Origin: the human T2T-CHM13v2.0 reference genome, Homo sapiens
Length of the DNA stretch: 64,000 bases
NCBI RefSeq assembly: GCF_009914755.1
Contig: NC_060928.1
Reading direction: 5' to 3' (one strand)
Every line of letters begins with the position of its first letter. Positions within the stretch are counted from its first letter, which is position 1. Positions 1 through 64,000 of the stretch are shown here, piece after piece. The position numbers and the translations under genes were made by a program. The notes beneath the pieces were generated by a model. That model searched no databases. It saw nothing but the letters and a program-made list of their open reading frames with translations, and had not been told where the DNA came from.

Positions 1-473
1 TGGGGGACGGGCGCCCGCCATTGCCCAGGCCTGCTTAGGTAAACAAAGCAGCCAGGAAGCTCGAACTGGGTGGAGCCCACCACAGCTCAAGGAGGCCTGC
101 CTGTCTCTGTAGGCTCCACCTCTGGGGGCAGGGCACACACAAACAAAAAGACAGCAGTAACCTCTGCAGACTTAAATGTCCCTGTCTGACAGCTTTGAAG
201 AGAGCAGTGGTTCTCCCAGCACGCAGCTGGAGATCTGAGAACCGGCAGACTGCCTCAAGTGGGTCCCTGACCCCTGACCCCCGAGCAGCCTTACTGGGAG
301 GCACCCCCCAGCAGGGGCACACTGACACCTCACACGGCACGGCATTCCAACAGACCTGCAGCTGAGGGTCCTGTCTGTTAGAAGGAAAACTAACAACCAG
401 AAAGGACATCCACACCAAAAACCCATCTGTACATCACCATCATCAAAGACCAAAAGTAGATAAAACCACAAAG

Positions 474-1490
474 ATGGGGAAAAAACAGAACAGAAAAACT
501 GGAAACTCTAAAATGCAGAGCGCCTCTCCTCCTCCAGAGGAACGCAGTTCCTCACCAGCAACGGAACAAAGCTGGATGGAGAATGATTTTGACGAGCTGA
601 GAGAAGAAGGCTTCAGACGATCAAATTACTCTGAGCTACGGGAGGACATTCAAACCAAAGGAAAAGAAGTTGAAAACTTTGAAAAAAATTTAGAAGAATG
701 TATAACTAGAATAACCAATACAGAGAAGTGCTTAAAGGAGCTGATGGAGCTGAAAACCAAGGCTCGAGCACTACGTGCAGAATGCAGAAGCCTCAGGAGC
801 TGATGAGATCAACTGGAAGAAAGGGTATCAGCAATGGAAGATGAAATGAATGAAATGAAGCAAGAAGGAAAGTTTAGAGAAAAAAGAATAAAAAGAAATG
901 AGCAAAGCCTACAAGAAATATGGGACTATGTGAAAAGACCAAATCTACGTCTGATTGGTGTACCTGAAACTGATGTGGAGAATGAAACCAAGTTGGAAAA
1001 CACTCTGCAGGATATTATCCAGGAGAACTTCCCCAATCTACCAAGGCAGGCCAACGTTCAGATTCAGGAAATACAGAGAACGCCACAAAGATACTCCTCG
1101 AGAAGAGCAACTCCAAGACACATAATTGTCAGATTCACCAAAGTTGAAATGAAGGAAAAAATGTTAAGGGCAGACAGAGAGAAAGGTCGGGTTACCCTCA
1201 AAGGGAAGCCCATCAGACTAACAGCGGATCTCTCGGCAGAAACCCTACAAGCAAGAAGAGAGTAGGGGCCAATATTCAACATTCTTAAAGGAAAGAATTT
1301 TCAACCCAGAATTTCATATCCAGCCAAACTAAGCTTCATAAGTGAAGGAGAAATAAAATACTTTACAGACAAGCAAATGCTGAGAGATTTTGTCACCACC
1401 AGGCCTGCCCTAAAAGAGCTCCTGAAGGAAGCGCTAAACATGGAAAGGAACAACCGGTACCAGCCGCTGCAAAATCATGCCAAAATGTAA
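474..1490 (+). pseudogene. ORF1: L1 ORF1p (coiled coil/RRM/CTD), disrupted
   Basis: MGKKQNRKTGNSK start, canonical 1017-nt span ending TAA at 1488-1490; premature stops at 801-803 (TGA) and 1263-1265 (TAG). Confidence 0.96.
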
Positions 1491-1526
1491 AGACCATCGA
1501 GACTAGGAAGAAACTGCATCAACTAA

Positions 1527-5381
<3,855 letters not shown>

Positions 5382-5564
5382 ACAATGAGATCACATGGAC
5401 ACAGGAAGGGGAATATCACACTCTGGGGACTGTGGTGGGGTGGGGGGAGGGGGGAGGGATAGCACTGGGAGATATACCTAATGCTAGATGACGCGTTAGT
5501 GGGTGCAGCGCACCAGCATGGCACATGTACCCTAAAACTTAAAGTATAATAAAAAAAAAAAAAA

Positions 5565-5906
5565 TGATGAGTTCATGTCCTTTGTAGGGACATGGATGAA
5601 ATTGGAAATCATCATTCTCAGTAAACTATCACAAGAACAAAAAGCCAAACACCCGCATATTGTTACTCATAGGTGGGAATTGAACAATGAGAACACATGG
5701 ACACAGGAAGGGGAACATCATACTCTGGGGACTGTTTCGGGGTGGGGGAGGGGGAGGGATAGCTTTAGGAGATATACCTAATGCTAAATGATGAGTTAAT
5801 GGGTGCAGCACACCAGCATGGCACATGTATACATATGTAACTAACCTGCACATTGTGCACATGTACCCTAAAACTTAAAGTATAATAATAATAAAATAAA
5901 AAAAAA
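5565..5906 (+). mobile_element. 3' end of a second, slightly older L1PA (about L1PA3-4)
   Basis: TGATGAGTTCATGTCCTTTGTAGGG through the ORF2 end, 3'UTR (GCTAAATGATGAGTTAATGGG variant) and its own A-rich tail. Confidence 0.93.
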
Positions 5907-6131
5907 TTGTTTTGGAAAAAAACTAATATAATACTTAATTTCTCCACTACAGCTATACAGTAGCACATTTACAGCATTTCACAGTAGTATCTTGGAAAGT
6001 CATCTTATTGCCAGATACTATAATATTTAACTCTCTGATATTCGATTCCCATTACTTTTTTGTGTACATTCAAAAATTTTTAACCTGTATGCATTATCCA
6101 GCCAAAATATTAAATTAAAAAGTAGAAATTT

Positions 6132-6418
6132 GGCCAGGTGCGGTGGCTCATGCCTGTAATCCCAGCACTTTAGGAGGCCGAGGCTGGCCGATCACGAGGT
6201 CAGGAGATCAAGACCATCCTGGCTAACATGGTGAAACCCCGTCTCTATTAAAATATACAAAAAATTAGCCAGGTGTGGTAGTGGACGCCTGTAGTCCCAG
6301 CTACTCAGGAGGCTGAGGCAGGAGAATGGCATGAACCCGGGAGGCGGAGCTTGCTGTGAGCCGAGATTGCACCACTGCACTACAGCCTGGGCGACAGAGC
6401 GAGACTCCGTCTCAAAAA
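6132..6418 (+). mobile_element. AluY-like SINE with only a 5-A tail
   Basis: GGCCAGGTGCGGTGGCTCA start; GATCACGAGGTCAGGAGATC, ACCATCCTGGCTAACA, AATGGCATGAACCCGGG and GGAGCTTGC diagnostics. Confidence 0.93.
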
Positions 6419-6479
6419 CTGCCCTGTTCTCCCTTTCTGCCTTACCCTGCTTGGTGGATTCTCTTAGTCTGTCGGTTGT

Positions 6480-6881
6480 TGTATTATTCAGAGTTCCCAG
6501 GGAAACAAAAGAGAGAGAGAGAGAAATTTATTTTAAGGAATCGACTCAGATGATTGACGTCTGGCAAGTCCGAAGTCTGCAAGTCAGGCCAGGGCTGGAG
6601 ACACAGGGAAAAGTTGATGTTGCAGTCTTGAGTCTTAAGGCAGTCTGAAGCTAGAATTCCATCGTTCTCAGAGGAATCTCAGTTTTCTCTCTTAAGGCCT
6701 TGACCTGATTATACAAGGCCCACCTACATTACAGAGTGTGATCTGCTTTACTCAAAGTCTACTGATTTAAATGTAAATCACATCTAAAAACTACCCTTAA
6801 AGTGACATCTAGACTGGTGTTTAACCAAACAACTAGGTACCATAACCTCCCCAAGATGACACAAGAAAATTAACCATCACA
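6480..6881 (-). mobile_element. MLT2-type (ERVL) solo LTR
   Basis: Ends AAAATTAACCATCACA (reverse complement TGTGATGGTTAATTTT); contains CTGCTTTACTCAAAGTCTACTGATTTAAATGT. Confidence 0.8.
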
Positions 6882-8297
6882 GCAGCTCGTACGTAAATTT
6901 TAAATTTTAGAAACTGTGAAAATTACAGAAGGCCAATTAGTGAATTGGTTTTGCCATCTTAAATCCTAAGTAGTGTGTCTTAAAGTTTCAATGATTCTGT
7001 AAAGCTGAACATATCATATCTTGAATAATTGCAAACAAAAACATTTTTCCCATAATAAACACAATTCCACTGAGCAACCAACACCACTAATGTAAAATGA
7101 AGCCCCTATTTTAGACTAGTGAATTGCAGTAGTGACAGGAGGGGAAAGGGTAGAACAAGGAGTTCGATTAATAACTGATTGTGAAAAATCAATTTCGATA
7201 ACGCACTACTTTCACACCAGCTGTGAGATATTAAGGCTTGAATTTGAATTTGTGGCCCACACAAAATATTGCAGTGTCCTACAACAGATGCCATTTGAGC
7301 TTTGGGAAAGAGAGCCTTGGCCTAATGTCATGGTGCTGTGATGGCTTCCTTCCTACAGACAAGGAGCAGGAAAATTGGGAAAGTCACTAGTGTAACCAGA
7401 AACAACATATGAATGTCAAATATAAATTTGATAGTACTGCATCCATTGCAGCAGTCTTCACATTCACACCCGATTTCATTACAAAATTAGGATTGGAAAC
7501 TGCTAGTATTCTGGCAGGTAGTTTCAGGGCATAATCAAAACCTCATGTCACCTGAGGCACTCTGAGCAAAATTCCAAACTGCCAAGAGCACCACCTAATT
7601 TGCCAATACAGTTGCATATTTTTGCTACAAAGATAAAGAGTGCAACAGTGATATTTGCTTGCATTTTTGCATGTTACCCGATAAGTGGCTTCAAACTTCA
7701 AAGGACTTGTATTTTTTTCAGTGCTCACACAATAAAATTCTGAGATCATCAGCTCTGTATTTGCTTTCTCGTCTCAGGGAAAAGTTGACCTTGGGTGATT
7801 TCGAACTGCTCTGCCCACAGCACTTAGGGGTTAATTGCAGCTCACATACTTTAAAAAAAATACTTCTTGTGACACATTGATCCAAAATATTACCACCAAA
7901 ACATTTAAAACAATTGCAATATGATACTGATTGTCACATCTTTGCTGTGTAGGGGTTTATATGCAAAAAGATTCATGATTGACCCTTTCAATAGTTACAG
8001 ATTGAATAATATCCGAGTTAATAACTATCCTTTAAGTATTCTTCTATGTGCTTAGCCTTCTCTCATGTGCATATGAATTGTCAGCAACGCCATCAGTCAA
8101 GAGAAAGTAGGAAATATTACTTTTTCATGTGCATATGAGACACACACAGATAAACAGGACATGGCTCCTCAAGAATCTTGTAGTCTTCTAAGGGAGAAAG
8201 AGAAGTAATCAGTTAAAATACAGCACAGTAAGGGCTGGCATTAAGTATCATGAGCATCTGGGAAACTACAAATCTCTTAGTATGACCAGGGTACAGG

Positions 8298-8381
8298 GCT
8301 TAACATGAAGTATTATTAGGGCTGTCCATGATTATAGTAGCTTAACATGAAGTATTATTAGAGCTGTCCATGATTACAGTA
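8298..8381. repeat. 42-bp tandem duplication (2 copies)
   Basis: GCTTAACATGAAGTATTATTAG(G/A)GCTGTCCATGATTA(T/C)AGTA twice, 2 mismatches. Confidence 0.95.
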
Positions 8382-8579
8382 CAGGATTAAGAGGCATTAT
8401 TGAAGGCCCAATTCTAAAGCATGAATTTGTAATGATACAAATCTAAATACTACATAGAGATGGTTCTTGTTTTATCTTACCATAGTCATGCCATTCTGAT
8501 TGTAATCATTCTGGTTTTAATAGATAATGTAATTGGGACCTAGAGACATTTATCAAGCCAACTTTGTTGAGCACTTTGT

Positions 8580-8945
8580 TTCACACAGAACAATGGCTCC
8601 CCAAACATATCTATATCATAATTCCTGGAACCTGTAAATATGTTGCCTCGCATGGCAAAGAAGACTTTGGAGATTAAATATATTTCTTGAGATGGGAAGA
8701 TTATTCAGGTGGGCCCAATAAGAGGGAGGCAGAAGACTCAAGAGTCAGAGAAGGAGACGTAACAAGAGAAGCAGAGTTCAGTGTTGCAGGGAAGGATCCC
8801 CAAGGCAAAGAATGTGGGCAATACCAGAAGCTAGGAGAAGCAAGGAAGTGAGTTCATCCTAGAACCTCCAGAAGGAAGACAGCCCTATCAACACCTTGAC
8901 CTCCATACTGTACGATAATAAATGTGCACTCTCTTAAGCCAGTAG
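8580..8945 (+). mobile_element. MLT1C/D-like MaLR LTR
   Basis: CAGAACAATGGCTCCCCAAA, CCTGGAACCTGTAAATATGTT, TAGAACCTCCAGAAGGAA and AATAAATGTG motifs. Confidence 0.75.
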
Positions 8946-8959
8946 TATGCCAGCATTAT

Positions 8960-9185
8960 CATAAGTGCTTCGCATGAATGAAATAATTTTAGCCTCACTA
9001 ACGTGAGTCAGGGACTACTTTATATTATATGTAGTCCTCACGACAACACTTATAATGTAGGTACTAGCTTTCTACCCATTTTGGAAGTGTGGAAACCAAG
9101 ATACGAAGAATTAAAGTAATTTGTCTAAGGTCATACATTTAATCGTTGACAAAGCCTGAGTTTGATCCCAGGCAATCTAGGGTGC
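8960..9185. mobile_element. MIR fragment(s)
   Basis: Core-like CCCATTTT...GGAAACCAAG...TTAAAGTAATTTGTCTAAGGTCATAC. Confidence 0.6.
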
Positions 9186-9244
9186 ATCTTGACTTGAAGT
9201 GTCTTCTTTTCCACATTCGCACACTTATTAAATGTCAAAAATAG

Positions 9245-9770
9245 TGTCTTAATCTGTGTTTCCCCCAATAAAAACAGAGCCTAAGAAAAACGTTTGTGTG
9301 CAAGTAGTTCATTTTGAGTATTGATCCTAAGAAGCAGGAACAGGGGACTTGGAATAATGAAAACAGAAGGAGGAGCCAGTCCAAGGATTTATGATCAAGC
9401 TGTACTCACTGAAAAGAACTAGGATCTTATCCCACGGGATAATGTCTAAGGAATGTGGAGAAGGCATCTCAGAATTGTCTATTCAAGGAACAGAAGAGGG
9501 AATTATTTATTTGCCAGCTTTTGTCCCCCATTAATCCAAGGTTCAGAACTCAGTGTTAACTTTTCACACTTTCAGGGCTATGCACACACCAGATGAGATG
9601 AGTGGGTTACTAAGGTCTTCGACTTGGAGGCAGCTAAGAAGCCTCATGGTGACAGGTACTCAATTCAGCCAGAGTGAGGATCTGTCAGGTTACACCTGCC
9701 CCAGTTGAGTGCTGTGGCAACAGCTGGAGAAATAAACGTGAGCTGTAAAAATGTAACAGCATAAAAGGAG
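9245..9770 (-). mobile_element. Old ERVL LTR (LTR16/LTR33-like)
   Basis: TGTCTTAATCTGTGTTTCCCC...CAGAGCCTAAGA...TGTGTGCAAGTAGTTCATTT terminus; right boundary uncertain. Confidence 0.45.
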
Positions 9771-11799
9771 TCTAATGCAGCTGGTCTTTGGATTTCAAAT
9801 TCCAGATTCTTTCCATTGTATCATGATGCATCTCCTCAAGTAATCACTTGTTTTTGCTTTGATAAGATCTGATGTTTTGAAAGATTAGGCTTCTGCCATA
9901 ATAGTGAACAATTTTCTTATATATCCCACGAAAGGTGGATTATGCTGTTTTATATGGATTACTTTTGTCTCACTAAATGGATATCAAATTCCTAGAAAGT
10001 GGATATGGTAACATTTACCACTTTTTTTCTTTTCACAATATCCAAATCAACAATGGACTTAAAATAGGAACGCAAAAAATATGCACTGATTAGTATTCAT
10101 TTGAATTTCAACTTCTCAGATATTAGTTTTATTAGTAATTACTGTCAAAATGTAAATAGCCCCACTACGGATTTTAGAAAATGCTTTCTTCATGTTTTAA
10201 TGCTCCTTTCAAATCTGTTGCTGTTCTTTCTTCTTTTAATTTTAATAGCTTAATGTTTTTCATCCAAATATAGCACAAAATTTGACTTCTGTCATTAGAC
10301 GGGAGAATCACCAAGGACCAAACCTGGAAATCCTGAAAAATGTTTCTTTTCAGATGGATCATAATTCAAATTGAACAAAGTTTTAAGAAATCCTAAGTAT
10401 AATTCTATATTAATATATTTGTCATTTTTATAGAGAACATTTTTTATCAATTGGACAACATGTACAGTACAACAAACCATCCAAAGAATAGACAGCATTA
10501 GAATGTAGGTTAATATGGTTATGACTATATGTCACTAATTTGAGGCCAATTACATAGACATAATAAAAACTAAATAGATTGTGATATATTATTATTTTAT
10601 ATATCTGGCCAGTAAGTGAAAGACAGCCAAATATTTTGTACCTTAGCAGCACAGGGAAATTTCTCAGAACATAGCACTCTTTATTTACCTCATTTCAAAA
10701 ACAAAAACATTTCCATAAAGAAATATTCATGCCAAAATAAATACAGAAATTAAACTTTGTTGGATATAATTATTTGAATTTGCTTGACCTTTTTCTGTCT
10801 TTTCTTGGTTATTACACCTGTGAAAATGGTGTTTTAGTTTTAGTAGAAAATAAGCCAAAAAAGGTTCCACTGGGAATCACTATCATTTATCACAAAAATT
10901 AAAATTAAGTAATACACTAAAAATGTTTACCATTTGAGAGACAGTAATCTACAAAATTTACTCTAGCCACATTGAAACTTTATTCTTGAATATGGTTTTA
11001 TTTAATGGATAATTGCATATAAGTAATTTTCTACACACATGTATCATACAGTAATTACTTTTGATAATCATTATTTTAAAATCATTTAAAGTTATAAATA
11101 ACATAAAAGAAAAGATTATTTTTCACTTTATCTGTATTTAATAGAAAAGTTTCTTAGGGTATAATTCTAGAAAAGTATTACAAATTAAGGTTTATTCAGT
11201 TTTTTTTTATGTAATTAACGCTTGGTAAGGATAAATCACATACTTATGATTTTGGAGGTTTAGGATTCTGTGAGACTAATTAATCATGATCAAATGCACC
11301 TTGAAAAAAACATTCTATGCCAATGAAAAGAACTATTCAACTATGGTAATAAATCATCAATTCACAAGGAAATGTGGGGCCTCAGTTTTTATGGGCTCAT
11401 CAGAAAGACCTGCATGCCATAAACACATGTATTTGGTATTTGGGGTTACTGCTTTTAAAAATATGGAGAAAAGACAAAAAAAATCTGTCAAATCAAAAAG
11501 CTAATATAAGTTTCCAAATTTTTTAAATCATAGATTCATAACCTTCTTAAGAAAAGGCGTGAATCTTTAAAGAAGATCTTTGGAGGCCTGATACAAATGA
11601 TAGAGAACAGAAATTTAAAACCTGTTTTTTCAAAGTTAACAACCCTATATTTGAAAAGTGATATATTTTAAAAATTAAGCAAATATTTTGTTCATATTTC
11701 ATTAGGAGAAAAGAGGCTATCACATTGCAGTTTCAAGTTGCAATTTATATGTAGAAGCTTTCTGTTCATACTAATGCTATTTTTTTCACTCCTTAGCGT

Positions 11800-12180
11800 C
11801 TTCTATAGTTTGAATATATCCCCCAAAAAGCAGGTGTTGGAAACCCCATTGCAACAGTATTGGAAGGGAAGGCCTAATGAGATGGGATTGGGCTGGGAGG
11901 GTTCCATCCTCATCAACAGATTAATGTCATTATGGCGAAAGTGTGTTCATTATAAATGGGCAAGTTTTGTCCTCTATTCACTCTCTTGCCCTCTCTCATC
12001 TTCTCTCTTACTCTTTTGTCTTTTCCATAGGATGCCACCACAAGAAAGGCCTCACCACAGGCTAGCCCCTCTATCTCAGACTTCCCTGAATTCAGGACTA
12101 TGAGCCAATAAATATCTGTTCATTATCAATCGCCCCACCTCACACATTCAGTTATAGTCACAGAAAACAGACGAAAATAA
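11800..12180 (+). mobile_element. MST-type MaLR solo LTR
   Basis: CTATAGTTTGAATATATCCCCCAAAAG...GTGTTGGAAAC start; GAGCCAATAAATATCTGTTCATTAT and GTTATAGTCACAGAAAACAGAC end. Confidence 0.8.
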
Positions 12181-13776
12181 CATCCCATATTTTCCATGTT
12201 CCTACAGTGCACTTTCAGAGAATTGCTTCCAGTTTCCGAATACCACTGAGCATGTACTAGAATGTAAGACTCAGTCGAGCTTCTGGAATGCTGGGAACAC
12301 CAGGTAAAATGTGTGAAACACAACATACAGCAACTTACCCTGTACTGGCCCATCTCTAGCTGGCTGAAATTACAACATGTAATTTATCTTGCAGGAATAT
12401 TGTTTCTACCATCTGTATCAAATAATCCAATTACCTAACAGCAGTAAAATGTATGCAAGTAATATCAGGAACCATATTAGACTATGAACAACCTGAGGTC
12501 TGTCGTATTGGGAAACTAGACCAAAAGAGGAGATCAAAACCCAAAGAAATGTAAAACAGAAACCTTCACACACAACATGAAGACTTAGCCATCCAACATC
12601 CCATCCAATAACTAAAATAAACAAAGCATCCATTTATCATGTTACAGTGTCTGGAATTCTTACTGGCCTAGTTTCTGACAGTTTTCTGAGATATTTCCTT
12701 TGTTCGCTCACACTAAATAATCTCAAACCAGATGTATGATGATCAGCCAGGTTTAGGTGGAAGAAGTATTTATTCCCATTAACCTGTTAACAGATAAATA
12801 TGTCAGTAATGCCATGTAGTACCATCTGATTCAAGGGAATAGAAAGGCATATTTCTTCAGTTTAAAAAAAAAATTCCCAGTACATGTTATTTGTTCCTTT
12901 TAAAACATCTTTTCTTTTCAGTATAGATATACTTTCATCACATACTTTTCTTCCAGAATGTACTTGAGTATTCTTTGTTTTTCAAACTTCCTATTACATG
13001 CGGGTTCTCAGCTGAGTGGTGTGCTGAAATCCCAGAAGGAAAAAAATATAGGCAAAAGGGAAGAAAGTGGGGACAGAGCCAAGTATAAGAGATAAACCCT
13101 GCTTTAATGCTAACCCCAGTTAACTTGGCCAACAGCTCAAATCAAAATGTACAAAGTAGTTTTGTAAGCTAAGCTCAAACTGGCCCTTCACTGGCCAATG
13201 GACACTGTTGCATGAGGGTAACCCAGGCTTTTACACTGACTACAGTTGTTTAGGGGAAACTGGAAGGGAGGGCTGTATCTCAGGAAATGTAGGGGAAAAG
13301 GCCAAATCTACAATGGTCTCTGCAAACAAAAAGCAGGGTTAATGGGTCAAATCCATAATGTGTCTGTGTGTATACTCAACATGAAAACTGGACATCAAAG
13401 ACCTAATTTTAGATGAAGAGTCTAAAATTTTGGTTAAGCCCACAGAGTGAAAAAGGTCCAGCATTTAGAGAGTCCCTAAGGCCATTGTAGGCCCAGAGTG
13501 CTTTGTGGAAGATGTCAGTCGGGAGCGGAAGAGCAAATTCAGTTGATTTCTTAGACGGAAATAACAGAAAAGTGACAAAGATCCAGAAGTAGGTTTATTA
13601 GGGTTTACCTTGAATCTTATGACATTCAGGGACCCCTCACCTGCACAGACCCCTTCTAAAGATACGGGAGGAAGCCTAGCAATATGTTCCTGTGATCACA
13701 GGTTTCTGGAATTTTTATCAGTATAAAATAAAATTATTATGACATCAGAAGAAACTTGGAAAGACCCTTAGATTAG

Positions 13777-14144
<368 letters not shown>

Positions 14145-14545
14145 AGAGTACTTTTTTTGTCATCTCTAAATTTATCTTTTAAAAATTCTCTATTGTTTTT
14201 ATATGCACAAACCTATGATAGTATTTCTCCCAGTTTTACAGTGATCTTAAAAACTGATGACAAATAACAAATAATGAATTGTTTAGATAAAATAGTTTTT
14301 TCAAAACTTTTGGTAATGTATATTTTCTAAACTATCAATATACGTTATTGGCAGTTTAGAAAAACCTCTTTCAGATATATATATATTATATATATATATT
14401 ATACACACACACATATATATGTACTTTTCACATATATAATCAACCATGCTAGAGGAAGTATTGAGTTATCCTTTCATTCTCTCTGTTGCAAACATAACAA
14501 AAATTGTTTTCATTTGAAGCATATGCAGGTCAAAAAATGTAAGAA

Positions 14546-14585
<40 letters not shown>

Positions 14586-14859
14586 GGTATGTCAGGTAGT
14601 TAATAAAATATTATGTTATATTCATGAATTTGTGATGATTATGATTTGTCAGTTTTTTTAAGTTAGTAATTTTTGTAGTTTCTTTTTTATTCTAAATAAT
14701 TACTTTATACCTAACTTTTAAATATATGACTTAGAGGAAAGGGGTTTGAGGGGGAAGGACAGATATCTAAATTGTATAAGCTTTAGCCTCCGCAGAATCT
14801 AGAATCACTCCCATTTTGAAATTGAACGTCAGTTTTGTTTGCTCTTTTTTGTTGTTGTT

Positions 14860-17800
14860 TCAAGATGGCAGATTAGAGGCTTTTAGCATGCTTCAACCAC
14901 TTGGAAATAGCAAGACAGTGCATAAAGACCAACTCCATGAGCTTTATGTCAAGAAGGAAAATAGGAGTACACTGGAATCAGGAAGGACACCCAGATCCTG
15001 GGAAGGAGAACATGGGAAAACAGACCCCATGACAGTGTCTGACTGATAGAGGTGAGTGAAGCCCCAGTACATCAGAGAGACAGAGAGCTTGCCTCTGTGA
15101 CTCACCTTTCCACTGAGGATCCAAGCAATCCAGGCTGAGGGAAAGCACTTTGTTTCTCCCAAGCCCTGGAGCTTACCTGGGGAGAGGCTTGAAGATGCTG
15201 TGAGGGGAAGACACTCGGAAAAGCTGCAGACATTTTCCTAGACCAGGACCAAGAGAAGGACACCATTTGTAATCCAGGTGCAAATAAAGTCAACCCGGCA
15301 CCGTGGCTGCACAGGCATTTCAGTCTTGGGCAGGAGATTGGAGCACCTGCTCTGAAGCAGATTAGAGGCTTCCACATCCAGAACCGTGGAAAGTGACTCA
15401 GCAATGGCAGTGGAATTGTATTCTTCTCCATCACAGGCCTGGGGCAGGAAGAGAGCTGCTACAACTACAGTCTCTCCTGGATGACACGACTGGCAGCCAG
15501 GGCCAGGTTAGTGACCTGGAACTGGTTTGTGTGTGTCATTGTTGAGTGCTTCAGCCTGCTCCCCTGAGATGGTATAGAGAAACCCTCTCTGCCCCACTCC
15601 AGGCAGAACCTCAGGCATTTAGAGCATCTACTTGCCTGGAACAGCAGCTTAAGCTAACCCACCCTCATGGACATAGATTGTGGTGCAATGGGGCCCTCTT
15701 TGCTCCACTCCCAGACACATCTTCAGGCATTCAGAGCACCCATTCACACAGGCTAGCAGCCTGAGTCATCCTACTCATCCTGTGCAGAGATCCTCTGCAT
15801 AGGGGCCACTCTATAGCCAGACAGATCTCCAGGAATTAGGAGCACCTGCTCACCTGGTTCGACAGCCTGAGCTAACCCCCACTACCTGGGTATAGATTTT
15901 GGTGCAATAAGACCCTCTTCACTCCACAGTCAGGTAGATCTCCAAGCATTTGGAGCACCCACTCACCTGGATTAGTCATTTAGGCCACCCCCTGTTCCTC
16001 ATGCAGCAAACTTGGGGCCAAGGAGGTTTTCCAGCTCCATGCCAAGGAACAATTCTGGGCTCTTGGTGGCTGTCCACTGGATTCGTCCTCAGGCCTGGTG
16101 TTTGTACCTGCAACCAGGGCCTTGTAGGTGGACCTGTATAGTCCAACTCTACACATCTTCCCCCTTATCCCACTGGGGCTGAGCAGGGAGCTCAGACCAC
16201 TGTGAACTCCACAAATAAGCCTCTTGCCTGAAGCAACAGAGAGCTTCTCCTGGTAAACAAGGATTAAGTATATACCCAGCCATGTGTTGGCCACAGTCAG
16301 CTCTCACCCATAGCACTATCTATTGATTGTAGGTCAAACTGCACAGTCCAATATAAAACCTGCCAGCAGAAGTCCATTGGCTGTGGAAGAAAAGTCAAAA
16401 GACGCTACCCAGCATTTTCTAGAGTCATACCCTCTAAGGAGTGGGGGAAAGGGAAAGGGAAAAAAGAAAAAATAGTAATATTATAGGGAAAGAAAGAAAA
16501 AAATAATCCTACCCACAAGAGAATAATTCAAAAATTAAAAAATACCAGTCTCTCCAGGTGAGAAGGAACCTGGGCAAGAATTCTAGTACCATGAAAAATC
16601 TTGATGACGTGATACCTCAAAGGATCACAGTAGCTCTCCAGCACTGGTCCCTAACCAAGATGGAAACTCAGAAATGACAGATAAAGAATTCAAATCATGG
16701 ATGCAAGGAAGCTCAGTGCGATCCAAGATAAGGTTGAAAATTAACATAAAGAAACTTCTAAGGCAATCCAGGAAATGAAGGAAGAAATAAACATCTTCAA
16801 AAGAAATCAGAGATTTTGGAATGGAAAAAAATCACTTAAGAGATTTTAAAATACAAAGGAAAGCTTTGTCAATAGACTGGACCAAGCAGAAGAAAGAATT
16901 TCAGAGCTTGAAGACCAGTCTTTTGAATTAACCCCATCAGACAAAAATTTTTTTAAAAGAAATTTAAGACATGTCCAAAGTCTTCAAGAAATATAGGATT
17001 ATGTAAAGCAACCAAAATTATGAAATATTGGCATTCCTGAAAGAAAAGAGAAAAAGAAAACAACCTAGAGAACATATTTGAGGGAATAATTCAAGAACAT
17101 TTTCCTTATCTTGCTAGAGAGGTAGGCATCCAGATATAAGAAATGTAGAGGACACCTGGAAAATACTATTCAAAACAAACATCACCAAGACGTAGATTCA
17201 CCAGAACTGCTCAGGGTCAATGCTAAAGAAAAAAATCTTAAAGGAACCTAGATAAAAAGTCAGATCACATACAAAGGGAACCTCATCAGGCTAACAGCAA
17301 GACTTCTCAGCAGAAATCTTACAATCCAGGAGAGATTGGAGGCCTATTTTCAGTATTCTTAAAGGTAAGAAATTCCAACCAAGAATTTTATATTCCACCA
17401 AACTAAGCTCTATAAGTGAAGGAGAAATAAAATCTTTTTCAGGGAAACAAGTGCTAAAGGAAATAGTTACCACTCTTGGGGTAACCACTAGACCACCAGA
17501 CCACCTTACAAGAGATCCTTACAGGAATTCTAAACACAGACACAACAGAACAATACTTATTACCATCAAAATATGCTAGCCCACGGACCCTATAAAGTAA
17601 CCACACAATAGGAACTACAAAGCAACCAGCAAACAACTTCATGATAGGATTAAGACTTCACTTACCAATATTAACCTTGAATGTATATTATCTAAACACA
17701 CCACTTAAAAGGCACAGAGTGGCAAGTTGAATTAGAAAAACAAGATCCATTCAACTGCTGTCTTTAATAGACTCATCTCACACATAACGACACCCATAGG

Positions 17801-19346
17801 CTCAAAGTAAAGGGTTGGAGAAAGATTTATCACATAAATGGAACCCTAAAAAAGAGCAAGGGTCACTATTCTTATAAAAGATAAAACAGACTTTAAACCA
17901 ACAAGAGTGAAAAAGGAAAAAGGAGAACATTACATAATGATAAAGGGTTCAATTCAACAAGAAGATTTAACTATCCCAAATATATACACACCCAACAGTG
18001 GAGCACTGAAATTCATAAAATAATTTCTTCTAGACCTATGAAAAGGCTTAGCCTCATAATACTAGTGGGAGATTTCGATACTCCACTGACACCGTTAGAC
18101 AGATCACAGAGGCATAAAACTAAGAAAGACATTTTGGATTTAAAATAACACTTGACTAATTGGACCTAATAGACATCCACAGAATACTCCACCTCTTAAT
18201 CACAGAATATAAATTTTTCTCATCTGTACACAGAACATACTCCAAGACTGACCACTAAGTCAGCCATCAGGCAAGTCTCAGTAACTTCAAAAAAATCAAA
18301 ATCATACCAACCATAATCTCAGACCACAAAGGAATAAAAATAGAAATCAATACCAAGAAGATCTATCAAGGCCACACAATTACATGGAAATTAAACAACT
18401 GTGTCCCGAATGACTCATCAACAACTTTTGTTGTTTTGGGTAAACAACAAAAGTAACACAGAAATCAAAAACTCTTTGAAAGCAATAAAACAGAGACACA
18501 ACATACTAGAATCTGTAAGACATAGCAAAAGCAGCGTTAACAGGAATGTTTATGCCACCAAACACATACCTCAAAAAGTCAGAAAGATTTCAAATTAACA
18601 ATCTAATATCATACCTACAGGAACTAGAAAAGCAACAGCAAACTAATCCCAAAGCTAGCAGAAGAAAAAAAAAATAACTAAAATTAAATGAGAACTGGTT
18701 AACTGAAACGCAAAAATTAATACAAATAACTTTAAAAAACAAGAGTTTATTTTGTTAAAGAATTAACAAGATTAATAGACTCTTAGGTAGATTCACAAAG
18801 CAAAAAAGGGAAGATCCAAATAAGCACAATCAGAAATGACAAAGATGACATTAAAACCAATCCCACAGAAATATAAAAATACTCAGAGATAATTTTTAAA
18901 ACTTCTATGCACACAAACTAGAAAATCTAGAGAAAAATGAATAAATTCCTTGGAACACACAATCTCTATCTCCTAACATTGAATCAGGAATAACTTGAAG
19001 TCCTAAACAGTTTAATATCAAGTTCCAAATTGAATCAGTAATAAAAACTCTACTGGCCAAGCAAGATCAATCATACCCCAAATCCCAGCATTTTGGGAGG
19101 CCGAGGCAGAAGGATCACAAGGTCAGGAGTTCAAGACCAGCCAGGCCAACATGATGAAACTCTGTCTCTACTGAAAATACAAAAAATTAGCTAGGCATGG
19201 TGGTGGATGCCTGTAGTCTCAGCTACTCAGGAGGCTGAGGCAGGAGAATTGCTTGAACCAGGACCCTGGAGCCAGAGGTTGCCAATGAGCCAAGATCATG
19301 CCACTGCACTCCAGTCTGGGCTACAGAGCTAGACTCTGTCTCAAAA

Positions 19347-19397
<51 letters not shown>

Positions 19398-22035
19398 AAC
19401 AAATAAAATGAAATAAAAAATCTACCAGCCAAAAAAAGCCATGAACGAGATGGAGTCACAGCTAAATTATATGAGATGTATAAAGAAGAGCTGGTACAAG
19501 TTTTATTGAGACTATTCAGCAAAATCAAGGAAGAGGGATTTCTCCCTAACTCGTTCCACAAAGCCAACATCTCTCTGATACCAAAATCTGGCAAAGATGG
19601 GATGATTAAAAAAACTACCAGCCAATATCCCTGATGAACATAGACACAAAAATCTTCAACAAAATACTAGCAAAGTGAATCCAGCAGCACATCAAAAAGT
19701 TAATTCACGATGGTCAGGTAGGCTTCATTCCTGGGATGCAAGGTTGGTTCAACATTTGCAAATCAATAAAGGTGATTCACCACATAAACAGAATTTAAAA
19801 CAAAAACCATGTAATCATCTCAACAGATGCAGAAAAAGCTTTTGATAAGATTCAACATCCTTCATGATAAAAACTCCCAAGAAACTAGGCATAAAAGGAG
19901 TATATCTCAAAATAATAAGATCTATTTATGACAAAACTACAGCCCAACATTATACTGAATGGGCAAAAACTGGAAGCATTCCCCTTGAGATCTGGAACAA
20001 GACAAGGAAGCTCATTCTCAACACTCCTATTTGACATAACACTGAAAGTCCTTACCACAGCACTCAATCAAGAAAAAGAAATAAAATGTATATGAATAGG
20101 AAAAGAATTCAAAGTATCTCTCTTTACTGGTGATATGATTCTATACTTAGGAAACCCTAAAAATTCCACCAAAAGGCTCACAGAACTATTATACAACTTC
20201 AGTAAAGTTTCAGAATACAAAAACGATGTATAAAAATTAGTAGCAGTTCTATACACCAATAATGTTCAAGCTGAGAGCCGAATCAAGAACACAATCCCAT
20301 TTACAATAGCCACAATAAAATTCCTAGAAAGACAGCTAACCAATGAGGTGAAAGATCTCTACAAGGAGAAATACGGAACACTGCTGAAAGAAATCATAAA
20401 TGACACAAACAAGTGGAAAAATATTCCATGCTCATGGGTTGGAAAAATCATGGCCATACTGTCCAAAGCAATCTATAGATTCAACACTATTCCTATTAAG
20501 CCACTAATGCCATTTTTTTACTAGAATAAAACTATTCTAAAATTTATATGCAACCAAAAAAGAGGCTGAATGGACAAAGCAATCCTAAACAAAAACAACA
20601 AAGCCAGAAGCATCACATTATCCACCTTCAAATCATACTATAAGGCTACAGTAACCAAAACAGCATGGTACTGGTAGAGAAACAGACACATAGACCAATG
20701 GAACAGAATAGAGAACTCAGAAATAAAGCCACACACCTATGTCCATCTGATCTTTGACACAGTCAACAAAAACAAGCAATGAGGAAAGGACTCCCTATTC
20801 TAATAAACAGTGCCAAGATAGCTACCTAACTATATGTAGAAGAATGAAACTGGACCCTTATCTTTCATCATATACAAAAATTAACTCAAGATGAATTAAA
20901 GATTTAAATGTAAGACCTCAAAATATAAGACTCATTGAAGAAAACCTAGGAAACACCATCCCAGTCATTGGCTTAGGAAAAGAGTTTGTGACTAAGTCCT
21001 CAAAAGCAATTGCAACAAAAACAAAAATTGGCAAGTGGGACCTGATTAGACTAAAGAATTTTTGCACAGCAAAAGAAACTCTCAACAGAGTAAAAGACAA
21101 CCTATGGAATAGGAGAAAATATTACCAAACTATGCATCTGATAAAGATCTAATATTCAGAATATATAAGGACCTTAAATAATTGAACAATAAAAAAACCC
21201 ATTTAAAAAATAGACAAAAGACATGAACAAGGTCTTCTCAAAAGACCTACAAGTGGCCAAGAAACATATGAAAAAATATTCAGCATCACTAATCATCAGA
21301 GAAACATAAATCAAAACCAAAATGTGATAGTATCCCACATTAGTCAGAATGGCTATTATTGAAAAGTTAAAAAAAAAATGCTGGTGAGGATGCAGAGGAA
21401 AGGGAATGCTTACACACAGTTGGTGGGAGTGTAAATTAGTTCAATCACTGCAGAATACAGTTGGGAGATTTCTAGAAAACTTAAAACAGAACTGCCATTC
21501 AACACAGTAATCCCAGTACTATATATATATCCAAAAGAAAATAAGTTATTCTACCAAAAAGAAACATGCACTTGTATGTTCATCACAGCACTATTCATTA
21601 AAGCAAGGATATGGAATCAACCTAGGTGACCGTCAATTGTGGATTGGACTAAAAAAAAAAATGTTGTACCTATACACCATGGAATACTATGCAGCCATTA
21701 AAAAAGAATGAAATCATTCTTTGAAGCAGCATGAATTCAGCTGGAACCCATTATCCTAAGTGAATTAACACAGGAACAGAAAACCAAATACCACATGTTC
21801 TCACTTATAAGTGGAAGCAGACAATGGGTACTCATAGACATAAAGATGGCAAAAATAGACAATGGGGACTATTGGGGGAAAGAGAAGGGAGAGAGGAAAG
21901 AGTTGAAAACTATTGGGTACTATTCTCAGTATCTAGGTGATGAGATCAATCATACCCCAAACCTCAGCACTGTGCAATATACTCAGGTATATTGCACATT
22001 TCTATAATAAAATGTGAAATTACTTTAAAAAATAA
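14860..22035 (+). mobile_element. Near full-length old LINE-1 (L1PA15-17-like) with degenerate ORF1 and ORF2
   Basis: CAAGATGGCAGA 5' start, about 1.7-kb 5'UTR, ORF1 relic about 16.6-17.6 kb, ORF2 relic from 17641 (ATGATAGGAT), 3'UTR GGGTACTCATAGACATAAAGATGGC...CATACCCCAAACCTCAGCA. Confidence 0.9.
19055..19415 (+). mobile_element. AluS inserted in the old L1 ORF2, with (TAAA)n tail
   Basis: Alu dimer; tail about 19344-19415; TSD-like AATAAAAACTCTAC / AATAAAAAATCTAC. Confidence 0.9.
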
Positions 22036-22737
22036 ATTGAGCAAGAACCAGCAACTTGGAAGGAATAAAAAAATGTCACAAGCACCACAAAGAAGCAGTC
22101 AACAAAAAAAGTGAGAGTTACCAGATTTTAGCCAATGACTGATGCTTACAATGGTAGAAAGCTGGAGTGTGTGACTCAGGAACTAGAATTCCTTTCTAGT
22201 TCCCCGACTGTCTTTCAACACAGAGAGATGGCTGAATGCTCTTGTATAAAGGCACCTAAGTCATCCCAGCAAAAGATATCCCATTGTTAGGGCAGGAATA
22301 TAAATTCTAAACCCCACCAGAGACTTTGCACTGCAGAAGCCCTCTTTTTATCAACAAGATTATAAATCGCAATTGGTTGGTTAATAAAAATAAAATAAAA
22401 TAAATTGGTGATCCATAAATATGAGACATGTTTTCAACATTTTATTATAACTTGCAATGTCTAAATATGCATTTCATGACCAGATCTTTGATACAGTGTC
22501 AAAGGATTTCCTCTGAGTATAAGTCACTGATTATATTCCCATATATAATAGTGAGTTCCATACAAAATTGACAAATTTCAGCCATTTATGATTTTAAAAG
22601 ATGGGAATTTCATAAAGTTCATTTGGACCTACAGAACAGCAATTTTTTATACCTTGCATCTAATTTAATTTTTGACACCTTGATTTTGTAGTCTTTATAC
22701 CACAATAAAGTTACTTTTCTTAAAAAAAACTGACCTT

Positions 22738-23020
22738 AGGTTTTCCTTTAGAGGTTACCTGGTACTTCTGTCTCACAGCTCTTAAGATTCTTTCCCTGTC
22801 TTAACTTTGGATAACCTGATGACAATGTGCCCATGCAAAGATGTTTTTGCGGTGAATTTCCCAGGTGTTCTTGGTGCTTCTTGTATTTGGATGAAGAATA
22901 CAAATAGACAATCTAAGGTCACACCTCAAGGAACTGGAGAAACAAGAACAAACCAAACCCAAATCAAGCAGAAGAAAGGAAATAACCAAGATCAGAAACA
23001 AACAAACAAACAAACAAAAT
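22738..23020. mobile_element. Short rearranged L1PB-like insert: antisense ORF1 piece joined to sense ORF2 piece and an (AAAC)n tail
   Basis: About 22738-22892 matches the reverse complement of ORF1; about 22900-22995 CAAATAGACAATCTAAGGTCACACCTCAAGGAACTGGAGAAACAAGAAC is sense ORF2. Confidence 0.7.
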
Positions 23021-24663
23021 ACGAACGATAAATGAATCTGCTCCCCAAGGACTTTAACTGTGAATAAAACAACTGATTTTTTAAAAATAAGTACATAACA
23101 TAAAAATTTACAGGAGAAAAGGTGCACAAGTGTATCAAAGAGGAGTCGGCTTGCAGGAAGCTTGCATGTTCTCTGGGCCATCAACAATATGTTTTACAGA
23201 CAACACTGATTAATTGACAGTTCAGTTAGGAGATCAGTGAAGAGATCTCTTGCCAGACTTGGTCAATATTATCTCCAGCACTGAAGGAAATTGAGCCTGG
23301 GTGGCAAAGGTTTCCGTTTACAATTTATTTGGAGTAGGGAAGCTAAGGATTGGCAGTTTCACATGAATACAAAGGCCAAACAATGGAATCAATTAATTTG
23401 AATCTCTCATTCAATGAGTAACATCATCCACATGGTAATCTAGTTCACCAGTGAGGCATGTCCACAGTGTGAGAGGCAAACTCCTAAGTAGCCCGAGGAT
23501 AGCCTATCTTGTGATGACATGAATCTCACCATAAACTGTGTGAGCAAAGAGTGTTTCCAATTTACTATATCTTTTACCTTTTTATTTTCCTTAGTTTTTC
23601 TTCTTATAAGTTAATTGAAAAGTATAAAGCATATATTAAGGTAGAAAACCATTATGATTCAAAAAAGTGAGAAACTTCAGGACACTTAGACATATATATT
23701 GTATTCACAAAGAAATGTACATAATTTTCATGATCGATCCAATTAGTTATGTGTGTACTAAGTTTTCTTAGTAAGAAGAAACCTGAGTTACGGCTGAGTT
23801 TTGCTATTTCCACAGAGTTCTAGGCCTAGCCCCATCTCCATGCTGTTTGAATAGATGGCACAACCCCAACAGAATATCTTGGCTGTCTATCTGAGAGGGC
23901 GAGGGGAATCTTAAGGCTGAAACCTCATCTCATGACAGACACTGTGCAATGAACAAATCAGTTCAATATATATTTTGCTGTAGGATCAAAGTTGGAAGTC
24001 ACTGACTTCAAAATCCTCATATCAGTCCTTTCTGCTTTTGCCAGCAAGCAAATATATCCCTGGAGTCCAGCCCCTCAGGTGTGAGCACATTATAATATAA
24101 AAATCTGTCAAAATCTCTAGTTTTCTATATGAAAAAATAAACCCCAGAAGCCAAATAAATATCCCTATAGTGTTACATCATAACTTTGACTTTGGTACAG
24201 ACTGTAGGCATTACCAGCAGTCTCTATTCCTACCAAATTAAAGTAGGAATCCTAAAGAAACCAGTTCACTTCCATGTATCTTTATTTAGTTGAACAAGAC
24301 AGCCTACCTAAGCAAAATAATGAGACACATAAGAACTAGCATGTATTTTGAAAAGAAATTCCCCCAGGGTTCAGCTAATTACTATCTTAAAACAACTGCC
24401 TATATTCAGATGCCAATCGAAAGATTAAATCAGTGGCTATGACCATATTATTTGCCTCTTAACACTACAGACAATGTGTCTGCGGTTACTGTACTAACAG
24501 CAGGGTACCAAGCATCCTGTGGAGCATTCTGTACAGGATGATGCTTTGAGGGAACACAGCTGCTTTCAGGGGGAGAAAAACTGCAGATTTAAATTTCAGA
24601 ATGTTTTCCTTTGGGTCATTTTGTACTTGTGAGCAGAAAGTTCACTCTCTTATGCTCTCCTTC

Positions 24664-24664
<1 letters not shown>

Positions 24665-24702
<38 letters not shown>
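24665..24702. repeat. (CA)n microsatellite
   Basis: Perfect AC run. Confidence 0.98.
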
Positions 24703-24704
<2 letters not shown>

Positions 24705-26089
24705 CATACTGATGCAATCATTACCAACCATGATGAGTGTGGTTTCTGCAAGTCAGATGTTGTCTTGACTCATGACTAATTTAAATAACTGAAATAAATC
24801 CAGACAACCACTTTACACTATAAAGGGGAAAAAGAAAAAGCTTGTATATGTGTTTCTCCAGCATGCACAAGCAAAGTGTATGTATGGACTATGCACGGAC
24901 CAGGTGAGAAACTTTTCTACATAGTAATCTTTAATGTTTATTTTACATCAAAATAAGAATAAGACTTTCTCATGTAGATAAAGGGAAGAAGGCATATGAA
25001 CTGAGTGCATAGAAAGGCAAAAGAGCAATAAACAACTGGGGAACAGCACATCAGCTCCTCCAAAAGGCTATGGCTGTTGGAGCAGCCACATGCATTCTCA
25101 TTCATCCTATATAATCCACAACATAGACAAGCAGCCCACAGGCACACCTGCACTTGGCATGGATCCTGGAAATGCCCACACCTACCTTTCACCAAAGCCA
25201 ACCTGTCAGCCACAGCAGTTGAGAACACATTCTCAGAGGGAAGTTTTAAGGATTAAGTAATCTAAAGCACCAAACATTCTAAATATAGGCCATAACAAAA
25301 TGGGACAGCTTTACCACATTCTGTGTATCCCCATTTGCAGTTCCCCAACAAAACCCTGCTCTGTCGTACCGTGATGCCTTTCTGCATCCCATTCCCACTG
25401 GGGGAGTGTTCCTCTTCATGCTTCTACCCAGACAGGTCCTGTCTTCCTTGTGTTACCTGCTGTGGTAAAACCATTCTTCGCTACTGCTCTTTAATCCTTG
25501 GGCAACCTAGACATACCATTTTTTATATTGCATTGTAATTTCTAATACTAATTTTTAATTTTTCTCTAGTCCTGCCCCCTCCACCCCCCAGATTATGAGG
25601 TGTTGAAGGACAGTGATATTTATTCTTTTTCTATCCCTGGTGATTAGTACAGTACCTGGCAGACAACAGATTCCCAGTAGATGTGTGACAGATGAATAAT
25701 CTCTAGGCTTGTGTTGGTTGTTCTTTGTTTCTTTTTCTCTTATTGTGATTTCGGTAAACAAGTTTCTTACTTTATGAGGATGATATTTATTGATATATAA
25801 AACTTCATCTCCTTCTATTTCTGCTCCAACAAGGGTTGATTTGTGAGTGACCAGGTTCACTTCTCTGATGCACAGCTGGCAGAAACCTCTGAAATTCACC
25901 CCCCATCCCCCAACAAGGAGTGCCCTTGGAATCACTTTTTTGTACAGAATCAAATTTTGCTCTCACTTCTAATTCTTACCATCCATCTTGATGATGGGAG
26001 GGATTTGTAACCTTAATTTCACCATATATTACTTCAGAAAATACATCTCTTGTCTCAATGGTCCTAATATCCTTCCCAAAGAAGCATGA

Positions 26090-26153
26090 ACACACACAAA
26101 CACACACATACACACACACACACACACACACTCACACACACACACACACACAC
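26090..26153. repeat. Interrupted (CA)n microsatellite
   Basis: CA run with a few interruptions. Confidence 0.96.
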
Positions 26154-26774
26154 TCTTGCCCTTTGAGTTATTTAAAGAGTAACCAATATCAATAGCAATT
26201 CAGTCCCAGAACACAAGTTTGGCTTCATAAATTAGTCTCATAGTGACAAGGAGTCTTTTCCCTCTCAGGTGAGAAACCTGTTCCTTATAGCAAGAAAAGA
26301 AGTCCAGGGATTGTTTTCTTTATATTATATATTTTCCTGGCAGTTTTAAATATATTCCTTCTTTTAACTTTATAACACGTGCATTATTTTATCTTCATTC
26401 ATCCACTTCACAATTTAATTTTAACAAATAACTAATAGAAAGAAACCGTGATTAAAAGGAATTCTAAACCAACTACCTGACCTACTGGCCTTCATTCATG
26501 TTTTCACAAGCACCACATTTACACTTGTTTTAAAATGTTCCAGCAATCTTAGTTCTAACTTTGACTATAATATATTACTATACTCACTTAGAGTGAACCT
26601 CCCTATCCAAATTAAATCTTCTTCTGAGTTTTGCAAAATCAGTAGTAAGATCTCACATAAAAGGCTTGCCAGAAAAATTCTCAGAATGTCTGGTGCTGAA
26701 GTTTGGAAACTGAAGAACACTGTACCCAACAAAAGGTAGGAAGGCAGAGCGAGAACCCAATGGCAGTGTAACAG

Positions 26775-26995
26775 GCAGAATAGAATCATGGTTCAGAGCA
26801 CAGATCCCTAGAGCCAGACTGCCGAGATCCAAATTCTACAACTGCAGGCAAGTTACTTAACACTCAGGTTCCTTATCTATAAAATGGTCATAACAATATT
26901 ACGTACTTCATATGGTTGTTTGTGAGGATTAAATGAGAGTACACATGCTTAAAATGTTTGGACTGGTAACAAGGTAAGCACTAAGTATTTACTAT
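26775..26995 (+). mobile_element. MIR
   Basis: GGTTCAGAGCACAGA...GAGCCAGACTGCC...GGCAAGTTACTTAAC...TCTATAAAATGG...GTGAGGATTAAATGAG. Confidence 0.8.
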
Positions 26996-29419
26996 TAAAA
27001 ATATTATTATTATCAATAATATTCTCACCAAATGTATCAAGCCTCTGAGTTAAAAATCATTTTAACTGAAATGCATTAGTTTACATTTCTGTGGTTGATG
27101 GCATCCCTGAAGAGTCAATTAATCAAAAGCAGGACATGTAGCTTGCTTTATCTTTAAGGCAAGCTGCCACGGGTTTTAAATTTAAAGGAAAAACAATCAT
27201 GGATAGATGCATATCTAAAATAAACTTATCCTTCTTAGTTTCATAATTCTTAAATTACAGCTAGTCTATCTAACAAATACATATTATATGTCTGCTATTA
27301 TATTAAGAGGTGTAGATAAAAAGAAATGCAGTATAATACATGATTACTTTTCTCAAAAAATTTTGGAGAAAACAGCTTATAGGCAAGAACTGGTACAATG
27401 CAAATTCTGAAGAAAGATCTGGAGGGAAAGACTCTAAGGATAATAGAATGGGCCTGAATTCATCTTTGAAAGGTAGAGAAAGTTTAAGTCAGAAAAGAAA
27501 AGGAGGAGGCCTCCCAGGCAGAGTGGATAGTTTAGGCAATAAGTAAGCATGCTGGGAGACATTCTCATTGGTTAGGAATGAGCGACCCAGTTAAATGAGA
27601 CATTGAAGGGACTGGCGGTGTGAGTGCACACCCAGGCCCTGGGACTGAGGTTAGATTTTATGTGCCTCCATGTTTCTCTTCAAATTGGAAATGTGTTTTC
27701 ACTGTATATGAAAGGGAAGGAGATGCTTTGATAGATGGCACTCTTAAAGAGATGTCAAGGCTTCATGGATCAACCTCAAATACCATCCAGTTCTCTTGAT
27801 ACCTTGTGCCCTGGTTTCTTTTCTTCCTTGATGTTAAATCACTATGGAAATTTGCATGAGAAGGGGATCTTTGTTTCTCAGAGTTCATCTGCTCCAGTAG
27901 CCATTTACTCCTCACTTCATTGTCACTCATCTCCTCAGCAAAGAGAGGGTGAGGACTCCAAGGAGAGAATAGCGGCAGGAGCAGACAAGCTCCTGAGGAC
28001 CAGAGACTTTGTTGTCATGTAAATCAGCACAGAAATAAAAGGGAAGAGATGTACAGAGAATAGGCTTTAGAAGCAAATAAATAAAATGATTTCCATGGGG
28101 GCAACAGTAGCTCTTTAATATTTATCAGTGCCACTGAGTTCTTTTTGCAACAGTAATTCATCATCATAAAGCCCATTTCCACATAGCTTGTTGGGTATTG
28201 CAATCACAGTGAGGGTACTCCCGTAAGAAAACATTACTAATGGCTATCTTGGTTTCAAAATGCTAGACTCATGCTAATGGAGAAGATGACCAAAACAAAA
28301 GAGAATAGATGCAAACAGAAACATCACATTTTCACCAGGGAAACTTAAGTTGAGCTGTGGATCATAGGACTTTGAATCTTTAAAATGGAAACTTACTATC
28401 ACACTAACCCTATACGTCATTGACTTATGGGAGTCCAAACACATATGGACAAAATGGTAAAGAATGAAATCTGATCCATTTTACCGGAATTCTTTTTGTA
28501 AAACATGAATTTCATTATATTGAAATGGGCAGCAAGGAAAAATACGTAACAGACTGTGAGAAAACGTTTGCTTATCTGTTTTCAAAGTGTTTAATGTGTT
28601 ATGGTTGAGAAAAAAGAGTCTTAAAAAGTTGTTGTCAGCAGCAACTCATTTGACTGACAGATTCCTTAGCAAAAGCTAAAGGAGTGAGTAACCCTGGAAG
28701 CAATTCATGCATGCATGCAGCATCAGTTTTAAGGGAGCCCTGGGTAAATTTCACCCGATGAACTTCTTCTAGTGGTAAACAACTTCACCATTGTATAGTA
28801 AAAGAAACACTAAGGGAACCTTGAAACTACTGAGGCATCAAAGGAAGCTGAGCGGACAAGAGTGGAAGCTTGAAATTTATCCTGTGTAAGCCACCCTTTG
28901 CTTCAGAATCCAGCTCAACTTCCCCTGAGATAGACTCTAGACAATATGTAAAACAAAGGCCATTCTTACCTTTAGAGGCAGTGAAAAAGCAACGAGAGGA
29001 AATAAAAAACAAAGAGAGGTTTTTGTATTCTGTTATTTTGATTTGGGAGCTCCCTTACCCCCAGCCCCCAACCATTGTCCATCCTTGCACAGTGCCTGAT
29101 GGCGTTCATTAGGGAGATATAGCTTAAAATGGGTGTGCCCTAACCAGTTGTCTCCCAGGGTAACCTTGAAGGCAAAGAACATAACTTAAGGAGGCATCTG
29201 TCAAGGAATTCTCAGCTACTGTAAATTTAAGCTGTGAGAGCCCAACAATTAGAGAATTGTAATTAAGAAAAAGTAGAGCAATGTCAGATTCATAAAGAAC
29301 CTAGAATAATTTCTATATTACCTTGCTTTATACAGTTTCTTCCATTATTAGTTTAGACCTCATAATAAAAACGCAGTCACACATCTTTGTGCCACAATTC
29401 CAAAGGAACTATCTTCAAA

Positions 29420-30780
29420 TTTGTTTCTTTCCCATGTTCTCTCGCTCAAGAATTGTTACCTTCATCAGCCCCTTCACCCACGCCAGAAACCCTGGGAATC
29501 ATCCCTGAGTCTTTCCTCACACCCAATCAGTTGCCAAATCTTGCTCATCCTACTGCCTTACAATCTCTTTTATAATTTCCACACACACACGGCTTCTACC
29601 CTAGTTAAGGCCCTTAGAACTCACCTACACCTAGTTAAGGCCCTAAAAGACTCACTCACTTATCTTTTACTCTCCAAATTTAATCTTAGCTAATAAACCT
29701 TTTGTATTGCTGACAAGGTACTTGTTTGAAAATTCTTACAGTTGCTCCTGCCTATCTGTGGTACAAAATGCAAAATCTTCATGATCTGGTCATTATTTGA
29801 CCGTCCATCCTCATATCTTACCCCTACACATAGCTCCTCTGTGCAGTAGTGATTCTTTTTGAACTTGGCTTATTCTCTCCTGCTTCCCTGCACTTGCACA
29901 ACTGGTCCTCTGTCCTCTCCGTGGCCCACGCTATGTGCCCTTCAAGTCTCAGGTGAACCATGTTCTCTATGACACAGTCAGGACTCCCTCTTTAATCATC
30001 TCATAGTACCTCTGTGTTCAGCACTTCACATTGCCAAAATCAGAAACTCACTCAGGCTACAGATAAGTGCGTGTTTGTTGTAAGGATAGGAGTACAAGTG
30101 AGGAAGAGCGGCCCCAGACAAGTATCAGAATATACCCCCAGCCAGGCACCAGGAAAATGGAGCATGGTTCAGGAAATAGAATAGCATTCAGGACCCCAGG
30201 CAGCTTTTGTGGTTTATCTCACCACTCTCCTCAGAAAAGAGAATATGTAAAGCCCTTTTCTCAGGCCCTGTCATTGTTACCCCACAACATCTTCCAGCTT
30301 CTGTTCCAATTATCAACTGTCTGACTTCCTCTATATGTTGAATTCAAACCGTTTAGAAGAGATTTTACCAAGGCAATGACGTACCATGAATCTCTATTGA
30401 GGTGTTCTTTCCTACCACCACACCCCACAGGACACTGGCTTGTAGCTGTGCTATGTGTTGGCATATCAAGCCAGCTGTGGCCAGAGCAATTCCACTGGGC
30501 AGCAGCATGGTAATCTATGGTTAACAAATGCCATAAAGGGACTATCGGGTGTCAGCATTCTGAGATTTGGCATAACCGATAAAAATTTCATTGTGTATAA
30601 CTGACAAAGAAATTCTCACACTGTATTATATTTGCTTACATGATCACATGACTATCTTTTTAAAAGTCTGTGAGCATTTTGTGAAAAATTTTATCCCTCA
30701 AGCTCTAGATCTACTATGTAAGTATATAGTAGGTATGCAATAAATATTTGCTAAATAAATGAATGAATGGATGGATGGAT
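29420..30780. mobile_element. Degraded L2 fragments with a probable old LTR inside; L2-type tail at 30735-30781
   Basis: CCAGAAACCCTGGGAATCATCCCTGA motif; CAATAAATATTTGCTAAATAAATGAATGAATGGATGG tail. Confidence 0.5.
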
Positions 30781-32837
30781 GTATTAAGAGTACACACGTA
30801 TATGTTAAATAATTTTATTTTGGCATCAAAGAGTTTATTACTAAAGGTGTTCTAAGTATCTTACTTTTATATCCCATTTAGCTGAAACACCTTATCTAAA
30901 TCTGTACTGTAAGTCTCCTGGAGAACTATGGAGTGGAAACTCCCTCAAACCATAAACACAGAAACCCTAAGCCCAGAAATGGTCGTTCTAGTATGTTAAA
31001 AGATTATGAAATCATAGAATATCAGGGCTGAAGGGGACCTGAGGACCATTTTCCTAACCCTCTGTCCATCAGGATACACACAATAGGCAATATTTACGTG
31101 AGTAACAGTTGAGGTGGTCTAACACACTTCTCCATCGGTAAAGGGGACCATGAGCTCTGCTCAGTTACATGCACCATGCACTTTAACTTCTTCCTTTCCC
31201 AGAGATGCATTTCAATTGAGATATTTGATAACATGTTTAGATGAGGAAACCTAAGCCTATAGAAGATAAGTTGCTTGTTCAAGGTCACACAGCTCCCTAA
31301 TTAAAAAGCCAGATTCTAGGCCTCCTTCTCAGTCCAATGTTCTTTTCTAGTTCTCTGTTTGGCATTTCTCAGTAAATGAATAATTTAACCTAAAAGTTCA
31401 CTTTAACCATTTTGCTACCAGAGGCAAGAATGAACATAAGGCCCATAAATGGAGAATTGAGCAAACCGTATTTAAGGGAAAAGATCCACGTGCAGATAAT
31501 GTGGTAAAGGAGAAGGCAAGAGCAGGGACACAGGAAAAACTACAACTCTAAGAAATGCTTCTGTAACACAGTGAACTGGTCATTCAGTAAATTGGTTCTT
31601 AGGTAAATTAATTTTCCGCAAATTGGCCTTGGCATATTGCAACTGGCATTTAAATACATAGCTCCATGAACACATATAGTTGTGAGCTAACTCAGAAGTC
31701 TCATGTAAGCCATTATCCCTTCATATAATCTGTTCATATAGAGTACAATAATTGTTCTTTCTCAGCCTAGTTAATGTTTGGTTGTTTCGTAATTTTTAAA
31801 AATACCAGATACTTAATTAATTTAAGCTCATTGTTTTCCAGTCTTTTAAGTTACAAATTAGCAAGTTTCTGCTATGCATACATTTAGCATATCTGTGGTA
31901 ATTGAGAACAGAATTTGGAGGCTTACTAACAGCAACCACATGAAGGAGAATATGAAATGCTGATTACCCTCAGGGATTGCAACAAGATTCTGTTGGTGTA
32001 TGAATTGCCTGGCATTTAAACTAAGAGCTGATGAAGATCAACATCAAAAGAAAATTTACATTAAATGCTAAGGATTATATGTTTTCAGGGTCCAGAGTAA
32101 GAGAACAAGGAAATGCACTGAAAAATAAAAATAGTCAAGGTATTGGCCTACATTCCCTTTAAAATGCATATTATATTTTTCACTAATATTAGTTATTACT
32201 TTCTTAAGTCACCAAGCTAAAAGCCAAATTTATACCACGTATCACTTTGTGAGTATGCATAGATATTAAGTAGAAATATACATGATTGAAAATAAAATAA
32301 TTAAATCATCAAGACATTTTTTTAAAAAAAAAGAAACTCTTGACCGTCTCCCAAACACTCTTACTTGCAAAGTTTTAAGAAATTTAGTCCTACCCAATCT
32401 CCCCCCTTGATTCTCCTGGAGATCAAATAGGATGGAAGGTAGAGAAGAAGATTGAGTAAAAACTAGCCTGGGCATTTTCACTATTTCAGCTTCATTCTTT
32501 CACTTCAGGTTATCACTCCAAATTCTCTGATATTTGTTTTTGTTTTTTCTTTCCCTTGTAAAATCGTCATTTCCACGAACCAGTTTCCATTTTTCTTCTC
32601 CTAACCTACTGACTTATTTGCCTCTCAAAACAATCCAGAGTAATTTCTTCACACTAAAAAACCCCAAGGATACTGGGCCTCACCCACACCCCTCCACAGG
32701 CTGGAGGTAGGATTTTCTTGACTTCAATTGAGACTATCACATGATTTCTGGATCCAGAATCTGACTTCTCAGAGTGGCCAGTTATACTTCGCCCCTCGAG
32801 ACAAAATGATCCAGGAAGCATGACTACTCGTACTACA

Positions 32838-33015
32838 ATTTCCAGATAAAATTCAAGTTTCCCATTAAATGTGAATTTCAGATATACAATGAATAACTTT
32901 TAAGCATAAGTATATCCCATGCAATATTTTTTATATATTTTAACTATTTATTTATCTGTAATTCAAATTTAACTGAGAAACTTATATTTTTATTTGATAA
33001 ATCTGTCATTCCTAA
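32838..33015. mobile_element. MER53-like palindromic hAT MITE
   Basis: CCAGATAAAAT...TTAAATGTGAATTTCAGATA...TATCTGTAATTCAAATTTAACTG inverted symmetry. Confidence 0.7.
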
Positions 33016-33278
33016 CTTGTACCTCTCCCTCCTTTTGAAAACTTTCATTTCATTTTCTCTAGAGTTTAATCCTTCTGAAGTAATAGTTTAGTCTTAATAA
33101 TGTTCCTTATTGTTTCAAGTTTCTTTGCAGGAGTTCCTATGCTGATACAAATGTATATGCACAAGTACATATGGGCATGTACCTGTACTCAGAAAAGTTT
33201 AATGTCAATAATGACAATAACAAAAGGCTGAAGAATAAAACTTCCAGCCTTCCCCTGAGGATCTTCTGATACTTTTCA

Positions 33279-33395
33279 ATGTCATCCAACATAAATTCTT
33301 CAAAAATGGCCAAAATTGAAAAATTTTTGAAAAATTTATGTTGGATGACATGGAAATTTTCAATTTTTGAAATTTTCAATTTCAAAAATTGAAAT
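33279..33395. repeat. 29-bp inverted repeat plus nested short inverted and direct repeats
   Basis: 33279-33307 matches the reverse complement of 33323-33351 at 28/29 positions, 15-nt loop. Confidence 0.93.
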
Positions 33396-34299
33396 TATGC
33401 CACCACAGCTCTTGAGAAGGTGGAGCTAAGGAGAAGGCCTTCTTTGGCAAAGCTTACTGTACAATCTGAATTGGTAGCTAGATCCAAACATACATTGTCA
33501 TCTACTGAATAGAAATCACCCAGATTTTGAATTGGCATAAAAGATTCCCAAACTAAATACTCTGTTATAAATATTTTGACCTGTCTAAAACTATACATTT
33601 TGTCAACACTAAGGGTAAGAAAGAAGAGAAGCCAATAATTCCTGTCTCTCTCAATAATTTTTATTTTTTACTTATGCTTTCTCCATTTGCACTGAAGCTA
33701 AAAGAACAGAGAAAAACCAGAAAGAAAATGCTGTGTTATACACACACACACCCCCATCATTTCAGCTTTATATACTTATATGCATATATATACATATATA
33801 ATTTTTATATTTATATTTACATATGTATGTGTGTATATACATATATAATATGTATATAGGAAAGTATACATTGAAACGTAAGTTCATTTAAAATAATCAG
33901 TAAACCCTTGGTTCTCTTAGTGAATATCTGGATGGAAATTATTTCTTCAAAAAATTGTATTTATCAGTCATCCTGATGACATGTCCTGAAAGCCAGAAGC
34001 CAAAATGGCCTAGAAAGAATGCCTGAATTATTCTGTTTTTCCTCTGTAGATCCAGGATGCTCTGAGATGATGGCTCCTGTAATCAGAGCTGTATCCATTG
34101 TTCAATTTCCCAAAGCCAGAATTGTGGGAAAGTTATGTGAGAAAAGAAAATAAGGTGATTGTCTTTTCTCTTTTCTCCTAAGGAAAACTAAAATACCAAA
34201 GTGCCTAATGTGTAAAGAAGACACACTTGCACTATGTCACAGATAGTGATGTCCTTTAAGATTCCAGGACTTGGATTTCTTAGATTTAAATTATTATGT

Positions 34300-39460
<5,161 letters not shown>

Positions 39461-39721
39461 ATTTAATTGAATTCACCTCATGCAAGTACTGACTTAGGAG
39501 AACACTATTCATATGTACAGAATATAAATTCTGGGCCACAAATTCAAGCACGTGAGAAATAATCAAGACTTCTATACAGTCACTTAATTTCCATTTCAAG
39601 CTGTCATCCCCATAAACCAGTAGGAAACTTGGGCTCAGGCATAAGGAGTTCCCCCACTTCATACCAAAGTTCAGGAATACTATTAGCAGCACCAAGGTGT
39701 TGGGAGCTCTGGTTACCTGTA

Positions 39722-39955
39722 CAGTTGATTCTTGAACACCATTGGATTGAATTGTATGGTTCTACTTATACATGGATTTTTTTCAACCAAACACAGATCA
39801 AATATACAGTATTCATCGGATGTAAAACCCACATATATGGTGGGCTCTTTGAATATGCAGGTTCCACAAGGCCAACTTCAGGTCTTGAGTATGCATGGAT
39901 TTTGGTATATTCAGGGGTCCTGGAACCAATCCCCATGTGTACCAAAAGACAACTG
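39722..39955. mobile_element. MER8-like TcMar-Tigger non-autonomous element
   Basis: CAGTTG...CAACTG termini; GGGGTCCTGGAACCAATCCCC motif. Confidence 0.8.
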
Positions 39956-40139
39956 CAGAACCTATTAAACAACAGGAAGTGTTTAGTGGGTCTGCACACA
40001 GGTTACCACTGAGATGTCTAGTAACTCTTTTACCCTAACCTCTCCAGGTCCAGAAGCCGTCTAATGATTTCTGCCATGCATAAAACACTTTTACAAGGTT
40101 GCTTTTTAGTTTTGCCAGTCTAGATGTCCCGTGAAGCCA

Positions 40140-40648
40140 CTACTCAAAGTTGCAAATGTAAGAAGCCATGTTTGCTCATTTCTGCTTGCCAACACAATTT
40201 CATAAAGCCCCTGACTCTATGACAATATGCCACTCTCCAGAAAGATGCTCTGAAGACAAAATAGAGCACACAGCCCCCAGTGTCTCTTGCCTTAGGTGCT
40301 ATGTTTCTTAAAAGATAAACGACCTCGGTTTTTGCCTTTTCCTGCATATAAGATAATGTCTGATGGGGTTAGTGACTATGCTTCTGTAATCCATAACCAC
40401 CTGTACTCTTAGACAGAACCTTGATCTGGTTCTGCTTTAATGTAACTTCAGAGAGAGTTTGATGCACCCATTACCCCCTACCTGTACATAAGCAGTGGGT
40501 TCAAATACTGTACCTGAGCAGTCTAATAGAACCTCTCTAAAGGGCTGCTCCTGGGACACAAGCCTTGGTCTGTAGTCCTCAGTAAGAATTCTGAATAAAA
40601 CTAACTTGAATTCTTAATAAAGGCTTGATTTTTTTTTTTTAGTAAACA
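40140..40648 (+). mobile_element. ERV1-type solo LTR, family not assigned
   Basis: AATAAA at about 40594 and a GGCTTGATTTTTTTTTTTTAGTAAACA 3' terminus; left boundary approximate. Confidence 0.55.
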
Positions 40649-41106
40649 TATTTAGTCAGTATGCTGCCAATAATCAGGGCCAGGTCCTGTGTGCTCTTGG
40701 GGCCATATGACCCACCCCTTCCACCTCTCTGAGGAAACATTAAAGATATGTCCAAGGGAAATCCTTTCCATCTCATGATTCTTTGAAATAATTACTTTAT
40801 AGCCAGTAACTTCCATCTTTTAAGCCCTTAAGACTTGCAGACTATTTCTATTTTCTCTCCTGCAAAAGGCCTCCCTGAGGTTAGGCATTATACAACCACT
40901 ATCTACTAGAAGGAATAGGTAATTTGATGAAGGGAGAAAATGCAGAGGAAAAACACTCACAGACTAATATCCCAGAATCAGATAACTACACCCAAGCTCA
41001 GTTAAGAATTCCTAGTTTTAAAAGAGACCAAACAACCTATTAATGGTCTACAATCAAGGTTTTAGTTTCCATATCTTCTTAAAAGGTATAACCTCAATAC
41101 AGTCTA

Positions 41107-41549
41107 CAGTAGTTTTCACTAATCCACAGGGGATATGTTCCAAGACTGAAACCAATAGTACCAAACCCTCTATATACTATATTTTTATCCCATATATATG
41201 TACCTATGATAAAGTTTGATTTATAAATTATGTACAGAAAAAGATTAACAATAATAATAAAATAATTATAACAATATATCGGCATGACTGCCTTTGCACT
41301 TTGGGGCCATTATTAAGTGAAATAAGGGCTACTTGAACACAAATATTGTGATACCGTGACAGTCAATCTCATAACTGAGACAGATACTAACGGTCTAATG
41401 GGCAATAGCGCATACAGTGTGGATGTACTAGACAAAGGGATGATTTCACACACCAGGTAGGATAGAGCAGGACTGCAGGAGATTGCGTTATACTACTCAG
41501 AAAGGAGTGCAATTTAAATCTTATGAATTGTTTATTTTTGGAATTTTTC
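41107..41549. mobile_element. MER44 (Tigger7-derived), left part
   Basis: TA|CAGTAG...ATCCACAGGGGATATGTTCCAAGAC start, running to GCAATTTAAATCTTATGAATTGTTTATTTTTGGAATTTTTC. Confidence 0.85.
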
Positions 41550-41776
41550 TTTTTTTTTCTTTTTTTTTATTATTATACTTTAAGTTTTAGGGTACATGTG
41601 CACATTGTGCAGGTTAGTTACATATGTATACATTTGCCATGCTGGTGTGCTGCACCCACTAACTCGTCATCTAGCATTAGGTATATCTCCTAATGCTATC
41701 CCTCCCCCGTCCCCCCACCCCACAACAGTCCCCAGAGTGTGATGTTCCCCTTCCTGTGTCCATGTGATCTCATTGT

Positions 41777-45632
<3,856 letters not shown>

Positions 45633-45680
45633 TTATTTTGCTCGTTAGTTGATGCAGTTTCTTCCTAGTCTCGATGGTCT

Positions 45681-46697
45681 TTACATTTTGGCATGATTTT
45701 GCAGTGGCTGGTACCGGTTGTTCCTTTCCATGTTGAGCGCTTCCTTCAGGAGCTCTTTTAGGGCAGGCCTGGTGGTGACAAAATCTCTCAGCATTTGCTT
45801 GTCTGTGAAGTATTTTATTTCTCCTTCACTTATGAAGCTTAGTTTGGCTGGATATGAAATTCTGGGTTGAAAACTCTTTTCTTTAAGAATGTTGAATATT
45901 GGCCCCCACTCTCATCTGGCTTGTAGGGTTTCTGCCGAGAGATCCACTGTTAGTCTGATGGGCTTCCCTTTGAGGGTAACCCGACCTTTCTCTCTGGCTG
46001 CCCTTAACATTTTTTCCTTCATTTCAACTTTGGTGAATCTGACAATTATGTGTCTTGGAGTTGCTCTTCTCGAGGAGTATCTTTGTGGCGTTCTCTGTAT
46101 TTCCTGAATCCGAATGTTGGCCTGCCTTGGTACATTGGGGAAGTTCTCCTGGATAATATCCTGCAGAGTGTTTTCCAACTTGGTTCCATTCTCCCCATCA
46201 CTTTCAGGTACATCAATTAGACGTAGATTTGGTCTTTTCACATAGTCCCATATTTCTTGGAGGCTTTGCTCATTTCTTTTTATTCTTTTTTCTCTAAACT
46301 TTCCTTCTTGCTTCATTTCATTCATTTCATCTTCCATTGCTGATGCCCTTTCTTCCAGTTGATCGCATCGGCTCCTGAGGCTTCTGCATTCTTCACGTAG
46401 TTCTCGAGCCTTGGCTTTCAGCTCCATCAGCTCCTTTAAGCACTTCTCTGTATTGGTTATTCTAGTTATATATTCTTCTAAATTTTTTTCAAAGTTTTCA
46501 ACTTCTTTGCCTTTGGTTTGAATGTCCTCCCGTAGCTCAGAGTAATTTGATCGTCTGAAGCCTTCTTCTCTCAGCTCGTCAAAGTCATTCTCCATCCAGC
46601 TTTGTTCCGTTGCTGGTGAGGAACTGTGTTCCTTTGGAGGAGGAGAGGCACTCTGCTTTTTAGAGTTTCCAGTTTTTCTGTTCTGTTTTTTCCCCAT
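45681..46697 (-). pseudogene. ORF1: L1 ORF1p with one premature stop
   Basis: ATG at 46697, canonical TAA at 45681-45683, premature TGA at 45912-45914. Confidence 0.95.
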
Positions 46698-47150
46698 CTT
46701 TGTGGTTTTATCCACTTTTGGTCTTTGATGACGGTGACGTAGAGATGGGTTTTTGGTGTGGATGTCCTTTCTGTTTGTTAGTTTTCCTTCTAACAGACAG
46801 GACCCTCAGCTGCAGGTCTGTTGGAATACCCTGCCGTGTGAGTGTCAGTGTGCCCCTGCTGGAGGGTGCCTCCCAGTTAGGCTGCTCGGGGGTCAGGGGT
46901 CAGGGACCCACTTGAGGAGGCAGTCTGCCCATTTTCAGATCTCCAGCTGCATACTGGGAGAACCACTGCTCTCTTCAAAGCTGTCAGACAGGGACATTTA
47001 AGTCTGCAGAGGTTACTGCTGTCTTTTTGTTTGTCTGTGCCCTGCCCCCAGAGGTGGAGCCTACAGAGGCAGGCAGGCCTCCTTGAGCTGTGGTGTGCTC
47101 CACCCAGTTTGAGCTTCTGGCTGCTTTGTTTACCTAAGCAAGCCTGGGCA

Positions 47151-47459
47151 ATGGCGGGCGCCCCTCCCCCAGCCTGGCTGCCACCTTGCAGTTTGATCTC
47201 AGACTGCTGTGCTAGCAATCAGCGAGACTCCGTGGGCGTAGGACCCTCCGAGCCAGGTGCGGGATATAATCTCGTGGTGCGCTGTTTTTTAAGCCCGTCA
47301 GAAAAGTACAGTATTTGGGTGAGAGTGATCCGATTTTCCAGGTGCCGTCCGTCACCCCTTTCTTTGATTAGGAAAGGGAACTCCCTGACCCCTTGCACTT
47401 CCCGAGTGAGGCAATGCCTCGCCCTGCTTCGGCTCGCGCACGGTGCGCGCACCCACTGA
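47151..47459 (+). CDS. ORF0: L1 antisense ORF0, open for 102 aa
   Basis: MAGAPPPAWLPPCSLISDCCASNQRDSVGVGPSEPG matches primate ORF0; good Kozak context GCAATGG. Confidence 0.75.
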   Translation: MAGAPPPAWLPPCSLISDCCASNQRDSVGVGPSEPGAGYNLVVRCFLSPSEKYSIWVRVIRFSRCRPSPLSLIRKGNSLTPCTSRVRQCLALLRLAHGARTH

Positions 47460-47580
47460 CCTGCGCCCACTGTCTGGCACTCCCTAGTGAGATGAACCCG
47501 GTACCTCAGATGGAAATGCAGAAATCACCCGTCTTCTGCGTCGCTCAGGCTGGGAGCTATAGACAGGAGCTGTTCCCATT

Positions 47581-47602
47581 CGGCCATCTTGGCTCCTCCC
47601 CC
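47581..47602 (-). promoter_or_regulatory. L1 internal promoter start with intact YY1 site
   Basis: CAAGATGGCCG on the minus strand. Confidence 0.85.
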
Positions 47603-47790
47603 TAGAGCAATGTAATTATAATAAGATATTTTAATACTTCAATTTCATTTCTCTGCTTCCAGGAAATCCTGGCGTCTTAGCTACGGGTCTGCCAGTCCCT
47701 GCAGGTCGCACAGCCACAGCAGCTGGGCCTGTAGGAGCAGAGTACAGAGGAGCAGTTGGGGGTCAGTTCTCTGTGAATGAAGACTAGATC
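47603..47790 (-). other. 188-nt 5' transduction: ZNF91-subfamily-like exon 1 (47646-47790) plus a 43-nt linker
   Basis: Lies inside the TSD GGAATTTTTC (41540-41549 / 47791-47800); minus strand reads CTCTGCTCCTACAGGCCCAGC...GACCTGCAGG...AGCTAAGACGCCAGGA...CCTGGAAGCAGAGAAATG. Confidence 0.82.
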
Positions 47791-47879
47791 GGAATTTTTC
47801 ACTTATTATTTCAGAGTACAGTTGACCATGGGTAACTAGAACTGCAGAAAGCAAAACAGCAGATAAGGGGGGACTACTG
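47791..47879. mobile_element. MER44, right part
   Basis: Continues the element broken at 41549; ends GATAAGGGGGGACTACTG|TA. Confidence 0.85.
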
Positions 47880-50800
47880 TACTGCAGATGTGACTTGAGC
47901 ATCTAAGAGAATATTTTCAGAGAGTCTGTGGTTGATCAAAAGATACATTTCAGAAATACGTAAGAATAGGAAGTTTGTGTTCTTTTAATAAACGGATGAT
48001 ATTGATATACAAAAGACTCATACCAAAATATAGTCCTATATAATTAATTCAAATTAAATATAGAATTGCCTGTTGTTATAGGCACTGGTGGGTAGAACTA
48101 AAATTTTCCTTTCTGTTAATGACAGAAAGGGTGGTCAATATGAAAGCAGTACCTCATTCTTTACTTTCTGGCAGATTTACAAACCAGTAAACATCACACC
48201 ACTATTCCTTTAGCACACACGTCCTGGCAGATTTTATTCCAAGAGACATATCTCATTTGAATCGAATATAAAAATTGTCCAAGCACATCAAATAGGGCAG
48301 GATGAAACTGTAGATTTTGAAGTGTGAGGTGAAGTGCAGTGTTTTAGACTTACATAAAAATAGAGAACTAGACCCTACTTTTATAAATAGCTTTATTTTG
48401 GCTAGAACAGCTTTCCAAAGAGTAGTTCCAGGGGACACATTTGCAGAGGGAGAAATGTGACTGTGCAATTCTGATCTAGGTGTGCAGGTGAACAGCAGGG
48501 ACACCCAAGGTTTCCAAATGGCATTGAAGGACTACCTAGGGTAAGACACCAACCACCTAGAAAATGGAACATTTCAAAGGCTAACTCCCTGACCTGCTTT
48601 ACTGAAAATATCAATAGCTGTTTTTGCCTAAACCTCAGCTGTGCCAGAATATATAAGGATGAGATTAAATTCTACATAAGGAGCAGAAAAATGAAAAGTG
48701 AGAAAGAAAAATCTCAACAGTGAAGAATAGGAAAAAAAAAAGAATTCACAGACCTCAAGTAAGTTGAAGAGTGAGTCTGAACAAAAAGAAGAGAGCTATT
48801 TAGCATGAGCTGTTTAAATCTCAATGAGACAATGAGTTTATAGCTCTTTAGTATGGAGCAATGCAACCCTGGCAGCAGGATACTCAAGAAGACCTAATGG
48901 GCCTCTCGGATTACTCCATGATTCAGAAGTCCTGTGTATCTGGTGTGTGTCCACAAGGGCTGGAACACATATGATGGGACAACCCAGCACAGCATTGCCT
49001 GGTCCCACATGTGAGTGAGGAAGAATGTGCCTGAAGATAATGAATCTCTATTTTTAAAATGTGAGATTTACTATTTGACTCCTAATTCTACTTTAGAAGT
49101 CTGCTTTTTTATTCTAGCCAGCATGTTTATTTTAATTCCTGGTATATTTTAGAAACATGACATTATTCTGAGGTAATAAATAAAGAGAGAGAGAGAGGGT
49201 GTGAAAAGACTGAGTTAGAAGAGTTTTCTGATGATTTGGTGAAGCTTCTGGAGAGGAGAATAGGGACTCCAAATATTGTCAAGATGCCTTTTGTATTGGA
49301 CTACTCAATAGGGCAATTGGTCATTTTCTTAGTGTCCTGCAGATTAATTCATACCGCTCTAGGTCCCAGGAAAGTAGGATCAAGTAGGCACTGCACTCTG
49401 CCTTTTGGTGTAACCACCCCCCTGACACACAGACACATACCTATAGTGGCATTCCAACCACTCTTCCTGAATCTGATTTTATCTTCTTGCAAGCATTTCT
49501 TCACATTGCAACCATAACACTGTTTAAAGAATGCACACCCAAACAGATCACCCATTGCTAGCTTAAGAAACGTTCTTTTCCATGGCTCTAAGTATGAAAT
49601 CCACTATCAGTAACATGAATCTGGCCAAGGCTTACCTCCTCAGCCACATGCTGCCCTTCTCTGCTCACTGTGCCTCAAATATAACTTCTTTTAGTGCTAC
49701 AAACTTCATCATAATTTTAAATATGTATTTATTTGAGAATGTATTATTTTAATATTTGTGTTTGCCACTAGGATCATAACATAACAATCCACTAGGATTC
49801 ATAACAATAAAGATCCTATATGTCTTATTCATTATGCTACTTGGAGGCAAAACAAAAATTTGATCCTAGGTTCCCTGCCTTCAACACCGTTGCACCTCTC
49901 TCCTCCCTCAGTTTCGAGAAATCAATTCTTTAAACTTGACTTTCAAGACATATTATCTGATGAATTCCCCTAGAATCCCAGCCCTCTGTTCTGGCTACCC
50001 CAATCTGATTGCCTTTTCACAAAGCAGGTTCTTCCCTATTTCCTTGTTCTTGCCTATGATCTTCTCATAACTTGGAATATTATGGATTGTTCAGGACTAA
50101 GATGATACTTTACTTCCCTTCCAAGCCTTCGCTATAAATTTTGATGAATTTTTATAGCACATTTGCTCAATTTGATATAGTATCATGTCATAGTTTTTCA
50201 TATTTATTATCTATCTTAACTTCTCATCTCAATTGGAAGCTACTTAAAGGTGAAATCCATGAAGTCTTATCATTTGTAAACCTGATGATTCCTAGTACAA
50301 TGCTGAGTAGTACATGATTGGCTGGTTTCATGAGAAACCTTCCCAGAGATGACCAAGTTCCTATCATTTCTCAACCCAAGGAGTGAAGCCTCATAGATCT
50401 CAGGCAAATCTGCCTTCCTGAAAAATAGATGTTTCTTTTTACACTGAGTTGTCCATGTGAACCTCCCCCTGAGTTCAAAGGAGAACACATCCAGCATGCT
50501 GGGCGTCCAGAAGTTTCTTTTGAGCAAAAACATTTTGGATTTTTAGTTTCATAGTATATCTTGCCTAAAGCTCAAATAATAGAAAAAGGAGAAAAAACAC
50601 TGTTAAGGTATCTGACAAAATTTTACTCAGGCCAGCTGTAAAAACAGTACATGCTGCTTTCTAAGGGACACACATCTGAGTGCATGCCTAGGAATAATGC
50701 TGCATAATTCTAAGAACATAATCTCATGACTGGTCCAAATATATCAGAGGGCTCTGTTCTATAAATGTTTAAAAATGTAAACTCAGATGCCTCTAATTCT

Positions 50801-51225
50801 CATCAACAATGATAATGTAGTTTCCAAACAATTGCCTCTTGTAAGAATTATTCTAGTTGAGAAGCATTTTGAATTTCTTTTATTTCCCTAACAATAACTG
50901 GATTGACAGTTCAAGACTTCAAGTCTCAGACTGTCATTATATGGGACTTTCGTTCTACCATGCTAAAGAAGACTCATGTTTCTGTTGCCTATTTGAATAG
51001 TATGCATTCCATAACTAACCAAATATTGATCTTAAAACAGCTATTTGTCAAGAAATTTTCCATACAGGAACAACAAGAAGAAAAGCAACAGGAGCAGCAG
51101 TTTCTGCTTATTCAGCAATCCTCTATGTAGACATTTTAAACAAATGATTTTTTAATCCTAATGGATTAAAGTATAGAAAATATTCTCATTTTACTGTTTT
51201 TTTTTTTTTTTTTTAAAAAAAGTTT

Positions 51226-51546
51226 GGCTGGGCACAGTGGCTCACGCCTGTAATCCCAGCACTTTGGGAGGCCGAGGCGGGGGGATCACCTGAGGTTGGG
51301 AGTTCGAGACCAGCCTGACCAACATGGAGAAACCCCATCTCTACTAAAATTGCAAAATTAACCGGGCGAGGTGGTTTATGCCTGTAATCCCAGCTACTTG
51401 GCAGGCCGAGGCAGCAGAATCACTTGAACCCAGGAAGCGGAGGTTGTGGTAAGCAGAGATTGCACCATTGCACTCCAGCCTGGGCAACAAGAGCAAAGCT
51501 CCATCTCAAAAACAAACAAACAAACAAACAAAAAAGCAAAAAAAAC
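51226..51546 (+). mobile_element. AluSp-like SINE
   Basis: CAGCCTGACCAACATGGAGAAACCCC and GGCAACAAGAGC diagnostics; (AAAC)n tail. Confidence 0.92.
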
Positions 51547-51929
51547 AGGTTCAAGGAGGCCAAATAAAAAGACAGGAAAAAAAGCAGTGAGAATTTGAAT
51601 ACTCAAAAACCAGTGTTCTTTCTACCATAAAAAGCAAGCAATTAATAGCTTCTGAGAATTCAGAAAGCTTTTAAAGGCCAAGTGGGTATTCTTGGGGGTC
51701 TTGCTATCAGGGCAAAAGTCCAACATAATGTAGAACATGCCACAAAATATATATATTGCAATTACATGAAGGACACTGAATGTTGAAGTTGTTTCACTGT
51801 AAGAAAATATTTTCTCTTTTAATCACAATAATAACTAACATATTTTTACATCAACTGACAGAGTATATGCAAAGGCAAATAAAATGCTTTTAGCATAGCA
51901 ATCCAGTTTTTAAAAAAATTTGTTATTAA

Positions 51930-53460
51930 TCTGTTATGGAGGATTATACATTTCCATCCTCTTGACGTTAGGAGTAACTATGTGACTTATTAACAGCAAT
52001 GAAATTGAATAGAATTGTCATTGGCTACTTTTGGCTGGAAACTGCAAGAACTAGCATGCGCTTTGTCATCCTGATTTCCTCCTTATCTATGGAACTACCA
52101 GTATTCTTGACTTAAGCTGCTTCATCAGCCTGGCTGCTGATGTAAATACACTGTGAAGCAAAGCCACATTTGATCTTCAACAGACATGTGGCATGGGTAA
52201 AATACAAACCTTTGTGATTATAAGCCACTGAGATGTTGTGATTGTTGTCCTAGCATAACCCAGCCCATTCTGAATGATAGGTCTGTAAATCACCCTTCCT
52301 AGATAACTCCCATTGTGTTTGTTTTCTGTTGTAAAGTGTCACATAGTAATCAAGCCCCAAAACAGTACCTTACAACAAGCTCTCATTTGTCACTTATGAG
52401 TCCGAAGGTCATCTAAGGCTCTCTGCTCTTGGCTGGGATATTCTGGATGCAAGAGATTATGGCTTGAAATCAAACATCATTCTATTCTGTGTGTTTTCTT
52501 CAAGACCACTATCTACCCGAGACATTTTCTTCTCGTGGTAGATGGTAGAAACATAAGAAGCCATCAAAACAAGCAAATTTAAATCTTCTTCTTGCAGCAC
52601 ACTACAATAAGGTATGCTCCATCACCAAGCCCAAAGCTAATGATTACTTCACTGAGAGGTAATGCAAGATAGCATGGTACGGAGATGGAGTTAAAATTGA
52701 GAATAATTACACAATCTACCACATGCCACTCCCTTGGCCACAAATATTCACCCTCTCACACAGGAAGAACTTACCCCTTCAGGACATCCCCAAAAGGCTC
52801 ATCTGATAACAACATTAGGCACAAACTTCCAGATCTTGTGATCTACCATGGATCCACATGGGGTTGCTCTTGATCTCAAGACCTACGAACTAAAAAGACA
52901 AGTTATCTACCCCCAACTCCCTTTGGTTTAGTATGCCCGACATAAATGGTGGGATAGGGAAAGGATAACTGCAATAAGCAAGACTCTTTTAAAAACAAAA
53001 GAACAGGAGGCAAACAGCAGTCTGGTCTATAGCTATTCTAATCACTCTGTACAGATCCCTCTATGCTGTAATCAAAAGCATCTCTTGATTAGACCCGACT
53101 CTCATTTCCTAGCAGAAACATCCTAGTCCATAGTTCTCCTTGGCTACTGGCTCCATTATCTATGTCTTTTCCATTAGCCTCCCCAGCCATATCTTAAGAG
53201 GGCATTGGAGAAAATGCCATCAGTGGTTGATGAGCAGCTTCCTCTCAGCCTGCTTCCTGGCTGTAGAAAGTTGGTCTATTAAAACATCCTTTTGGGTATT
53301 GAATTACCACTGACTTTTTTAAATATATGCTTATGGTACTTTGTAGCCCTCTCAGAAATATTTTGTCTTTCATGTATCAGATTGCACTCAACTACATCTG
53401 GCAAATGCCATACAATTCTTTGTGAGACATGTCTCTCTTGACTCCACATTGGCAGTGTCA
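51930..53460. mobile_element. Old MLT1 LTR pieces and probable MLT1 internal sequence
   Basis: AAACCTTTGTGATTATAAGCCACTGAGATG...TAGCATAACCCAGCCCATTCTGA LTR end near 52275; a second MLT1-like block from about 52335. Confidence 0.5.
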
Positions 53461-54283
53461 GCGATTTCATAAAGAGTTAAGTGGTATATTCAGAGGAAAG
53501 GAAACAACTGAGGCACTCTGAGGAAGCTTACAAGACTTGAGTCAGATACATCAAATAATCTGATCTGATTTTTTAACTTAATCTGGATTCCTTGCCTTTT
53601 CCTGAAAGAATTTAATCCTTTTACTTATGATTATGACTATATATTTTAATATATTTGGCTTGTCTGCTCCGTCTGTTTTAGTTTTTTAATAAGCCATGTC
53701 TCTGATTACTTCCCATGTCTTTTTCTTGCTTTTGTTGTATTGATCAAATTCTTTCATTTCATTCTTTTCATTTGGTGGTTTGGGAGCTAGACATACATGT
53801 TTAGTCTTTCAATGTTTCTCCTTACATTTGCAACATGAATGTTTAAACTTTCTGTCAATGTATAGTTCCCAAAGCAGTGCCTGAAAAATAGCACTGCTAA
53901 ATAAATATGTGTCTATGTAATTAAGACTACAATTTTAACATTATGTAAGTAATTTATTAGTATTTATTATTATCATTTGTTATACTCACTTCTTTTCTTT
54001 GCCTTTGTTTTTTTCTTTAATTTTATTTAAACAATATTGTAGTAGAATGTATCTGTGGTGAGTAAATATCCTGAGCTTTTGCAAATGTGAAAAATATATA
54101 AAATTTTAAAACCCTATTCTACAAATTGTAAGCAAACTTAGGAGTATATAAAATTACAAATGTGAAATTATTCCTCCCATAAACTCTAAAGATATTTCTC
54201 TACTTTCTTCTAGTCACCAATGTTGCCATCGAGAAGTCTAATTTTAATCTGATTTCTACTCTCACAAGAAATATGTTTTCTGC

Positions 54284-57200
54284 AATTTGCCCGTCTGTGT
54301 CTTTTAATTGGGGCATTTAGCCTGTTTACAGTTAAAGTTAATATTATTATGTGTGAATTTGATCCTGTCATTATAGTGCTAGCTAGTTATTTTGCCCGTT
54401 AGTTGATGCAGTTTCTTCATAGTGTAAATGATCTTTACAATTTGGCATGTTTTTCCTGTGGCTGGTACCAGTTTTTCCTTTCCACGTTTAGTGCTTCCTT
54501 CAGGAGTTCTTGTAAGGCAGGCCTGGTGGTGACAAAATCTCTCAGCATGTGCTTGTCTGTAAAGATTTTATTTCTCCTTCGCTGATGAAGCTTAGTTTGG
54601 CTGGATATGAAATTCTGGGTTGAAAATTCTTTTCTTTAAGAATGTTAAATATTGGCCCCCACACTCTTCTGGCTTGTAGGGTTTCTGCCGAGAGATCCTC
54701 TGTTAGTCTGATGGGCTTTCCTTTGTGGGTAACCCGACCTTTCTCTCTGGCTGCCCTTAACATTTTTTCCTTCATTTCAAACTTGGTGAATCTGACTATT
54801 ATGTGTCTTGGGGTTGGTTTTCTTGAGGAGTATCTTCGTGGTGTTCTCTGTATTTCCTGAATTTGAATGTTGGCCTGTCTTGCTAGGTTGGGGAAGTTCT
54901 CCTGGTTAATATCCTGAAGAGTGTTTTCCAACTTGGTTTCATTCTCCCCGTCACTTTCAGGTACACCAATCAAACGTAGGTGTGGCCTTTTCACATAGTC
55001 CCATATTTCTTGGAGGCTTTGTTCATTCTTTTTCATTCTTTTTTCTCTAATCTTGTCTTCATGCTTTATTTCATTAAGTTGATCTTCAATCTCTGATATC
55101 CTTTCTTCTGGTTGATCGATTAGGCTGTTGATACTTGTGTATGCTTCACAAAGTTCTGATGCTGTGTTTCTCAGCTCCATCAGGCCATTTATGTTGTTTT
55201 CTAAACTGGTTATTCTAGTTAGCAATTCCACTAACCTTTTTTCAATGTTCTTAGCTTCCTTGCATTGGGTTAGAACCCGTTCCTTTAGCTTGGAGGAGTT
55301 TGTTATTACCCACCTTCTGAAGCCTACTTCTGTCAATTCGTCAAACTCATTCTCTGTCTAGTTTTGTTCCTTTGCTTGTAAGTAGTTGTGATCCGTTGGA
55401 GGAGAAGAGGCCTTCTGGTTCTGGAATTTTCAGGCTTTTTGCGCTGGTTTTTCCTCATCTTCATGGATTTCTCTACCTTTGTTCTTTGATGCTGGTGACC
55501 TTCAGATGGGCTTTTTGTGTCGATGTCCTGTTTGTTGATGTTGATGCTATTCCTTTCTGTTTGTTAGTTTTCCTTCTAACAATCAGGCCTCTCAGCTGCA
55601 GGTCTGCTGGAGTTTGCTGGAGGTCCACTCCAGACCCTGTTTGCCTGGGTATCACCAGCAGAGGCTGCAGAACAGCAAAGACTGCTGCCTGTACCTTCCT
55701 CTGGAAGCTTCATCCCAGAGGGGCACCCGCCAGATGCCAGCCAGATCTCTCCTGTATGAGGTGTTTTTCAACCCCTGTTGGGAGGTGTCTCCCCATCAGG
55801 AGGCACGGGGCTCAGGAACCCATTTGAGGATGCAGTCTGTCCCTTAGCAGAGCTCGAGCACTGTGCTGGGAGATTTGCTTCTCTCTTCAGAGCCAACAGG
55901 CAGGAATGTTTAAGTCTGCTGATGCTGTGCCCATCAGCCGCCCCTTCCCCCAGGTGCTCTGTCCCAGGGAGATGAGAGTTTTATCTATAAGCCCCTGACT
56001 GGGGCTGCTGCCTTTTTTTCAGAGATGCCCTGCCCAGAGAAGAGGAAATCTAGAGAGGCAGTCTGGCTACAGCAGCTTTGCCAAGCTGCAGTGGGTTCTG
56101 CCCAGTCCAAACTTCCCAGCAGCTTTGTTTACACTGTGAGGGGAAAACCACCTACTCAAGCCTCAGTAATGGTGGACACCCCTCCCACCCACCAAGCTGG
56201 AGCAACCCAGGTCGACTTCAGACTTCGGTGTTGGCAGTGAGAATTTCAAGCCAGTGGATCTTAGCTTGATGGGCTCTGTGGCGGGTGGGATCTGCTGAGC
56301 TAGACCACTTGGCTCCCTGGCTCCAGCCCCCTTTCCTGGGGAGTGAATGGTTCCATCACACTGGTGTTCCAGACACCACTGGGGTATGAAAAAAAACTCC
56401 TGCAGCTAGCTTGGTGTCTGCCCAAATGGCTGCCCAGTTTTGTGCTTGAAACCCAGGGCCCTAGTGGTGTAGTCACCAGGGGAATCTCCTGGTCTGCGGG
56501 TTGCAAAGACTGTAGGAAAAGCATAGTATCTAGGCCAAAATGCACCATTCCTCACGGCCCAGTCCCTCATGGCTTCCCCTGGAGAGGGGAGGGAGTTCCC
56601 TGACCCCTTGTGCTTCCCGGGTGAGCTGAGGCCCCACCCTGCTTCAGCTTGCCCTCCATGGGCTGCACCCACTGTCTAACCCCCACAATGAGATAAGCCA
56701 AGCACCTCAGTTGGAAATGCAGAAATCACCTACCTTCTGCATTGATCAACTGGGAGCTGCAGAACGGAGCTGTTTCTATTCAGCCGTGTTGCGCTTTCCA
56801 TGTATATTTTCATGGCTTGATAGCACATTTCTTTTTAGCACTAAGTAATATTCTGTTTTCTGGATGTACCACCCATTGTGGAAGACAGTGTGGTGATTCC
56901 TCAAGGATCTAGAACCAGAAATACCATTTGACCCAGCAATCCCATTACTGGATATATAGCCAAAGGATTATAAATCACTCTACTATAAAGACACATCCAC
57001 ATGTATGTTTATTGCAGCACTGTTCACATTAGTAAGGACTTGGAACCAACCCAAATGCCCAACAATGATAGACTGAATAAAGAAAATGTGGCACATATAC
57101 ACCATGGAATACTATGCAGCCATAAAAAGGGTTAGTTCATGTCCTTTGCAGGGACATGGATGAAGCTGGAAACCGTCATTCTCAGCAAACTAACACAGGA

Positions 57201-57466
57201 ACAGAAAACCAAACACTGCATGTTCTCACTCATAAGTGGGAATTGAACAATGAGAACACATGGACACATGGAAGGGAACATCACACACTGGTGCCTGTCA
57301 GGGGTTTGGGAGCTAGGGGAGGGATAGCATTAGGAGAAATACCTAATGTAGATAACGGGTTGATGGGTGCAGCCAACCACCATGTCATGTGTATACCTAT
57401 GAAACAAACCTGCAGGTTCTGTACATGTATCCCAGAACTTTAACTATAATAAAAAAAAATTTTAAA
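54284..57466. mobile_element. 5'-inverted, internally deleted L1PA7/8-like insertion
   Basis: Antisense ORF2 start, ORF1 and whole 5'UTR (54284-about 56792); sense 3' end about 56872-57466; TSD AAGAAATATGTTTT(C/T)TGC at 54266-54283 and 57467-57484. Confidence 0.9.
54542..55336 (-). pseudogene. ORF1: L1 ORF1p relic (264-aa open stretch)
   Basis: NEQSLQEIWDYVKRP and TPRHIIVRFTK motifs; frameshifted at both ends. Confidence 0.9.
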
Positions 57467-57802
57467 AAGAAATATGTTTTTTGCTTTCTGGGTCTTTAGA
57501 AACATATATATTCAAAACAAATATATAATATATATTTGTTCAATTCACCTACCTTGTCACTTAGAGGCCACCTGAAAGTTCATGTCTATCTTCATCTTTA
57601 GGAAAGTTTTTCTATCATTTCTTTCATTATTTCTCACTCTCAGAACCTTCTATAGCATTGATGATTAAACTTCTGTTTATCGCTTAACTTCTTTCATGCT
57701 TTCCATCTATTTGTCTTTTGGTACTATATTCTAGAGCTATTTTGCTTATGCTTGCAGCTCATTAGTTTATGCTTGAGTAATGTCAATCTGATATTAAATC
57801 TA

Positions 57803-58121
<319 letters not shown>

Positions 58122-61100
58122 ACTTTCCATTTCTTTTTCAATTATATCATTTTATCTCAAAGATTTCTTGTTTCATGGATGAGATACAGTTTCTCATCCC
58201 ACTGGGAATATTATCTATACTTATATTCTAGCCTTTCTCTTCATGCTCCATCTCTCTCTTTTTTCAGATGGTATATTGATCAGTTCACTATCCCTAATGC
58301 ATGATGATTCTCAGTTGTGTGCTTATAATTGTATTTTGTAATCTTTATTCACCTATTTATGAATACTACTTCTATTTACTATGGACTATATCTTTTCACT
58401 ATGGGAAAGGGATTGCACAATGTACCAACAGGAAGTACCAGCAAATGGTTTTACAGCAGTGACAGTTTTCTGTCTCACCTGAGTAGCATAAGCCACTAAG
58501 GGCCAGCCCTCCTCTCTGACTCAAATCCCCACACTCACTATTCCAGGCGGTGGGGGAAAACAGTGGCTTGGAATTTTTAAGTTCACTGTGGAGCTGTCCA
58601 CCTGTTTGTCCCAGTATGGCATGCCAATTAACTGCTAGACTTTGCTTTGGGGATTACTTCTGTTGTGGTATCTATATTCCTAAGTTTACAGGTCCCCTAA
58701 AGATCCTTCCATATTTTTGCACTTTCCTATTGTACATTTTGGGAGCTGTAGTTTTCTCCTCAACTGATGCCATATGTTTTATTATAATCATTCTTTTTGC
58801 TTTACAATGTTATTATGAACTTATAATTTTTAAATATAAAAATATTTTTTCTGTTTAAGGGTTTGGGGTGGAAGGAAAAGTAGGGTTCTGCATTCATTTC
58901 TCCATCTTGATCCAATCTCCTCTACAGTCTTGTTTAGTTTACACTATTAGTATACTAATTTTATTCATTGTCTTTAACAGATTGTACTAAGATAAATTTT
59001 AGATCCACCTAAGTCAAAATACACAAATTATGAATTAGTAGTTTAAATGAATGAGGTTTTACTGCTGATAAATGAAGCTTTGTCTATACAACACCAAACA
59101 AACCTGTCAACTCAAGGGAAAAACAAAATCAGTTGAACTGATTTTAAGAGGGAATGCTTTGATTTTAAAGAGTTGCAATAACGCCATGTAGACAGTCTGG
59201 GTTGCATTTGACCTATGAAGTAATTCAAGCAATTAGAAATTATGTGATGTTCTCTAGATAACACAGCCAAGTAGCCATTTGGTCAGGAATAGCCCCCAAT
59301 GAGTACTTGCCCTCTGCAAATCCTTTTGGAGTTATTTTTCAGCTCATTCAATCGATTTATGACTTTGTGAGGACAGCCAAGAAAATGCATCATGCACCAC
59401 CCTGTGAACTAAGGAACATTTAGTTCACGTACCCTCCAGCTCTTGCACTAATAAGCAATAGTAACACCATAGCGCAAATTATCTGCAATCGCATTAATTC
59501 TCCTTAATATATAACATGTGGCCAAGCAATGTGACCCTTCCAAAGTTGTGTTTTCTAGAACACTGTGCTTATTAAATTCTTCTTTAAGAACATATTATAA
59601 ATAATCAGTGACATCTGCTTTGCATCCCCCCCGCCAAAAAAAAGCTCAAAATGTAGAGTACCATCTTACCCAGACTATTACACAAAAAAGAGTTCTTACT
59701 ATTTGTGATCATATCTTCAGTTTTGGTGCAAGAAGGTAAGAAACTATTTGAAAAATAATGTTTCTGATCTGGTGTGGTGGACATCTGTGGTTTCAACATC
59801 TGTGCTGGAGGCAGAATCTCAGCATGGACACAAAGGTAATATTCTCAGAGTCAATTAGATGCATCAGGATTTTTGATGAAAAGAAGCAGTTTCTTCAATA
59901 ACAAAGGCTGTTATTCTTCTTTCAAATAATAGCATGAAAGCAATTCTTTTCATGGAGATTCTGGCCATATTGCTGTCATACTCACAAAATCTATTATTAT
60001 CCAGTATCCGAAGAAGAGAACTGCTTCCCCACCAAATAGTAAAACAATATATGGATTTCTTCTACAAAGGTTTCCAAATTAGAAATGATTTCTTCAGAGG
60101 AAATATAGGAAGGAATTTTGGAAGGCAAGGGAACACATTTTAGAGAAATGAGACAGATCTATACCACATGGGAAGAATCTTGTGGCACTAATAGCATCAA
60201 GCTTGTTTGCTGTAGAGGGAGTATGCTGCCACCCGACAAGATAGCAAAGCTAGGGGAAAATTTCAGCATGTTGTTTCATGGGCATTTTATTGTTTTTAAT
60301 GCTCCTATATTGAAACTTTAATCAAGTCTTATAGCCCAATTTTCTCATTTGTATCCCTGTGCAGCAATAGAAAACATGTGTGAACTAAATCTCTTTTTTG
60401 TACATATCAGCAGTATGAGTTTGCACAGACACATGCTCCTACTTGAAATGACTTTCCTTTTGTGAATGAACGAGGCCCCTCTGATTGGAAACCTATTTAT
60501 TTTAAATGCTAAATTCAGTGGAAAGGGACCACATCTAATTGAGTGGTAAACTACACCGTCTCTACAGAAACAAGAGAAAACCGTGAACCAGAGTTTCCTG
60601 CACCTGAGTTACCCCCTCATTATAAGTTAAGTAACCTTATAAGTTCAGTTCTACAGAGATATTTTCCACTGTCTACCAGATCAACTAGAAAAACACCAAG
60701 CTTTAGAAGTATTTATATCTTCATAAATGTCAAGCAACATCTACAGCTATCTAGCTTACCCACTGACTAGGATAGAAAGAGAAATTATATCGATAAATAG
60801 TATTCAACATTCAGGTTTCCAGAAATTCTAACTTCAAATTTTGCTTCTTATTCAACATCTCCTAACATTCCCTTGTGGAAGATGAAGTAGTGGGACATTA
60901 TTTTGCCTTCTTGAACCCAGCCTTCTCCAGTCCATCACTTTTCTGTTCATTCAAATTGCTTCTTCACGTGAAAGCTTTCTTTGGAGTTTGTATTTCTTCC
61001 TATGCATGGACAGTTGAAACCTAATAGCATGGCCTCTGGGCCTACAAGTGCTTACAGTTGATATAACTTGTACTTTGCAGAGTCTTAGAGTATTCTCAAC

Positions 61101-63283
61101 TAAAATCAAAGAAACATAAAAATCTATGGAAAATAACATTCGTTGACCAATATATACATATATTTGATTTAAAATCTGATGCCAAATCCATATGTAAGTT
61201 TTCATTGTATTCTCCCCAATGCTGAAGACAGTTAATAGTCCATTCTTAGCAGTATGCTTTTTATTAATAAAGACTCTTGTTACTGCCGAGATCACTCCTA
61301 GATAGGAGGAAATCCAGTGCTTAGGAGTTTCAAGACAAATCCTGTAATTGGGACTTTAGTGTTCCTAAATTCACCCAAAGATAAAAATCGAATTGAAATG
61401 AATACAAAAAATTAACAAGTAAACATATCAAATACCATAAGCATAAATAACATTGACAGCTTATTTTTTGAAAGAGCTGTATATCATAGGAGGTAAAGTC
61501 ATCACTATTTTGTCAGCTAGAGTTAAGAGGAATAGAATTTAAGAATCAATCTAATTTTAAAATGATGTACAGAAGAATAATGAGAGACCCAAGATCAAGA
61601 AAAAAAGAAGAATAAAAGAAATCAGAATAGGGAGTTTATGAAAAAACCTGGCCTACAGGTGAGTTTTTCTACAAATTGGCCAAGTTCACCCTAATGTCTG
61701 AACACTTGGCAGACACAACAGGCAGCTGCAGCTTTCTTCTCAATTTTTAAAACACACCAGATTAACAATAGATTTTAACACTCAGTTGAGGACAATGTTT
61801 TTGCTATATACTTTGTCATTACTACTATGTACTAAATTCTATCAGCAAATGCAAGAAAAAGAGCCTGACTTTTATTCTTATGATATATATTCTACTGATT
61901 ATTTGAAATTACTGGCTTCTAGATATGATGCTTCCAAAGTCATTCTTTATACATTATTCACAGTGAAAAGAAGCAGCTAGATTTGGCTCCATGTCTACCT
62001 TATGCTATGGTATCTATGTATTCTTATCTAAAAGATATGTTTAAATTATTGATTAATCACATTTTTCCTGCCCATTACATACTACATGACTTCATTTTAA
62101 AAATGTAAAACACTAACATCACTTCCCAAGACAAAACATAGCAGCATAGTAGTGGGGATCAGATCAGTCCTCGGGGCATACAATGCTGACAGAGCTAGCA
62201 ATTATAAAGCTGGCTATGAGGGTGCCTTTGTCAGATGCACATGTTTTCCAGCTAAGATAAATATAAAGCAAAAGATTTGCAAACTTCTTCACTGTGCATG
62301 AATACATCTCAAAGCACAGGGACCCAAGTGGCCAGAAAAATAAACTGAAACAAGGCTATGCCCCAGAACATTACTAGGTGTTCATTAATTCCAAGATCTA
62401 AAAAGGAAATTTCATCAATTAGACAGCAAAACCCATGCTCAGGAAACAAGAAGCAGGTCATGGTCATTCTCACTGCAGTCTAGCTTTAAACTCTATAGGG
62501 TATGGACAGAACAGAGGAGAGAGAGGACACTTAAACTGTTGAAAATATGTTTGTCTCTCACACAAGAAAGCAAGCTTGGAAAAGCACCAAATTTTTATTT
62601 TTCAATGAATATAAACACAACTATGTCCACACTTTGCCTCTGTGTTTGCCAGCTGATGAAGATTTTGAAAAACTTACCCTTGAGCTCTGATTAGCAAAGT
62701 AGTAAAAATAAAACTCAATCTCATAATAGGTCCTAGATTCAAAATTAGGAAAACACCAGGGATAGCCACCTCATGACTACTAAGTCTTTCAAGTTCCAGG
62801 AGAAAGAGCAGACCACACAAAACTCCTTTCCTGTTTTTATTTAGTAAATCAGGAGGCTATTTCTTGAGTCTCGAAATGCAGGAAAGTATCTCTCTAGAAC
62901 TCTCTCTCCTTCCCCTCATACTCTGCCATGGAGAAAGTATGAACCCTATTGCACATCTCAGTAAAAAATGGAAATCCTGACAAAGTGACTGTCCCATGAT
63001 AGCTACCTCTATATTAATATAGAAACATGCATATTTTCCAGATGCCCCAAAAGGGGATTCACCTACAAAACTGCCAGGGAAGGTTTCTCCTAAAAGATTC
63101 TGTCTTCTCTGTTGATTATGCCCAACCACACATCAAATTCATCTCTACAATTATCCCATTTTTGTTTTTTCCTTTCTATTTGCTCTATTACAAACTTAGA
63201 TGACTTCCCTGATCTCAACAGACTAGTGGGAAATCTTCCTAACCATTCTTTCCATTATTGGTACCTCCTCCTCTTCAGTCTAG

Positions 63284-63873
<590 letters not shown>

Positions 63874-64000
63874 TAGTGGGGCAAGGGAACAGGATGAATC
63901 ATCCACCAAGTCTTAAAGATTTTTGTTCAGAAATGTTCTATTGGCAAAAGACAAACATATGGACATGCTGATTTTCAAGGAGGTAGAGAAGGGCAGAGTT

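What the first reader, a model, noticed from the sequence alone, without database searches (positions are those of the whole stretch)
47603..47800. Full-length L1 carrying a spliced KRAB-ZNF (ZNF91-subfamily-like) first exon as a 5' transduction
Seen: the L1 interrupts a MER44, but MER44 does not resume at the L1 5' end (47602). It resumes at 47791 with the 10-bp TSD GGAATTTTTC (copy at 41540-41549), so 188 extra nt were inserted with the L1. On the L1 sense strand they read GATCTAGTCTTCATTCAC...CTCTGCTCCTACAGGCCCAGCTGCTGTGGCTGTGCGACCTGCAGGGACTGGCAGACCCGTAGCTAAGACGCCAGGATTTCCTGGAAGCAGAGAAATG|AAATTGAAG...GCTCTA|GGGGGAGGAG. Recalled knowledge: exon 1 of ZNF91-subfamily genes has this motif series and ends at AGAAATG followed by a GT donor. 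Here the similarity stops exactly at AGAAATG with no GT, like a splice junction. Inference: a KZFP promoter transcribed exon 1, spliced it to a cryptic acceptor 43 nt upstream of a sense intronic L1, and the chimeric mRNA retrotransposed. The first G (47790) may be cap-derived. This would be an L1 using the promoter of the gene family that includes its repressor ZNF93.
Basis: partly seen in the sequence, partly recalled or inferred. Interest (0 to 1): 0.9.

Follow-up and report, generated by a model that had tools for sequence, protein, structure and literature searches.

The report
L1 retrotransposon carrying a spliced zinc-finger exon
A full-length, now dead L1 retrotransposon on human chromosome 4 was copied in together with the spliced first exon of a zinc-finger pseudogene from chromosome 10, a kind of L1 and gene chimera catalogued in 2025-26, although this copy is not in that catalogue.

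Summary
A full-length L1 lies on the minus strand (41569-47602, poly(A) 41550-41568). It and 188 extra 5' bases sit inside one perfect 10-bp target-site duplication, within an old repeat that is contiguous in other copies.

Bases 1-145 of the tag are 97% identical to exon 1 of a KRAB zinc-finger pseudogene at CHM13 chr10:43.245 Mb, probably LOC441666. A GT donor follows the exon there. The next 42 bases map 26.9 kb downstream on the same strand, directly after a CAG acceptor. So the tag is a spliced RNA copy.

One unmatched A then joins the first base of the L1.

The kind is already in print: Law and Burns (Cell Genomics 2026) list 17 such chimeras, including a RAP1GDS1 case with the source L1 still present and a ZNF681 exon-1 case. 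This locus is not among them.

I also found two further unlisted chimeras of a ZNF91-type exon 1 with an L1, at chr6:25.07 Mb and chr4:155.45 Mb. All carry intron-derived linkers rather than exon 2. That favours cis read-through from a lost intronic L1 (about 0.6) over template switching (about 0.28).

Verdict: new member of a known kind.

The parts
41380..41539 (.).
   Evidence: more than 1000 candidate copies, 75-82% identity among the 39 scored besides the window's own; contiguous with the right part in 22 of the 23 copies that have both flanks.
41540..41549 (+). Target-site duplication, copy at the L1 3' side (GGAATTTTTC)
   Evidence: identical 10-mer at 47791-47800; present once at this point in other copies of the host repeat.
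41550..41568 (-). L1 poly(A) tail (19 nt, one G on the sense strand)
   Evidence: read directly.
41569..47602 (-). Full-length L1, about 6,034 nt, L1PA3-like (inferred). The 5'UTR is 46698-47602 (905 nt). ORF1 starts at 46697 and has an in-frame stop after residue 261. ORF2 is in at least three pieces (43782-45617, 42643-43788, 42182-42601).
   Evidence: Pfam Transposase_22, Tnp_22_trimer, Exo_endo_phos, RVT_1; 39 relatives at 92-96% identity, collinear over the first 900 nt.
47603..47603 (-). One base (sense A) at the junction that matches neither the source locus nor the L1
   Evidence: all 10 genomic copies continue CT.. or TT.. after GCTCT or GCTTT.
47604..47645 (-). 42-nt piece copied from an intron of the chr10 zinc-finger pseudogene (chr10:43218447-43218488), starting exactly at a CAG acceptor
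   Evidence: 40 of 42 bases identical to chr10; 41 of 42 to six pericentromeric paralogues, 39-40 of 42 to the other three. There is no GT at its 3' end in any of the 10 copies.
47646..47790 (-). 145-nt copy of exon 1 of the chr10 ZNF91-type pseudogene (chr10:43245398-43245543), from the inferred transcription start to the splice donor
   Evidence: 4 substitutions and 1 single-base indel; the source is followed by GTGAGT.
47791..47800 (+). Target-site duplication, copy at the 5' side of the tag
47801..47885 (.). Right part of the host repeat

Best explanation
This is a spliced 5' transduction, made in cis.

Proposed sequence of events: a full-length L1 once sat in sense orientation in the last intron of a transcribed ZNF91-type KRAB zinc-finger pseudogene at 10q11.21 (probably LOC441666). 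It lay 42-43 nt downstream of a cryptic CAG acceptor. Transcription from the pseudogene's promoter produced exon 1. Exon 1 was spliced, skipping the KRAB exon, to that acceptor. The transcript then ran through the whole L1 to the L1 polyadenylation site. The L1 proteins acted on this RNA in cis and inserted it by target-primed reverse transcription into an old repeat on chr4, roughly 10-20 Myr ago. The source L1 never became fixed, or was lost, and is absent from CHM13. The offspring carries only 188 nt of transcribed tag, left no further copies, and is now dead.

Shown: a single insertion event; the RNA (spliced) origin of the tag; its source gene, donor and acceptor.
Inferred: the source L1 and the read-through.
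For: 1. One TSD encloses the tag, the L1 and the poly(A) tail.
2. The exon-1 copy is 97% identical to the chr10 locus and ends at that locus's GT donor. The next 42 nt start at a CAG acceptor 26.9 kb downstream on the same strand.
3. The chr10 locus holds a degenerate KRAB box (Pfam PF01352, E 7e-11) and frameshifted C2H2 arrays.
4. The tag joins the canonical first base of a full-length L1. That is expected with near certainty if the L1 lay next to the acceptor.
5. There is no GT at the break in any of the 10 genomic copies of the 42-mer. So exon-to-L1 trans-splicing at this junction is not supported.
6. A proven precedent has the same anatomy. In the RAP1GDS1/L1PA2 case, a cryptic acceptor lies 15 bp upstream of an intronic source L1 that is still present (Law and Burns; sections read; Table S5).
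7. Class argument: all three ZNF91-type exon-1/L1 chimeras examined here show exon 1, then a short non-exon-2 linker, then the L1 5' end. These are the window, chr6:25.07 Mb and chr4:155.45 Mb. By my reading of Table S5 the tag of the published ZNF681 case also does not continue into the KRAB-A exon, although its L1 is not at the canonical first base.
8. By contrast, all three ordinary processed pseudogenes of the family found in the same search carry the canonical exon 1 to exon 2 (KRAB-A) junction. A reverse transcriptase jumping onto ZNF RNA should mostly have met canonical mRNA.
Against: 1. No L1 abuts the 42-mer at chr10 or at any of its 9 paralogues.
2. The 50 kb of the chr10 gene contains no L1 with an intact 5' end. 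The 8 alignments found do not reach below L1 position 3190.
3. There is no TSD-like scar at the chr10 site.
4. One unmatched base lies at the junction.
5. Law and Burns report that 15 of their 17 source genes also lack an intronic L1, and they prefer recombination in trans.
6. Whether the cryptic acceptor is used without an L1 is unknown, because no transcript data were available here.
7. The class argument rests on few loci, found by a targeted and incomplete search.
Confidence: 0.6

Rival explanations
1. Template switch, or another RNA-level recombination in trans. While copying an unrelated full-length L1 RNA at the chr4 target, ORF2p reached the L1 5' end, added one untemplated base, and jumped to an internal position of an already spliced LOC441666 transcript (exon 1 joined to a cryptic exon). 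It then copied that transcript to its cap. No L1 ever sat in the chr10 gene.
For: No source L1 is present in CHM13 at chr10 or at the paralogues. One unmatched base lies at the junction, as is often seen at template jumps (established knowledge of non-LTR reverse transcriptases, recalled). The tag reaches what looks like the transcription start. A plausible donor (AAT|GTGAGA) lies about 50 nt beyond the break at the source, so a free-standing cryptic exon is possible. Law and Burns favour trans mechanisms for the 15 of 17 cases without an intronic L1.
Against: The switch would have to start at exactly the first L1 base and land inside a rare non-canonical isoform. None of the KZFP/L1 chimeras looked at carries canonical exon 2, whereas 3 of 3 processed pseudogenes of the family do. 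In U6/L1-type chimeras attributed to switching or ligation, the L1 part is usually 5'-truncated (Law and Burns, passages); here it is full-length. There is no microhomology at the break.
Confidence: 0.28
2. Trans-splicing or RNA ligation of a ZNF pre-mRNA fragment to the L1 RNA before reverse transcription. This is the model Law and Burns prefer for cases where exons end at donors.
For: The architecture (first exon in sense orientation, near full-length L1, long downstream intron of 26.9 kb) fits the class they describe.
Against: The tag does not end at a splice donor: GCTCT is followed by CT or TT in all 10 genomic copies. L1 position 1 has no acceptor. The one splice junction that is present is an ordinary cis junction within one gene. 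A capped L1 5' end is not a ligase substrate (established knowledge, recalled).
Confidence: 0.07
3. Two separate events: an L1 insertion, and an independent insertion or capture of a ZNF cDNA fragment at its 5' end. Alternatively, the 188 nt belong to the host repeat.
For: None found.
Against: There is no poly(A) or second TSD between the tag and the L1. One perfect TSD encloses both. None of 29 other copies of the host repeat holds the tag.
Confidence: 0.02

Closest known systems
RAP1GDS1/L1PA2 chimeric insertions (Law and Burns, Cell Genomics 2026, PMC13174262; preprint 10.1101/2025.02.02.635956)
   Same: Upstream gene exons are spliced to a cryptic acceptor a few bases upstream of an intronic L1 (15 bp there, 42-43 nt here). 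The whole RNA is retrotransposed with a TSD and poly(A). Sections and Table S5 read.
   Different: There the source L1 is still in the intron, it has a spliced-out defective 5'UTR, and it produced at least two independent offspring. Here the source L1 is not found, the L1 has a complete 905-nt 5'UTR, and there is a single copy.
The other first-exon/L1 chimeras of the same paper (MAP3K13, FHIT, FHIP1A, SATB1-AS1 and others; 17 in all), including ZNF681 exon 1 with an L1 at hg38 chr3:94.44 Mb
   Same: First exon in sense orientation, near full-length L1, TSD, and no L1 at the source gene in 15 of 17. The ZNF681 case also uses a ZNF91-family exon 1 followed by a non-canonical piece.
   Different: This locus is not among the 17 rows of Table S5. 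Its chr4 rows are at 16.9, 107.5 and 189.1 Mb in hg38, with other genes and other TSDs. Several of their tags end exactly at donors; this one does not. ZNF681 occurs 0 times in the paper's main text.
SVA_F1 (MAST2 exon 1 fused to SVA)
   Same: A host first exon is spliced onto a non-LTR retrotransposon and mobilised with it. I saw only titles and abstracts in the listing; the details are recalled.
   Different: SVA_F1 became a propagating subfamily whose tag carries CpG-island promoter activity. This tag has 3 CpGs and no offspring.
U6/L1 and other chimeric retrogenes ascribed to template switching or RNA ligation
   Same: A cellular RNA copy lies 5' of an L1 in sense orientation within one TSD (passages; listing).
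   Different: In those, the L1 part is mostly 5'-truncated and the partner is a small abundant RNA. Here the L1 is full-length and the partner is a spliced, non-canonical RNA polymerase II transcript.
Classical unspliced L1 5' transduction (read-through from an upstream promoter)
   Same: Extra 5' flanking sequence is co-mobilised with a full-length L1.
   Different: Here the extra sequence is discontinuous at the source, with 26.9 kb removed by splicing.

Membership tests
mRNA/lncRNA-5'-L1 chimeric insertion (Law and Burns class) | One TPRT event: a TSD encloses the non-L1 part and the L1, with poly(A) at the L1 3' end | tested here: met
   TSD 10 of 10, 19-nt A tail, host repeat contiguous elsewhere.
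mRNA/lncRNA-5'-L1 chimeric insertion (Law and Burns class) | The non-L1 part maps to the start of a unique transcript, in sense orientation to the L1 | tested here: met
   97% identity to chr10 exon 1, same orientation as the L1.
mRNA/lncRNA-5'-L1 chimeric insertion (Law and Burns class) | The mapped pieces are joined at splice sites (RNA origin) | tested here: met
   GTGAGT follows exon 1 and CAG precedes the 42-mer, 26.9 kb apart.
mRNA/lncRNA-5'-L1 chimeric insertion (Law and Burns class) | Tag and L1 arrive at the same time in multi-species alignments | not testable with these tools
   No primate genomes or alignments were held.
Cis-spliced 5' transduction from an intronic source L1 (RAP1GDS1 type) | A source L1 abuts the linker at the source locus | tested here: not met
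   no L1 5' end at chr10 or the 9 paralogues in CHM13. Other haplotypes and species were not testable.
Cis-spliced 5' transduction from an intronic source L1 (RAP1GDS1 type) | A cryptic acceptor lies a short distance upstream of the L1 5' end, with no donor at the L1 junction | tested here: met
Template-switch chimeric retrogene (U6/L1 type) | The L1 part is usually 5'-truncated, and the junction falls at an arbitrary L1 position | tested here: not met
   the junction is at the first base of a full-length L1.
Template-switch chimeric retrogene (U6/L1 type) | Untemplated bases or microhomology at the junction | tested here: inconclusive
   one unmatched A, which either model allows.
ZNF91-subfamily KRAB zinc-finger gene (source of the tag) | Exon 1 ends in ATG plus a GT donor; KRAB-A exon; C2H2 array; similarity to the chr19p12 and chr7q11.21 cluster genes | tested here: met
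   The frames are broken, so it is a pseudogene. The name LOC441666 ('ZNF91 pseudogene') rests plus a recalled hg19 coordinate for RET exon 2.
L1PA3 lacking the 129-bp ZNF93 site | Diagnostic positions against subfamily consensus sequences; 5'UTR without the 129-bp segment | tested here: inconclusive
   The 5'UTR is 905 nt, the body about 6,034 nt, and relatives are 92-96% identical. This fits the deleted form described in PMC5860796 and PMC7110667 (passages). No reference consensus was available.
MER44 (host repeat) | Match to the family consensus | not testable with these tools
   No repeat library. One search shows only that it is an old, high-copy repeat.

The most novel reading that the evidence does not exclude
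First exons of ZNF91-family KRAB zinc-finger genes are recurrent 5' partners of full-length L1s.

There are at least four independent events, involving L1 families of different ages:
- the published ZNF681 case on chr3;
- this locus;
- chr6:25.07 Mb, with a 14 of 15 TSD;
- chr4:155.45 Mb.

Each has exon 1 spliced into intron-derived sequence that leads straight into the L1.

If this is a real enrichment, L1s lodged in introns of the gene family that evolves to silence them were repeatedly expressed and mobilised from those genes' germline or early-embryo promoters. That would be a route around repression aimed at the L1's own 5'UTR.
Probability: 0.3. Interest if true: 0.7.

Novelty: new member of a known kind. 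Interest (0 to 1): 0.4.

Why it matters
This is a clean, fully resolved example of a host promoter and splice donor expressing and mobilising an autonomous L1. The class was first catalogued in 2025-26 with only 17 human cases. The MSA-based catalogue missed this locus and the two further KZFP cases found here, so it is probably incomplete.

The anatomy here bears on the open question in that paper of cis read-through versus trans recombination. There is a cis splice into a cryptic acceptor, then a run into L1 base 1 with no donor at the break. Processed pseudogenes of the same gene family provide the contrast.

If the recurrence in ZNF91-type genes proves to be an enrichment, it links L1 mobilisation to the expression of its own repressor family.

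For genome annotation, the tag also marks the transcription start and a cryptic exon of a pericentromeric pseudogene as they were more than 10 Myr ago.

Tried and rejected
- Host-repeat origin of the 188 nt is rejected: 0 of 29 other copies hold it.
- A family of tagged L1s is rejected for CHM13. Only the window itself matches more than 150 of the 188 nt (31 matches, made up of 1 self, 1 chr10 exon 1, 19 exon-1 paralogues and 10 copies of the 42-mer).
- I looked for a source L1 at the 10 copies of the 42-mer and across chr10:43,196,000-43,245,999. Only 5'-truncated fragments were found.
- Cap-derived first G: not needed, because the G is templated at the source.
- Exact 16-mer TSD search for the chr6 chimera: the word belongs to a repeat (161 hits against 16 in the control) and gave no second copy nearby. 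Fetching the L1 3' end then showed a 14 of 15 TSD.
- For the chr4:155.45 Mb chimera, the first stretch fetched was an older L1 and not the 3' end. The joined view shows an L1 about 5.6 kb long that is collinear with the window's L1 over positions 1314-5834 at 70% identity. The only candidate TSD is a weak A/T-rich 12 of 15, so I do not count this TSD as shown.
- Jacobs et al. 2014 could not be opened under the PMC id I recalled. The 129-bp story is taken from passages of two later papers.
- Literature searches for earlier descriptions of zinc-finger exon/L1 chimeras returned only Law and Burns. A search phrased around 5' transduction found nothing, because the prime sign cannot be searched.
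- A systematic genome-wide count of KZFP exon-1/L1 chimeras was not feasible.

Full report
**What is in the window**

The plus strand carries GGAATTTTTC at 41540-41549 and again at 47791-47800. Between the two copies, read on the minus strand from 5' to 3', lie:
- 188 nt of non-repeat sequence (47790 down to 47603);
- a full-length L1 beginning with the canonical GGGGGAGGAGCC at 47602 and ending at 41569;
- a 19-nt A tail (41568-41550).

Pfam confirms the L1. The ORF1 piece matches Transposase_22 (E 2e-60) and its trimerisation domain. The ORF2 pieces match Exo_endo_phos and RVT_1. ORF1 has an in-frame stop after residue 261, and ORF2 is split into at least three frames, so the element is dead.

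The 5'UTR is 905 nt. In a search with the first 900 nt, 39 other genomic L1s were scored out of 5,617 candidates. They were 92-96% identical and collinear with the query. Together with a body of about 6,034 nt, this fits an L1PA3-type element of the form that has lost the 129-bp ZNF93-bound segment. That form is described in passages of PMC5860796 and PMC7110667. I could not classify the element against reference consensus sequences, so the subfamily is inferred.

**Is it one insertion?**

I fetched 29 other genomic copies of the flanking old repeat and aligned both window flanks to them.
- 23 of the 29 matched both flanks.
- In 22 of those 23 the flanks are contiguous, with a projected gap of -2 to +1 when one TSD copy is counted. 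The other one gave -11.
- 6 of the 29 lacked a right-flank match.
- None of the 29 contains the 188 nt.

The TSD is therefore a true duplication of a single target, and the 188 nt came in with the L1. The name MER44 could not be tested.

**Where the 188 nt come from**

A search of the window's own assembly, CHM13, gave 31 matches.
- Only the window itself covers the whole tag, so there are no sibling or offspring copies.
- Tag bases 1-145 match chr10:43245398-43245543 (minus strand) with 4 substitutions and one 1-nt indel. At that locus the match is followed by GTGAGT.
- A further 19 matches at 73-82% identity are exon-1 copies. Seventeen lie in the chr19:20-24 Mb and chr7:65.6-66.6 Mb zinc-finger clusters. 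The other two are at chr4:155.45 Mb and chr16:32.26 Mb.
- In 18 of 18 genomic paralogues examined, the exon ends ...AAATG or ...AAGTG and is followed by GTGAG.
- Tag bases 146-187 match chr10:43218447-43218488, 26.9 kb downstream on the same strand. They follow directly after a T-rich tract and CAG.
- The same 42-mer occurs in nine pericentromeric paralogues on chr2, 9, 13, 14, 18, 21 and 22. These lack the 97% exon 1.

The tag is therefore a cDNA copy of a transcript in which exon 1 was spliced to a cryptic acceptor deep in the same gene.

**The source gene**

The chr10 locus has, in order on the minus strand:
- exon 1;
- a degenerate KRAB-A exon near 43,233,000 (Pfam KRAB, E 7e-11);
- the cryptic acceptor;
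- C2H2 finger arrays at 43,216,000-43,213,000, spread over several frames and carrying stops;
- (GGAAT)n-type satellite.

It is a ZNF91-type pseudogene at the 10q11.21 pericentromere. It is probably LOC441666, for these reasons:
- One paper places a 'nc_exon/nc_intron' methylation region of LOC441666 at hg19 chr10:42,862,851-42,863,619 (passage).
- Another lists it beside ZNF33B, ZNF37B, BMS1 and RET (passage).
- The RET CLD1 exon lies at CHM13 chr10:43,977,977.
- With my recalled hg19 position of RET exon 2, and assuming collinearity, the offset places that methylation region over the exon 1 found here.

The gene name and the RET coordinate are recalled, not computed.

**The junction with the L1**

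After the 42-mer, the ten genomic copies read GCTCT or GCTTT followed by CT or TT. The window reads GCTCT, then one A, then L1 base 1. Three points follow:
- There is no GT at the break.
- None of the ten loci has an L1 5' end next to it.
- Across chr10:43,196,000-43,245,999, the window's L1 aligns only to 5'-truncated fragments. There are 8 alignments, and none reaches below L1 position 3190.

**What is known**

Law and Burns (preprint 2025; Cell Genomics 2026) describe exactly this kind. I read results sections 24 and 25 of the preprint, passages of the published text, and all of Table S5. Their findings:
- 17 human L1 insertions carry mRNA or lncRNA sequence at the 5' end.
- Most involve the first exon in sense orientation, and most of the L1s are near full-length.
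- 15 of the 17 have no L1 at the source gene.
- One lineage (RAP1GDS1) has the source L1PA2 still in the intron, 15 bp downstream of a cryptic acceptor.

Their table also holds a ZNF681 exon-1/L1 chimera on chr3. 'ZNF681' occurs 0 times in the main text. The present locus is not among the 17 rows. Their chr4 rows lie at 16.9, 107.5 and 189.1 Mb, with other genes and other TSDs. Two further literature searches found no other description.

**Found in passing, and relevant to the mechanism**

Two dispersed copies of ZNF91-type exon 1 turned out to be further chimeras.

At chr6:25.07 Mb:
- Exon 1 is followed by a 78-nt piece.
- In many family members that piece lies 1-1.6 kb into intron 1, after an AG and with no GT at its end. 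It gave 21 genomic matches, and 6 were inspected.
- Then come two extra bases and the 5' end of an older full-length L1.
- The L1 3' end is followed by a 14 of 15 copy of the 15 nt that precede the tag.

At chr4:155.45 Mb:
- An exon 1 (up to 92% identical to chr19 copies) is followed by 27 nt.
- Then comes the common 5' end of a high-copy older L1 family.
- The element runs about 5.6 kb.
- Its TSD is only a weak 12 of 15 in A/T-rich sequence.

Neither locus is in Table S5.

Three other dispersed copies (chr9:35.17, chr12:57.94 and chr22:17.53 Mb) are ordinary processed pseudogenes with the canonical exon 1 to KRAB-A exon junction.

**Mechanism**

I favour cis read-through from a lost intronic source L1, at about 0.6. 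The reasons:
- The junction is at exactly L1 base 1.
- The break has no donor.
- The anatomy matches the proven RAP1GDS1 case.
- In every KZFP chimera seen, the sequence after exon 1 is intron-derived rather than exon 2. The retrotransposed mRNAs of the same family, by contrast, are canonically spliced.

A polymorphic source L1 that was never fixed would leave no scar. That is compatible with the clean chr10 site.

The main rival, at about 0.28, is a template jump from the L1 5' end onto a rare spliced isoform. It is supported by the missing source L1 and by the single unmatched base. Trans-splicing or ligation at this junction (about 0.07) lacks the required splice signals. Two separate insertions are excluded by the single TSD.

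**Age**

There are 4 substitutions in 145 nt against the source, or 6 in 187 when the 42-mer is included. With the usual primate neutral rates (recalled), this suggests very roughly 10-20 Myr, with wide error. That is consistent with an L1PA3-like element.

**Limits**
- No primate genomes, human pangenome, transcript annotation for chr10, RNA data or repeat library were available.
- The search for further KZFP chimeras was targeted and incomplete: only 40 of 90 candidates were scored.
- The comparison with processed pseudogenes is biased, because most processed pseudogenes are 5'-truncated and so lack exon 1.
- The PDF supplements of the key paper could not be read.

**Verdict**

The locus is a new, unlisted member of a recently described kind. 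It also offers a modestly novel lead: ZNF91-type first exons recur as 5' partners of L1.

Noticed in passing
L066 and L070 (CHM13 chr6:25,072,553-25,079,235): A second, unlisted KZFP/L1 chimera. A ZNF91-type exon 1 is followed by a 78-nt intron-1 piece, 2 extra bases and an older full-length L1. The flanking 15-mers AAAATTTTGCAAACT and AAAATTTTTCAAACT agree at 14 of 15 positions.
   Followed up: yes
L003, L072 and L071 (CHM13 chr4:155,446,480-155,452,214, minus strand): A third candidate. An exon 1 (92% identical to a chr19:20.04 Mb copy) is followed by 27 nt and the 5' end of an older, high-copy L1 family about 5.6 kb long. The only candidate TSD is a weak 12 of 15 in A/T-rich sequence.
   Followed up: partly
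L067 (chr12:57.94 Mb), L068 (chr9:35.17 Mb), L069 (chr22:17.53 Mb): Ordinary processed pseudogenes of ZNF91-family mRNAs with the canonical exon 1 to KRAB-A exon junction. They served as a contrast to the chimeras.
   Followed up: partly
L008:433-510, L031:7696-7772, L012:2889-2974, L014:2574-2645, L005:2845-2921, L028:2547-2621: A segment of about 78 nt, 1-1.6 kb into intron 1, is conserved across ZNF91-family genes including the chr10 pseudogene. It is preceded by TTTAG. It may be an alternative or cryptic exon start that is used in the chr6 chimera.
   Followed up: partly
L017-L022, L025-L027 (chr22, 21, 18, 14, 13, 2, 9): The intron segment holding the cryptic acceptor and the 42-mer is duplicated at 93-98% identity in nine pericentromeric or ancestral-centromere regions. 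These lack the 97% exon 1, so they are segmental duplicates of the 3' part of the chr10 pseudogene.
   Followed up: no
window 46774-47338: The RefSeq 'enhancer' feature in the hub's table lies wholly inside the 5'UTR of this L1 (about element positions 265-829), not in the tag.
   Followed up: no
window 47603-47638: NCBI's repeat mask runs 36 nt past the L1 5' end into the A/T-rich 42-mer. This could help explain why repeat-annotation-based pipelines did not separate the tag from the L1.
   Followed up: no
L016 (chr16:32.26 Mb): A genomic (unspliced, GT-followed) ZNF91-type exon 1 copy with a CpG-rich flank lies outside the chr19 and chr7 clusters. It was not identified further.
   Followed up: no
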